Assembly: GCF_011745625.1 (NCBI RefSeq)
Contig: NW_027191460.1
Location: 124,001 to 188,000, forward strand
Direction: 5' to 3'
DNA length: 64,000 nucleotides
From: Cladosporium halotolerans
Lineage: Eukaryota
Positions 1 through 64,000 of the stretch are shown here, piece after piece. Positions within the stretch are counted from its first letter, which is position 1, and each line of letters starts with the position of its first letter. The translations under genes and the position numbers were made by a program. The notes beneath the pieces are model-generated. The model worked only from the letters and a program-made list of their open reading frames with translations. It did no database searches and had not been told where the DNA came from.

Positions 1-658
1 TTGCACGACAGCCGAGATAGGCAGCGCCAGGCGAGGATTCCGCCTCGAGCAGCGGGACGAAATTGATGCCAGCGCGAGTGCGGTCGGCTTGCTGCCGCAA
101 TACCGTGGTGTGGTTGCGTCAGGGAAGAGCGAGAACAGACAGGTCACCAGCAGGCGGTCATTGGCGAGGCGGCGGCGGGCCAGATGCTAGCAGCGATAAG
201 GCGGATCGGGGCTGCGGCGAGCGACAGCAAGGTTTGCGTAGCTCGCGCGCCCGGGGGCCACGTGAGCGCTGTGAGCAGCTGTGTGGCTTGCCGCGCTGCC
301 CTCGCCGCCAGCCCTAACCTCACGCACCCATTCTGACGCTGCAGCGCTGCACCGACTCTTCCGCCGACCGCACCAGCGTCTTCGCCATGCCCGGCCTGCC
401 CACCGGCCTGCCCACCTCACTACTCCGCCCCTGCAATCCTCCTGCTGTCGCCCCGCCGCACTAGCCCGCGACACACCGCAGCGATCCCATATTCCCCTCG
501 CCCGCCGCGTCCACCACCGCCCACACCCTCACCGCGCCGCCGCACGTCCCAGGAATTATGCGCCGGAGCCTGACCACGCGAGCGACGTCCGAGCTGTCCA
601 CCACCCGCCCCTCCGCCTCCTCAGCCTCCGCCGCGCCCCGCCAGCCCTCTCCGCTCCC

Positions 659-1909
659 ATGTCAATGTCGGCCTTGACATCTTCGCCCTCGCCCGTAGCC
701 TCGCCGCGCGCCTCGACCTTCCACTACCCGCCCGCTCGCTCGCGCGGCTCGTCCTTTGCACCCTCGCCCAAGAACCCCGTTCCCTCCAAGCCGTCGCCGC
801 GTTTGGCCGCAGTCTCCTCGCCGCGCCAGCGTGCCGCCAATGCGCGTCCGTCGCCCTCACTGCCACAGCACTCTCACGCCAGGCACTCGCGGGACCACTG
901 CTGCGAGAGCGGACATCAGAGGCAGAGTAGGCCGCGCTACGCGGATGCAGGCACCCAGTACAGCCCGGACGGCTATCCCCCAACCGCCGGGAACAAGCTG
1001 GCAGCGCCGGAACTGAAAGATCCAGAGCTGGCGGGTGGCAGAAAGAGAAAGGAGGGTGCCCGGTCGAGATCTCCACAAATGAGCCCCTCTGCGAAGCCGG
1101 GCACCTCTGCCACCACTGACCCTGCCGAGCCGCCTGTGCGAATCGATCCAAACGATCCTCGAGCACAGCAGCAGGGACTAAAAGGAGGTCGTGGGGGCAA
1201 AAACTTGCCAGAAAGACCGGCGGGACAGCAGGCAGATCCAGAGGAAGCGCGGTCAACCCATGGACACTCGTCTGCCCCGAAGAGGCCGAGGGCAGAATCA
1301 AAAGCAGCCAAGACAATGCCGCGAGCATATGAGTCTTGCAATCCTAAAGATTTAGGTGTGCTCATCGCGAACATGCTCATGGAACTCATACGCCTGAACG
1401 ACCAAATACCGCTGCGAGACGGGCGGCTGACAAGATTTCATTCACGCGCGCCGCCAGGCATTAGCGTGGCCGACTATCTCCAGCGTCTTATTCAGCACGC
1501 AACTCTCTCGCCTCCGATACTACTCAGCATGGTGTATTACATCGACCGGCTATGCGCGCTCTACCCGGCATTCACAATTAACAGTCTGACGGTCCACCGT
1601 TTCCTGATCACCGCGGTGACAGTGGCTGCGAAGGGTCTGAGCGATAGTTTCTGGACGAACCCGACGTACGCCCGCATAGGCGGCATCCCGGTTTCCGAAC
1701 TCGCGACATTGGAGCTAGAATTCCTGCAAAAAGTACAGTGGAAAATCGTCCCGAAGCCAGAGTCCCTGGTGGACTACTACAACAGCCTCGTCGACCGGAC
1801 GGAAGGCTTTCAGCTAGAGCCCAGATCGGGCGAGAGCAGCTCGAGCAGCAGCATGATGGAAGACGCGAGCGACCGAGAAGACGACCGCATGAATCAGGAC
1901 CCTACATGA
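659..1909 (+). CDS. PHO80: Pho80/PREG-type cyclin (negative regulator of the phosphate regulon)
   Basis: The C-terminal cyclin domain reads 'LTRFHSRAPPGISVADYLQRL...LLSMVYYIDRL...SLTVHRFLITAVTVAAKGLSDSFWTNPTYARIGG...LELEFL', after a low-complexity N-terminus. ATG 659 (MSMSALTSSPS) is the first in-frame ATG of ORF 281-1909. Confidence 0.9.
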   Translation: MSMSALTSSPSPVASPRASTFHYPPARSRGSSFAPSPKNPVPSKPSPRLAAVSSPRQRAANARPSPSLPQHSHARHSRDHCCESGHQRQSRPRYADAGTQYSPDGYPPTAGNKLAAPELKDPELAGGRKRKEGARSRSPQMSPSAKPGTSATTDPAEPPVRIDPNDPRAQQQGLKGGRGGKNLPERPAGQQADPEEARSTHGHSSAPKRPRAESKAAKTMPRAYESCNPKDLGVLIANMLMELIRLNDQIPLRDGRLTRFHSRAPPGISVADYLQRLIQHATLSPPILLSMVYYIDRLCALYPAFTINSLTVHRFLITAVTVAAKGLSDSFWTNPTYARIGGIPVSELATLELEFLQKVQWKIVPKPESLVDYYNSLVDRTEGFQLEPRSGESSSSSSMMEDASDREDDRMNQDPT

Positions 1910-3241
1910 ACGTATTCGTTTTTCTCCCCCAGACAAAAAGCCGTCTTATCTGTCCTGCGTGCAACCAATGCACGCGCTCTGCTCGCACCAGATGCGTTTT
2001 AACCCGCACGGCAAACGGCACGTCTCGGCCGCTGGCCTCTAGTGCTATCGCATCCCAGTCGGGCTGTGTACAAGCATGGTCCGCCTGTACGTTGCATGGG
2101 TGGCCCACCAGGCCGCAAAAATCCCGCACCGAGACACGCCAGGAACCCATTCAAGAAGCGGGCACTACTCCACACATTAGCCGAAAGCGGAGTCGAAAGG
2201 AGACCTGTATGAAATAGCGAAACGCTCCACGACCGCCAGCCCGCCAGCCATTGAAGTCACCACGACCACTTACAGGCGTCCTGAGCGTGGAGTCCGCAGG
2301 CCAGTGAAAATTGCCCGCGCACAGCACGGCCCGGCTGCGATCCTGCACCCCGCTCCTCTACCTCAGGGATTGCTCGTGTGCTCAACACAGCGCGCAGCTG
2401 GCCAGGATCAATTGCCGGAGAGCAGCCGACGGCCATGCGGGAGGCAACTTCACCCCACCACGTGCGGCCGTAGCATGCGAGCACGGCGGAAAAGTGTTCT
2501 CACGAGGCCATTCAGTGTCGCCGCGAAAAATGAGACAGGACGAGGAGCAGAAAAGTACGCGGCGTCGTGGGTGAAGCGGGGTTCGGTCTGGTCGGTCTGG
2601 TCGGATATCACGGTTACTTCACGTACAAGCACGTTTTGGCATTTTGTTACTTCTTTCTTTATTCGATTTTTGCTGATGTCTCTTCCCACTGAGGCGGCGT
2701 GAGCGTTTTGGCAGCATAGCGAGGAGGTTCGGGACAGCGGCTAGGTTGTTTCTAGAGAAAGAGAGGCTCTTGTGAGCTTTTTGTGGCACGCGATGGACGA
2801 TATCTATAATGCGATCGCGTCAAAAGTGTACTTGACCCGCGCTCACGTGTTCTTATCCCCTTGCGAACATCACGCTGTCCTGATACGCTTTTAGGCCGTA
2901 GTGGCTTTGTGCCAGACGCCGCCTGCTCGTCACATCAGGATTATGTACAGTGGTGGCCCAATGGTGCATCCCAGACCGTCACCGCAGCGCACAACAGCTC
3001 TGAAAAGACACGGTAGATGACATGAAATAATACATACAAAAAAAAAAGGAGCCCTACGCTAAGTTATGTGAGAAAAAGCGAAGCTCGGGCAACGCCGCCG
3101 TTCGCCAGGATATATACATTTGCCCCATTTTCAAAATGCGATCCTTTACTATTCCTTCCCCTTCTCCTTCCGTCTTCGTCTATCGTCCTTCCATCACGGT
3201 GTATCTCTCTCGCCTCCAACCCAACCCTCCCTCAATCTCAT

Positions 3242-5595
3242 CTAAGGGCTAGCCGCGGCGGCAGTCGGGCCGTACGCGACCTGCTCGCCCGGCGCGCCGG
3301 GAGCCATGAAGTTGGTCTTCGGGTTCTTCTGGGCCTTGGCGGCGCTGCAGCGGGCCATGGTAGGGGAAGAGCGGGAGATGACGTCCGTGAAGAAGAAGTT
3401 CTCGATGGGGCGCTTGAGAGCGGTGCCGGAGACGGTGGCGCCCTTGTTCTGCTCGACGAGCTGCACGCGGCTGAGCTGCGGCAGGCCGGCGGGCTCGACG
3501 ATGTCGTAGCGGCGCAGTGCGGGCGAGATCTCCTCCATGCGGTCACGCAGGGCCTCGACGTCGTCGTACGGCAGCGGCGCGCCGAGCGCCTCGGAGACGG
3601 CACGGATGATCTTCCAGTCGTCGCGCGCGGCGCCGTAGATGCTGGTCGCGGCGCGGCCCATCTGCACGCGGCCTTCGGTGTTCACGTAGGTGGCGTGCTT
3701 CTCGGTGTAGGCGGCGCCGGGGAGGACGACGTCGGCGAGCATGGCACCTTTGTCGCCGTGGTGGCCCTGGTAGATAACGAAGGCGTCCTTGGGGATGTCC
3801 TCGGCGGTGATCTCGTCCGCACCGAGGAGCCAGACGATCTTGGGAGTGGTCTTTGCGGTCTCGGGGCTGGCGACTGACCAGCCGAGCTCGTAGGCACCAG
3901 TGCGGGAAGCGGCGCGCTGGAGAACGTTGTAGCCGTTCCACTCAGCGGTCTGGAAGTTGCCCTTGTTCTTCTCGACGAAGGAGCCGACGGTCTCGTAGAT
4001 GGCCTTGGCGTCAGGGTGCTCAACGGCGGCGGAGCCGACGATGATCATCGGGCGCTCAGCACTGGCAAGCTTCTTACCGAACTCGCCAGAAAGGGCAGCC
4101 TTGAGAGCGTTGGCATCGCCACCGAGGCTCTCGTAGTCGAAAGTAGACTCGAAGTCCTCGCCGACAAGGCCGACCTCAAGATCAGAGCCCATCCACTGCT
4201 TCCTGATCCTGGCGTTCAGAATGGCGGCCTCGTGTCTGGGGTTGGTGCCGACGAGGAGGATAGCATCAGCCTCCTCAACACCGGTAATCTTAGAGTTGAA
4301 AGCGTAGTTGGAGCGAACGTCAATACCGTGGGCAAGCGGTGCAGAGCCCTGAGGGAAATCGAGGGCAAGGTTCTCAGAGCCGAGACGGTTGGCAAGATCC
4401 TTCGCGGCGACCAGCTGCTCGGTGTCGACAAGCTGACCAGCAACGAACTTGACCTCGTCACCCTTGGGCGCGATCTCCTTGAATTTCTCGCTGATCTCAA
4501 CCAGGACGTTCTCCCAGGTGGCGGGCTGGAACTCGTTGTTCTTCCTGATGAGAGGGGTGGTAAGACGCTGTGTGCTGAGACCGTCGCAAGCGAATCGGCT
4601 CTTGTCGTGGATCCATTCCTCGTTGACGTCGTCGTTAAGCCTGGGAAGAATGCGCATGACCTGGAGGCCTCTGACGTCGGCGCGGATGTTGCTGCCGACA
4701 CCGTCGAGGACATCGACGGTCTCGATGTGGTAGAGTTCCCAAGGCCTGGCACGGAAAGCGTAGGGCTTGGATGTGAGGGCACCGACGGGGCAAAGGTCGA
4801 TAACGTTGCCGGAAAGCTCGGTGTCCAGAGCAGTCTCAAGGTAAGTACCAATCTCAAGGCTGTTGCCACGGCCAGTGCTGCCGAGCTCGGGAGCGCCGGC
4901 AACATCGTTGGCAAAACGAACGCAACGTGTGCAGTGAATGCAGCGGTTCATCGAGGTCTAAAGAAAGTCAGCATTGCTCTCTGCGCGCGGCAATGTCCTA
5001 TGTGCTCACCTTCACGAGGGGGCCGATGTTCTTGTCCTCAACCGCACGCTTGCCCTCAAGCTCGTGGAACCGGCCTCTGTCCGCACCATATCTCATGCTC
5101 TGATCTTGCAAGTCACACTCGCCACCCTGGTCGCAGATAGGGCAGTCGAGGGGGTGGTTTGCCAGAAGGAACTCCATAACACCCTCACGCGCCTTGTGTG
5201 TTTGCGGGCTGTCGGTGTGGACAACCATGCCGGGCTGCACCGGCCACGCGCAGGAGGCGACAGGCTTGGGCGCACGCTCAACCTCGACCAGACACATTCT
5301 GCAGTTTCCGGCGATCATGAGCTTTTCGTGGTAACAGTAACGGGGAACGGTGGAGCCGGCCTTTTCGCAGGCCTGAATGAGAGAGGAGCCGGCTGGGAGC
5401 GGTTGTCAGCGTCAGGAGCCTGGGTCAATTGGGTGCTATACAAGACGTACCCTCAATTGACACCTTCTTGCCATCGATAGTGAGCTCGACCTCGGCCGCA
5501 CGGCGCGCGCTCGAGGAGAGGTTGCGGGCGGCATTCGCTTGGGAAAGCGGGCGCTGCGAGCGCCTGAGAGAGCGCAACAGCTGCTGCCTCATCAT
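3242..5595 (-). CDS. nuo78: NADH:ubiquinone oxidoreductase 78-kDa subunit (NDUFS1/NuoG homologue), 3 exons
   Basis: Arg-rich presequence [12 protein letters not shown] and Fe-S motifs '[10 protein letters not shown]', '[19 protein letters not shown]', '[11 protein letters not shown]', 'DLCPVGAL'. Introns 5393-5450 and 4958-5009 have GT..AG ends that keep the frame. Confidence 0.97.
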
Positions 5596-6264
5596 CTTGT
5601 CCTGCCGACGCCCGGAGAAAAGATGTAAAGGTAGAGGGGAGAGTGGTGTGTGTGGGCGGGTGTGGTGGCGGTAGCGTTGTCGTCAATCACTGAAGGTCTC
5701 CAGGCTCTCGCTGCTTCCCGCCCAGCGCAGCCAGCCAGTCGGGGCAGCCCGTGATGGTAAGCCAAACTCCCGTGCTTGGCGTGCCGGCTTTAGTACATCT
5801 ACGATTTCTGCGACGCCAGCGCGTGCTCTTCTTTTCTCCATTATACTCATCACGGCACTGTTTATTGTAGTACCTTTGCGCATCTCTACGCGAAGGCACC
5901 CTATTGTGTGTCGGAGAGCACGAACACGTGCGCCGTAGCTGGATAACTAGAGGGCTCGCTTCAAACGAGTCCACTGAAATGATTCTCCTTACCGACGGTC
6001 GCTACATCTCACTTCTGCAGTCTCACGAGAGGTCTGCAGGAGTATATAGCATAGAAAAGATCCAACTATTCGGACGACTCTGTCACCGCCATATATCGAG
6101 AAGCGGTTCTGCCTTTTTCCTGAACCAAGGATTCGTCTGATTTCTCACTGGTAGGTCAAATTTGATTCACGCCATATAACTTTCAAATGCTCCAACATCA
6201 CGGATTATTCAATTTTTCTCGAAACCGAATACTTCAAACCTTTGTGCATAAAGTGTGTAGATGT

Positions 6265-7172
6265 CTATTTTGGAGGGTTAATGCTCGCACTCTTGGGTAC
6301 TTCACTCCCAGTCGCGCAGGTGGCACCGGCATCCACTGGCAGGATGGCGCCTGTCATCCATCTTGCTTCATCACCAGCCAAGAATCTCACAACTGCTCCT
6401 ATGTCCCACCCTGTTCCCTCCGTCTTTAGCACACTACGGTTCTTCCTCGCCGCTCTGGCCTCTTCGCTCATGCCGCCCGAAAACATCATGGGAGTATAAA
6501 CCATACCCGGACAAACGCAATTGACACGGATACGCTGGGGTCCATGATGGACTGCCATCGCGCGTGTCATATTCTGGTGTCTCGAATCAGCTTGGGCCTC
6601 CAGGATCTCGAAATACAATTGAGACTTACGACGATGGCGCCTTTGCTTGTTGGGTAAAGCAAATGTGGCGTTCCACCTCTAATTCCAGCGACACTGGCGA
6701 TGTTGACGATGCTGCCACTCCACTGCCCCTCGTTCTTCACCATCACTGGGATACAGTACTTCGCCATGATCACCATGCTCGCGACATTGATCTCCATTCC
6801 CTTCGCCCATTCTGCCATGTCGACTTCCTCGGCCGTTCCTTGAGCCCCGCCAACGCCAACAACGTTTACCAAGATATCGATTCGTCCAAACGTTTCGACG
6901 GCCTTGGAAACAACGTTCTTGGCCTCTTCCTCGGATGTGACGTTTGCTTGGATCGCGATTGCTTTGCCGCGACCATCCTGCTCGATCATCTCGACAGTAC
7001 GTTGTGCGAGATCATGTTTCATATCGACGCAGACAACGCTGGCTCCGGCTTCGGCTAGAAGTATGGCTGATGCACGCCCATTACCAATGCCATCGCCAGC
7101 TGCGCCAGCACCAGAAACGATGGCAACACGACCGACGAGAGAGCGAGTTGGACGAGGAAATTCTTCAACCAT
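6265..7172 (-). CDS. Short-chain dehydrogenase/reductase (classical SDR), 2 exons
   Basis: Motifs 'VAIVSGAG...GIGNGRA', 'GRIDILVN', 'GSIVNIAS', catalytic 'YPTSKGA' and 'IRVNCVCPG'; intron 6574-6629. Confidence 0.9.
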
Positions 7173-7642
7173 TTTCGAGTCAATTGCGAAACTTCGTTGT
7201 TGGATATGGGCAACCACGATCCTCAACACTTCGAGCTATAAGACGTTGCTGGACCGAGGTACCTTATTTACCCCCCGCTTTGGGATTCGTCGAGATGCAA
7301 ACACGCTACAACAACTTTTCAGTTTCTTCGTAAACCCGGACTAAGCGACTGCTCTATCTCTCTACTGAAAAGACCATATTTCATATCGGTCTTTGCTATT
7401 TGGCCCAAATAAAGGCAAGATGCTTAGCGGTACCATTTGGGACTAGGAATAGTATTGCACTGGAGCATAACAATATATGTATTTGCTTAAGTTAAATCGT
7501 GTCCTCAGCATTGCATGACATGACACATGATTCCTGGAAACAACGGGCAAATCTCCGATTTCACAAACCATCAACCACGCCGCGAACGCCTTCCCGTATC
7601 ATGACCATCGTCAACATCGACTCTTCACTGCATCGAAACGCT

Positions 7643-8098
7643 TCAAGCGTTCATCAGGTTGTTCGCCACGGGGCACTTCGCGACAGGCGCATCCTCCGGG
7701 ACCGAAGGGTGCTCGTGAACCTTAGATTTGTGGTGGTCCAGCGTAGCGTTCGTCACCGGGCAGACGGCGCCCGACTCCTTCTCCGTCAGGTGCGGGTGAG
7801 TGGGCGGCAGGTATGCGCTCACAGGGCCAACAATCGGGCACGTGGCGTCCGTGATTGACTCCTTGCGGTTCGCATTCTTAAGAGCAGGGCAGGCGCTGGC
7901 ATCGGCTTGGTGCACGTCTTGGGGAGCGCTGGAGTCGGACGGGTGCTCGTGGATGATGGAGTCGCCGTGGTGGGAGACCTTGGCGTTGGTGACGGGGCAA
8001 CGGGCTTCCGGGTCATTGTGGTCGTAGTGAGGGTGGTTAGGCGGCAGGACGCTGGTAGTGGTGCCGACGACAGGGCAGACTTGCTGGGCGGAGGCCAT
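7643..8098 (-). CDS. Small (151 aa) His-rich protein with six Cys-Pro motifs in two tandem units; putative haem/metal-binding
   Basis: Starts MASAQQVCPVVG; contains VCPV, RCPV, ACPA, TCPI, VCPV, KCPV, LPPNHP/LPPTHP and two HEHPS; coding-like codon bias. Confidence 0.8.
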   Translation of the reverse strand: MASAQQVCPVVGTTTSVLPPNHPHYDHNDPEARCPVTNAKVSHHGDSIIHEHPSDSSAPQDVHQADASACPALKNANRKESITDATCPIVGPVSAYLPPTHPHLTEKESGAVCPVTNATLDHHKSKVHEHPSVPEDAPVAKCPVANNLMNA

Positions 8099-8716
8099 GG
8101 CTCGATGTTTGTGAGTGCGGTTGGTGATTGTGTAAGAATAAGGATGTTCGAAGCAAAGGTGCTTGGAGTAGACAGAACAATGGATTTTGAGAAGGAAGAC
8201 GAAGACTGAAACCAAGGAAACGGCCTGTTTCCAAGACTTACCTTCTTGTTGATCTTCTAGCATCACAGGGCCAGCAAGCTCGAAAACCCCGCGCCTGGCC
8301 TGCTAATTCTGCTTACGACACTGGTCAGCTCCATCTTCCAACGATATAATTGGCCATTTAGCTCAAGGGCTCCACTTTATTCCCACTTCAGCATCTCTTC
8401 GGTGAGCCTTCGAGACGACGACAGCCTTGCAAAAACCCACAGCAGGGCACAGTCATATCTCTGAGTCGTACATCTGGGCGTGAATTTATTGCTGATTTGC
8501 TATGCATACAAAGGCAGTGTACGGGTTTCCATGAGTCCCGATCAAGGGTAATCCGCTGAAAATGCAAGACGCCAGTAGGGTCGGAACACATTGACATTCT
8601 GATTCAATCGACCTACGACTCCGCGAGTCACCGCTCATATCATTATCCCCTTCTCTCTTGGTGTTTGCCCAAGTTAAAACTTGCCAGGTCAAGCTAGCAC
8701 ACGACAGGTGTGGCAT

Positions 8717-9985
8717 CTACATGTCCTTGTGGATGTTGATCACAACCTGTTCGCTGAACTTCTGCTCGCTTTTCTTCGCCGGCACCTCAACGACATCCTC
8801 CTTCTTGTAAGGATTGGAGGCATTTCCAAGGACGTAGTAGTCATCGGATGCTGGGTACCAAGCGCCCTGCTGCCAGAACTGCCACTTCAAGTCGCCATCC
8901 TGGTCCAGACCCAGAATGTGAAGACTTTGATCACCCCAAGACGAGAGCACTGGCTCGGACGCGAAATCACCGCCCTTAGACATCCACTCATCCTGCGAAG
9001 GATTCCACTGAGAGCCATCCCAATACTTGTAGACGTAGGAGTTCTTCTTCGTCATTTTGCCGACGATGTCGATACGGTTGTTGGCCCAGTGGACGACTTG
9101 CGGAGCTGTGACGAAGTCACCGCCCATCGACTCCCAGCCGTGGTAATAGCCTGGCGCCCAGAAGGTGTGGTAAAGCTTGTGGTCCTCTTTGTTGACAACC
9201 CAGACGTCCATGCGGCCGAGGCTCATGGAGCTTGACATCGGCGTACCCATGAACTGACAACACTGTGAGTATTGTGCGCTACAACAAATGGCGTCTGGAA
9301 ACAACCTACTGGCCCGCCGAGATTCTCCCACTCCGGGAGATCAGACTCCCCATTCCAGTACTGGTGAAGCAGCGTACCATTGACATCAATCCCAAAGATG
9401 TCAAGCCTGTTCGGACCCCAAGACACCATGGACGGAGGAGAAGCGAAATGGCCCCCAAAGTCTTCCCACTTCGACCAGGAATCTTTGTTGAAGTACTTGT
9501 GCATGTACTTACCTTCGTGCGTACAACCAACAATGTCAAGCCGACCCGGCCCCCAGGAAATGGCTGCCATCTCGCCGACAAAGTCGCCTCCGAGATTCTC
9601 AGTCTTGTCGCCTTCAGGCTGCCAGCTGCTGCCGTCCCAGTATTTGTGGGCCGCCATGCCCTTTTCGTCAACAGCAAAGAGGTCGATTCTGTTCTCTCCC
9701 CATGTCACAGAGGTCGGGCCAGTTTTAAGGGTACCTGCGAGGTCCTCGAAGTGGCGATGTGGTTCAAAGCCCTCAGGAACATGGTACTTGTGCCATTGGG
9801 ATTGACTGGGTGCTCTACCGAATACGTCGAGACGCTGATGGCCCCAGGATACAACCGACAGGGCAGGGTTGCTCGTAGCGTGAATGACCTATCATTCGGC
9901 TTCAGTTTTCTTCACATCAAATGCGTACATTGACCGATCTTACGCGAGCGCCGATGAAAAGACTTGCTACCAACGAGCGATACAT
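8717..9985 (-). CDS. Secreted beta-propeller lectin-like protein (fucose-specific lectin/PLL-like repeats), 3 exons
   Basis: Reconstructed N-terminus MYRSLVASLFIGAR|VIHATSNPALSVVSWG with introns 9889-9943 and 9254-9309. About seven repeats of 'SWGxxRLDIF/V...HKYWDG..W..(L/M)GG'. Confidence 0.8.
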
Positions 9986-10952
9986 TGTGAACGGATATGG
10001 AAAGGTGCCTTAAGGGAAGAGGGCTAGCAGGAGTCGGACGAGAGGCTTATATGGCTATCTCACAGCCACACAAGGCAGAGAGCTAGTGAAAGTCCAGTAG
10101 CACACACGGACTTGACGGCTTGGGTAGCGACATGGATGGCTTTCCCAACGACAGACCTCATACATGCTCATCGAGCAATGGGCATTGGTCTATATTGCCA
10201 CATGTCTTCATGCTGTTGGGCCTCAAATTGGCCAATGACACGAAGCGTCTCAGGTCGACGCAGGATTACGACGACACATCCAGGTACGAGATTTGACTGC
10301 GCCGCATGCGACATATCTTCCCGTGACTTGCGAGTGGAGTGAATCCTTCCTATGGAGAACCGAGTGACCGAGCTTTGGGGAGTTGCAGGATGTCTCGGAT
10401 CTCGGCTTGTACATGCAGCTTGTGCATACCGCTCGAGCTGCACCGCAGAAGCGCGAGCGCCTTTTTAACGCAAAAGCGGGAAAGCTCTATTTGTCTCATA
10501 TGCATACCCCAATGCACGAAGTACCAGAAGTGGGACTGAAGGCCGGCTCTCGGCGGACCGTTCAAGTCAAAGGATGTAACCGCTATAGGTGACGATCGAT
10601 TCAAAAACACATATATGCGCACAGCCGTATACAGTACCGAGTTTCTGTAAACGTAGGGACATCTGAGAGAACATTTTCCGTTAATCAGCTGACGCATTGC
10701 TGTAGGAGCGTGACAGACACCGAACTGAATCTGTCACTTTCCCTGCTGTCTGTTAATAACGTCCCAACAAAGATAATGCATTCTCAAGTCCGATGAAGCC
10801 GTCAATGCATATGGGCTGTCCTGCAGAATCATGACTTGCGTGCAAAAGCACACATCATTGAGTCCATTGATCGCCATGTGAAAAGACCAGCTTCCCCGCT
10901 ATATGCATGCATATGCGTGCCACTGTTGCAACTCCTTTATCAGGCATGTGGA

Positions 10953-11963
10953 TCAGCCCAGCTTAATAGGCACCGCGCCTGGAATCGCACCAGCTTTCTC
11001 CTTGCCGGCCAAAGTGTGGACGCCTGCAGCCACCTGCTGCGCAGCAGCGTTCCACGTATCCGGATGGTTTCTCCTGCCGTCTTCCATGACTCGCAAGTAG
11101 TCCTCGCGCAGCTTTCTGATGTCGCGGTAGAGTACCGTCCGGCCGGCTGCAACGTCCCAGTACAACTCTTCGGCCTCGAATTTGACGTTGTGCAGGTCGT
11201 CCCGCATCTGGTGCAACCTGTTTGGCAAGCCTTGTCCCTTCATGAGAGCCAGAGCCCCTGCTGTCACGGTGCTCAGAGCGCCCAGGACGGCGATACTGCC
11301 GAGCACAACGAAGACGGCGCCCAGCAGGAGCTGCAGGACGAGCAGTACGTAAGTGAGGACGTCGAAGATGCGGTACTTCATGTTGATGTAGTCATACTTG
11401 GCGACGATCCTGGTGTACATGCCGTTCTTCATGCCTAGCTTCTTGGGGTTCTCGGTCTTGGAGACGGGCGGCTTCATGCCCATGAGCTTGTAGAAGTCCT
11501 CTTCCGCGAGTGGCTTTTCATCGTCGTCCAGTCTGTCTGCAGCGGGATCTGGATCGGCTATCTTCGGTGCGGTAAGGAGTGGGCGTTTTGCACCAGCTGG
11601 TGTCTCCGGTGCCCATCTGTGATGCGTATGCTTGGAGCTATGGTGCGAGAGTGCATGTTGTACCGGCTGCTGATCGGCCTTTTGAGGTCCTTCGTCATGA
11701 GTGGGTATGTTCAAGCCTAGCGCTTGACGCGAGAAGGTAGGATGCTGCAAGTAATCGTTGGGTCAGTGCCTGTTCAATCCTTGCTGTGTCGGTCCTCTGC
11801 AGTAGGAAATCCGTACCAAAATCAAGGAGCTCGACGTTTGATGCGGCCGCTTTGCGCCCTCGCCGTCGATCGCTTTCTCGATATCGGGCTCTGCGTTGTG
11901 GCGATGAACGCTGTTTCTGAACGAGCGTAGGCTATTGCCCAGCTCTTTCGGCAGCTCGTGCAT
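10953..11963 (-). CDS. Fungal SLATT (SMODS/SLOG-associated two-TM) domain protein, 2 exons
   Basis: C-terminal 'YRIFDVLTYVLLVLQLLLGAVFVVLGSIAVLGALSTVTAGALALMKGQGLPNRL' resembles SLATT_fungal. Intron 11745-11816 (GTACGG..CTGAC..CAG) removes the in-frame TGA at 11763-11765. Confidence 0.75.
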
Positions 11964-12346
11964 CTTCACCGTCTCCTGCTCTCCGCTGTAGTTTGCGCAT
12001 GTTGACGAGTTGTCGGTTCGGGATGTTGGAGGTTGACTGACGAATCGAGGATGCGATTGCCTGAACGTGATCATTCAGCCGCTCTTTCGCTCGGTACCTG
12101 TGCAAGCTAGCTCAGCCACTTCGAGAGCTGACAAAGGTCGCCTTCCGCCCTGTGGTGGCACATTTGATGTGTTGATGACTTTGTGTTCTTGGACGATACA
12201 TCAGCCTTGAAAGAATGCATTTATGAACCACACGTAGTGCTTAGAATCAATTATTACGTACTAGATCGTTGGCTTCGTAAATATGCGCGCTTTGTATCAA
12301 ACATTAATGCATCGCTGTGCGAAATAAGCAGATCGCTTCAGACAGA

Positions 12347-13450
12347 TCATTTAGCCGCGGCGTCCTTAGCTTCCTTCTCTTTGTTCTTCGCTTCTCGCTG
12401 CCTTCTCATTCGCTCCTCTGCGGCGCCCGCCATGATCTCTCGTCGCGTCAACGGTCGTCCACCATCGCTGGCCTCAGCTCTACTAGATTCTCCGCCACCC
12501 AGCACGAACTCTCCGCCAGTCCAGCCACCATCATCTGCCTCCTCATCGTCGACGCCTTCGTCACCGGGATTATAAAATTCTTCGCCGCCTACACTCTTTC
12601 CGCCTCGTCTCCAGTCATTCTGCTCGACTTCCTTCTCGATCTCTTTACAAAGGTTCCAGAAATTCCGGTCGTGATCGCCCCAGACGTTGTGAGCCAGCTC
12701 GTGGCAGAGCGTGTGCCGGATGACCTTGTAGTCTCTGTAGCCATCGTACGCATCCGTCCTCAACCGCAGCTCGATCACCTCGCCGCGATTCCGGTTCAGC
12801 CCCAGCGTCTTGCTCTCGTGCGTCGTGTGTTCGGCAGGGTTCATCTCCGTAAGCAATCCCACGGAGAAACCGTGCTTGCGCATGCTAGCCTTGATACCAG
12901 CGTCGTCGCGCAGCCGCTCGAGGAACCGCTCGCTCTTTTCCGGGTTCGGCAGATACGGTAGGGGCCTGATCTGGTGGAACGTGTAGCGTGCTTCGTCCTG
13001 CACCTTTTTCCAGTCCCGGTGTTTCTCGGCCTTGACTTTCCTGCCCTGTCGCAGCGCCGTGCGCCGCCGCTCCATGCGCATTTTGCGCTCCGCGATGTCG
13101 GATTCCAGCTCCTCCACCTCCGCTGTTGTGGCGCCCATAAGGACGATCTTCTTCTCTTGCAGTGATCGCAGCTGGAGCGTAGGGTCCTTGAAGGGAGGCT
13201 TCAGAAGGCCAACTTTCGGTGTTATGAGGAATTTCTGATTTGTGGGTGGTATGCGCAGGTCCTCGGCGACCGTGTCGGAAAGGTCTTGGATCGTCGCATC
13301 TTCGGTGTGGAAGGGTAGGTTGACTGGGTTGTTGTGAAGCAAGACTGTGATGTTGAAGAGTGCGGGCACTTCCTCCTCTTCCACTTCTTCGTACTCCGAG
13401 CCGGACTCCGGTGCCCTTTCACCGAAGAGCTCTCCGTCGATTGATGCCAT
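12347..13450 (-). CDS. Ubiquitin-like + WLM metalloprotease (Wss1 family)
   Basis: N-terminal UBL-like segment ('TIQDLSDTVAEDLRIPPTNQKFL...KIVLMG'), then WLM 'LGLNRNRGEVIELRLRTD...TLCHELAHNVWGDHDRNFW' with HExxH, and a C-terminal 'RREIMAGAAEER' VIM-like motif. Confidence 0.88.
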   Translation of the reverse strand: MASIDGELFGERAPESGSEYEEVEEEEVPALFNITVLLHNNPVNLPFHTEDATIQDLSDTVAEDLRIPPTNQKFLITPKVGLLKPPFKDPTLQLRSLQEKKIVLMGATTAEVEELESDIAERKMRMERRRTALRQGRKVKAEKHRDWKKVQDEARYTFHQIRPLPYLPNPEKSERFLERLRDDAGIKASMRKHGFSVGLLTEMNPAEHTTHESKTLGLNRNRGEVIELRLRTDAYDGYRDYKVIRHTLCHELAHNVWGDHDRNFWNLCKEIEKEVEQNDWRRGGKSVGGEEFYNPGDEGVDDEEADDGGWTGGEFVLGGGESSRAEASDGGRPLTRREIMAGAAEERMRRQREAKNKEKEAKDAAAK

Positions 13451-14053
13451 TGCCACGCCAGTCGGGTTTTGAGGATGAATGGTCGGCGGGGATTGGGTTG
13501 GATAGATGCGCTGCAAAGGATAGACGGGAGATGCTGCCAGGGTAGTAATGGGAAAGCTGTAAGTATAACCTACAGGCAGTGTCTACGTGGCGCTGGAGGA
13601 GGCGCAGTGTATATGTAAATGACAAGATGATGGTTGCGCTGCTTCCAAATGCTTCTTTAGACGCTGACAAACACGTCATGCGTCGAAGACGTCACGTGCC
13701 GTGACGGCTCGGACTTTGGCCATCCGAAAGCCGCTCTCAGGATGCTTGCCACCGCTCAATGGTTCACACAACCTTCTTTCTCATCGGGTCTTGTAAATTT
13801 CGTGGGCGCATATATGACTGAAACTCGGATTGAGGCTCTGAACGCCACATTAGGGTATCTAAAGATCTACTAATCGCTACTTTACGCTGAACCAACAGAA
13901 AAAGGAACAAAGACGAGCCGTCTTCGATTCCATTACCAAAAACTCCATCATGCAACGGTCTCCATGCAAGCGCACGAAGCCGGTGCTCGTTATGTCGTCT
14001 GTTACCTTGACCGATCATCGAGTGTTCTTTGCCTTCTCAAGCGTATGAACTGC

Positions 14054-14664
14054 TCAAGCCTCGGACATGTTCATCTTCGGGTCTGCCGCGACGCTTCCGC
14101 CGACACCGCGGTTGCGCCAGACGTAGAGGATTGACAGTGCGAATGTCGCTGAGAAAGCGAGCCTACAAAGGTTCATGTCAGCCACAGTCCCAGATCAAAA
14201 ACACATTCTTACAGAAGACCTACCACTCAAAAGCGCCAAACGCAGCCGCGGCCTTCGCTGCGCTACAGACGTGTCCGAAGCATACTCGGTTGCCCACGAA
14301 CACGGCCAGCGCGACAAAACTGGCAAACCAGAAGATCATCGTCAGACCCTCAATGCCCGCGATGACGCCGGCGTGGTTCAGCTTGGACTCTCCGTACCGC
14401 ATTGGCACGAGGATCAGGTAGGCGAGGGTGATTAGAGTAATGACTGCGACGAAAACCATGAAGGCAACCGATGATGGCGCGCCGGCATTCCAATAGCCGC
14501 CCCACCAGTTGGCGACTGATGATGTTGTTAGCTATTTGCTTTTCGCAGGGCTCGAGATCTGAAGGAGGCTCACCATAGGCTGACAGTCCGAGGACGAGTA
14601 GTGTGAGAAGGCCTTGGACGACACGCAAAGAGAGAATGAACCCTCGGGTCTCGTAGAATGCCAT
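14054..14664 (-). CDS. MARVEL-domain four-TM membrane protein, 3 exons
   Basis: 'LSLRVVQGLLTLLVLGLSAY', 'IEGLTMIFWFASFVALA', 'CSAAKAAAAFGAFEWLAF'; introns 14516-14573 and 14163-14223. Confidence 0.85.
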
Positions 14665-15737
14665 GATGAGCTGATTTTGATATGTGCGGGTTGATGATAA
14701 CGATCGTAATGAGGTATTGCGGGAAACACCAGGGTAGTTTGGGAACGTGATCCAGGAAAGGGCGGACAGCAGCTATCTTTCAGGTTCTTTTGTTGTGTCT
14801 CACAGTCGTCTCCGTCCCAACAGGCGTTCTGACACAGTTGGTAGTGTCTCAGGATGGGGAAGCGTGGAGGATCGGCGCTGAAGAGAGCGTTGGAGAAGCG
14901 ACCGTTACGGGATCTTTAGTACCTATGGCAAGGACACACCTCAAACGCACGTAACGCGCGCAGCGCAGCTGTCACGCGCGCCACCACGCGTCAATAATAG
15001 GCACTGGTATGCCGGGTGGAATGCAATCGGTGCACAGCAATCTCTCACAGGGCGCGAGAGCAGGCTGTGCGCGAGCGATGCTTGCGAGAAGCTCAAACTC
15101 TCCCAAGCCACAACTACTCTCTTCGGCTCTCCAAAGCTGAAGAGTCGTGATAGAGGACACTCCTAGTCACCTTGGCTTAACGGCGGTATTGGATGACACA
15201 GGCGTGGCGTGACTTGTAGTCGCACGTTTCCTGTTTCTGTTGATCGGCGCGTCGTGCAAGCGAGCCCAATCGACTGGCTGGACTGCTGAAGCCTAGCACA
15301 ACCCCTCCCAGGGGCTCCGATCGTGAACGCACCGACAGGGCTGAGTATCAATACGCGCCCTGCTGATTGCCAAGCATGTTTGCAAGTTTCAGGACGGGGC
15401 ACATCGAGCGAACACGTGGGCAAATCAGTCTGAAGAGCGGTCAGGTTAGGTTCCTCCACAGAGCTCCGCATGAGCACCCCTGAGCTTCTGCTGCCTGAAA
15501 AATGAAGCTTGCCCACATACATGCTTTTTGTCATAGCCGATCTCAATCTGATCTCATCACAAGGAACCAAACGCATTGGAGTGCCTATTTTGCGGCGAAC
15601 TGCCGCTTCAAACGCTGGTATCATTGCAGAACCTGCGATAGCTAATGTACACTTTCACCCAGTAATCATTAATGAACGCCCATACCATGCCATGAGAGCA
15701 AACCACCTGGAGCTTGACGTCGATCGTCAGCGATGGG

Positions 15738-16318
15738 CTACTTTGCTTTCTTGGTCGGAGACTCCTGGTAATAGCCGCCGAACATCTCGAAGAACTCAGC
15801 TTGAGTCAAGGTCTTAGTGCCCTTCTGCTTGATCTCCTCCAGCTTTTTCGGACCAGGCTTGACACCAATGACGACAAAGCTGGCGTCGTCAATCTTCTTC
15901 GTGATCTGCCCTCCGTAAGTGGCGACCGTCTCCTCGAGAGTGGCACGGTCGAGCCCATCGAGAGTGCCGGTGAAGAGGAACGAGAAGCCGGTCAGAGAAC
16001 CCGGGCGGCCTTCCGGAACGATCTTGTGCTTCTTGGTGTTCGGCTCGGCGCCGTTCTTGGGAGCATTGGTCTTCTCTTTGACGACCTTCTCGGCGCTGGG
16101 ATACATGTATGAGCGACATAACATTGCGAGGGCATCGCGACTTCTTACACTTTCGGGTAGTGGACCTTGAACGTATTGATCTCCATCCCGTCTTCAGCGG
16201 CGTCAGCTGCAGACTGGCGTTCAACGTAGATGCCGACGATCTGCCCGGAGAAGCCATCCGTGGCAGGCGTGGTGAGGACGAACACCTCAGTCGGAGCGGT
16301 CTCCTTCTTCGGAGGCAT
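15738..16318 (-). CDS. Small stand-alone BRCT-domain protein (RFC1/NAD-ligase-type BRCT), 2 exons
   Basis: 'PGSLTGFSFLFTGTLDGLDRATLEETVATYGGQITKKI...FVVIGVKPGPKKLEEI' matches the RFC1-like BRCT pattern. Exon 1 (MPPKKETAPTEVFVL...) joins in frame via intron 16096-16148. Basic NLS-like C-terminus PTKKAK. Confidence 0.75.
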
Positions 16319-16744
16319 TTTTGGTGATACGAGGCGGATGATTGATAGAGGTGAAAAGGTGAGTGATGAGGAATACCGATGAGGTCAGAATCAATGACTT
16401 TGTGAAGCTGCCGATGAGAATGTGATAAGTAGTGTGAGGATGGGGAGCATCAGTCATCGAGCGCAAAGGGTGGCTTCGGCGGGCAGTGATGCTCAATTGG
16501 AAGGAGCGACCAGGCGACAAAGCGCGTCAACATCACGGTGGTGTCGCGTCGGCGCGTCGTTGTCTGTAGACCTCACTTCAAAGCGAACTGTGATAAACAG
16601 CGAAGTCATAGATGAAGCACAAATACATGCTATTGACATTTGGCTTTGCTTTTGGACTGTTAATGGCGGAGTAGCACGTGCGCCGACAGAAGACCGAGCT
16701 TAAGCGCCAACGGTACAGACTGCATTGTCACCGACAATGCGACA

Positions 16745-17845
16745 TCACAGCTCGTCATCGGTGTCATCCTCTTCATCGTCCTCTCGACCCGCAGAACCAT
16801 TTGCATTCTGATCCGGTTGCTGAGCATTCGGAGCAGTCCTGCGAGCGAAGGGCAGCTCTCGTCGCGGCGGCATTTCCTCGAGGCTGACCTCTTTCGCAGC
16901 ACCGTTTTCTTTGCCTTTGCCTGCCGCCTTGCCGCCACGCTTGCCGCCGGAGGCAGTGGGCGGCTGTGATCTTGTAGGAGGTGGCGCAAAGCCATCGTCG
17001 CTAACACCGTCATCCGTGTCTTGCTCAGGCGTTCGCTGGCCTTCCTCTTCCTCCTCTACAAGCTCGTCGTCATCTTCTTCATCTACTGGATCAAGATCGA
17101 GTCCGTCCTCGTCTTCCTCTGAAGCAGTAGGGCCAGCTTTGCGTTTGCCAGGAGCTGACCGACCAGCCTCACGTCCCGATCCATGTGTGTTCTTTCCGGA
17201 TTGAGACTTGGTGGCTGCACTTAGCTCACGCTGTTGATCGCGTATTTTCGCCCGCTTGCTGTCAAGTAAGACAGCGCACTTACGTAGTAGTTCTTCCTCG
17301 TGCTCCTTCTTAGCCTTCACGAGATCATCAAGCTGCCGGGATAGTGCGTCCACTTGGGCCCGTTGGGAGCCCAGAGATGCTTGCAAGGTTACAAGCTCAC
17401 TGCGTAGGTCGTCCGAGGTCGCAACAGCGATCTCCACCCAGTCGAACGGACTGACTTCCTCCTCCTCGTCCTGCTTCAGTTTGATCGAGCCTAGTCGCTG
17501 GGTGATGCCACCGATGTTCTTGCGCAGAGTGAGAGTGCATGTCTCACCACTGATGGCCGCTACAGCCTCCAGACCTTGTAGGGCGTCAAGGTTGGCATCC
17601 GGCCGTTGGTGGAGCAGAACATAAGCAACAATGGCCTTCCATTCGTCGTCGTCTCCGCGGTAGTTGCTGGCTTGCAGGGCCGCCAAGTTTGCAGACTTAA
17701 GCGATCCAACATATACGTGCTCGTGCTCGGTGGCCACCAGCTTGAGATCGAGCGGGCGTGTCTTGCTCGTCTGGGTGACGTTCAGCAGCAGGTTGGCGGA
17801 AGGATCGTCTGTGCGGCGGACACGCAAGACATGCGTCGCCGCCAT
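16745..17845 (-). CDS. XRCC4: XRCC4/Lif1-like non-homologous end-joining protein
   Basis: Head domain 'PLDLKLVATEHEHVY...TLTLRKNIGGITQRLGSIKL...FDW', coiled coil 'KKEHEEELLRKCAVLLDSKRAKIRDQQR' and acidic tail ending DTDDEL. Confidence 0.8.
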   Translation of the reverse strand: MAATHVLRVRRTDDPSANLLLNVTQTSKTRPLDLKLVATEHEHVYVGSLKSANLAALQASNYRGDDDEWKAIVAYVLLHQRPDANLDALQGLEAVAAISGETCTLTLRKNIGGITQRLGSIKLKQDEEEEVSPFDWVEIAVATSDDLRSELVTLQASLGSQRAQVDALSRQLDDLVKAKKEHEEELLRKCAVLLDSKRAKIRDQQRELSAATKSQSGKNTHGSGREAGRSAPGKRKAGPTASEEDEDGLDLDPVDEEDDDELVEEEEEGQRTPEQDTDDGVSDDGFAPPPTRSQPPTASGGKRGGKAAGKGKENGAAKEVSLEEMPPRRELPFARRTAPNAQQPDQNANGSAGREDDEEDDTDDEL

Positions 17846-18526
17846 CGCGCCGAAACCTTGGTGAGGGGAGCAGTTTTCGGTTTGCGGAATCGCCGTTACA
17901 GATCGTCCAGGGGATGGCGTAGCGTGTTGATGTTGATCGAGCGGGCGGAATTGGCGCCCTGGGGCGGGCACACCAGTTACATACGTCTGTTCTAACGGTC
18001 GGTGGCGGCGCTGCCTGTTTCGCCCGTCTTCTGGTTGCGGAAACGGCTGCCTGCCCCCAGCCTGGAGGATTCGGATGTTTGGCGGTCGAGCGAGGCTGAC
18101 GCCTGAGTCTGCCTGGCCGCTACATGACGCTCGTGTCAGTGAACACAGGCGCGACAGGGCATGCCGGCAGCTGGTGGCGCTTGACGCGGACTTAGCTCGC
18201 TCTCTCGCGCTGGCACCGGCGGGCGGCCGCGTGCAGGAGGCATGGGCTCAGGGTTCACGCGGGGGCCTCCCGCGCCGGCCCACTCAGCCACGGACCTTGC
18301 CATCCACGCCTCCTAGCGCGACCCGGTGCCAGCCTCCTCTCTGCGCAAGTGCGATGCTAGCGCTGGACACCACCTCACTTTCACCGCACCTCCCTCCCCC
18401 TTCGCTCAGGAGGCCCACCCGCAGGATATTCGAGAATCGCCGCGTGCATGTCGCGCGTGGGCGACCCGACGACACCGCCCTCACCACCCCGGCTTGCTGG
18501 ACGGACACCACGACCACCGGCGCAGC

Positions 18527-21027
18527 ATGGCGCCCGCCATGGAGAGCTGGGACGACGACGACGATTTTCAGGGCGACTTCCAGAGCTTCGGAAATAGTGT
18601 GGGTACCGCGCAGGGCAGCTTGTCGTCGCGTCTGAGCGTGCGCTCCGAGTCCGTGGCCGGCGACGACGACTGGAACGTGGTGCTGAAGCCGAACGACGAG
18701 CAGTCCACCAACAGCGCCCTTCAGTCCGCCAAGCAGGCCGGCATCCCTCTGCCTGCGGACGTGCCCTCCAGCGCACTGCTCGGCGGCACCATCAAACGAC
18801 TCGGGAAGAGGACTCCACGGCAGAAGGTAGAAGATGACTGGGACAACGATATAGATATGGGCGAGACGCCCTTGACGCTGAAGCCTAGGCCGGCCGAGCC
18901 GGCCGCTGACTTTGGCGGCGACGATGACTTTGACGACTTCGAAGGTAGTCTAGGTATTCGCTTTGCTGGCACCAAGCGTGACGCGAGGGAGTCTTCCGTG
19001 TCTGCTATGAGTCCGAGCATCGGCTCGCCAATGGCGGAGGAGAGCGACCATGACGAAGCCGGAGGGCTTGACATTCCCGATGGACCACTGGACTTTGAAG
19101 CGATCCTGAAGAAACGCCGTGCTGCAGAAGCTGCCCTCTCGGAAGCAAGTGCGCCCAGCCAGGCCAGTCCTGCCATCGAGCAGCCGTCGACACTGAACAC
19201 GCACAAAAAATCGAAGTTGCTCTCGGAGACTGGAGAAGATTTCTTGGATGGTTTCGACTTCGGTGGACTCAAGTCCCTGAATGTTCAGAAACGTACAGTG
19301 AACAAGAATGTCAAGGTAAAGGACGTCAAACCAACTGTGGCTGCTCAGAGGCCTGCCACGACCCTCAACTTCCACGACAAGCCTATCGACAGGCCAACAC
19401 ACATGCGTTCGCACCTTCCTCGTCCAGTATCGGGATCAAAGCCAGCTTCTCGACTGGAGCCAGTTCTTGAGAATGGCACCTCTACTATAGCGCGAGAGCG
19501 CCGACAGCAAGTTGCTTCCGGCAACTCTAACCTCTTACGCAGCAAGCGCTCTGCTCCTGCACTCAGAAGTCAAGCGCAGCAGTCGTCTATTGCACGGCCA
19601 CCAATGCCATTTATACCTCCTGGCAGCTCGTCTCTACAACCGACCCACGCAAGCGCCCAAAGAGCTATGCCGTACCATTTGCGGCGAGAGTCTGACCCAA
19701 GCAACCGACGCGGAGCCCAGTCCCCGCCGTTACGCTCCCATTCTCGCCTGTCGAATGCTTTTATACCAGACACGCCGTCCCGACTCGCAAGACCTCGTGC
19801 AGATTTGGCGCCTGCTGCACTGGCTCGTGAGGCTGCATCTAAGCGCAACTTGACAAAGCCTTCACGACGACGCAACTTCGGCGATGGCTCCGAACTGGAC
19901 AACTTTGACGACCTACGAACTAACAATGAAAGGGAAAGCAAATTCATGAAACAGCCATCAGCTCGAGGCCCGCCCAGACTAGGCATTAGGCATGCTCACA
20001 GTCGCTCTGATGTCAAGGAGCCGTCGAAACGAACTATCGCTCTTCCTGACCGTATGATGACACCTGCTCCAAGGACTCCAGCAAGCCCTACGAGAGGGTT
20101 CGCTGATGCTCAAAGCAACACGCCAAGCTATCTGCGCGACACAGCGGCTTCTAGGATAGCTCGTGAAACCAGACTCGCTACTAACAACCCTCGACCACGG
20201 AGCGAGGGACCTCTCATGCCCGTGAGCACTAATTGGAAGGCTCAAATTGCCGCGCGAAGTCCGCACACATCTCCCTCAACTCTCAAACCGAAGCCAAAGC
20301 GGATACAGCCCCATCTAATCAAGGGCATAGGAATACAGGTAGCGAAAAGTGAGTACCAATGCCGCATATCTAACAAGATCCCACTGACACAATTCCCACA
20401 GCTGAGAAAGGCATGACATATAATCCAAACACTCTCCGATGGGAAGGAAACGAGAACACCCTCTCGCACTTTGACATTCCCCCGCCTCTCGAAACACCGA
20501 CGCCCACCGGCGCCCAGCCTCAGACATCTTACATGGATAACATGCAGCCTCTACCACCGCCGTCCGCCAGCCCGCCAAGACCAGCCTTGATCGCTCCCAT
20601 GTCCGCCGCAACAAACATGCAAGTCAACGGCGGCATGGTCTTCGACCCGCACCAGATGAAGTGGCTCAAGATCAAGCACGGCCGCGACGTCAGCGGGCAG
20701 ATGTCCCCCTCCGCCACCGACGAGGAGGAGGAGGACGTTTTTGCCGGGCTCGAGGACCTCAAGGACGATGCGCCCGCTTTCGGCGCCGGCGCGAGCGTCA
20801 CCGGCATGCAGAGCCCGGTCTCCATGGCCAACACCGGCCTTGGCGAAGTCCATGAGGAATTCGACCTCGGCCCGCGCTTCATCCACACTCAGCGTGACGA
20901 GGAGGTCACTTGGCGCCGACGATGCGACAGCTGGTTCCCGGCAGGCGGCGGCTCTAGAGTTGAAGACGACGGCTGGCGCTGGGCGGCGCGCAACGTGTTC
21001 ATCGAGACGCCTGGCACCGCCATGTGA
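18527..21027 (+). CDS. BYR4: Byr4/Bfa1-like cytokinesis (SIN/MEN) GAP scaffold, 2 exons
   Basis: 'ESWDDDDDF', 'FGDGSELDNFDDL', 'GMTYNPNTLRWEGNEN', 'GMVFDPHQMKWLK', 'EEFDLGPRFI'; intron 20349-20401. Confidence 0.85.
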
Positions 21028-21774
21028 GCGGCGACCGGACCTAAACTCATCAGGAGCAGTTTCGTATCTCTATCTCATCAGGCCGGGCTCGAGGGCGATA
21101 CCTCGGCCTCTATATCACGGAGTTCGCGGAGAACTTTACACAACGGGTAAACATCAAGAAGAAAAAGAAAAGGTCAAGACGCACCTCACCGGGGCTTCCT
21201 TCTGACCATCAACATGTGCATAAAAGGGGGGCTTTTCTTAACGACAAACGGCACGACTCTTATGAACACCGATCGACACTACCCGAACGTCGCGGCTACG
21301 AAGTATCATGAAACAAAAAGTGGAAAGGGAAGGACAGGGCTTTCCGTGATTTATGTGGTGGTGACAGGGCTTTGTATCGTTTTCTTCGGGGGACGGGATT
21401 GGCTTGAGTGATACCTTATTCGCGTGCTTTTTTGACTTAACTCTTATTAGATGATTATAATTGCCTTACTTAGATCTTTGGTGAATGGAATGCCCTTTGA
21501 AAATCTGGATGTTGTTGTTCGTCGTGCTTCGCGTTTTCCGTGTGAGAAGCTTTGCATTTTCAGATCTTCGTCGCTTCGCTGCGGCCTCAAGGCATATCAC
21601 TAACACGCACGGAACACCCCAGAGAGCACAATTGGTCCAAATGTCTTCCATTCCATTCAACATTTTCAAAAACACAACTCGCTAACAGCGCAGCAGGAAC
21701 AAAATGGGGTATCTAAAATACAAGACAACACAGCAGCAACTTTTCTCCCTCCCTCAATTCCCCCCTTAACGCAC

Positions 21775-23907
21775 TCAATCATCCAAACACTGGCAGTCCC
21801 CCGCCTCCCCCACGACCCCCAACATCCCCGCCATCATCGACGGACACCTGTCCGCCATCCTCCTCCCGCCCGGACACCTCAGCACCGCGCCCCAAAGCCT
21901 CTCAAGATCATACCCCCACGCGGGGTTCTCCTCGCCCGTGCCCTCGAACCGCTCCCTCAGCCCCTCGTACACCGTCTTCTCGTTCGAGCGGATGCGCCGA
22001 GCGGAGGCGACGAACTGCCCGCGGTATGTCGGGACGAGGTCCGCGCATTCGGCGCCGGAGTTGGCGGCGCTGAAGACGGTGGCTAGAGCCGTGGTGTTGG
22101 GCTGCCAGGGCGAGTGGTCGCGGCAGGTGGCGCAGGAGGCGCAGAGCGTCTCGGTGTGCCAGAGGGAGAGGAAGGCGGTGCGCGGGTGGAAGTATTGCGT
22201 CAGCCGCGGGCGCATGTAGTGCGGGTCGTGCATGTCGGCTTGCAGGAAGAGGGTGTGGTCTGCTAGGCCTTGCACGTCGTCGTCGTCGTCGTCGTCGTCG
22301 TAGGAGGAGGAGGTAAGGGAGGAGTTGTAGTTGGCGAGGATGTGGTGGAGGAAGGTCTCGCCTTCGCGGCCGAGGTTGGGGAGGGCGTGGATTTCGACGG
22401 TTGTGGTGTTGGGGAGGGCGAAGGAGAGGTTTGTTTGGAGTTCCGGGAGGGGGTAGGCGGGCGCTTTGGCGTAGAGGAGGACGCGGCGGGAGAGCGGGGC
22501 GATGTTGGGGAGTTGCAGGAAGGAGGTGAGGGTTGTGGCGAGCTTGGGGATTGATTCGTCGTGGTAGGAGACGACGATGTCGAAGGTTCCTGTGGGGGTT
22601 CGTTGGGGTTCGTTGGGGTGGGGCAGGATGTCGTGGTTGTGGAAGGCGAGGGCGTTGCGGAGGGCGCCGAAGAAGACGCAGGCCCAGCCGATGGCGGCGA
22701 CGATGAGTAAGGTGGCTCTCAGAACATGCCAGGCGGAGAACTTTCCGGTGCATCGGGTGCCCTTGTGCAGCCTGGAGTCGGCCGAAATCGACTCCTCTTC
22801 GAGAAGGCCAACGCCGTTGCCAAACCGCGGTTCCTGAAATCCGAGAACTCTCCGCCACGTCGGCATGTATGAGGTCCGCAGGTAGTCATCGAGGGAATCA
22901 ACGTCGTCGGCGTACGTGCTCGCCATACTGCCGATCAGGAACGCGGCGATGAAAGCAGCAATCTGCCATCCTGAAATGACTACACCTCGCCCAGCGACAG
23001 CATACCCGATCAAAACCAAGCCAGGCAGAGCCGGCGTATCCACGGGGATTGGTTCGCTGTCCGACCCTTCGATGGCCGGCTGGGACCGGTAGAACAAAGA
23101 CGCGCTGTTCGCCAACGCGATACCGCCAACGATAGCATTGATCGGTAGCAGAACAGGCGCCATAGTCACATCGAATCCCATCGCACGAGGCCTCTCCGAG
23201 AACAGAGCGGCGCCGATCAATGGCAATACGGCCGCCACAAGCGTCCAGAGGTCTCCACCGTCCTCGTCAAGATCGTCCAGCGACTCCGGCGAATCCGTCC
23301 GTTTCGACTGAACATTGCAAAAGTGCGCACCAATGTGAGAACCAAGCGCCAACAGCGCGATGCCAAAACCAGGAGGCGTCACACGGTAGTCGTGGAGCAG
23401 AACGGTAAACACGAAAAGCGCGAGGCACGTCACGCGCGCAGCCGTGAATCGATCAGGCTGCGTCCAGAATGCATAGACCGAAGAAGCGCACGCCGGTGCC
23501 AAAGGCAGAACCAATGCTTCACACAACACGCTTGGGAGGTGGAAGAAGGCCTGGTATGCGGCAAAGAGCGATGTGATCGCCAAGGCGGTGCTCGCGAAGC
23601 TCCAGAGGTGTGGAGAAGCCGGAGATTTCAGGCGTCGGCAGCCGTTTCTGATCGTTTCGAACAAGTCCCTCCAGCCGTGGTCGCGTGCTCGTATTTGCAG
23701 CCGTATAGCAATCGCAACGAGGATTTGTGGAATGAGCAGATGGTATGGGAAGTGCTGGTGCTTGTCGTGGATGAGGTAGTGTGTCGTTACAATCGTTGCG
23801 GGTGCAGTCAGAAGCCAGACGGTAGGAGACCAGTTGGCGGAGGAGGCATTGATGTCCTGGCCCAGCTTCACCGAAGAGCTTTTCCAGAGCATGTTTGCCC
23901 CATGCAT
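21775..23907 (-). CDS. Multi-TM protein: degenerate nucleotide-sugar/TPT-transporter-like N-terminus fused to a C-terminal DUF3431-like (putative glycosyltransferase) domain
   Basis: About 9-10 hydrophobic segments, then 'FDIVVSYHDE', 'LPNLGREGETFLHHILANY', 'LADHTLFLQA', 'GQFVASARRIR', 'GYDLERLWGAVL'. Start codon uncertain (23907 or 23892). Confidence 0.7.
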   Translation of the reverse strand: MHGANMLWKSSSVKLGQDINASSANWSPTVWLLTAPATIVTTHYLIHDKHQHFPYHLLIPQILVAIAIRLQIRARDHGWRDLFETIRNGCRRLKSPASPHLWSFASTALAITSLFAAYQAFFHLPSVLCEALVLPLAPACASSVYAFWTQPDRFTAARVTCLALFVFTVLLHDYRVTPPGFGIALLALGSHIGAHFCNVQSKRTDSPESLDDLDEDGGDLWTLVAAVLPLIGAALFSERPRAMGFDVTMAPVLLPINAIVGGIALANSASLFYRSQPAIEGSDSEPIPVDTPALPGLVLIGYAVAGRGVVISGWQIAAFIAAFLIGSMASTYADDVDSLDDYLRTSYMPTWRRVLGFQEPRFGNGVGLLEEESISADSRLHKGTRCTGKFSAWHVLRATLLIVAAIGWACVFFGALRNALAFHNHDILPHPNEPQRTPTGTFDIVVSYHDESIPKLATTLTSFLQLPNIAPLSRRVLLYAKAPAYPLPELQTNLSFALPNTTTVEIHALPNLGREGETFLHHILANYNSSLTSSSYDDDDDDDDVQGLADHTLFLQADMHDPHYMRPRLTQYFHPRTAFLSLWHTETLCASCATCRDHSPWQPNTTALATVFSAANSGAECADLVPTYRGQFVASARRIRSNEKTVYEGLRERFEGTGEENPAWGYDLERLWGAVLRCPGGRRMADRCPSMMAGMLGVVGEAGDCQCLDD
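22275..22300. repeat. (GTC)n microsatellite encoding poly-Asp in the DUF3431-like gene
   Basis: Direct reading; the protein has YDDDDDDDDV. Confidence 0.9.
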
Positions 23908-24114
23908 TCGTTCAAAGGGAGTGTTGGAAGAGCGTGTTCATTCCAATGGCCAGCAGCAGAGTGAACACGAAGGCCTGGCAAGCGAAGGGTGATTCCGTGT
24001 ATATTAGGCGTCTTGGGGCATGGGAAAGGCGGGCATCGATTGACCTTGGCAGAAAGGAAAGGTGGGACGGGACGATGAAGAGGAATTAGGTAAGGCAAGG
24101 AAGCAGGCAGCAGA

Positions 24115-24140
24115 ACGAGAAACGAGACGAGACGAGACGA
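24115..24140. repeat. (ACGAG)n pentanucleotide microsatellite
   Basis: Sequence reads aacgagaaacgagacgagacgagacga. Confidence 0.8.
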
Positions 24141-26480
24141 GTGGACGGCAACACGAGAAGGAAGGGCGGCGGCGGCGCGCAGGCGACAGGCCGTCGCGCA
24201 TGCAATCGATCGCAATCATCGCACAGGCGTAGGGAGGCTATACTGCGCACGAAGGAAGTAGCAGGCCCCCGTCGTCATGGCGCTGCGACCACGCGATGGC
24301 GCGTACCGCCCTGAACACCAGGGATCAGCACGCAGCCGCGCCGAAGGGACGAGGTGACAGGTTGCCGGTAGAATCTCGCCCGCCTGCGCCTGCGTTGACA
24401 CCAGCCCGTGACACGCCTCCGCCTCAACACTACTGCGCCGCCATTCCTCTGCTGCGGAGACCCAACAGCAGACCATTACTGTATGTACATGCCATGGGCC
24501 AGCAGCAGCAAAGCGCCGCAGCACGCCCGCCGCCCACCCACCACCGCCCTCCTGCGCAGCAGCCAACACGCCAATATGCCTCTCCGGCACTTGCTCCGTA
24601 CTGGGCGAGAATGGGCCTGCGGTGCGGGTGGTTCGCGGCGGCGACGAGCAGACCCCAGCGCCAAAAGCCTCCAGTCTGTGCAACGCGCGGCCGCCAGGGG
24701 CGCCGCAACGACGATTGGCGGGGAATACGTAAGGTGGCAGAGCGTTACGGTGTCACTGTGTAGATTCGCTCAGAGCCTCACGCGACAGGGACGACGGGAC
24801 GACGACGACGACGCGGCGGTCCACGCCACAGCTCACGTGTCGGGGCGATCGCCGCATCGACGCCGGGAGTTCGTTTGTCGACGTCGGTCCCGAACTCTGT
24901 CGTCGTGGTTGTCGGTCTTGGTGATGACGATGTGGGAGGGCGGATTGACTTCACCATCTCCCTCTCTCCATATGGTGAAAAACCCTCTTTCCAACTCTCT
25001 AACCGACCAGAAACCCTGAGCACGCTACCCACGCGCGAAACCTGAAAGCCGCTGTAACAGCCAACCCACGGGCCGCTCACGGCAAAGCACGAACAGCACC
25101 GCAACAATTTCTCCCTCCACTCTCCCAACCAGCCGCGAACCGCTCATCAACCGCCCCCGACGTCCAACGCCCGGACTCCACAACCCTCTCTCTCTCACCC
25201 CTCACCGGTCGCAGTCTGCAACGCCCTGGTCTCAAGCCGAAGCAGCACAGCGCTAAAAGCCAACTTCGCCGTGTCTTAGCGTACACGTCGTCTTCTAGCT
25301 CCTCCGTCCAAAATCAAGGCGAGCGGCCCGCCGTCGGCTCAAAGTCTCCCTCTAGCTCTCTGCGGCGTGGTGGCACGGCATCCACTTTCCCACACGGCGC
25401 AGCCGCTAATTAAAGGGCCGGGCGGCTTACCTTAGTTTAAGGCGCTTATGGTTTTACAGCAGGAAGCGTGACGATGACCCGCCTGCAGCAGTACTATCAC
25501 GTATGTACAGTACACACCCGAAGGAGCTCGCTTATGCGCCCGCAGGCGATCCCTTCAGCCGCACGAGAATCCTCCGGCACATCTCATCCGCCCCGTCGGC
25601 CTCGCATGTTGATTTGCCTGCTGTATCTGCGTGTGCCTGAGTGATTGCCGTCTCGAAAAAATAGACGTCCATCAAAACCCCCGAACAGCTTCAGCGTCAG
25701 CTTTGCTAGCTGGCGGAAAGTCCGAATCGCACAAGCGAGCTCCGTGGCCTTCTCATCTCAATCCGAGTTATCCGATCTAGCTCGGACAGAGGAAGGGGAA
25801 CCGAAATACAAGCGAATTGCTGCGCCTTGCGGATCGCTCGCCTGATCCGCTGCCAGAGCCGGACTGTGGTTTGGGAATACGAGAAGCTTGAGAGCATAGC
25901 CGCGGCTGGCCGCGTTGCTTGATCGTTTAATGGCCGGGTGCGTGGGCTGCAGGAATACATAAAGTGGTTGCCTAAGGTGGGTGCGCGGGTATTTGGGTTT
26001 GCGTAGGGCTATGATCCTTCGGGGGAAGTGCATGCGATGGGAAAAGGTAAGTGGGTGCCTGGCGTGGCGTGGGTTTGTTGAACCTTGAGATTGTCGATGC
26101 CTAGGTAGCCGCTGTCTGCGACAGGAGGATACCTGCTACGATGGCATGAGAAGGGACAATTGATGATAGAGAAGTGAGGTTCAAAATGCAAAGCTTAGTC
26201 ATCTGGTTACTGTATTACTACAAGCGCCGTACTTTCGGCTAGTCTGCTGCTTGGACGAGCTTGTCCTTGCTTGCTCGCCCTTCCCGAATGCGAACGCGAA
26301 CAAGACCCACCCATCCGCCAGATGATTTTTGTGGCAAGTGAACATTCCGCTCCGTGATGCAATGCAAAAAGCCAGGAATATCAGACACACCTCATCCGCG
26401 CATACAAAACAAACAAACAAAACAGGAAACCAAAAGAAAAAAATCAATCAATAATTCTTCAATCGTTCAATCCCCACTCT

Positions 26481-28757
26481 CTACCTGGCGCCAGGCAGAC
26501 TGAATCCAAAGCCAGGCACAGCCGGCGGCGTAGCGACAGCGACAGGCTCCGGCCTGACGACCTGCTGATACCCGCCAGGCGGCATGCCAGCGTACCCTCC
26601 ACCAACATCGTCTCTGTTGTGGTGGTGAAAGCGTCCGCCTCTCCTGTTCTTCCCGCCATGGTGGCCGTGACCATGGCCGCCGTCGTGCTTGTTCTGGTGC
26701 TTGCCACCGCCGCCGCCGCCGCCGCCGCCGTGCTGGGCGCCGTCGGGCCCGACGCGCTTGCTCATGGCCTTGGAGCTGACGCCGGCGCCGATCTCGATGT
26801 CCGGCTCCTCGATCGTCATGCCGGACTCGAGCGGGCGACCGCCGGTGCCACCGTACTCGGCCGTAAGCATCCACTTCATGTCGGCCTCGGTCAGGCGCGA
26901 GATGGGGATGACGGATTCGCCCTTGGTGTAGTCGAAGCACTCGCGAGGGCCGAAGCCGACGCCCCATTTCGTCTGGCGCGCGACGGCCATGGTCTCGCGG
27001 TCACTGGCGTTCTGCAGCGCTTCGACGCCGGCTTTGGCGTTCAAAGTGTACTCGCGGGTGGTCATCTTGACAAAGGCGTGGCGCTTCTCGCGGTTGGGGA
27101 TACACGAGGCGACTTCGCCGAAGCGGGAGAAGAGCTCGGAAATTTCTTGTTGGGAGCCGTTTGCGCCGCCGACGAACAGAGTGCGAGAGAGGACGCGAAT
27201 GTGATTAGGTGGAAGGGTGTCGTCGGTCATGATGTTCTTCGGTCCGTGTGACGCGCCGTTCGGCATGTTGCCACCATTGTTGCGCATGGGTGAGCGCTGC
27301 CTGTACCTGCCCTTATCGCGGCCTCCGCGTCCATTGCGCTGATCCTGCTGGTCAGGACCTTCGTATGCACCGTAGCTGGGGCTTCCTCTTCCACCAGCAC
27401 GACGTTCCCTGTCCGGGCTTCTGCTCCGGTCTCTGCCATTGTTGTATCCATCGTATCCTCCAGCCTGTTGTTGTAGTGGTTGCTGTTGTCCCGGCGGCGG
27501 AGCCTGCGTTTCGGCCTGATCGCTGAAAGCCTGCAGAATAGGTCCCCAGTGCTCCATAGGCAGCCCGCCTTTCTGCAAATCTTGCAACAGGTTCAACGCT
27601 TGCATGAGCCTGGGCTGATCATCGACGATGTGCTGAGGTAGAATGTTACGCAGCGGTGCGAGAGGGTCAGCTTGCGCGAGCGCCGGCGCAGGCTGCGGCG
27701 GAGGTGGAGCTTGAGCAAATGTCTGAGGGATCGAGGGAGGCTGCTGCGGTGGGAATGCAGGAAAGTTGGGAGGCGGTTGGAATCCTGCCAAGTTGAAGGG
27801 TGGAGGCTGTGATGCTGGCGGTTGCGGGAAACCGGCGGGCGCTTGAGGAGGGAAAGCTGGAGGAAATCCATTACCGAACATCGCTGCCAGCTGAGACGGG
27901 AGCTGAGCAGCAGGGTTGACGGGCGGTGGGGGTGGTGGCTGCTGGGCCACCGGCTGCGGCGGTGTAGCCTTGGGCGCAGAGTTGGCGAGAGCGGCAAGAA
28001 TGCTGTTGACGTCTTGAGGCGGTGCAGCAGGTGCTTGGTGTGCTTGAGCTTGAGGAGGCGCCTGTTGAGCATGTGCGGATGCTTGCTGGGCATTACCTGC
28101 ATTCTGCGTGTTTAGCGGCTCGCCTTGCCTGGACAGAACGCCCTGATCATACAGTCGCTGCGGAGGATAGCCAACAGGAGTGTGAAGAGGTCGTGTAGGA
28201 ATGGGAGCCCTGAACGTCTTGCCGCTAGACTGCTTACCCTGGTTCTGCGCCGCGTGGGCACCGCTACCGTTGATGTTGGAGACAGGCTGGGGCTCGCTGA
28301 GCTTCTGCCTGAAGTCCTCGAGCAAGTTGGCAGGGAAGGTGTTGGCACGCTCCCAGATCGTGATCATGTTCTCAAACTTGGCCTTCTGATCGGCGGGGAT
28401 GACCTTGGCAATATCGTCCATCAGAGCGGGCATGAGCTCTGTGATGCGCTTTACGGCGGCTGGGTACGTGCCGGGTTCTCCTCTGCCTTCGATCTGGAGG
28501 TCCTGCCCGGCGTTCTTCGCGAAATCGATCCACTTGCGAACGACACTGTCTATAACATACAGCGCACCAAGTTTGTGAGTCGCCGGCGCCTTCTTAAGCG
28601 CGCGGTACATGCACTGAGCGATATGTTGCTCGGCCTGGACATTGGCCGCGCTGAGTTCGGTGATGGCGTTGATCTTATTCCTACTAGCGCCCGGTGGCTT
28701 CAGTTGATTGAGGGATGCCAGCATGGGCTCCAAATCACTGAGAGATGGCGCAGCCAT
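26481..28757 (-). CDS. NRD1: Nrd1/Seb1-like RNA-binding termination factor (CID + RRM)
   Basis: CID 'HKLGALYVIDSVVR', RRM 'IRVLSRTLFVGG...KRHAFVKM...KWGVGFGPRECFDY..GES.IPISRLTEAD' and 'EEPDIEIGAGVSSKAMSKR'. Confidence 0.95.
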   Translation of the reverse strand: MAAPSLSDLEPMLASLNQLKPPGASRNKINAITELSAANVQAEQHIAQCMYRALKKAPATHKLGALYVIDSVVRKWIDFAKNAGQDLQIEGRGEPGTYPAAVKRITELMPALMDDIAKVIPADQKAKFENMITIWERANTFPANLLEDFRQKLSEPQPVSNINGSGAHAAQNQGKQSSGKTFRAPIPTRPLHTPVGYPPQRLYDQGVLSRQGEPLNTQNAGNAQQASAHAQQAPPQAQAHQAPAAPPQDVNSILAALANSAPKATPPQPVAQQPPPPPPVNPAAQLPSQLAAMFGNGFPPAFPPQAPAGFPQPPASQPPPFNLAGFQPPPNFPAFPPQQPPSIPQTFAQAPPPPQPAPALAQADPLAPLRNILPQHIVDDQPRLMQALNLLQDLQKGGLPMEHWGPILQAFSDQAETQAPPPGQQQPLQQQAGGYDGYNNGRDRSRSPDRERRAGGRGSPSYGAYEGPDQQDQRNGRGGRDKGRYRQRSPMRNNGGNMPNGASHGPKNIMTDDTLPPNHIRVLSRTLFVGGANGSQQEISELFSRFGEVASCIPNREKRHAFVKMTTREYTLNAKAGVEALQNASDRETMAVARQTKWGVGFGPRECFDYTKGESVIPISRLTEADMKWMLTAEYGGTGGRPLESGMTIEEPDIEIGAGVSSKAMSKRVGPDGAQHGGGGGGGGGKHQNKHDGGHGHGHHGGKNRRGGRFHHHNRDDVGGGYAGMPPGGYQQVVRPEPVAVATPPAVPGFGFSLPGAR

Positions 28758-28793
28758 GATCGCGAAGCGTTCAGCCTGCGTATGTCCGGAAGC

Positions 28794-28893
28794 CTACTGT
28801 ACGTAACTGCTACTGCGCCGGGGATAGGCAAGTCTACACTCCGGTGGTGACTTAAAGAGACCAGTGACTACTGACTACAGTCGGCCTGCAAGA
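28794..28893 (-). promoter_or_regulatory. Cluster of Nrd1-type (GUAG x5) and Nab3-type (UCUU x2) motifs just 5' of the NRD1 start codon
   Basis: + strand CTAC at 28794, 28810, 28834, 28868, 28875 and AAGA at 28855, 28890. Confidence 0.5.
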
Positions 28894-30445
28894 TCAGTAA
28901 CAGATGTCAGGTTATGATGTTCACGCTAAGGATTTGTGAACAGTGTGCGGACAAAAGTCCCTATGCCAAGCGCTTCTGGATGTGTCGCGGGTTGGGTGAT
29001 ATGTTGCTGACGCAGAGAATATTCTAGATGTGCCTGCTTGTCTGCGAGGCGGGTTTCGGTCGGTGATGATGATCGCGTAGTCGAGGAGAGCGAGCCGCTA
29101 GTTTGATGTTGCTAGAGCAGCGGTGGTGCGGTTGTGGTGATGAAGGGAACGGCCAGCGCGCGCACAGGCGGGCGGTCAGACCTGCTTAAATAAGCTGTGA
29201 GAGGCGGATAGCGTCGGCTCTTCACTATCGGAAGTCAAGAGCTATCACGCGCCCACAGTGAATGCGATCGCCGTGAAAGCAGGTGAAAGATGATGCTGAT
29301 GATGGAGGAAGGAAGTCGTCGGGTAGCAGGGCTCGGGCTAAAGGAGTCGCTGGTCTGGCGGTGTTTGCGAGAGCGCGCACACACAGAAGCTTGGCTGATG
29401 CCAAAGAGGATCAATCAGTAAGCTGGCTGATCCAAGGCTGAAGGTGACGGTAGAAGCACGTAATACGCGAGTGTGCTGGGTGTGAGGGGATGAGCTAGGT
29501 GTCGTGAAGGTCTCGCGCGAAGGGAGAAGTGGAAGTCGCACGGGGTTGTTGCACAGATTCTGCGGCGGCTGCGATCACGTGATGTCAGCGGACCTCGGTG
29601 CGGTGGTCTCGGCGAGGATGATTGAATTCACTTCCGGTACGAGCAGAGTTCCGGCTGTATCCGTGGAAACCACGAGGCGGGATCTGTGCGGCTCAGCTGC
29701 CGCAAAAAACAACGGGCACCGGCAGCGTGAGATAATGTGATAACGTAGGGTACGGTGCATGCGACTAAGCGTGAGAATACCGGAGTCCGGGTCGCCAACA
29801 CCATGCGCGACGGCCGGAATAGCAGCGCTGGACGGGTGCTATTGTGAGAGCGGCATGGAATCGTGCGCGCAGGATATTTCTTGTTTCTTGGTGAAACACA
29901 ACAGCGGCTGGGGTGTGAGATAGATGCCTGCGTCTGTACCGTTCCTTACCTCAGGCCCTACACGGATATTTTTGTGAACACGGGCGACAGCTCGACAGAC
30001 CGGCCATACAGTACACTACACGCCCGCACACCCACACACATACATGCCGGAGCCCTCGGCCTGCCAACACCATTCACTCCCTGCCTCTGCCCATGTCTGC
30101 CAATGGCGTGACGCTGCCGAGACACCCCCCGGCCTCGCCATGTCCGTCGTCCGCCGCAGCTGCTGCCGCGCCCGTCGCCCGTCCCACCAGAATTCTGGCG
30201 TAGCGCGCCCGACGCCCGCTGGGAGCTGTTGAAGTGACGTCCTGGCCAGTGCTCACCTCCGAGCCCACCTTCCCGCTGCCCTCCCGACCAGCTGTTTGGA
30301 GCTCTGTGCCATTTTTCGCCGGATCACCACCGCTCACCCGCATCCACTCCCGCATTCCTCTCTTCGTCCCGAGGCCTCCTTGGACTTTATCTCACCCACC
30401 TCGCTCCTCCCATCTTCCATATACCCCCCCCACACATCATCCACA

Positions 30446-31958
30446 ATGGCCGTCTCCAGCATGTCCAAGACTGCGCTCCGCCGCGCCATGGCCGGCAACA
30501 CCGTCTCCCAGAAGGTTGCCTTCAATGCCACCAGGACCTACGCCAGCAAGACCGCCGTAAGTCCCGCCTTCATCCGTCGCGGAGCTTCATCATCTCTGGC
30601 GGCATCGTCTACAGCTTCAGAGCATCCTCACTGACGCGCGCTCCCTCCCACAGTCCCTCAAGGAGACCTTCGCCGCCGGCCTGCCCGAGAAGATCGAGCA
30701 GATCAAGACCCTGAAGAAGGAGCACGGTAACAAGGTCATTGGCGAGGTCACCCTCGACCAGGTCTACGGTGGTGCCCGTGGCATCAAGTCCCTCGTCTGG
30801 GAGGGCTCCGTCCTCGACTCTGAGGAGGGTATCCGCTTCCGCGGCAAGACCATTCCCGAGTGCCAGGAGGTCCTCCCCAAGGCCCCCGGCGGCAACGAGC
30901 CCCTCCCCGAGGGTCTCTTCTGGCTCCTCCTCACCGGCGAGGTCCCCTCCGAGCAGCAGGTCCGCGACCTCTCCGCCGAGTGGGCCGCCCGCAGCGAGCT
31001 CCCCTCCTTCGTCACCGAGCTCATCGACCGCTGCCCCAGCGACCTCCACCCCATGGCTCAGTTCTCTCTCGCCGTCACCGCGCTTGAGCACGAGTCCAAC
31101 TTCTCCAAGGCCTACGCCAAGGGCATGAAGAAGACCGAGTACTGGGAGCACACCTTCGAGGACTCGATGGACCTCATCGGCAAGCTCCCCAACATCGCCG
31201 CCCGCATCTACCGCAACGTCTACAAGGACGGCAAGGTTGCGCCCACCCAGAAGGACCAGGACTACTCCTACAACCTGGCCAACCAGCTCGGCTTCGCCGA
31301 GAACAAGGACTTCGTTGAGCTCATGCGTCTCTACCTGACCATCCACACCGACCACGAGGGTGGCAACGTCTCCGCCCACACCACCCACCTGGTCGGCTCT
31401 GCCCTCAGCTCTGCCTACCTCTCCCTCGCCGCTGGCCTCAACGGTCTTGCCGGTCCCCTCCACGGTCTCGCCAACCAGGAGGTGCTCAAGTGGCTCACCG
31501 AGATGAAGTCCACCGTCGGCTCCGACCTCTCCGACGAGAACATCACCAAGTACCTCTGGGACACCCTCAAGTCTGGCCGCGTCGTCCCCGGCTACGGCCA
31601 CGCCGTCCTCCGCAAGACCGACCCGCGCTACGTCAGCCAGCGCGAGTTCGCGCTCAAGCACCTGCCCGACGACCCCATGTTCAAGCTCGTCTCGCAGGTC
31701 TACAAGATCGCCCCCGGCGTCCTCACCGAGCACGGCAAGACCAAGAACCCCTTCCCCAACGTCGACGCCCACTCCGGTGTGCTCCTGCAGTACTACGGCC
31801 TCACCGAGCAGAACTTCTACACCGTTCTCTTCGGTGTCAGCAGAGCGCTCGGTGTGCTTCCCCAGCTCATCATCGACCGTGCCGTCGGTGCCCCGATCGA
31901 GCGCCCCAAGTCCTTCTCCACCGAGGCCTGGGCCAAGCTCGTCGGTGCTAAGCTTTGA
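30446..31958 (+). CDS. CIT1: Mitochondrial citrate synthase, 2 exons
   Basis: Presequence plus '[26 protein letters not shown]', '[11 protein letters not shown]', '[11 protein letters not shown]', '[13 protein letters not shown]', 'PNVDAHSG'; intron 30557-30653. Confidence 0.97.
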
Positions 31959-33127
31959 ATTCCACACAAGCTGCCCCTCCCGCGAGCAGCACCCGTTGTG
32001 AAGAGCAACAATGTCGCGCGCGCACTCGATCTCCTCGGCGGAGACGGCGGGGGAACGGTGGGCGTGCACAACCATCATGTGAAAAGATAGATATTTTTGC
32101 GGACCTTTTTTTCCAGCCTTGAAGTCAGAGGGCGCTTGCCGGGAAAGTCAACGATACCTGTATTGTGTTCTCATTGGGGAGCGCTGGCTCTGTATGTTCG
32201 AGGAGAGGAAAGGAGATTGGCAGGACTGTCATTCTGTGTACTTTATGTAGCGAAACTCCGATACTTTTTTTTAACCCTATGATGTGCATCCAAGCTCTCC
32301 ACTCGGAATCCTAGATTACAAGCATCGTCAGAACTCGTTAGCAGAAGCCAAAGTCGTTTCTGTTTGCACATCACCGCTGAAGAATCCCCACATGGCAAGC
32401 TACGGACGAGCCCATGGACGGCGAGCGGTGGCCTCTGCGGTACTCGGGGCCGTTAGCGTGCGGCAAACAATTCTCCGAGCAACCATGGCACGGAAGATCA
32501 CCAGCCGCGGTGTTTGCGCATGGGCGGGCGCGGGCAGCGATCATCGCGCACGACAGGCCTTCGGAGGTCCGATGGGGGCGGTCGCAGGTGCGTTGAGCGG
32601 CTGGCCAGAGGTTGCGCCGAGAGAATGGGACGACGGGATGCCCTGCGCCGGGCCTGGGGCTGCGCGTGGGAGCCTCAACCACGCCGACGCTGCTGCTGCT
32701 GCCGCTGCTGACGGTTGACGGTTGACCACCGTGGCACCGCCTGCGCCGCGCCTGTGCTTCGCGCGCCTCTATATACACTTCCGCCTGCACATCCTCTTAT
32801 TACTCTCACGCACCTCATCACCTGACCTCACCTACACCCGCGCCGCTCCTCCTCCTCCTCCTCTTCCTCCCTGTGCTGCTCTCCACCCCATCACCGCCCG
32901 CCAACCGCCGTCGCACGCTTTCAATAGCCGACGCCCAGCACAGCAACCCCAGCTCCAGCCCGAGACCCCTAAATCACCCGCGTAGCTCGGCCGCCATCGC
33001 TGCTGCGCTCCCGAGCAACAACACCGCCATATACACCGCGCCTCTCCCTCCACCAGGCACCGAAGCCGCCCTACCGCCTCGGTCCGGCCTCACTCCCTCG
33101 CGCGCAGCCAGCAGCACCGCCTCCGCC

Positions 33128-34229
33128 ATGTCTTCCACCGTCACCGGCGTCCCTACCGTGGCCGCCCCGGCCAAGCTGGAGAAGAAGCCCGTCAAGTTCA
33201 GCAACCTGCTGCTCGGCGCCGGCCTCAACCTGTTCGAGGTCACCACCCTCGGCCAGCCGCTCGAGGTCATGAAGACCACCATGGCCGCCAACAGGCAGGA
33301 CGGCATGGGTGGTGCCCTCGCCAGGATCTGGAACCGCGGCGGCGCTCTCGGTTGTAAGTAGATGGCAGCTGGAGCTACAGCTCCAATCGCGAGCTTTATC
33401 GCCAACCCACCTCACAAGACACCCTTCGCTAACAGCAACCAGTCTACCAAGGCCTCATCCCCTGGGCCTGGATCGAAGCCTCCACCAAGGGCGCCGTCCT
33501 CCTCTTCGTCGCCTCCGAGGCCGAGTACTACGCCAAGAGCTTCGGCGCGAACAACTTCGGCGGCGGCATCATCGGCGGCATGACGGGCGGCCTGGCGCAG
33601 GCCTACGCGACCATGGGCTTCTGCACGTGCATGAAGACGGTCGAGATGACCAAGCACCGCGCCGTCGAGGCCGGCGGCAAGGCCCCCGGCACCATGGCCA
33701 CCTTCATGGACATCTACCGCCGCGAGGGCATCCGCGGCATCAACAAGGGCGTCAACGCCGTCGCCGTCAGACAGGTCACCAACTGGGGCAGCAGGTTCGG
33801 TCTCAGCCGTGTCGCGTACGTTCATCCCACTTCCCCGCCCAGCGCTATCCATTCACTGACACCCCTCCCAGCGAATCCGGCATCCGCAAAGTAACCGGCA
33901 AAGAAGACCCGAGCATCAAGCTCGGCGTGCCGGAGAAGATCCTTGCCTCGGCGCTCGGCGGCGGCCTGTCGGCCTGGAACCAGCCGATCGAGGTCGTGCG
34001 CGTCGAGATGCAGAGCAAGAAGGACGACCCCAACCGGCCCAAGAAGATGACCGTCGGCAACACCTTCCGCTACATCTACGGGCAGAGCGGCGTGCGCGGC
34101 CTCTACCGCGGCGTCATGCCGCGCATCGGCCTCGGCGTCTGGCAGACGGTGTGCATGGTCGCGCTCGGCGACGTGGCCAAGGAGGCGGTGGAGAAGATCA
34201 CGGGCGAGGCGCCGACGGCGAAGCACTAA
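33128..34229 (+). CDS. YHM2: Mitochondrial citrate/2-oxoglutarate carrier (Yhm2/YhmA), 3 exons
   Basis: '[32 protein letters not shown]', '[16 protein letters not shown]', '[11 protein letters not shown]', '[14 protein letters not shown]'; introns 33354-33442 and 33816-33871. Confidence 0.95.
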
Positions 34230-34769
34230 GCTCTAGGAATATCGCTTGCTGGTTTTGAGGCGTTTTGCTTTGATGAGATGAGATGTTCGGCTGCGAAGAG
34301 CTGGGTCTTTGACATCGTTTTCAGACGGGATTCATGTGTGTGTGTGAGGATTTCAGAGCGCTTCTTCTTTCTTGCGCTTGTCGGTTGATGAAGGGCATTC
34401 GGGTCTGTTTACTGGAGGGCATTTGAGTTTGCGGCCTTGGGACACGAGCATTTGATAGACTATACCGGAGCGCAGAAAAGCATGGCTTGCTTGCTTGCTT
34501 GCATGTATGCGCTAGACGAAACAATGCAAAAGTTGCTGCTCAACGCATTATCTCAGTCCACCTCATCTTCCGGGAGAGGACATTCGTTCTCCTCCCACTT
34601 CTGTCTGCTTCACGGCGTCCAGGTGGCGCAAGGTAGCTTTATTGTTGCAAGGAGACCGGCGCTGAACCTACCCAAGGCGCTTTCAGGTATGGCACGCCTT
34701 CACTCCTCGCCATCGCCGCCCAACAAGAAAGAACCTCTCCACGACGCAGTCAGTCACCCGCAAAATCTT

Positions 34770-35950
34770 CTACCTCCTATCCTCCTCCCCAAACTTATGC
34801 GTCCAGAACCCGCGGAAATGCTTCCCCTCGCCCGCCTCGTTGATCTAGACGATACGCTGCGTCAGCAAAACACCCCCTTCCCAAACCGGACAAAGAAAAA
34901 AAAAAGAACAGAAAGGGACCACAAGAAAAGAACTCACCATCCCCACCTCCCTCGGCGTAAGCTTAAACGTCATCGCCCGCAAGTAATCGCTCAGCCTCTG
35001 CTCCTTCGCGCTCGTCGTGACCGCCACGACGTCCTGCTCCACGCACCACCGCAGACAAATTTCGCCGGGACTGACGGCGTACTTCTTCGCCAGCGCGCCG
35101 AGGACCTCGTCCACGGGGCCCGGCGAGGCTTTCGTCACGGGCGTCAGGGGCGCGTAGGCGGAGGTCGCGATGTTCTGCGCCGCAAGAGCGTGTCAGTCGG
35201 GGGGTCTTTTGGGGGGGAGGGGCAGGGCAGGGGAGGCAAACGTACGTGCTCCCTGTGGTACTTGAGCAGCTCCTTGTGCTGCAGGTAGGGGTGGAACTCG
35301 ATCTGGTTGATGGCGGGCGGGACGCGGGCGGTTTCGAGGAGCCAGGCGAGCTGCTCGGGCAGGTAGTTTGAGACGCCGATGGAGCGCGCGAGGCCCGAGG
35401 CTTGCAGGGACTCCATTTGGGCCCATTTGGCTTGGTGGGTGGCTTTGTTGTCGGAGAAGAAGGGGGCGTGGATTAGGTAGCTTTTTTGGGGGAGGCGAGG
35501 CGTTAGCTGGTTTGTGGAGGGGAGGAGGGGGGTTGGGACGGGACGTACAGGTCTACGTAGCTGACGCCGAGCTTCTTGAGGCTGGTCTCGAGCGCGGAGG
35601 GGATGTCTTCGATGTTGGGCAGGACTTTGGTGACGACGTAGAGCTTCTCGCGCGCGACGCCGGAGTTCTTGATGGCCGTCCCGAGCTCGGTCTCGGTCTT
35701 GTAGACTTCGGCGCCGTCGAGGTGGTGGTAGCCGAGTCCGATGGCCATCTGGGCGCTGGAGATGCAGGCTTCGTCCAGCTGCGATTCGTCGCCGGTTTTG
35801 TACCAGGCTGTGCCGGTGCCGTAGGCGAGCTGGATGGGTGTTAGTTTGGTTGGGGGAACTGGGGGATGGGAGGGGAAGGAGAGGGACCATGGGAATGCTG
35901 TTGCCGTCGTTGAGTTTGAGGTTTGGGATGGGGGTGTGGATGTTGGCCAT
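34770..35950 (-). CDS. Aldo-keto reductase, multi-exon
   Basis: 'LKLNDGNSIPM|LAYGTG', 'GYHHLDGAEVYKTE', 'REKLYVVTK', 'YVDLYLIHAPF', 'ARSIGVSNY', 'PAINQIEFHPY'. The last exon ends ...HFRGFWTHKFGEEDRR* at 34770. Confidence 0.9.
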
Positions 35951-36520
35951 TGTTGCGGTGGTGGGGCTCTGCTGAGGGTGGATTTCTGGGTCGAGTTGTA
36001 AAGAGGGGTGTAGAGTTTATACAGATGCTCTCAATCGGCCAATGGGTCAAGGAGAATGTGCTGGTTTCCTCAGATGTGGTCGAAGCCTCGAACACCACGC
36101 GGATGATGTTGCTTTTGGGCATGACGAAAGTGGGGGTTTGCTGATCAATGGTGGTGGGGCTGACGGCTGTTGCGGCGAAAGAGCCGGGTTTGCTAGGGGC
36201 ATGCAGGGACGGCTTCGCGACGTCTTTCATAATGGACGTTAGAAGAATTGAACATTGAAGGGTGCAGGTCGAGAGATTATGTAAAGTCCAATTGTATGGC
36301 TGCTGACGGGATATTCCATCTCGCGGGTGTGCGTGACACGACGACAGATGCACTGTGTGAGATCGGATTACCCAGACAAAAGTGATCGTGTCATTGTAAA
36401 AGAGGGACTTCACAACTAAAAAATGTTGACAACAGAGTCATTCTATTACACGTCGGTGTATTCACTATAATTACATCCCTCATCACCAACCCCTAAACCC
36501 TCCCCACGTCATCAACAACC

Positions 36521-38917
36521 CTACTTAGGCGGGCTCTTTTTGTAAGCAGGCTGCTTCGGGCCATAGTGCTTGTAGCCCGGGCGGCCCTTGTACTTATCGT
36601 TGCCCTTGCCCTTACCGTGGCCGCCCTTGCCACCGTGACCCTTACCGGTCTCCTCCTTTTCGCCGTCAGCCGACGCGCGGCTGAGACCCAGGCACTCGGC
36701 CATGTGGTAGAAGACGTCGATGTTGTCGTAAACACCGCCAAACAGCTCCTGGCAGGGACCCTGGGCGAAGACCGGGACGTCGGTCAGCGAGTGAACGCCG
36801 GACGAGGAGTCGGTCGGCAGGGTGCCGTTGACGATGAAGCCGTTGGGGTTGTCCTCCGGGTTGACGAAGTAGTCGTCCTCGTCGAAGCCCGTGACGTTGG
36901 TAACGGGCGAGCGCGGGCCGTCGCGGTGCACGCGGTAGTTCTCGCGGACGTCGGGGTGGGCGCCGAAGCCTTGGGCGAGGGTGTAGCGCGGGTCCCAGTT
37001 GGCGGGGAAGAAGGAGTCGGCGTAGCGCAGGTTGCCGCCGCGCGTGTATTGGCTCTCGCCGGACTGCTCGTAGATGCCGACGGCGCGGCGCTTGGAGCGG
37101 TCGTCGGTCTGCGCGTCGGCGTACTGGGTGTCGTAGCTGCCGAAGACGTCGAAGCCGTGGCCGTGGTCGGCAGTGACCACCACGAGGGTGTTCTCGAGTT
37201 CGCCGAGCTCCTTGAGGTGCTCGAGGGAGGCCTTGATGGTGTCGTCGAGCTCGAGGAGTTCGCCGAGGGCGCGGTCGTAGTCGAGGGCGTGCATCTGCTT
37301 GTCGATGGAGGCGGCCTCGGACATGAGGAACCAGCCCTTGTCGCCGTCAGCCTTGGCGCGGGTGTCGAGGATGTCGATGGCCTTGAGGGTCATCTCCTTC
37401 AGGCCGGGCTGGTCGAGACCGTCGCTACCGCGGCAGTCGGGGGAGTTCTCGGTGCCGACGAGGTTGTCGGTGTAGACGTTCCTGTCGAGCCACTTCTCCA
37501 TGTTGCTGGTGGAGAAGATGCCAAGGTGGCGGTCAGAGGCAGAGGACTCCTGGAGCTCAGTGTTGTTGGACACCAAAGTGTAACCTTCCTCGCTGAAGAC
37601 GTTGTAGTAGTTCAGGTTCTGGTAGGTCTCGCCGCCATCCTCAGGGTCGCAGAAGTTCTCAGCACCACCTGTTGTGAATTAGCGTGGGGTTTCCTAAAAT
37701 TCATGATGATCTGATCTTACCGCCGAAGATGACGTCGTAGCCGGGCCACTCGGTCCAGGTGTAGTTGACGATACCGTGGATGAAGGAGTCGATGACCGCG
37801 CCGTAGTCGCCACGGTCACGAGTGTGGGCGGTGAAAGCACCAGGCGTGGCATCGGCGATGAAGGCAGTCGAGACAATACCGACCTTGCCACCGAGGAGAC
37901 GCACGAACATCTCGAGGATGGACTCGAATTTGGGGTCATCGAAGGAATCCTCGGAAGAGTCGGCGTAGACACCGAGGGCGTTGACACTGGACTTGTGACC
38001 AGAGTACAGAGCAGTTGCAGAGTTGGCGGAGTCAGTGATGTACGAGTCAATGGAGTGGGTCATCTGGTGGCCGAGCTACAATTGGTTGTCAGAGGCATTC
38101 TTGATCAAGACTTTTTATCTTGCTGTGCTTACCACAGGGAACTTGTCCATGGCCATCTTCGACAGATAACGACCGTTCTTGGTCTCGTGGGCGATCAGGC
38201 GGGCAGCGGTGATCATGTTGGTGGTCATGCCGTCACCGATGTACAGAAGAACGTTCTTGGTCTTACGGACCTCGGACAGTTCCTTGACGGTCCAGTAGGC
38301 GGTGGTGTTGGTGCCGTTGTAGCTGAGGACGGCCTCGTACTCACCGGGCTCGAAGAGAGCAACACGGCGGTAGGCCTTGGAGGCGACGTTGACGAGGGAA
38401 GGAGTGTCGGCATCCTCGGCGAACAGGTCCTCGTACCTGAGAGATGAAGTCAGTTGCTTGCTCGGGTGAGGTCAACGCCAATCGATTGAACGAACCAGGT
38501 GAAGTTCCACGTCTCAAGCTCGGGCTCCTCGACGTCGAAGAACTCGGCAACCGGAACGGCCTCTTCGCCGACCTTGCCGACGGTCAGAGAGAAGTCCTCA
38601 TCGGGGACACCTTTAAGCTTAAATTAGCCGCCGCTCTCAGCTCAGCAGTGGTCGACGATAGCTGTCTGGAGCTACGGAAGCAGCTCCAGCGCCCATCGAT
38701 TGGGGTTACACGCACCGTCAGTCGCCTCGGATCCGTTGACCGGGGCGTGGATCTCCAGACGGATGTCGAAGTACTGGCCGGCCAGGAAGTCCTGCGCGTC
38801 AGGCGGCAGAATGCATCCCAGAGTCGGGCAGGTACCGAGACGCTGGAAGGTCTGGGCGGAGACAACAGCGGCAAGGCTAGCAGCGAGAGCTGCAGAAGAC
38901 AGTCTGAAGGCCACCAT
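36521..38917 (-). CDS. Secreted alkaline phosphatase, multi-exon
   Basis: Signal peptide MVAFRLSSAALAASLAAVVSAQ; 'LYIGDGM', active-site 'ITDSANSATA', 'ADATP', 'FLMSEAASIDKQMH', 'VVTADHGH', 'VHSLTDV'. Confidence 0.92.
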
Positions 38918-39396
38918 GATTGCTTCCTATTGGGGGGAGACGAGTGGCACAGGGTGTAGCACCTTGATGAAGAAATGGACGAAACTGGAAGCTGTACGGC
39001 TCTTTATAGACTCAAGATCAGCCCTCAGCTCGCCGGGTCGAGCTGCAAGGCACCGGGCGAGGTCCAGCAGGTTGGCCACGGCGATCGCACCCAATGCCCG
39101 TGGTCGCGGCGTGCAAAACAATACAACGGCGCAGCCACATCGTCAACCCGGCGGGACAAGCTTCTTGCAAAGCAATGAGAGGCTTGGCCTGCAGAACCGC
39201 GTGCGAGGCTGCGGGCATCGGATGGGCTGCTTCGTGAGCGACCTACCGCTTTGGGGGGCAGAGCCACCGTCTAGCCATAGTCTAAGGATGAGCAGCTTCT
39301 TGGGCGCGATGCCAGCCAAGACGCCAGCCAGGCCCTGCAGTCCCGCGAAGCATCGCAACCCTGAAGGCCTGAGGCCGCCACCGGCGGGGCGACACC

Positions 39397-39595
39397 CACG
39401 TGCCGGCGCAGGCGCAAGCCATTGGGGAGCTGCCGCAGGGATCGCCCCGCCGTGCTCGCCTGTACGCCGGGGGACAGCGGCTGCGCGCATCATCTCGCTT
39501 CTGACTCTCCAAGCCGTCTTTTATACTCCGCCCGCGGAATATGGTGAGAATGTCACTGACCAAAGCACCATCTCCGACTCGCCTTCCACCACGTG
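39397..39595 (-). promoter_or_regulatory. Two Pho4/NUC-1-type E-boxes upstream of alkaline phosphatase
   Basis: CACGTG at 39397-39402 (GCACGTGGG on the gene strand) and 39590-39595 (GCACGTGGT). Confidence 0.6.
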
Positions 39596-40333
39596 CGTTT
39601 GGCCGATCGATCTGCGCCTGGGCATGCTTTCGCTTTCTGTCGTCCAACGTGCGAGAGTGTTGGCAATAACTCATGCCAAATAACGCCGCTGACGGGAAGC
39701 TGGAAGTCTGCATGCAGTGACCGTCTTCTTGGCCCACTCCTGTGAAGCCAGCTGCCACGCATCCAGGTCTCTTGTCGGCTGGTCGCGTCTGCGTCTGCCC
39801 TTTCGACGACCAGCATGTGAGGCTGCGACGGCCATGCATCAATATGCCCTGACTGTCATTTAAGATTTGATTGCAGGTGCCGGCAGTGCTTCACCTCAGA
39901 GCATGCCGGCAATCTCCACTTGTGATCCGCGCTCCAGCGTCTGTGAAGGCGATCTCCAGACGATCCACCCGTCGGCGGTTGAACGACTGGGGACTGTCAG
40001 CTGCGGGCGAGGTGCGAGAATTGCATGAGACACACGGACAATCAAATAGCATTCACATGTCAAGTGAATGCTCCTCGAAAGCAGCATGGCTAATCGCATC
40101 AATCAAGCCGTGATTTTTACCCTGTAGACCTGCCTTCGTCATCCTTACAGCGGGGCAGCCATTCCCCAAGAGGCCCTTCAAGCCGCCGCTATCGAACTTT
40201 TCTCGCCTACATCGGCGGAAATCATCCCGACCCTGCTCGCGTGCACACAACTGCTGTTCTTCAGCAATACTTCTCTTGCTTAGCCACACATATCCTGCAA
40301 AGACTTGGCACCCTCGTATCCCTACCGCCCAAC

Positions 40334-42514
40334 ATGTCGGGACCCGTCAAGCGCACCGCGACCGCGACCGCCGACGCCGACGCCGCGAAACCCAACAACC
40401 CGCTGCAATCCAACTTCAACGCCGACGACTCCTCGAGCATCGACGAAGACGAGCGCTACCTGGTAAGATGAGTCGGGAGCTAGGGCGCACGAGCGCACCA
40501 GACAACAAAGATACCAAGCACATCGGCAATCCCACCTTCGGCGCATATCAGTGAGTACGAGATGGCATCAAGTGTAAAAACCAAAAACGTATAAGTCATG
40601 GCACGCGGGTGCCCGCAGACACACTCCGTTGCGAGCGCTTCCTTGCGACCCTGTCCCTTCGACGGACAGAGGCAAGGGGGCAAGCCGGGGGAACATGCTG
40701 CGGGCTGAGATCAAACCGCTTTTATGTTGAACTTGAACGCATTCGTATGCGCGGAAGGAGATGCTATGACTGATATCTAGAGCGATGCTCCTTATCCTCC
40801 CCTCTGTTTGAGACGGTAGATGCTAACGCCTAGAAGCGCGCCCTCGGATACAAGCAGGTATGTTGTGGCACTTCTTGACGTATCCGAGTAGATCGCTAAC
40901 CAATGCCAGTCGCTGCACCGCCAATGGAAGTTCTTTGAGAGCTTTGCCGCAAGCTTCGGTTTGTCTCGACCAGTCATAGCATAAGACAGCTTACTGACTC
41001 TGATAGCCGCCCTCTACTCTGTCGGTGGTATTCGTACGACCTTCACCATCGGTGTACAAGCAGGAGGACCTGCCGCTTACTGGTAATTCACCAGCCACAC
41101 GATGCTGCGACAAAGGCATACTAACAGTCACAGGTCGAGCTATGTCGTCACCTGTGTTTTTGTCATGATCACCGCAGCCGTGCTTGCAGAGATCTGTTCT
41201 GCACTCCCTGCAGCTGGCTCCATCTACTTCTGGGCTGCCGAAGCTGGTGGCACAAAGTACGGCAGGCTGTTCGGCTTCATCGTCGCGTGGTGGGCCACGA
41301 CCGCTTGGACAACCTTCGTCGCCAGCTTGTCCCAAGCCACTGCCAACTTCCTGCTCTCCGAAATCAGTGTCTTCAGACTCGCATTCTCCACGGACGTCAA
41401 TGACATCCACTTCCGTGCCGTCCAATGGATCGTCTCGGAGGTCATCCTCTTCCTGGGTATCGGAATGAACTACTTCGACCCCAAGATCTACCGCTGGATC
41501 TTCCGCATCGCGACCTACCTGATCCTCCTCGACTTCGCGCTGAACATCATCTGGCTCCCCATCGGCGTCTCCAAGACCTACGGCTTCCAGACCGCCGAGT
41601 ACGTCTTCACGCAAACCTACAATGAAACCGGCGCCCCTCCCGTCTGGAACTGGATGCTCTCCTACTACGTCACAGCCGGCATCCTCGTCGGCTTCGAAGC
41701 CTCCGGCCACATCTCGGAGGAGACGCAAAACGCCCAGACGACCGCCGCGCGCGGCATCTTCTGGTCCGCCGGCGCCTCCGCCCTCATCGGCTTCCCCGTC
41801 GTCATCCTCTTCCTCTTCTGCCTGCCCGACCTCAGCGTCCTCGACGCCCTCTACGAAGCCGGCACGCCCCAGCCCTTCCTGCACATCTACGATATGGCCC
41901 TCGGCCGCGGCGGCCACGTCTTCATGAACGTCATCTGCATCCTCGGCCTGCTCTTCAACCTCACCATCGCCGGCGTCGCTTCCAGCCGCCTCATCTGGGC
42001 CGTCGCCCGCGACGGCGTCCTGCCCTTCAGCGGCTGGATCAGCCAGGTGTCGGGCAAAAAGGAGCCCCGCAACGCCATCATCGTCATGCACGCCTTTAGC
42101 GCCCTCCTCCTCTGCACCATCCTCGCGTCGCCCGTCGCCTTCCCCTCCCTCGTCTCCGCCGCCGGCGTCCCGACCATCACCTCCTACGCCCTCATCGCTT
42201 TCGCCCGCTGCTTCATCACGCCGCACGAGTTCAAGCACGCCGCGTGGTCGCTGGGCCGGTGGTCCCGCCCGCTGGCGTTTGTCACTTTCGTCTGGAATGC
42301 GTTTTTGGCCGCCGTGCTGTTCAGCCCGCTGTACTTCCCCGTCACGGCCGAGGGCTTCAATTACTCGCCGGTGATTTTTGGCGCCGTCACGATTTTTGCC
42401 CTCGTCACGTGGTGGGTTACGCCCGAGGAGAAGTGGTTGCCGAACGCGCGGTTGGGGAAGGTGCATACGCTTGATGAGGGGTTTGTGCCTAGGGAGAGGA
42501 ACGAGGCGTCGTAG
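40334..42514 (+). CDS. THI9: APC-family permease, Thi9-like probable thiamine/thiamine-precursor transporter, 5 exons
   Basis: Exons 40334-40462, 40834-40857, 40910-40958, 41007-41082 and 41134-42514 give '..DERYL|KRALGYKQ|SLHRQWKFFESFAASF|..GGPAAYW|SSYVV..LAEICSALPAAGSIYFWA..GFEASGHISEET..SRLIWAVARDG'. Substrate is inferred from the TPP riboswitch in intron 1. Confidence 0.85.
40595..40770 (+). ncRNA. TPP (thiamine pyrophosphate) riboswitch aptamer in intron 1 of the permease
   Basis: P1 GTCATGGCA(40595)/TGCTATGAC(40770); P2 GCGG(40605)/CCGC(40716); GGGTG; P3 GCCCGCAG(40611)/CTGCGGGC(40698) with a long extension; CTGAGA at 40705-40710; P4/P5 GAACTTGAAC-GCATTCGTATGC-GCGGAAGGA. Confidence 0.92.
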
Positions 42515-42630
42515 TGGGAGGGTTGTGGCGTGGTGGTGGTGGTGGAGGTGGTGGTGGTGGTGAGTCTGAGCTGAGCTGAGGTTGGTTGGCGTGGTGACGT
42601 CGTCGTCATCACGTGCTCGCAAAAGAACAG

Positions 42631-42653
42631 AAAAAAAAAAAAAAACACAAAAA
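42631..42653 (-). terminator. Oligo-T Pol III terminator (T5, then T15)
   Basis: + strand A5 at 42649-42653 and A15 at 42631-42645, immediately after the 3' strand of the terminal stem. Confidence 0.6.
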
Positions 42654-42880
42654 CACCAGCAGGGTTCGAACCCCCAACAGCCCGAGCAAAAGAACCACCC
42701 CGCCTCGCTCGGGGGGTGTCAAGAAAACCGCTCTCTCACAGCAAGTTTTACTTTTGGTGGGGCGCGCCAGCCGAACAGTCCTCGGTACCTGGCGAGCGGG
42801 CCTGTACTGCATACCGTGACCCGGTCCCGCGCGGCGTACCACTGCGCCACGCAGGACTGAACGCCTGCTCGTGTGCTGGT
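42649..42880 (-). ncRNA. Unassigned structured ~230-nt RNA polymerase III-type RNA gene
   Basis: Minus strand: TATATAAA ~30 nt upstream, A box TGGCGCAGTGG (42849-42839), B box GGTTCGAACCC (42672-42662), terminal stem ACCAGCA/TGCTGGT, five internal hairpins and T5 + T15 terminators. Confidence 0.7.
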
Positions 42881-42903
42881 TGTGTCATTTGGGGTTGCGC
42901 GTG

Positions 42904-42911
42904 TTTATATA
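42904..42911 (-). promoter_or_regulatory. TATA box of the putative Pol III RNA
   Basis: TATATAAA on the minus strand, first T 31 nt upstream of the predicted 5' end (42880). Confidence 0.6.
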
Positions 42912-43695
42912 GGTGAAGCGGGGGACGTGGGGGGAGTGAGGTGAGGTTAGGTTAGGATAGGTGGCATAGGGGTGGGGTTGGCTAGATGTTGTACAGTACA
43001 CGTATAGATGCATTTTCTTATTGTCATCCGCTGTTTGCTGCTCTAGGGAGTGTTTGCAGTTGCCGTTAGGGGGTGCTGGTATAGGGTGTGAAAGTGAGGT
43101 GAAGTGAAGTGGCGGAAGTCACGTGACAGGGGGTATCACTTGTGGGCTTGCTACGTGAGGGAGACGCGCGACGGTTCCTACGAGTCATGTGACAAACCGC
43201 GTAACGTGTCGGCGATTTGAGGAGCACAAGTGATGCGTGGCTAGAATATTGACGTGTGTCACATGATCATAGAGTGAAAACGCGAATGTGCGCGGAAGTC
43301 TTGCTAAGGTGAAAGGGGAGCACGTGAGTTTGTACGTCTGTATGCCATGAATTCTCTCGTTAGAAACACCAACCATTCCGTACAGACTTTTCTTGTGCCG
43401 CTTTCGACGATGCTGGGAATCGTGTCAAAGCGCTGCAAACGTATCGGTATTAACAAAAACGCCATGGGGGTATCTATGCTTATGCCGCTGGTGTGGCCGA
43501 ATGCTGCCAAATAGCAAAACGCGACAAGGAAAGAAGAGTGGAGAGAGTACAACAGGCCGAGCAAGGGGACTCTCCCATGCAGAAAAAGAAAGGAAGAAGC
43601 AAAAGAAAACATCCACGCCACCCAGTTCTTGACGTCTAACCCCCTGTGCTCCCCGGTCTTGGACGTCAGAATCTTCCGGCCACATATCTAACAGC

Positions 43696-46170
43696 TCAGC
43701 GTGGTGTCCTGGCAAGCTCGCCCACGACTCGTTTCAGAGCCTTGAACTGGCCGTCCATCTCCATGATCGTGTCGGTTTGCATAGCAACCGCGCCGTCATA
43801 CTCAGTCTTAGCCTTTTCGAGTTCGCTGTCGAGATGCTGTTTGAGGTTCGCTTGGATCGCAGTTTCCATCCCCATGCGAAGTTGCTCGAGGTTGTTGTCG
43901 AATGCGTCGACGAAGCCCTTGAGTTCCGCGATCTGCTTGTTTGAAGAGGTCTTATCCTGGAGCTGCTGTTCACCAGCCTTCGCCTGTTCCGCACGCAGCG
44001 CGGCCTGGGCATGCTCCAAGGCTTGAACCCTGCTGTTCAGCGAACGCACTGCGGCTTCAAAGTCTTTCGCCGCGGGGTACATTTTGCTCATCTGGTCGAC
44101 CATGGCTTTGACGACTTCTTCGGTGGTCAGGTTGTCAAAGCGTTGTCTCAGTTGCTGGATGTGACCGATGATGCCGTTGATCTGGTTTTGGAGTATCAGA
44201 AGCTCTTGGGATGAAGGCCCTGGGGGACCATTGTTTGCTGTGTTGAGAGGGCTGCCATTTGCTGGCGAACTGATTCCGTTTGTTTGCACAGACTGCATGG
44301 GCATGTTCGATCTCGGATTGTGGCTGGTCGATGTTTGCGGAGGCAGCGATCGGGTCTGCCATGCGCCAGCTGGTGGCGAAACTGCATGGCTGGTCGAAGC
44401 AGACTTTTCCAGAGCCTGGACTGTCGAAGACAAGCTCGCGAAATTTGACTGCAGACCCTCCAGTGTTTTTGCCAGTGAGCCTACCTGTGCACTTACCCAC
44501 GATTGCAAGTCCCTAAGGTCCTTCGCAGCCTCTTCCTTATTGGCAAGCCCTCCGATTTTCTTGGCCAGGGAGTCCAGCTCTTCTTTCTTGACAATGGTTG
44601 TGTTCGCCGAGTCTGCCCAAGATTGCAGATCTGTAGTTTTCTTTCGCAGCTGGTCCAGTTCTTTACTGCAGTCGAGCTCTTCAACTTTCTTATCGAGCTT
44701 CGTTTGAAGTTCGCCCGCGGCTTTCATGAACTCCCCCGACAGCACCTGGTCCCTCTGGTCTGAATCTGCTTCAATATCGGCTTTGAGGTTTTCAATCGAG
44801 TCATTGAACAAAGTCTCTGTGATGAACTTGGAATGAAAGTCGCTCCGGGCATCAGCAGATCTGCTGTCTTTCATCTGCTGGATGTCTGCTTGAATGTCCA
44901 TGATGGATTTTTCAAGCTGTACGGCACCGGCAACAGCAGGTTGGGTCGTATTGACATCTGTAATCGTCTGGAGTTTTCTGGTGATCAGCTCTTGACTTTC
45001 CAGGCGCTTCGAAAGGGATCCTTTATGGTCTCCTGAAGCCTCGTTCTGGACCTTATAGAGGTCTATACGACAGCTGTCGACCTGGTCACTAATGACATCA
45101 ACGCATCCCCTGAGGTCGGAGATGTCTGCGGTGATAGAATCAAAGTTCTGGGCGATGTTGGCTTTTTCGGTGACCTGAAGTGTTTTGAGCTTCGAAACAT
45201 CCGCCTTGGTCACGCTGAGGTCACGCGCGTGACCCTCGATCTTGACGTGATCATCTTGGGTAAGCTTTGCTAAAGCCTCAAGTTTCTCAATTCGAGGCTG
45301 GAGCTTCCTTTCCACATGCTCAGTTGAGGTTTGTTCCGCGCGCGTTAACTGCTCCTTCAAAGCCGTCGTATCGGATTTTGTCGATTGCTGCATGGAAGAT
45401 ATCTGCGCCTTCCGCGTCGCACAATCCTCTCTGATTTCTCTCAGAGCAGTTTGAAGCTCTACGATGGTGGCTTGCTGCTTATCAAAGCGAGCCATCAGGC
45501 CGCTGTGATTGGTCTGCAGTGCATCGAACTCGTCACGTGACACGCTGTCTGGGTGAGCATCAGTGCTTATAGTCAAGTTTACTATTGCCTGGCACAGAGC
45601 CTGAGTAATCCCAGACTGCGCGTTCTCTTTATCCTTCAGTTCACCCGCGAGGCTGGCAACCTTCTCCTCGGCTTCATCCCTTGCCTTACTGACCCGTTTT
45701 CGAATGTCGGGGAATCTGTCGAAGTTGCTGTTCATGTTTTTGAACTCAATTTCTGCAGTTTCAGACTGCTCCTTTGCCAGGTTGCGAGATACATGGAGGG
45801 CTGCTTCAGCAGTAAGCTGGGAGACCATGCTTTTCACAGCATCTAGTAAAGAGTTCGCCAGAGACTCTTCTACACGCGCCTCCTGCGGGGCTTGCATGAT
45901 GGCGGTCTGGACATTCGCTTGGTGAGGTTGAGGTGTTGATCGAGAACTTGCGACATCTTGGTAAATACTCCCGTCGGTGCTGCCTGGAGAGCGAATGGTT
46001 AGAGTGGTCCTCCTACGAGGGTCTGCATTTGAATTGACAATGTTGGCATTTCCAATCGAGGCTTTTCGCTGATCGTCAATGCCGTTCGCCGCTGGTGAGC
46101 CTTTCGAGACCTTCCTCTGGGCATTCGACCCCTCTGGGGAACGGCTTTGTTTTCTTTTCGCAGGGTTCAT
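43696..46170 (-). CDS. Large coiled-coil protein of unknown function (824 aa; possible extra 5' exon(s) from ATG 46686)
   Basis: Uninterrupted ORF with heptad-rich helices and 'LRQRFDNLTTEEVVKAMVDQMSKMYP'. A GTAAGT donor at ~46399 and a CTAAC..AAG acceptor just before 46170 suggest upstream exons. Confidence 0.75.
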   Translation of the reverse strand: MNPAKRKQSRSPEGSNAQRKVSKGSPAANGIDDQRKASIGNANIVNSNADPRRRTTLTIRSPGSTDGSIYQDVASSRSTPQPHQANVQTAIMQAPQEARVEESLANSLLDAVKSMVSQLTAEAALHVSRNLAKEQSETAEIEFKNMNSNFDRFPDIRKRVSKARDEAEEKVASLAGELKDKENAQSGITQALCQAIVNLTISTDAHPDSVSRDEFDALQTNHSGLMARFDKQQATIVELQTALREIREDCATRKAQISSMQQSTKSDTTALKEQLTRAEQTSTEHVERKLQPRIEKLEALAKLTQDDHVKIEGHARDLSVTKADVSKLKTLQVTEKANIAQNFDSITADISDLRGCVDVISDQVDSCRIDLYKVQNEASGDHKGSLSKRLESQELITRKLQTITDVNTTQPAVAGAVQLEKSIMDIQADIQQMKDSRSADARSDFHSKFITETLFNDSIENLKADIEADSDQRDQVLSGEFMKAAGELQTKLDKKVEELDCSKELDQLRKKTTDLQSWADSANTTIVKKEELDSLAKKIGGLANKEEAAKDLRDLQSWVSAQVGSLAKTLEGLQSNFASLSSTVQALEKSASTSHAVSPPAGAWQTRSLPPQTSTSHNPRSNMPMQSVQTNGISSPANGSPLNTANNGPPGPSSQELLILQNQINGIIGHIQQLRQRFDNLTTEEVVKAMVDQMSKMYPAAKDFEAAVRSLNSRVQALEHAQAALRAEQAKAGEQQLQDKTSSNKQIAELKGFVDAFDNNLEQLRMGMETAIQANLKQHLDSELEKAKTEYDGAVAMQTDTIMEMDGQFKALKRVVGELARTPR

Positions 46171-47317
46171 CTTAGAGCTTGGAGGACGTTAGTCTTGCCA
46201 TCTATTATGTTTGAATTCTCGACGTCTTCCATGACTACGAGTTTGTGTTGTTGCCAAGGCCAGGGAAGAGCAAAAGCTGACTGACGCTCTCAACAGCTGT
46301 CGTCATTCACTTCAAATGCACCTTCGCTTACTTGGGCAAATTAAGCGATAGCTGCTCATTGTGCTCATTGCGAAGCTGACATTTTGTGAAGTGACTTACC
46401 TTGAATTCCAGTCGAGGTTTGGGTTTTCAAAGGAAGTGAGTGAATGCGAATGATCAAGCCACTCGCTGTGTGGTGCGCCCGTCGAGCGTGCATTTACTTC
46501 GTTTTCTTGATATTTCTGCCAGCCGACGACAGGCCTTTCAAACGAAATTGGTGGCTGGAATGAATTACTCGAATGGAGTTCGTAATCTGGTCGATAGGAC
46601 TGATATCCTGACACGTGAGGATGTCCTGGTGTCAGGTTGGCTCGTGGGCGAAACCTTTTGCCACCTGTTCGATGCTTTTTAGTCATTGCTCGTGAAAATC
46701 TCTCAGTCTTAGTGTGTCATGTGCGAGCGTAGAGCAGTGCAAAATATCATGTGAAAGACGCGTGCCTCAAGACTGCCGTCACTGAATGCAAGATATTGAT
46801 CATCTTGAGTACTGACCCTGAATTGAGGTATTGGCGAAGGCGGCTGTTGCTCTCTCGCGTTTGGCTCATGCACAGTCGTCCTGCATGAGCTGCTGCCTAC
46901 GATCTCGTTTGTGGTCTGAGTGTGGCTGCATCAGACGGCTATTCGCACCTACCCAGCCGGTCAAACGATGAATCGGAATGTTTGTGGCAGGTGAGAGACA
47001 CGGGTGAAGTTGACCTAATAAATACTTCGCTCGCTTTGGCTTAGCGTGTCGCGTCCTAATCCTTAGCGTGCCATAATATACACCGTGCTCGCAACTAGAC
47101 ATGCGCCAGGCTTCGCGAGAAACGAGCCGCGACAGCAAGCCAGAGCAGTGCCATTAGAGCAGCGACTTCACTTCATACCACAAATCACGCGCGGCTCTCT
47201 GCATCTTCGCAGTTGCATTCATCACTTGTTTGCGACAGTATTGCAGTGAAATCCAAGCATTAAAGAGCTGCAACCCAGATCCTCATTCTCCTGTTGCGCG
47301 CGGCGCATCGCAGACAC

Positions 47318-48805
<1,488 letters not shown>

Positions 48806-49116
48806 AGGTAAGCTCTATGCACTATGGGCAGGCAGACACACCTGCAGGTATAGCAAGGCGCTCGGCGTTCATGTATGAGCTGAAAGGGTCGATTACGGGT
48901 AGAGCAGGCGGATTTAAAACAGTTTAGCACCGTGTACCATCACCAATACCAAGAACATTCGAAGGATCAGTTTCACAATCAGGCAACATGCAAATTCACA
49001 TCAGTCTCTTGGACAGAAGGAGCTCCCACTAACGTGTGAGATTCGCAAGCCGTTGATTCGTACCTGCATGCATCATAATATCTATCTCAGGATTATAGCC
49101 CTTGCTTCGTCAACAT

Positions 49117-51060
49117 TCACTTCTTCTTGCCCTTCGTCTTGTCCAGCACCTCGATCCAGCGCGGACTCACGCCCCTCCTCTCCAACGCCTTCACCACCGC
49201 ATCCTTCTGCGGCCCTTGCACCATAACCTCCTCCACTGGCTTCTCGGTCTTCTTCGCACCACCCGCCAGCGGCTCCACGCTCGTGCTACCAGCGCACACC
49301 TTCCGCAGCTCGTCCGCCAGCGGCCGCGGGTTGACATAGTAGACTTCCAAGCCCGACACCTTCGTCACCATCTTGTTGCCGCTGCGCGTCTCGAGCGTGA
49401 TGTGCACTTTGGGCGGGGTGCCGGAGCGCGCCTTGACGGATTGAGGGTCGGCGCCGTTGCGGAGGATGGCGTAGGAGCCAGCCATGGCTTTGGTGACGCG
49501 GTCGATCAGGGCGTCGCGTGGGACGCTGCCTTTGGCCAGCACTTCTTTGTCGAGGCTGCCGGAGCCGTCGAAGACGGCGTTTGCGAGGGTCGGGTTGAGC
49601 TTGACGAGGCGCTTGTTGGTTTCGGAGATGAGCTTCTCGGCCTCGATGTAGTCGGTCACGACCTGGCGGACTTCCTGCGCGGTGAAGAGGGATTTGTCTG
49701 TTGTGGCGAAGATGGGGGATAGTTTTGATGATGGTTTGAAGAAGGACTTGACTTCGAGCTTTTGGCCGACGGAATCGTCACCGGTGTCAACTGCGTCGGT
49801 GGCCTTTTCGGCCCTGCCTTGCGAGGCACCACCCATGTTCTCTTTCTTTGGCAAGCGGTGTGGTTTGAAATTTGTTACTGCAACGTCGTCGAAATCGATG
49901 TCGATGATGGTCGTCTCGTTGCCTTGCTTCTCTTTGCTCTTGATGATCTGCTCCTTGTCGAGGTACTTGACAAACTTCTTGATGTTCTTCCAGCTTGTGT
50001 TCTTGATCTGGAGTTGCTGGGTCTGTTCAGGCGTGAAGGCTGGCAGGAAGGGATTGATGAGTGTCGACATGATGAAAGACTGCGTGAGAGGGAAGACAAG
50101 ACTAAAGTTGCGCTCGTTGGGATTTGTAGCCTTGTGATGGTGGATGCCGTAAAGGAATGCGTTGCGGAAAGCCTGATCGATTTCCTTCTGCGAGAGTTTT
50201 GATGGTGCGGACTCTTCTGTAGTCGGAGCATCTTCGCCGTCAACAGCAGCTGCCTGACTGCCCTGGGCTTTGACGGTATCGTCGTTTGTCTCGCCGTCTT
50301 TCAACGAGACGCCTCCTTCATCGTCCTGATCTTCAACCTCTAGCGACTCAACCTTCTCTGTCAGACCTCGAGTCTCCAGTACTTGTGCCCAGCCCTCGAT
50401 CTCTTCTGGTGACTGTTGTCCGGGCCGGCTGCTTGTGCTATAGCTCCAAAGCTCGTCCCCGTACCAGTGCAGCGTCTCGACCGCGTGCCCTCTTGCTCCT
50501 TGCACTTCCTGGAGTTCAGACACATCGATTTTACACACGCCTAGAGCCACAGGAACACTCGGCTTATCTGTGCTCGCAATCGCAACAACCGCACCTTGCT
50601 TCGCTTGCTCTGGGAAAGGAGGTCCGCCTGCCAACCCAGGCGTCATCAGATCCGCGCCACCCTGCAGCTTCTTGACCACTATTCCAGGCGTGTGTAGTAG
50701 CGGGACTATATCCGTGTTCTTCCATAACGTATACACCGAAGGATGCATCTTGCCATCGATCTGCCACCACAGTATCCTCGCGTCATCCCCAGTCTGGCTT
50801 CCAACGTAGACATTTCCCGAGGCTTGCTTCAGATCCGGGCCGTGGGTTGTGGTGAATCGTGCTGACTGGACGTTGTCGGGCAGCAGCGAGTTTCGAAGGC
50901 TCGCACGCGCGGTGGTTGCTTCGGCTTTTTGTTCAGGGCTGTCATCGTCGGCTTGTGGTAACTCGAGCTTGTAGTCCTGAATGATCTGGTCTGCCAGCTT
51001 TCGTCGGTCGGAGGATCGTAGCGGGGCGGCAGGCTTGATCTGAGGCTTCTTTTTGAACAT
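49117..51060 (-). CDS. TMA64: eIF2D/ligatin (Tma64): PUA + SWIB + SUI1 domains
   Basis: 'MFKKKPQIK..PLRSSDRRKL', 'PSVYTLW', 'GGADLMTPG', SUI1 'ETRSGNKMVTKVSGLE..LADELRKVCAGSTSV..VMVQGPQ'. Confidence 0.92.
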   Translation of the reverse strand: MFKKKPQIKPAAPLRSSDRRKLADQIIQDYKLELPQADDDSPEQKAEATTARASLRNSLLPDNVQSARFTTTHGPDLKQASGNVYVGSQTGDDARILWWQIDGKMHPSVYTLWKNTDIVPLLHTPGIVVKKLQGGADLMTPGLAGGPPFPEQAKQGAVVAIASTDKPSVPVALGVCKIDVSELQEVQGARGHAVETLHWYGDELWSYSTSSRPGQQSPEEIEGWAQVLETRGLTEKVESLEVEDQDDEGGVSLKDGETNDDTVKAQGSQAAAVDGEDAPTTEESAPSKLSQKEIDQAFRNAFLYGIHHHKATNPNERNFSLVFPLTQSFIMSTLINPFLPAFTPEQTQQLQIKNTSWKNIKKFVKYLDKEQIIKSKEKQGNETTIIDIDFDDVAVTNFKPHRLPKKENMGGASQGRAEKATDAVDTGDDSVGQKLEVKSFFKPSSKLSPIFATTDKSLFTAQEVRQVVTDYIEAEKLISETNKRLVKLNPTLANAVFDGSGSLDKEVLAKGSVPRDALIDRVTKAMAGSYAILRNGADPQSVKARSGTPPKVHITLETRSGNKMVTKVSGLEVYYVNPRPLADELRKVCAGSTSVEPLAGGAKKTEKPVEEVMVQGPQKDAVVKALERRGVSPRWIEVLDKTKGKKK

Positions 51061-51229
51061 GATGTTGCACAACAGGGAGAATGAGCAGGAAAGGGTATAG
51101 TCTCTTAGGAGGAAAGGTTTGTGTGTCCAGAAGAACTAGATGTGAGTCCTTCAAGACCCGCTTGTATCGTCCCGCTCGCATCGCGGGCGCCTGTGACGAC
51201 AGCGGGGTCCTCTCGAGTCGATCGCTCGG

Positions 51230-51257
51230 TAGGGTTAGGGTTGGGGTCACTAGGGTT
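51230..51257 (+). repeat. Short telomere-like (TTAGGG) tract with four G-runs in the eIF2D / VHS-GAT intergenic region
   Basis: TAGGGTTAGGGTTGGGGTCACTAGGGTT. Confidence 0.7.
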
Positions 51258-51803
51258 CATAAGATATCTCTCTATTCAATGTCTAACACCCTTCTGTGGG
51301 ATGCTTACTGAATTGATGACTTGGATCAATCCTTTGGAAAACAAAATTGCAATGTGATAAGTTCCCTCAGACGGCAATTCACCTGATAGACGTCGTATCC
51401 TCGTAGACTCATCCCATCACTGCCTCATTATCCAAAGCCAAGTCAGCTTGAACGAGCCGACAACTTCGAAGCGACTGCCACCACATGGCAGCCTACAGAC
51501 GCTGCCAGAATGCGAGATATTGCGTGGACATTTGGATCACGCGGCTAGGTTGACGTTGCCATGTGAAGCCAAGAAAGGCTATAGCAGTATACTAGTGACA
51601 AAGACAATGGTGGCGGCGTAACCCAGCGACGTATACGCACGCCCAAGCCACACCGGACGGCGGGCGGCGTCGTCAACCCCAGGACCCTGTGATCTGTGAT
51701 CGCCAAGCTACTACTTTACCATCACCACCACCCTGGTCGTCCAGGTCCTGCGCTACACTTGCGCAACTCATACCACAATCGCATAGCTTGACCGATCGTC
51801 GCC

Positions 51804-53436
51804 ATGAAGCGCTTCACCGGTCTCTTGAACCGGACCAAGAGTGAGCAACCCGACGCATTCAAGCGTCAAATGCAGCTTTGGATCTTCGTCGACTAACGCA
51901 TCCACAGGTAGCGGCTCCGGCACCGACTTGTTCGCAGAGCGCTCTGCACCTGTAGACTCACCCGAGGCGAACGCCGCTCGCAGCATCCGCCTCTTCTGCG
52001 AATCCGCAAGCGACAGCAACCGTGATGAAGAAGTTCTTCACCTTCCTGTGATCGTCGAAGCCGCCGAATCCTCGCCCGCTGCCGCCCAAGCTGCCGCCCA
52101 CCAGATCAAGCGCTTCCTCGCCCGCGAATATGGCCCGAAGCCATACGTGCAATACAATGCCATCATGCTCATCCGTATCTTGACGGACAACCCTGGGCCG
52201 ACCTTCACGCGCTGCTTTGACCAGAGCTTCGTCAAGACTGTGAAGGAGTTGCTGAGAGGATGCAAGGATCAAGGCACACAGCAGATCTTGAGGGAGACTC
52301 TGGACTCCATGGAGGTGAACAAGAGTCACGACGAGAATCTGCAAGGGTTGATCGCGATGTGGAGAAAAGAAAAGGGTGCGCAGGGCTCTCTGAACGGTGC
52401 GCGAGGCAGCAGGGGACCTGGCGGCTACCAGCCCCGCGGCATGATGGGTGAACCGTACAACAACAGCGAGCGCGCCTTGCAAAGGAATCAGCTGCCTCCG
52501 GCTCATGAACTCGCTAGTCGGATCGAAGAGGCGCGGAACACAGCTAAGATATTGTTGCAGCTGATTCAGCAGTCGTCTCCAGAGGACCTGGTGACAAACA
52601 CTCTAACCAGGGAGTTCAGCGAGAGATGCCAGAGCGCGCAGAAGAGTATGCAAGTGTACATCAACTGTGACTCGCCTCCGCCAGATGACGACACTATGTT
52701 GACGCTGATCGAGACGAACGAGCAGCTCAGCCTTGCCGGCACTAGATACCAACGAGCATTGTTGACGGCACGGAAGCAAGTGGGTACAGCAGCAGGTGGT
52801 GAAGTCAGCCCAGAAGCCATGAACGACGGGTATGGCGCCTTCACGAGCCCTCCAGCAGCCGGCCAGGCGGAGAGCCTGTTCAGACCAGCATCACACGGCC
52901 AATCCAACGGCGACTCTCCTGTCTCGCCGATCCAGCAGCACAGCTTCTCCAACGGATCTTACAACAGCAACCATGCGTACCAGGTCCCGCAAGGTCCTCC
53001 ACCTCAGCAACAACAGCACCAATGTGATACACCGACTACCTCCTCGTCACTCTTCACGCCCATTCAAGCACCTCAATCGCACAACCAGGAAGTCAGTGAC
53101 CCTTTCCAAGACCCGGTCGAGCACTCCTCGGACCCACCAGCTATCGCCTCGGCTCCTGTGCCCCCTCGCAAACACATCGACCGCCCTAGCATTGGAGCCT
53201 ACCACAACTCTGGCGCTACGCCTTCGTATGTCGGACGGCAGGCTAGTGCCGCGGAAGGGCTCACAATGCACGGCGCCGGTAGTCAAGACAATGCATCTGC
53301 TGTCGAAATCGACGGAAATAGCAACGTCGGACGAAGCGGTACACGATACGACGCCGAGGAGACAAGCCAGAGGATGGGCAGGAGGGTCTCAAGGGTCGAT
53401 GTCGCGGGGACTGGAGGGCTGACGAGCCCGCGCTAA
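51804..53436 (+). CDS. VHS/GAT-domain protein (Lsb5/Tom1-like), 2 exons
   Basis: Exon 1 MKRFTGLLNRTK with intron 51841-51907; 'EEVLHLPVIVEAAESSP', 'QYNAIMLIRIL.DNPG', GAT 'RIEEARNTAKILLQ...TLIETNEQLS'. Confidence 0.8.
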
Positions 53437-54127
53437 GGCTAAGGCCTTTGTTTCAATGCTTTCCGGTTCTATTCTCCTTCCCTTCTCGTTCTGGGGCGAT
53501 GATACCACTTTCGTTTTGCTTCTTGAACTTCCTTACGGATGAGTCTAATGCATTGCTTAGGCTGAATTTTGGGGACAATGGCATATACTTAGTTTGGCGT
53601 GCGTTTGGCACCATACCCTACATGTTTAGTATGTGATAAAAACGTCGCACCTTTTGAAAATAACCATTAAACTCAAATATGTCCCCTTCCAAGGTTTTGG
53701 ACAACAATGCGTCATGGGCGTATCTAATCTTATCAAGCTCTGATGGCAGCCCGCCAAAACACGTGGGCGGAGCTGCACGCCTGAGGCGAGATGCGGCAGC
53801 GCAATGGGTGGAGGGGCAGGCAGCGTCGCACGGACGTAGATGAGATAAAAAGGCCAGCGATCTGGGAAAGCGGCTCGCGTGACACATCACATGTTGTGCT
53901 GGCTGTGAAGGAGACGTGGAACGGCTCGTCTGCCTTGTGCCCTGTTTCGAGCTTTCGACCTCACCTCTTGCCCCTCTGCGACACTTGACGCTCGGCCGTG
54001 ACATCCAGTGTACACACCCCTTTATCCTTCCGGCCCCCGCCACTGCGGGACCCTGACTGCCTGTCCGCCCGCAGCGACTTGAACCCTACGCAACACATTG
54101 TCCGGACCACGCGCAATTTTAATCAGG

Positions 54128-56661
54128 ATGCCTTCCACCGCCGGAAATGCTTCGCCAAGGCCAGGCATCTTGAAGCAAGAATCCCAGGACGCGCCGCTGA
54201 ACGATTGCGCCTCGCCCAGCTCCTATCTGGGACTCAACTACTCCGGATCCCCCAAAGCGACACCCAAAAGTACGTTGTCCCTGGCACCTGCATGTCTTTG
54301 ATTCTCTGCATGAGGCCGCCTCGGGAATGGATCTCCTCCCTTGATTTCCGCCCTGAACTGGCCGATTATGTGAACGCTCGCTCATATCTTGATTTTACAG
54401 CCGTTTCAATTGACCCGTACGCCGAGACGATCTCTCCATTGGTACTTGGGAAGCAGAAGCCGCTCGATGAGTTCAGCCTCGAAGGCGAACGAGCCCCGCG
54501 TAAACCATCTGTGAAGGGCCCGAGCGCTCACCGCCTTTCTGGCCGTCCAGCCATCAACCCTTCGCAATCAACTACCTCAGTCGACACGATCCCGCAAAGT
54601 GAAGACCGGTCTGGCAGCGAAGCACAGGGCCACTCAAGGCACCTTGATCATCTAATCGATGAAGTGTCCGCATGGGTGAGAGACGAGAAGGAGCGCCGCG
54701 CTCGCCGTAAGCAGAAGAAGCGGGCCGCTCGAGATGCGTCTGCCACTTCTGACGGAAACGCTGACCGCAGGGGCTCTGACTCCGACAGCGCGGATGACCT
54801 GAGCAAGCTTGAGGACATCCTCAAGCGGACCGCCACTCTGGAGGTCTCCGCGAGCAGAAGGCAGAGCCTTAGGCACAAGATCTCGCTGAAGAAGCTCCAC
54901 AAACGGAAGCTTTCAACCGCTTCGTCCGACACTGAGTACCACGATGGCGATGTTCTCGTACCTTCTTGCGACGCTATTCTTGATAACTCCAAGACTGTTG
55001 CTCAGCCGGGAGGTGCGTCAGAATCGGACGACGAGTCGACCCAGTTGAAGGCGACGCCCTCGCGCCGTGATTTCGATGCCTGGGCGAGCTTCAAATTTGA
55101 GATCGTCCGCCTTACGCACACGCTGCGCCTGAAGGGCTGGCGCAGGGTGCCGATGGATCTCAGCAACCAGATCACCGTCGAGAGATTGAGTGGTGCTCTG
55201 ACTAATGCGGTCTACGTGGTCACACCACCGTCTGAGCTTCCAGAGCGGCCCGTTTCGAGGGAGGGCAAGACTTCGAAGCCAGCTACAAACAAACCGCCGC
55301 CTCCCAAGCTGCTACTCAGAATCTACGGTCCGCAAGTTGAGCATTTGATCGACCGTGATGCTGAGCTGCAAATTCTAAAGCGTCTGGCCCGCAAGCGCAT
55401 TGGCCCTCGTATGCTCGGTACCTTTGCAAACGGGCGTTTTGAGGAGTACTTCCACGCTATGCCGTTGACTCCTGAGGAGCTTCGCAACGCGGACACCAGT
55501 CGTCAAATTGCCAAGCGTATGCGTGAGCTTCACGAGGGCATCGAATTGACTGACAAGGAGCGTAATGATGGTCCATTCGTCTGGCTGAATTGGGACAAAT
55601 GGGTTCAGCGAGTGGAGCAAGTCGTTTCCTGGCTTGACCGCGAAGTCCAAAGAGTGCCTGAAGGTGCCAAACCGACTGGTGATGAGGCATGGAAGCGGAG
55701 AGGGTACATCTGCGGTGTCGAGTGGAGGGTTTTCAGGGGTGCTGTGGACAAATACAGGAAATGGCTGGAAGATCAATTCGGTGGTCCTGAGAAGGTTCGC
55801 GAAGAACTCGTCTTTGCTCACAACGACACTCAATATGGCAACATCCTGCGCATGGTACCAACGACTGAGTCGCCACTCTTGCTTCCGGCGAACACTCACA
55901 AGCAGCTGGTAGTCATCGACTTCGAGTACTCCAACGCCAACATGCCCGGCCTTGAATTCGCCAACCACTTTACTGAATGGTGCTACAACTACCACGACGA
56001 GCGCAAGCCATACGCAATCAACACGAACTGGTATCCGACGCCGGAAGAGCAAGACCGCTTCGTGCGCGCCTACGTCCGTCACAGACCCCAATTCAATGTC
56101 TCAACCCCCAAGATCCGCCCCTCCTCGCCGCCAGCCGAAGAAGGGCCCCGCCGTACGACCTCCAGCATCTCCTCTTTCATGCTTGATGCTCGCGCTCCAG
56201 GCCAAGCAAACCAATCAGCGGCCCCCACCGTCGACGAGACTGCCGAGAAATCAAGCGAGGATGCCGAAGTCCAACGTCTCATCAAGGAAACCCGCCTTTG
56301 GCGCATCGCGAACACCGCGCAGTGGGTCGCCTGGGGCATCGTGCAGGCCAAAGTTCCCGGTATGCCCGCTTTCTCTCCCACCGCCACTCCCACCGAGCCG
56401 GCGAAGGACGAGCCCATTCTCGAGGATGCGGGTCGCGAGGCTCTGGGCGAGCGCGCGGAGACTTACCATGACCTCGCGAAAGTGCAGACGAGCGAGAGCG
56501 CCGCTACGGAGGATGAGCAGCAGCACGAGGAGTTCGATTACCTGGGCTACGCGCAGCATCGCGCCATGTTCTTCTGGGGTGACATGCTGCAGCTGGGGCT
56601 GGTTAAGGAAGAAGATGTGCCGGAGGAGTTGAGAGCCAAGGTCAAGAAGGTGCCGTACTAG
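54128..56661 (+). CDS. CKI1: Choline/ethanolamine kinase, 2 exons
   Basis: 'RLSGALTNAVY', 'KLLLRIYG', 'FANGRFEEY', Brenner motif 'VFAHNDTQYGNIL', 'VIDFEY', 'ANHFTEW'; intron 54270-54400. Confidence 0.92.
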
Positions 56662-57458
56662 GGAGTTGAGATGGACGCATGTGAGGCCTAGAAGGTGTCT
56701 ATATCGATTGCAATAATGAAAATGGTGTATTAAATCAATCTGGCATCTTCATGGGCCAGGCTCTCGACGTCGTTCAACTGCCGCACTTTCTGATCTTTCA
56801 GACGGCGGTGGGCCGACATGTGCAGTGACGCGAAGCGGGGCTGGGCATTGCTTAGGTGTTGTCCCAAGACTCGCATGGCATCGCTCGTCTAGTAATTACT
56901 TTGAGTTGGGAGTGCGGTTACATTGAAGGCTCCACGCGGTCCGTAATGGCGCACGCAAGCGATGCTTGGCTCGGCTTCATGCATCCTTCGTCGCACCCTT
57001 CATTCAGACCTCACACCTCCAGGCCACACGGAGAGACCAGTGGTATAAGTGTCTGAACACGGTCGCTGTCTCTACTCTAGAATGGCTATATCTCGCCGAT
57101 AATACAGACCGACATAATGGCCACGGACAACTCCCGACACGGCAAAGTTCAGCAAGCGCCCGCGGGCTCCGACCCGGTCTCTTCGGGCTTTGCATCGCAG
57201 TTGCTATCGAGTAATCGGATCCATCTCTGCTGCGCTGATCGCAACTCTGCACTCCCAGGCACGCCAACACGATGCCGCCGGCGGCTGGGCATTGCGAGCG
57301 AGACAGTCTGCCAAGCGCGATGTCGCTGAGTGTTGAGAGGTTCGCGCGTGCGTAGGTGAAGGTATATCAATGGCTTCTGCAGCCGGAGCGTTGTAGGGAG
57401 CTTGAGGTTTGTGATCTTTCGTATTACCTTGTTTCCTCTTCTTTTGGCTGTAGCAGAT

Positions 57459-59101
57459 ATGTTTGGGCCCAAAGCTCTGGGTAGACTTGCGGTCTCGGTG
57501 CTACTTTCTGGTGAGTTGACTTGCTAGCTTTTGGTGCTGTAGAACGCGGCTGATATGCAATAGCTCGCTATGCTTCTGGTACTGAAGATGAGCCAGACTG
57601 CGACGTCGACGTCGGGGAAGGGTCGCATTCAGACATCACCGTCCTTGCCTCGCGCCGTGCAGTCATTGGGGACACATTGAGTGAGGCGACCATCGTCATC
57701 TCAACATCGACCGGCAAGATCGTCGACATCTCAGACTCGGTGCTGCCAGCTTCGGCTTTCCCACCAGGCACAGAGTACAAAGACTACAGTCCGCATATAT
57801 TGATGCCAGGTCTTGTCGACGCTCATGTGCATCTCAATGAACCCGGCCGAACGGAGTGGGAAGGCTTCTGGCATGGCACCCGGGCGGCTGCTTTCGGCGG
57901 CGTGACTACTGTCGTCGATATGCCTTTGAACGCCATTCCGCCGACGACGAACGTGAGCAACTTCCAGGAGAAGATCAATGCCGCTCAGGGACAGTGCTGG
58001 GTCGACGTCGGCTTCCATGGCGGCCTTATCCCGGGCAATGCGAAGGACCTCAAACCGCTGGTGCAGGCAGGCGTAAGGGGCTTCAAAGGCTTCATGATGG
58101 ACAGCGGAGTCGAAGAGTTCCCTCCAGTAACTGCAGAGGACATCACCGCGGCTTTCGCAGAGCTCGCCGACGAACCGACGACCGTCATGTTCCACGCAGA
58201 GAAGGAACCGGCCGCCAACGCCTCCATCCAAGCAGCCTGGGAGCCCAACGGACCGCCCGACGAATACCAGACCTACCTCGACACAAGGCCCTCGAGCTTC
58301 GAAGTCACCGCGATCCAAGAAATCCTCTCCCTAGCCCACCACGCCCCCAACCTCCCCCTGCACATCGTCCACCTCTCCGCGATGGAAGCGATCCCCATGC
58401 TCCGCGCCGCCCGCGACCGCGGCGTCAAAATCACCGCCGAAACCTGCTTCCACTACCTCAGCCTGGCCGCCGAGCAGATCGAGGACGGCGACACGCGCCA
58501 CAAGTGTGCGCCGCCCATCCGCGCCCAGGCGAACCAGGACGCTCTCTGGGCCGAGATGCTCTCGCCCAACGGCAGCGTGATCCAGACCGTCGTCTCCGAC
58601 CACTCGCCCTGCACGCCGGATCTCAAGCTGCTGCCGGCCGACGTGCCAGGCGCGAAGAGCAACTCTTCCGATCCCAAAGGCGACTTCCTCGAGGCTTGGG
58701 GCGGCGTGAGCTCCGTCGGGCTTGGTCTGCCTATTCTTTGGACGGAGGCGATGCGTCGTGGCATGGCGGTCAACGAGACTCTGCTGCACGTCGCGAGGCT
58801 TTGCAGTGTCAAGACTGCGCTGCAGGTTGGGCTTGAGGAGCGGAAGGGCACGCTGCGGGTTGGGATGGATGGCGATGTGGCTGTTTTCGACGACGAGGCG
58901 GAGTTCTTGGTTCAGAAGAGCACGCTTCTGTTCAGGAACAAGATCTCGGCGTATCAGGGGAAGACGCTGAAGGGCGTTGTGACGGAGACTTGGGTGAGGG
59001 GCCGGAAGGTTCATTCTTCTGAGAATGGGTTTGGGATGGGAGGGAGGCCGGTTGGTGAGCTTTTGCTTGAGCCGCGGACGAAGAGGGCTGAGATCGAGTA
59101 A
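57459..59101 (+). CDS. DAL1: Allantoinase (amidohydrolase), 2 exons, with a signal-peptide-like N-terminus
   Basis: 'MPGLVDAHVHLNEPGRTEWEGF', 'GGVTTVVDMPLNAIPPTT', 'GVRGFKGF', 'HIVHLS', 'TAETCFHYL', 'KCAPPIR', 'VVSDHSPC'. Exon 1 (57459-57510) and intron 57511-57563 are in frame. Confidence 0.92.
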
Positions 59102-59174
59102 GAGCTGTTGCTGGGTGTTGTGCTTTGGAGTGAGGTAAAACTAGCAAGATTTTAGAGCCATGTATGGAATGCGC

Positions 59175-59660
59175 CTATGATCGGACAGATTTTCCGTCAC
59201 ATGACGGCAAAGCCGCTAACTCAAAAGACTGCCGAAGATACTCGATGGCCACGCCATTAACCCAATGGGTGAAGCAGAACGACAGAGCCACAGTCTCCCG
59301 ATCTGCCTCGAGCGCCCAAGAAGCAAACCCGTCTCTAGGGAAAAGGCCTCCAGCTTCCAGCCTCCCGGCCAAAAGACTGATGGCCTACACCAAACGTCAG
59401 CGTAAAAAAGGGGTCGGAGTTACTTACCTATGCTGGCCCTGAAGGTGCGAGACCGGGCATAACCAACCTCGCTAGCGAGGCTTCCACGGTTTCGGTGTTG
59501 GTGTCGGTCCTTTTCAGCCTCCCGGCCAAAGAGACTGATGGCCTACACCAAACGTCAGCATAAAAAAAGGGTCGGAGCTACTTACCTGTGCTGGCCCTGA
59601 AGGTGCGAGACCCGGCATAAGCAACCTCGCGAGCGACAAAGAGCTGCTCGAGTAATCACC
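59175..59660 (-). pseudogene. Probable degraded spliced gene containing the duplicated exon-intron unit
   Basis: Spliced reading LARLLMPGLAPSGPAQ|AISLLAGRLEAGGLFP...; one copy has CAG->TAG before the donor and the other a frameshifting insertion. No clean start codon. Confidence 0.45.
59358..59636. repeat. Imperfect ~120-bp direct repeat (59358-59478 and 59515-59636), each copy holding a 43-nt minus-strand intron
   Basis: The copies align with a few substitutions and one 1-nt indel. Introns 59385-59427 and 59543-59585 read GTAAGT..GCTGAC..TAG on the minus strand. Confidence 0.9.
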
Positions 59661-61340
59661 AGTCCCACGATTTTAGCTGCCAAGGTTTTGGTTTCGGCGT
59701 TGGTGTTGGCGTTGCCTTCGGGGTGTTGGGTGGTGGTGAAGGTGCGAGCGTTTGGATCTGGTACAGACGGAGAGGAGGGAGGCGGGATTTTTATGCCGTC
59801 GGGGAGTCAGAGTTCGGTTATATGCGGATGGCGAGACACCGGTGCTTTATGTGCATTCACTTCGCTTCTTGCTCCTGGGAAATTAGGTCATGCAGGCGGT
59901 CATTTACGCTATGGAGGTGAATGAAGATTGTGATGGACCTTCACAGCGGATCTTCCAAGGTTGACAATGATGAGTCTTCACAGCGGTAAGCCCCGGTTCA
60001 CACAAGTGAGGTGTAGGAGACGACAGAAATGATGCTTGAGAAAGAAGCGTAAGTTGCCGGCTCTCAATGGTGCTGGTTCCTTTCTCACGTACATAGTCTA
60101 TAGTACTACCACAGCAGTAGAAAGTGGTGTTCGTGATCTCGTGTTCGTCGTAGCCCTTGCACACAGGTCTTTAATCTCTGTCATCCGCATTCTGTGCACT
60201 TCGTCGTTCTGTGATGATTTGCGAACCAATATCTAAACGATATATCGTAAACACTTTTGGTATATTAAGTCGCACGATATCCGCTCACTATATTGACGAT
60301 ATCAGAGAAGTAGACACAAGATGTCATCTGAAAGTGTAGAAAGCGCCCTTAAAATAGAGGATTTGTTTTTTTCCATATCGACCGACGACCATGATTTCCC
60401 AAATAGGATGTTACGAGATCGTCACGTGTAAGAGCATGTAAGTGAAGCGGACACTGACCGGCTCTTCAATGCGTTGTACTGAATGTGGTTTTGCTTGACT
60501 TGAGTCCGGCTCGACCACTGGCCAGTTGACATCGTCGCACTGCTTGTTGTAGGGCGTTTCACACCGAATGTGAAATGGACTGTGGTCCATCCAAGCAATG
60601 CGAATCACTTGGTGTTGCCCGGCTTCGGGCACATTACGGATGACTAATCCAGAGATCGTCCGAGTCTCTGGTGTTTGGCACGAGCAGAGTGTTTGGAACT
60701 CTGATGTCCGTCAATGGCCTCTGGCAACCTCGCGCAGTTGCGTTTTGCGAGACGAGGTTCGACCTCATCTTTCAGCGGCGTCCCACGAACCCACTTTTGG
60801 TGTCTTGAGCATCCGCAAGATGCCGCTATTTTCATGACGCGGTTTCCACGCAGGCTCGGTTCAAGGCTGCCGAGACTCGGATTTGGAGCCCTCATGCTGC
60901 CTTATGTCCCCCGAGCCGGATATCCGCGTGGTTAGCCAGGCCGCGGTGGTGTCAGCAATTTCGAAACAGGGACATTTTAAGGTTCATCTTCAAGGGCGCT
61001 TGCATGCAACTAGCGCGTCACTTCTCCGTCGATCGGACCTTTCTGGGAGGGGAGTGGAAGTCTGTTGCTGCGCCTCGCCGTTGATTGTGATTTTCGAGGA
61101 GTGAGATCCCGCAACGTGCGTCAGCGTGCATGGGCGCCGTTGAGAGACAGCTGGGTGGTGGACGTCTGGCCCTGGTGATGTGCGGTGGTTGTTTGCGATT
61201 ATCACACCTCATTGTGATCCTCCTCCTGGCGGCCTTTCCTTGCCTGTTACTCCTGTTGCTGCCGAATAACGCGCCCTTGAACCACCGCATGGATACGACG
61301 CGACGCAACCAGCTCTACTGTTGATTCGAGATAAATAATC

Positions 61341-64000
61341 ATGGACTCTGATACAGCGTAAGTCTCCCGCATCCTGGCAGCGAGCCGTCTCCGTCTCGTT
61401 GCACAGCAGACGCTCGCTTGCGGCCACTCGCTCGCACACCATCGCCGTCGCAGTGAGGGGCAGCTTGGGCCGACGAACCGTCGCAGCGGAGACCTGCACG
61501 CTGCACGCCCTCCACCACCGGCATCGTCACCCTCCAGCCTCGCCCCTCCTTTCGCCCCAAGCTGCCCTACTCTCCCTCCACCTGCCAGCCCATACCCATG
61601 ACAACTCGCCGGTCGCCCAGTCCGCACAGGCCCAGGCCTGCACTTTCCACCACCACTAACTCTCCGCTCCCCAGAAACAGCAGCGGCGGCGAAAGCCACA
61701 AGCGCTCCAAGTCGGGCATTACACGCTCGCTGCTCAACCGAGTCTCCAGCCGGGGCGACACGCCTCAGTCGCCGATTTCGCAGACGAACGACAGCACAAT
61801 GACGACTCCGGCCGACAGCAGCACCAGCCTGCCCGTTCGCGAGTCCTCCTCTTCGAGCCTGCATCCTTCCGCCTCGCGCAGCTCCAATGTCGGCCACCGG
61901 CCACACCTCTCGACGACCATGTCCAATACCAACAGCCGACTAAGCATGGAGTTGCCAGGCAGCAGAGACAAGGATGCCGAGGCAAGTCCTGTCACGCCTT
62001 CCAGTGCGACGCAGGGTGCGAGCATCGAGCAGAGTGTGCGCCTGTTCAAGGTGTTCGAGGCATTGAGGAATGGAGATACCGCTGCGATATCCCGAGCAGC
62101 CAAGGGGGACGACAACATGAGGTTGGAGGGCACGACGATACTACACCTTGCGATCCAGTGCGCCGAGCTCGCGGTCATCGAGTTTGTCCTCTCGCAGCAA
62201 GCCGCAGACATCAACGCCAGGGATCGGGATGGAAACACACCCCTACATGTCGCGGCCATGCTCGGTCGTGCGCCTGTCGTCAAGCTGTTGCTCGATGACC
62301 AGAAGGACATCAACGATGCCTTGACCAATTACCAGGGCAAGACGCCATTGGACCTCGCACGCAGCCCGGAGATCTACCAGCAGCTGCAGCTGGCGAGGAG
62401 CATGTTCATCGATGCTAATGTGCGCAAGATCCAGCAGCTAGTGAGCACCAGCAACTACGAAGGTCTTGAAACCCTTCTAGGCGAAAGCAAGGTGCAAGCC
62501 CTCATGGATGTGAACGGACCGGAACTGGCGACCGAAGCTTCTACTACAGAGCACGGCGGCACGCTTCTTCACGAGGCTGCGAGGAAAAGGGACACCAAAC
62601 TCGCGCAGATCCTCCTACTCAACGGTGCTGACCCATTCCGTCGCGACAAGAAGGGCAAGCTGCCACAGGATGTCACCAAGGATGATCGCACCAAGGCCAT
62701 CCTCAAGAAATCACCTGCCGCCGCCGCAGCCCAACGCAGCATTCAGGAGAAGACAATTTTGGGAGACGGCATGCAGGCACCCTCCGACTCTGGGCCAACT
62801 TCCAAGGAAAGCAGAGAGATGAAGGGATACCTGCGCAAATGGACCAACTACACCTCTGGATACAAGTTGCGATGGTTTGTCTTGGAAGACGGCGTACTCA
62901 GCTACTACAAGCACCAGGATGACGCTGGATCCGCCTGCAGAGGTGCAATCAACATGCGCATTGCGAAGCTCAAGATGGATCCCAAGGACAAGCTGCTTTT
63001 CGAGATCCACGGTAAGAGCTCGGTCAAGTACAACCTGAAGGCCAACCACGAGGTGGAGCAGAAGAGGTGGTTCTGGGCCTTGAACAACGCCATCCAATGG
63101 GCCAAGGACGAGGAGCGCGAGGAGTCGAAGAGGCAAGAGCAAGAAAGCGCAGCTCTCAAGGAGGCGCGCAAGGAACAACTCGAGCGCCAGCACACGCGCG
63201 AGGAGAACGTGGCCCAGCAATCTGGAAACAGCCTGATCCCTGGCACCGCTGTCGGTCTTCACACTACCGCTTCCTCACAGCGTGCGCCCAGCAGCATCCA
63301 AGATGGCACGAGCGCATACGAGCCCAGCTTTGTCGAGGACCCCTTGTCGAAGAGCCTGAGCAGAACCAACACCGCAACTATCGAAGGCGACCTCGACGAC
63401 GACGAGGAGTACGGCGACGACGCCAGCAGCCACGAGATTCGCCCAGCCAACCGCGACGCCTTCTCTATCACCGCGCAGTCTGCCAAACTTCAGCTCGATC
63501 TTCTCGAACAGGTCTCGGCCGCGCTCAAGCGCCAGCAGAAGAAGCAGCCGGACACCCAGATTAGCCACCCCGACGTCGCGCAAGCGCTTTCCAGCTACGA
63601 GACCGCAGTCGGCAACCTCAAGGGCCTGCTGCTGGACCTCCTTCGAATCAGCAAAGATCACGAAGCGTACTGGCACTACCGCCTCGAACGGGAACAGAAC
63701 GTCCGCAGACTGTGGGAAGACAGCATGGCGAGAGTGGCTCGGGAGCAGGAAGAGCTGGAGACAAGGATCGGCGAGAGCGAGGACAAGAGGAAACGGACCA
63801 AGCGCGCTCTGCGTGAGGCGCTCGAGGGCCAGAAGCCCGAGACGAGCAGGACACCGAGTATCCAGGAGGACAAGGAGGGCGAGGAGGCGGAGCAGCCCGT
63901 CGTCGACACGTCCAAGCCTACGCTGGAGTTGCCCAGGGAAAGCACGTCGATTCGCAGGCGACCCACTATCGCTGCTTTGACGAACAACGAAGTCTCTGAT
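61341..64000 (+). CDS. OSH1: Oxysterol-binding protein, Osh1/Osh2 type (ankyrin repeats + PH domain), truncated by the window end
   Basis: Ankyrin repeats 'GTTILHLAIQCAE', 'DINARDRDGNTPLHVAA', 'GGTLLHEAARK..GADPFRRDKKGKLPQDVT'; PH 'EMKGYLRKWTNYTSGYKLRWFVLEDGVLSYYKHQDD..CRGAINM'. Exon 1 (61341-61357) and intron 61358-61674 are in frame; the ORF stays open to 64000. Confidence 0.92.

Follow-up and report, generated by a model that had tools for sequence, protein, structure and literature searches.

A probable TPP riboswitch of the THI9/amino-acid-transporter group in the first coding-region intron of a fungal permease gene

Described riboswitches closest to the locus

Among the TPP riboswitch groups described in fungi, the one closest to the locus analysed here is associated with THI9 and amino acid transporters (THI9/AA). 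THI9 orthologues in Pezizomycotina are stated to carry riboswitches (PMC5997356), and Donovan et al. (2018, PMC5997356), citing Moldovan et al. (2018), give the distribution of the group as Taphrinomycotina, Pezizomycotina and Basidiomycetes. A 2024 survey lists a 'TPPsw-AA' group and places all groups but SUGAR in Ascomycota (PMC11683625). In the supplement of Donovan et al. (PMC5997356), Blastobotrys adeninivorans is the sole species with a THI9 riboswitch; the unplaced riboswitches of S. nodorum and X. heveae carry the label TPN1 in it and do not connect directly to any homologue of our permease. According to two papers (PMC5997356, PMC8786325), the group awaits experimental characterisation. 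The locus shares with it a TPP aptamer located within an intron of a gene for an APC-type 'amino acid permease' with homologues named Thi9. It differs in having transcript evidence for two non-productive isoforms.

A matching layout is the 'Type III' of Mukherjee et al. (2018, PMC5882874), for which an internal intron 200-400 nt long is described, with a stop codon separating its two donors. That paper also states that Type III 'has not been experimentally observed' and that amino-acid-transporter riboswitches are absent in Ascomycota (PMC5882874). The internal intron of our locus falls within this length range, and the two donors, the in-frame stop and a truncated peptide from the shorter intron are likewise shared. 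In contrast to these two statements, RNA shows the second donor in use here, and Ascomycota include the closest named relatives.

In N. crassa NMT1 and THI4, P4-P5 nucleotides are described as blocking a 5' splice site without TPP, which unmasks it (Cheah et al. 2007, as summarised in PMC3597705). The same complementarity between P4/P5 and the proximal donor is present at our locus, and in NMT1, too, the proximal product is reported to be non-productive. The NMT1 intron is placed by the same account in the 5' UTR, with repression through upstream ORFs, whereas here the coding region is interrupted and a premature stop is introduced. NCU01977/DUR31 (Li & Breaker 2013; Donovan 2018) resembles the locus in being a transporter gene with an aptamer in a coding-region intron and with stop-bearing products. 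As portrayed in those sources, it alone encodes a transporter of another family and has a much longer intron, several alternative donors and a long-range alpha-alpha' pairing through the 3' strand of P1.

The pairing of riboswitch and gene, and the regulatory layout too, have been predicted in print before (Donovan 2018, where Moldovan 2018 is cited; Mukherjee 2018; the 2024 survey). We consider it probable that the locus is a TPP riboswitch of the THI9/amino-acid-transporter group, lying in the first coding-region intron and exerting masked-donor control of splicing, in a Dothideomycete-like fungus. It adds a well-documented, RNA-backed example to a group of riboswitches known from several predictions; the overall view of how riboswitches work in eukaryotes stays as it was.

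Gene structure and the two donors of intron 1

The window, by which we mean the whole 64-kb stretch of DNA analysed, contains on its + strand a permease gene of five exons (40334-42514), delimited by sequence reading and scripted translation. Exon 1 (40334..40462) starts with the ATG at 40334 and comprises 43 codons ending in ...DEDERYL; in the N-terminal alignment with 20 homologues, this end is conserved as D.DE.YL. Exon 2 (40837..40857) is only 21 nt long and encodes RALGYKQ, its limits being given by RNA joints, homologue junctions and the frame. Exons 3 (40910..40958) and 4 (41007..41082) follow from joints in RNA contigs, those of exon 4 being present in all four runs, and from the frame. 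Exon 5 (41134..42514) encodes the bulk of the APC-family permease, as indicated by the Pfam match and the homologues, and ends with the stop codon at 42512-42514. Downstream of the gene, a T-loop-like string was noticed near 42660; no tRNA was found in 38000-45000.

Intron 1 (40463-40836) is 374 nt long. The sequence-only reading had placed its 3' splice site at 40833, giving an intron of 371 nt, and this had to be corrected. RNA contigs join to 40837, i.e. the acceptor AG used is at 40835-40836, and the earlier model has at least one residue more at the exon 1/2 junction than any of the 20 aligned homologues. The acceptor is a tandem TAG/AAG (within 40822..40836), of which AAG is the sole acceptor at the corresponding place in orthologues L001 and L003. 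The branch-point-like GCTAAC was correctly located at 40822 (40822-40827). With the corrected intron 1, the predicted protein has 551 aa.

This frame is given solely by the distal donor, GTAAGA (40463-40468), a weak 5' splice site whose last position departs from GTRAGT. From the frame, it is this donor that would yield the productive mRNA. The proximal donor, GTGAGT (40551-40556), retains 88 nt relative to the distal one. An in-frame TGA (40469-40471) lies inside the segment kept upon proximal-donor use or intron retention, so that translation past 40462 stops after 45 residues; an ATG at 40468 does not share the frame of the downstream exons. The two donors with their 88-nt piece, the stop with its 45-residue product and the frame of the ATG had all been proposed from the letters of the DNA, and each stood up to inspection of the sequence and scripted translation.

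The same arrangement, an aptamer-bearing intron with two donors and a stop, occurs in 12/12 lineages. In every one of them a weak distal donor ends exon 1 (in L012, this end was set by the donor motif alone), a consensus proximal donor follows 61-106 nt further on, and an in-frame stop lies between the two, 2-15 codons past the end of exon 1. In L026, the scan detected neither an exon-1 end nor a second donor.

The TPP aptamer, its Rfam score and its conservation

Within intron 1, on the + strand, we identified a complete TPP aptamer of the eukaryotic type at 40594..40771 from its fold, its covariation and a model built from orthologues. In the MFE fold of 40590-40775, P1 is formed by 40594-40603/40762-40771, P2 by 40605-08/40716-19, P3 by 40611-18/40698-705 with a long extension (whole arm 40611-40705), P4 by 40732-34/40755-57 and P5 by 40738-42/40747-51, and the CUGAGA of J3/2 is read as CTGAGA at 40706-40711. 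All helices from P1 to P5 and the conserved cores (CUGAGA; ACC...GAAC.UGA...GCG..GGA) are thus present in the fold and in the ortholog alignments. The fold has an MFE of -76.3 kcal/mol (z = -3.79), equalled by none of 200 shuffles. The limits of a full aptamer suggested beforehand, 40595-40770, were accurate to within 1 nt.

Taking the gathering score of 54.3 bits as an operational cut-off, the Rfam TPP model (RF00059) retrieved no match in a gathering-level scan of the whole 64-kb window. In the comparison with this model, which had been proposed as a check on the aptamer, a local scan gave 25.2 bits (E = 0.012) and covered only 40672-40776. A further candidate, a ceN108 snoRNA on the minus strand (40541-40604), scored 17.2 bits (E = 1.1), where the cut-off is 50, and was taken as a chance match. 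None of 20 orthologous loci reached the TPP gathering score either, and orthologues with a short P3, which had been expected to pass, failed to do so. Full-length alignment to RF00059 gave 44.5-47.7 bits (E ~1e-6) in four of the eight loci scanned and 27.8-35.5 bits in the other four. The orthologues align to the whole model, lacking P3a only and with P3 inserted. The score deficit sits at the missing P3a stem and the inserted P3 rather than in the ligand-binding core. According to Donovan et al. (PMC5997356), one of the three riboswitches known in N. crassa did not pass the Infernal threshold. The curated Rfam threshold misses the whole group, as far as the window and the 20 orthologous loci represent it, which may explain the conflicting claims on amino-acid-transporter riboswitches in Ascomycota.

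A covariance model built from the orthologues, which includes the window sequence, has one match in the window (113.8 bits). Among 80 related loci, it retrieved the element in 59, down to 39% protein identity, raising the 25/80 obtained with a strict regular expression for the core. In all 59 loci, the element lies on the gene strand, 193-546 nt upstream of the large exon; where at least 700 nt of upstream sequence were available, 47 of 57 loci contain it. In an alignment of 17 distinct elements, the core positions are invariant and 88.8% of cells pair, as compared with 28-49% when the partners are slid. Double-sided changes occupy 24 cells, a number reached by 0/500 shuffles, and eight pairs in P1, P3 and P5 have changed on both sides (11/500 shuffles). 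P2 and P4 are invariant and hence uninformative for covariation, while P3 and P5 vary by compensatory substitutions. The fold of the aptamer and its conservation are observed; binding of TPP is predicted.

Alternatively, the aptamer could be a conserved relic without TPP sensing, and the isoforms ordinary noise in the splicing of a long, structured intron. The score below the Rfam cut-off fits this explanation, as does an in-silico study in which loss of function is suggested as a possibility for the less conserved thi9 and NUC riboswitches (PMC8786325), and our literature search found no experimental validation of the THI9/amino-acid-transporter group. We nevertheless regard a relic as very improbable, given the invariant core, the compensatory substitutions in P3 and P5, the persistence of the element at the same place in distant loci, the conserved two-donor-plus-stop design and a score deficit that falls outside the ligand-binding core.

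Masking of the proximal donor, transcript forms and permease identity

The proximal donor lies inside a box (40536..40569, + strand) that is complementary to the aptamer strand 40723-40758. The resulting duplex has a computed energy of -30.1 kcal/mol, whereas shuffles gave -16.7 +/- 3.4 and none of 1000 was as good; elsewhere in the 64 kb, only four of 1713 other 35-nt windows reach this value. In the ligand-free MFE structure of 40530-40775, the masked form is favoured over the aptamer form (-89.0 vs -83.0) and the proximal donor is paired, with P(paired) >= 0.95 for five of its six nucleotides. In the computed aptamer form, a small local hairpin still holds the donor, which is not fully exposed in that model. 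The masking helix is clear in 6/12 lineages and no better than shuffles in the other six (L015, L017, L043, L058, L060 and L062; 16-108 of 300). A Fisher combination over nine lineages gives p = 2.5e-5, a rough value as the lineages are related.

These features suggest a mechanism of the NMT1 kind. When TPP is scarce, the aptamer's 3' half (40723-40758, comprising J2/4, P4 and P5) would pair with 40536-40569 and hide the strong GTGAGT at 40551, leaving the spliceosome to take the weak GTAAGA at 40463 with the acceptor at 40836, which would give the mRNA of the 551-aa permease. When TPP is abundant, the aptamer would close through P1, P4 and P5 and the long masking helix would be lost; the unmasked proximal donor could then be used, or the intron kept. 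Both products would keep the TGA at 40469-40471, so that only the 45-residue peptide could be made. With masking at low TPP and unmasking at high TPP, the switch would turn off a probable importer of thiamine (or a thiamine precursor) when the cofactor is plentiful. TPP is the presumed driver of the shift, and the direction given here is likewise presumed.

RNA-derived contigs from four runs (X1, X2, X3 and X13), which drop rare forms, were aligned to the locus. Introns 2-4 were removed in every run. Intron 1 was retained, with introns 2-4 removed, in X2 and X3, and a piece of the retained intron was additionally present in X1. The joint 40550->40837, produced by the proximal donor, occurred in X1 and X13. 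Both non-productive forms therefore exist in RNA, and the two events on which the sequence-only reading had staked its splicing claim, use of the 40551 donor and intron retention, are borne out. The productive 40462|40837 junction appeared in the contigs of none of the four runs, contigs being unable to show the absence of a form.

Alternatively, a genuine riboswitch could act mainly through retention of the whole intron, bound TPP impairing, for instance, use of the distal donor, branch point or acceptor, with proximal splicing as a by-product. Retention is indeed the assembled form in two of the four runs, the masking helix is non-significant in half of the lineages, and control of NCU01977 is described as independent of any single alternative donor (Li & Breaker, PMC3597705). 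On the other hand, the consensus-type second donor has been kept in all 12 lineages and is used in the RNA of two runs, the masking duplex of the window is far beyond chance, and the duplexes that the aptamer 3' half forms with the distal-donor region (-16.0 kcal/mol) and the branch/acceptor region (-17.1) do not stand out from the background of about -17. On balance, we consider retention unlikely as the main route.

The duplex with the distal-donor region also bears on a 'Type II' mode like that of NCU01977/DUR31, in which the P1 3' strand would pair over a long range near the distal donor and join the splice sites without TPP. Despite the general likeness in transporter gene, coding-region intron and stop-bearing alternative products, such a mode is highly implausible here, and we do not place the locus in Type II: the intron is far shorter than the 650-900 nt given for that type in PMC5882874, the protein is an APC permease and not a member of the urea-transporter family, the best duplex between the 3' half and the distal-donor region is at background level, and no conserved, covarying complement of the P1 3' strand was seen near the distal donor.

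Masked-donor control remains our preferred reading for the locus. In the literature searched, where Moldovan 2018 is represented through citing papers, we did not find transcript-level Type III or THI9/AA splicing control. We tentatively suggest that the RNA contigs may be the first transcript-level sighting of both, and that the group may be split into lineages masking the donor through P4/P5 and lineages taking another route, e.g. retention. If true, such a split would mean that the aptamer has stayed the same while the expression platform around it was repeatedly rewired.

The protein under this putative control has an APC/amino-acid permease fold, as supported by matches to the Pfam profiles AA_permease_2 (E = 9.4e-45, profile positions 36-426 of 427) and AA_permease (E = 1.6e-16). 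The protein atlas returned generic permease names only. With exon 5 of the window as query, the best 120 matches include homologues of up to 93% identity, and three of them are named 'Thiamine transporter thi9'; with a Taphrinomycotina homologue (P0087) as query, 12 of the best 120 are so named. The thi9-named matches have 54-59% identity to the respective query, S. pombe Thi9 is absent from the best 120 of both searches, and the closest named relatives among the matches listed are Ascomycota. A 'Thi9-like' label is suggested by these homologue names (~55-59% identity) together with the THI9/AA riboswitch group of the literature. The permease is probably a thiamine-related importer, its substrate being read from these associations, and the locus flags the same role as probable for this 'amino acid permease' subfamily in rock-inhabiting and in plant-associated Dothideomycetes.

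The permease gene and its first intron

The permease gene is encoded on the + strand in five exons (40334-40462, 40837-40857, 40910-40958, 41007-41082 and 41134-42514, by script reading of the window), whose translation by script gives a product of 551 aa with no internal stops. Exon 5 alone matches the Pfam families AA_permease_2 (E = 9.4e-45) and AA_permease (E = 1.6e-16). Among the matches listed, the closest named homologues are from Dothideomycetes, with ~80% identity (e.g. Cryoendolithus, Saxophila and Hortaea), and the highest identity is 93%. Introns 2-4 measure 48-52 nt and have branch sites of the CTAAC or CTGAC type; intron 1 measures 374 nt. Immediately past the stop codon lies a (GGT)n-like run (42527-42562), and the 3' flank also holds an A-run of about 15 (42636-42650).

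A sequence-only reading of this locus had proposed a TPP aptamer in intron 1 and two competing 5' splice sites. Its positions for the distal donor GTAAGA (40463), the proximal donor GTGAGT (40551), CTGAGA (40706) and GCTAAC (40822) are borne out by the sequence. It is also correct, by script, that the TGA at 40469-40471 is in the exon-1 frame and leaves 45 residues, and that the ATG at 40468 is not in the frame of the downstream exons, whichever acceptor is taken. The acceptor placed at 40833 was wrong: the AG at 40835-40836 is used, as RNA contigs join to 40837 and homologue junctions agree. All 20 aligned homologues are shorter by at least one residue at the exon 1-2 junction than the model with the 40833 acceptor. 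The site is a tandem NAGNAG-like acceptor (40830-40837; TAG, then AAG) whose two AGs keep the same frame, one lysine codon apart. The second (AAG) is the choice in RNA contigs and homologues, and two orthologues from metagenome contigs (L001 and L003) have the AAG acceptor only. The observation is confirmed with the acceptor shifted by 3 nt, and the interpretation is supported to the extent that sequence and RNA contigs allow.

The aptamer in the window and in relatives

The Rfam TPP model (RF00059) retrieved no match in the whole window at its gathering score of 54.3 bits. For the Rfam check suggested for intron 1, a permissive local scan reached only 25.2 bits (E = 0.012), with an alignment beginning within P3. 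Folded alone, 40590-40775 (+) adopts the TPP architecture in its MFE fold: a 10-bp P1, P2 (GCGG/CCGC), P3 (GCCCGCAG/CUGCGGGC, continued by a long extension), CUGAGA in a junction, P4 (CUU/AAG) and P5 (CGCAU/AUGCG). The fold energy is -76.3 kcal/mol (z = -3.79), equalled by none of 200 shuffles. A minus-strand match to ceN108, a Caenorhabditis C/D snoRNA model, at 40541-40604 (17.2 bits against 50, E = 1.1) was taken as chance.

Eighty metagenome-contig loci encoding permease relatives were compared. A strict core pattern was detected in 25 of them, always 328-560 nt upstream of the large exon, and the P1/P2 5' strand was present in all 21 core-pattern loci not cut off by a contig end. The spacing from this strand to CUGAGA ranges from 47 to 106 nt across loci (98 nt in the window). 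None of 20 orthologous loci passed the RF00059 gathering score, contradicting our expectation for orthologues with a short P3. All eight loci scanned at the E-value level matched RF00059: four aligned over the full length at 44.5-47.7 bits (E about 1e-6), the remaining four scored 27.8-35.5 bits. The score deficit sits at the P3a stem, missing from these elements, and at the P3 insertion. In an alignment of 17 distinct elements, 88.8% of cells were paired, against 28-49% with partners slid. Double-sided changes numbered 24 (reached by 0/500 shuffles), and eight pairs, chiefly in P3 and P5, changed on both sides (reached by 11/500 shuffles); P2 and P4, being invariant, are uninformative either way. 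The proposed aptamer is thus borne out by fold, orthologue RF00059 matches at the E-value level and covariation. We conclude that the intron-1 element is, as judged from its sequence, a eukaryote-type TPP aptamer, though below Rfam's curated cut-off. According to part of Donovan et al. 2018 (PMC5997356), only two of three known Neurospora riboswitches pass the Infernal threshold.

A covariance model built on the 17 elements, the window's own among them, gave a single window match (40592-40773, by construction) and detected the element in 59 of the 80 loci, every one on the gene strand. The RF00059 gathering score, reached by neither the window nor any of 20 loci, overlooks the whole group. Of the 57 loci whose upstream sequence spans at least 700 nt, 47 carried the element: 8/8 at 85-100% protein identity, 18/18 at 70-84%, 6/6 at 60-69%, 2/9 at 50-59% and 13/16 at 39-49%. 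With this model the aptamer was missing in the other ten (L036, L037, L039, L042, L046, L047, L051, L054, L055 and L061), seven of which fall in the 50-59% protein-identity band, reflecting either lineage-specific loss or a riboswitch-free paralogue. The orthologue L026 (2300-2690) carries a good aptamer scoring 116.3 bits.

Two donors and a predicted masking helix

The layout around exon 1 was compared in twelve lineages (the window, L001, L003, L012, L015, L017, L025, L033, L043, L058, L060 and L062), leaving out near-duplicates (L002, L006, L007, L021, L049, L014, L048 and L059) and L024, which has 92 nt upstream only. L026 was also left out, as the scan gave neither an exon-1 end motif nor, ahead of P1, another consensus donor; this orthologue may depart from the two-donor layout. 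In all twelve, the donor at the end of exon 1 departs from the consensus (GTAAGA, GTGAGG, GTGAGA or GTAGGG), a GT[AG]AGT donor follows 61-106 nt past the exon-1 end and 34-82 nt upstream of P1, and an in-frame stop lies 2-15 codons past the exon-1 end. In nine of the twelve, the segment between the two donors would, if retained, change the reading frame as well.

The window's segment 40536-40569 spans the proximal donor and is predicted to pair with 40723-40758 (J2/4, P4 and P5) at -30.1 kcal/mol. This energy was reached by none of 1000 shuffles (-16.7 +/- 3.4) and, elsewhere in the 64 kb, by just 4 of 1713 segments of 35 nt, and 40536-40569 is the best pairing site for the aptamer strand within 40300-41200. 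For ligand-free 40530-40775, the MFE structure is the masked form, at -89.0 against -83.0 for the aptamer form, and five of the six proximal-donor nucleotides are paired with a probability of at least 0.95. The donor remains in a weak local hairpin within the computed aptamer form. Across lineages, the masking helix stands clearly above shuffles (at most 8/300) in six (the window, L001, L003, L012, L025 and L033) and not above them (16-108/300) in the other six (L015, L017, L043, L058, L060 and L062). Combining nine lineages by Fisher's method yields p = 2.5e-5, a rough value since lineages share ancestry.

Transcripts, proposed switching and the permease group

Contigs of four public sequencing runs (X1, X2, X3 and X13) were placed on 40100-42700, with 42520-42700 passed over as repeats. 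Only X13 is recorded as RNA; X1-X3 contigs lack introns 2-4 and are therefore RNA-derived, and the 95-99% likeness to the window indicates that the contigs come from relatives. All four runs have introns 3 and 4 removed, and the intron 2 joint is listed in X1-X3 and contained within a composite joint in X13. X1 joins 40550 to 40837 (GT..AG, 286 nt skipped), which shows that the proximal donor is used. Record 9 of X13 joins 40550 to 40907 with 18 letters between, which we read as 40837-40854 bar one letter, and therefore as proximal donor, exon 2 and exon 3. One contig each in X2 (record 11) and X3 (record 17) runs unbroken over ~40240-40854 and skips the later introns, so intron 1 is retained. 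RNA contigs accordingly contain both the 40551 donor joint (X1, X13) and intron retention (X2, X3), the joint absence of which the sequence-only reading had named as evidence against it. No 40462 to 40837 joint was seen in the contigs of the four runs, which keep common forms only. Intron-1 differences between relatives and window (40473, 40475, 40507, 40581-40583, 40679 and 40818) spare the splice sites and aptamer core, 40679 falling in the P3 extension. X13 record 10, placed on 42314-42426, is a second contig of that run and carries a ~53-letter unlike loose end before 42314, pointing to an additional allele or relative of greater divergence within the sample.

The locus is best read as an NMT1-type OFF switch that would be sited within the coding region. 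Without TPP, P4/P5 would hide the strong proximal donor, and productive mRNA would arise from the weak distal donor. With TPP, the aptamer would close, the proximal donor would be used or intron 1 retained, and the protein would be truncated at the stop at 40469. We infer TPP binding, the direction of switching and distal donor use.

The riboswitch-permease locus belongs to a known group. Part of Donovan et al. 2018 (PMC5997356) credits Moldovan et al. 2018 with defining five fungal riboswitch gene groups, THI9 included. A passage of Mukherjee et al. 2018 (PMC5882874) describes a 'Type III' layout (internal 200-400 nt intron, two donors, in-frame stop between) as 'not ... experimentally observed', and another describes Ascomycota as lacking amino-acid-transporter riboswitches, a reported absence that may be due to the RF00059 gathering score missing the group. 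In a section of a 2024 survey (PMC11683625), a TPPsw-AA group is named and Ascomycota have all groups except SUGAR. Existing predictions therefore already cover both the layout and the association of a TPP riboswitch with this permease family. No experimental study of the THI9/amino-acid-transporter riboswitch group was found in the literature searched; the window contributes a further member, together with evidence from transcripts and an explicit candidate for the masking helix.

The permease probably imports thiamine or a precursor, given the riboswitch, the source names of homologues and S. pombe Thi9, described in a portion of PMC5997356 as an amino-acid-transporter-like thiamine carrier. 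S. pombe Thi9 itself was not among the best 120 matches of either protein search. 'Thiamine transporter thi9' appeared as source name in 3 of the best 120 matches of the first search and in 12 of the best 120 of the second, made from the homologue P0087.

Follow-up and report, generated by a model that had tools for sequence, protein, structure and literature searches.

A candidate tRNA-derived Pol III structured RNA from a small dispersed family in Cladosporium halotolerans

To our knowledge, the Pol III transcriptome of filamentous fungi essentially comprises tRNAs, 5S rRNA, U6, SRP RNA and RNase P/MRP RNA. The promoters of the yeast genes SNR6, SCR1 and RPR1 have a TATA box upstream, an A box inside the gene and a B box some distance away. 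Another kind of Pol III product is the vault RNA, which has an A box near its 5' part, a B box near its 3' end and a TATA-like element upstream. The 5' and 3' ends of vault RNAs are paired, their central part is variable, and several paralogs are present. BC1 and 4.5SI are lineage-specific, tRNA-derived Pol III RNAs in which the tRNA-like promoter region has been refolded into an extended hairpin.

The element described here is a unit of about 230 nt on the minus strand of Cladosporium halotolerans. Its promoter layout is that of SNR6, SCR1 and RPR1, but the U6, SRP and RNase P products are excluded here by Rfam. With vault RNAs it shares the promoter layout, the paired ends, a variable part and the occurrence of paralogs, a likeness of architecture only; it differs from them in its size (about 230 nt vs about 90-140 nt) and in having no match to the Rfam Vault model. 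The comparison with BC1 and 4.5SI rests on the extended hairpin, the narrow taxonomic range, the paired ends and the U tail. Unlike these RNAs, however, the element is larger, has its B box at the 3' end and 177 nt from the A box, and forms a family with a common internal core. It is also similar to a tRNA gene, with D-loop-like and T-loop-like motifs and a possible 7-bp acceptor-type pairing beside a T-arm-like hairpin, but there is no cloverleaf or anticodon arm. Vault particles are given as missing in fungi (PMC3762200). Within the texts covered on fungal Pol III RNAs, SINEs and tRNA-like RNAs of Dothideomycetes, no such RNA is described.

In the window, that is, the whole 64-kb stretch of DNA that was analysed, the element lies between two convergent protein ORFs, as the original prediction had placed it. 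The neighbour on the plus strand carries Pfam amino-acid permease domains (E = 3.6e-45) and ends at 42514, and the one on the minus strand, an ORF of 824 aa, ends at 43696. Among the 120 permease matches listed, the named relatives are Dothideomycetes with about 75-81% identity, and include Cryoendolithus, Saxophila, Hortaea, Teratosphaeria and Zasmidium. By these relatives, the organism is itself a Dothideomycete. A Pfam search with the 824-aa ORF (43699-46170, minus strand) returned no family; by eye, it looks coiled-coil-like. A GGT/GGA-rich run at 42526-42560 (CAC repeats on the minus strand) is present 3' of the permease stop and breaks contigs in all runs. A 91-aa ORF spans the element itself. 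It has no Pfam family, and the coding reading of the element was rejected.

Each of the Pol III signals reported earlier, namely a TATA box, an A box, a B box, T5 and T15, is present on the minus strand at its place. The putative TATA box TATATAAA (42911-42904) is found about 30 nt upstream of the probable start; its pattern, TATAWAW, is rare, with six occurrences on both strands of the 64-kb window. Judging by spacing, the transcription start zone would be 42878..42883, where purines are present about 30 nt past the TATA start, and ACCAGCA is found at 42880-42874. The A box TGGCGCAGTGG (42849-42839) falls within a 13-bp hairpin and the B box GGTTCGAACCC (42672-42662) within a T-arm-like hairpin. 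Both were identified as pattern matches and both fit the consensus, with their start points 177 nt apart vs about 30-60 nt in tRNA. The B box is followed by TGCTGGT (42661-42655), then a G, and then an oligo-T tract (42631..42653) made up of T5 (42653-42649), GTG and T15 (42645-42631), which would be the Pol III terminator.

The single motifs are too common to count alone. The A-box pattern has three matches in the window vs 1.06 expected, and the B-box pattern has three vs 0.54, one palindromic site being counted on both strands. The ordered set was defined as TATAWAW, TRGCNNAGTGG, GGTTCGANNCC and then T5 within 40 nt. It has a single occurrence in the window, and none of the 300 dinucleotide shuffles (both strands scanned) reproduces it. 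The Pol III-type ordered signal set is real and non-random, and this part of the earlier claim is upheld. A second B-box match, at 48337, is situated within coding-like sequence. It was also observed that a 10-mer, GTTCTTTTGC on the minus strand (42686-42695), which belongs to the family core discussed below, is repeated at 42619-42628, just downstream of T15. This repeat may be the trace of an old duplication, or chance.

We put the chances at about even that the element is a member of a small dispersed, lineage-specific gene family of tRNA-derived, structured Pol III RNAs of about 230 nt. The promoter would be of a hybrid type, in which TFIIIB would occupy the TATA box, at about -30, and TFIIIC both the internal A box at about +33, carried by an extended D-arm-like hairpin, and the B box 177 nt further, in a T-arm-like hairpin near the 3' end. 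Pol III would start near 42881 and stop in the T5/T15 tract, the oligo-T terminator. The ends of the RNA would be closed by a terminal stem, leaving a U tail for La binding. A 45-nt core would act as the platform for a protein partner, with the neighbouring hairpin free to vary, and the presumed function would be that of an RNP. One feature that speaks against such a gene family is the position of the A box, at +33, as tRNA genes have theirs closer to the start.

The element was compared with the known RNA families. Rfam 15 gave nothing at gathering scores over the whole 64-kb window. At E <= 10, nothing relevant was returned on 1001 nt around the element, and only two matches, both chance, on 258 nt (42628-42885). 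The Rfam tRNA covariance model has no match at E <= 10 on 42628-42885. Neither the window nor, in the default or the intron mode, the element yields a tRNA with ARAGORN; on the element there are only forced models at the 80% and 70% thresholds, with several mismatched acceptor pairs (three in the model at 80%). The SRP models, helix 8 motifs included, do not match at the gathering threshold or at E <= 10, and neither do the RNase P/MRP, U6, Y RNA and snRNA models at E <= 10, the 258 nt included. The Vault model also gives no match, and vault RNA length is about 80-150 nt vs about 230 nt for the unit. As judged by the Rfam and ARAGORN models, the element is not a tRNA, SRP, RNase P/MRP, U6, vault or Y RNA. 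This agrees with the earlier reading of the letters, in which no cloverleaf acceptor stem and no U6, SRP or RNase P/MRP motifs were seen.

It is very improbable that the element is a non-canonical SRP, RNase P/MRP or snRNA missed by the Rfam models, as with basidiomycete SRP RNA. Fungal SRP RNAs can indeed escape model-based searches (Dumesic et al. 2015, PMC4605306), but the same source gives the helix 8 alterations as absent from Ascomycota, where helix 8 is canonical. Moreover, the models of all these RNAs fail to match the 258 nt even at E <= 10, and an essential RNA with a single function would hardly be present in about eight diverged copies whose hairpin varies. An SRP RNA reading was rejected since no SRP model matches and the element is multi-copy.

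The 233-nt RNA is predicted to fold with a minimum free energy (MFE) of -111 kcal/mol (z = -3.04), and one of the 200 shuffles is as good; the adjacent upstream 233 nt give -26 kcal/mol (z = +0.83). The opposite strand has a fold weaker by 12 kcal/mol and a z of -3.06. As this is practically the value of the element, the z-score alone cannot name the strand, and the failure of the element to outscore its complement counts against the gene-family reading.

In the 5' domain (minus strand throughout), the 13-bp hairpin at 42824..42857 contains the A box and has a loop, CAGUGGUA, that is D-loop-like. Its pairs are formed with probabilities of 0.99-1.0, in agreement with the original prediction, and its 5' part is kept in a paralog (record 13). 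The second hairpin (42797..42823) and the third (42766..42793, loop GGACUGU) had also been proposed, and both are present in the MFE structure. In another paralog (record 12), two nucleotides are missing at 42771, in the 3' strand of the third hairpin. In all three RNA runs, an A>G change was seen on the plus strand at 42806. On the RNA it would read U>C, and it is therefore taken as a strain variant. It converts one predicted A-U pair, in the inner stem of the second hairpin, to A.C, and this broken pair is a further point against an RNA gene family. The bases CAGUCCU (42859-42853) at the foot of the A-box hairpin were seen to be complementary to the loop AGGACUG (42782-42776) over 7 perfect bp. 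They may form a pseudoknot or an alternative fold, in competition with the 4-nt kissing contact between loops suggested earlier.

Two more hairpins had been drawn in a second domain. Both exist in the ensemble, but with probabilities of only about 0.45 for the one at 42724..42749 and about 0.4-0.45 for that at 42713-42681. The former is variable; its A-U base is conserved, and its inner pairs vary yet stay complementary. The B box is placed in a T-arm-like hairpin (42660..42676) with a 5-pair stem and a 7-nt loop. The terminal stem pairs 42864..42874, its 5' strand, with 42663-42653 at 10 of the 11 positions (p 0.87-1.0); its 3' strand (42653..42663) overlaps the TGCTGGT motif. This stem replaces the closing stem proposed earlier, ACCAGCA/UGCUGGU, which has an ensemble probability of 0.0. 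The proposed helix GGCGU/GCGCC, also at 0.0, is not favoured thermodynamically.

The stretch is contained in 20 of the 24 listed sequencing runs, which come from 16 studies; six of them are RNA libraries from five studies. One DNA run (X4) and three RNA runs (X16, X17 and X18) were compared, and X19 and X20, with word shares of 0.42, were left out of the evidence. X4 is of the same species, with one other letter in 551 over 42700-43250. Its depth is 163 in the bin 42691-42721 vs 19-20 in the flanks (about 8x). Outside the core, the unit is at 1-3x flank depth, and the window-type copy is at single-copy depth. From contigs and depth in X4, a 45-nt core common to the family is defined at 42685..42729 (minus strand). 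It is carried by six listed X4 contigs and continues into at least four different contexts, and there is no second copy of the core or the element within the 64-kb window. Thus, the single independent gene of the original prediction gives way to one member of a dispersed family with a 45-nt core.

On the 3' side, all three other continuations in X4 contain a B-box-like TTCGAGTC at the same relative place as the B box. With 30 letters given for each, T5 is present in one of the three and a T-rich tract in one. In two other copies, a comparison by hand reveals a regular T stem of 5 bp and, after it, 7 nt and then a T-rich tract. This arrangement would favour a tRNA origin of the 3' module. On the 5' side, two other continuations (one from X4 and one from X17) retain a motif of the CCACC-G-AAAG type and have a hairpin where the window copy has 42749-42724. 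The three versions of this hairpin, again compared by hand, have 8-9 pairs each and share four basal A-U pairs, while their inner pairs read GCU/AGC, CAC/GUG and CCGC/GUGG (loose ends at 42729, X4/X17). This comparison, within one species, is the sole covariation obtained.

Two paralog pieces are about 82-88% alike to the window copy. Record 12, aligned over 42700-42786, differs at 10 letters and has 3 gaps. For record 13, from X4, the alignment covers 42835-42922, with 15 letters that differ and 1 gap; its eight itemised differences are all within 42867-42891, and differences less than about 31 nt from the end of a piece are not itemised, the alignment spanning the TATA region at less than letter-level detail. 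The upstream block of this alignment is 42882..42922 (minus strand), and homology stops at 42922. In the other direction, record 13 turns to unlike sequence past the A-box hairpin, so the copies are mosaic. Since the core is nearly invariant while the copies are otherwise 12-18% diverged, a bound partner is suggested.

Simple-repeat-like CCTAA and CACYTCAC motifs occur upstream of the element (42928-42957 and 43088-43111), and an X4 paralog also has a CACTT-type repeat directly upstream (joint 42922 to 43092). They could be a common upstream element or a favoured insertion context. A search of metagenome contigs with the exact core 21-mer gave no matches. A degenerate two-gap pattern gave 90 loci there, and blastn to all 90 returned only chance matches (at most 32 nt, E >= 0.02). 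Two patterns searched in prokaryote genome contigs also gave no matches.

In the three RNA runs, the unit is covered at a depth of 2-22 (2.2-22) and 42939-43250 at 0, and the X4 DNA covers the latter at 20. The unit without these flanks in RNA-library contigs is what the proposal of an RNA had led one to expect. X17 also has a paralog, at depth 16. The contig of X18, 249 nt in length, runs from 42878 to about 42630 if colinear, which is the predicted Pol III unit. That of X16 runs from 42917 to about 42601 if colinear, some 30 nt past T15, and that of X17 extends to 42918 with 5 more letters, past the TATA box. In X16, a permease-like fragment has a depth of 2.7 vs 2.98 for the unit and looks like DNA, which counts against expression. 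Such contigs give no RNA ends, strand or level, and the bins 42474-42659 are partly masked repeats (masked 42520-42661), where RNA-contig cover is uninformative. As the contigs of two of the three RNA runs reach 37-42 nt upstream of the predicted start, and one passes T15, the exact transcript is not fixed. These overhangs also weigh against the gene family, as a Pol III transcript should not extend beyond the TATA box or beyond T15.

They may instead reflect an RNA of about 320 nt that extends from about 42923 to about 42601 and is either a Pol II product or begun further upstream, with the TATA box and the T runs internal to it. Besides the X16 and X17 contigs, the ability of leader and trailer to pair fits such an RNA. 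However, it leaves unexplained the Pol III signals, which are not due to chance, and the B box and T tail in other copies; its z-score is weaker (-1.96), and the X18 contig fits the short unit. The longer transcript is, on balance, improbable. The same low standing is given to a decayed relic of a tRNA gene or a tRNA-derived repeat, which would carry its Pol III signals by descent and produce no stable or functional RNA. The D-loop-like A box, the T-loop-like B box and the possible 7-bp acceptor-type pairing are what a relic might retain, and ARAGORN can only force its models on the element. Nevertheless, a relic is hard to bring together with a strong fold over 230 nt, a core of 45 nt that is near-invariant across copies otherwise 12-18% diverged, and the occurrence of the unit in RNA-library contigs free of its flanks.

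The main rival of a Pol III RNA gene family, though unlikely, is a mobile element, non-autonomous and of low copy number, that spans about 323 bp (42923-42601) and has a tRNA-derived Pol III unit inside it. It may be the solo LTR of a Helenus-like TRIM or some other DNA-level mobile unit, and the RNA would then be a by-product of its own promoter. The core is multi-copy, with at least four contexts and a mosaic relation between copies, and three independent boundaries coincide: paralog homology stops at 42922, the X17 contig ends 5 letters beyond 42918, and the X16 contig ends at 42917, with its opposite end at about 42601. Directly outside both boundaries is ACGTC (42928-42924 and 42600-42596). 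Random pairs match at 0.0017 exactly and at 0.03 with 2 nt slack on each side, the boundaries being inferred from contig ends and the end of paralog homology. This 5-nt direct repeat abutting the unit is one more argument against the gene family. If the unit were amplified in some strains, trace DNA would explain the flankless 'RNA' contigs. On the other hand, no TG...CA termini or terminal inverted repeats are seen by eye at the inferred boundaries, and the 64 kb hold no second copy, PBS or PPT. For the window-type copy, X4 gives single-copy depth, and the others are 12-18% diverged. The longer flank similarity is not significant, its score being reached by 68 of 300 shuffles, and since both copies carry similar simple repeats of the CACYTCAC type on the upstream side of 42922, the boundary may be less than sharp.

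Like Helenus/TRIMp3, the element is a dispersed unit with A and B boxes of tRNA type, and a 5-bp duplication may flank it. In Helenus, boxes of this type are located in the LTRs, and 5-bp duplications accompany many of the solo LTRs (PMC10886601). However, the element is of low copy number and shows no TG...CA, LTR pair, PBS or PPT in the window. Among fungi, the same source reports Helenus from Basidiomycota only, that is, from Pucciniales and some Agaricomycetes, and not from Ascomycota. A SINE is also a misfit. The unit ends in a T run in place of an A-rich or LINE-type tail, the upstream TATA region is common to a paralog, and the flank similarity that could stand for a target-site duplication is the one reached by 68 of 300 shuffles. 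As for copy number, the core at about 8x flank depth, with the rest of the unit at 1-3x, comes from one DNA run.

The reading as a gene family can be carried further, though doubtfully. Dothideomycetes may possess an expressed family of several genes, so far undescribed, for giant tRNA-like Pol III RNAs, with D- and T-arm-like modules, a terminal-stem clamp and a 150-nt insert, whose invariant 45-nt core would nucleate a new RNP, a functional counterpart of the vault or Y RNPs in fungi devoid of these.

The Dothideomycetes include many plant pathogens and extremotolerant black yeasts. If the element is a mobile unit, it would extend the elements that carry Pol III promoters to the Ascomycota and would give rise to false 'orphan RNA' calls. 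A further structured RNA family with a conserved core would instead point to an unknown RNP in the Dothideomycetes.
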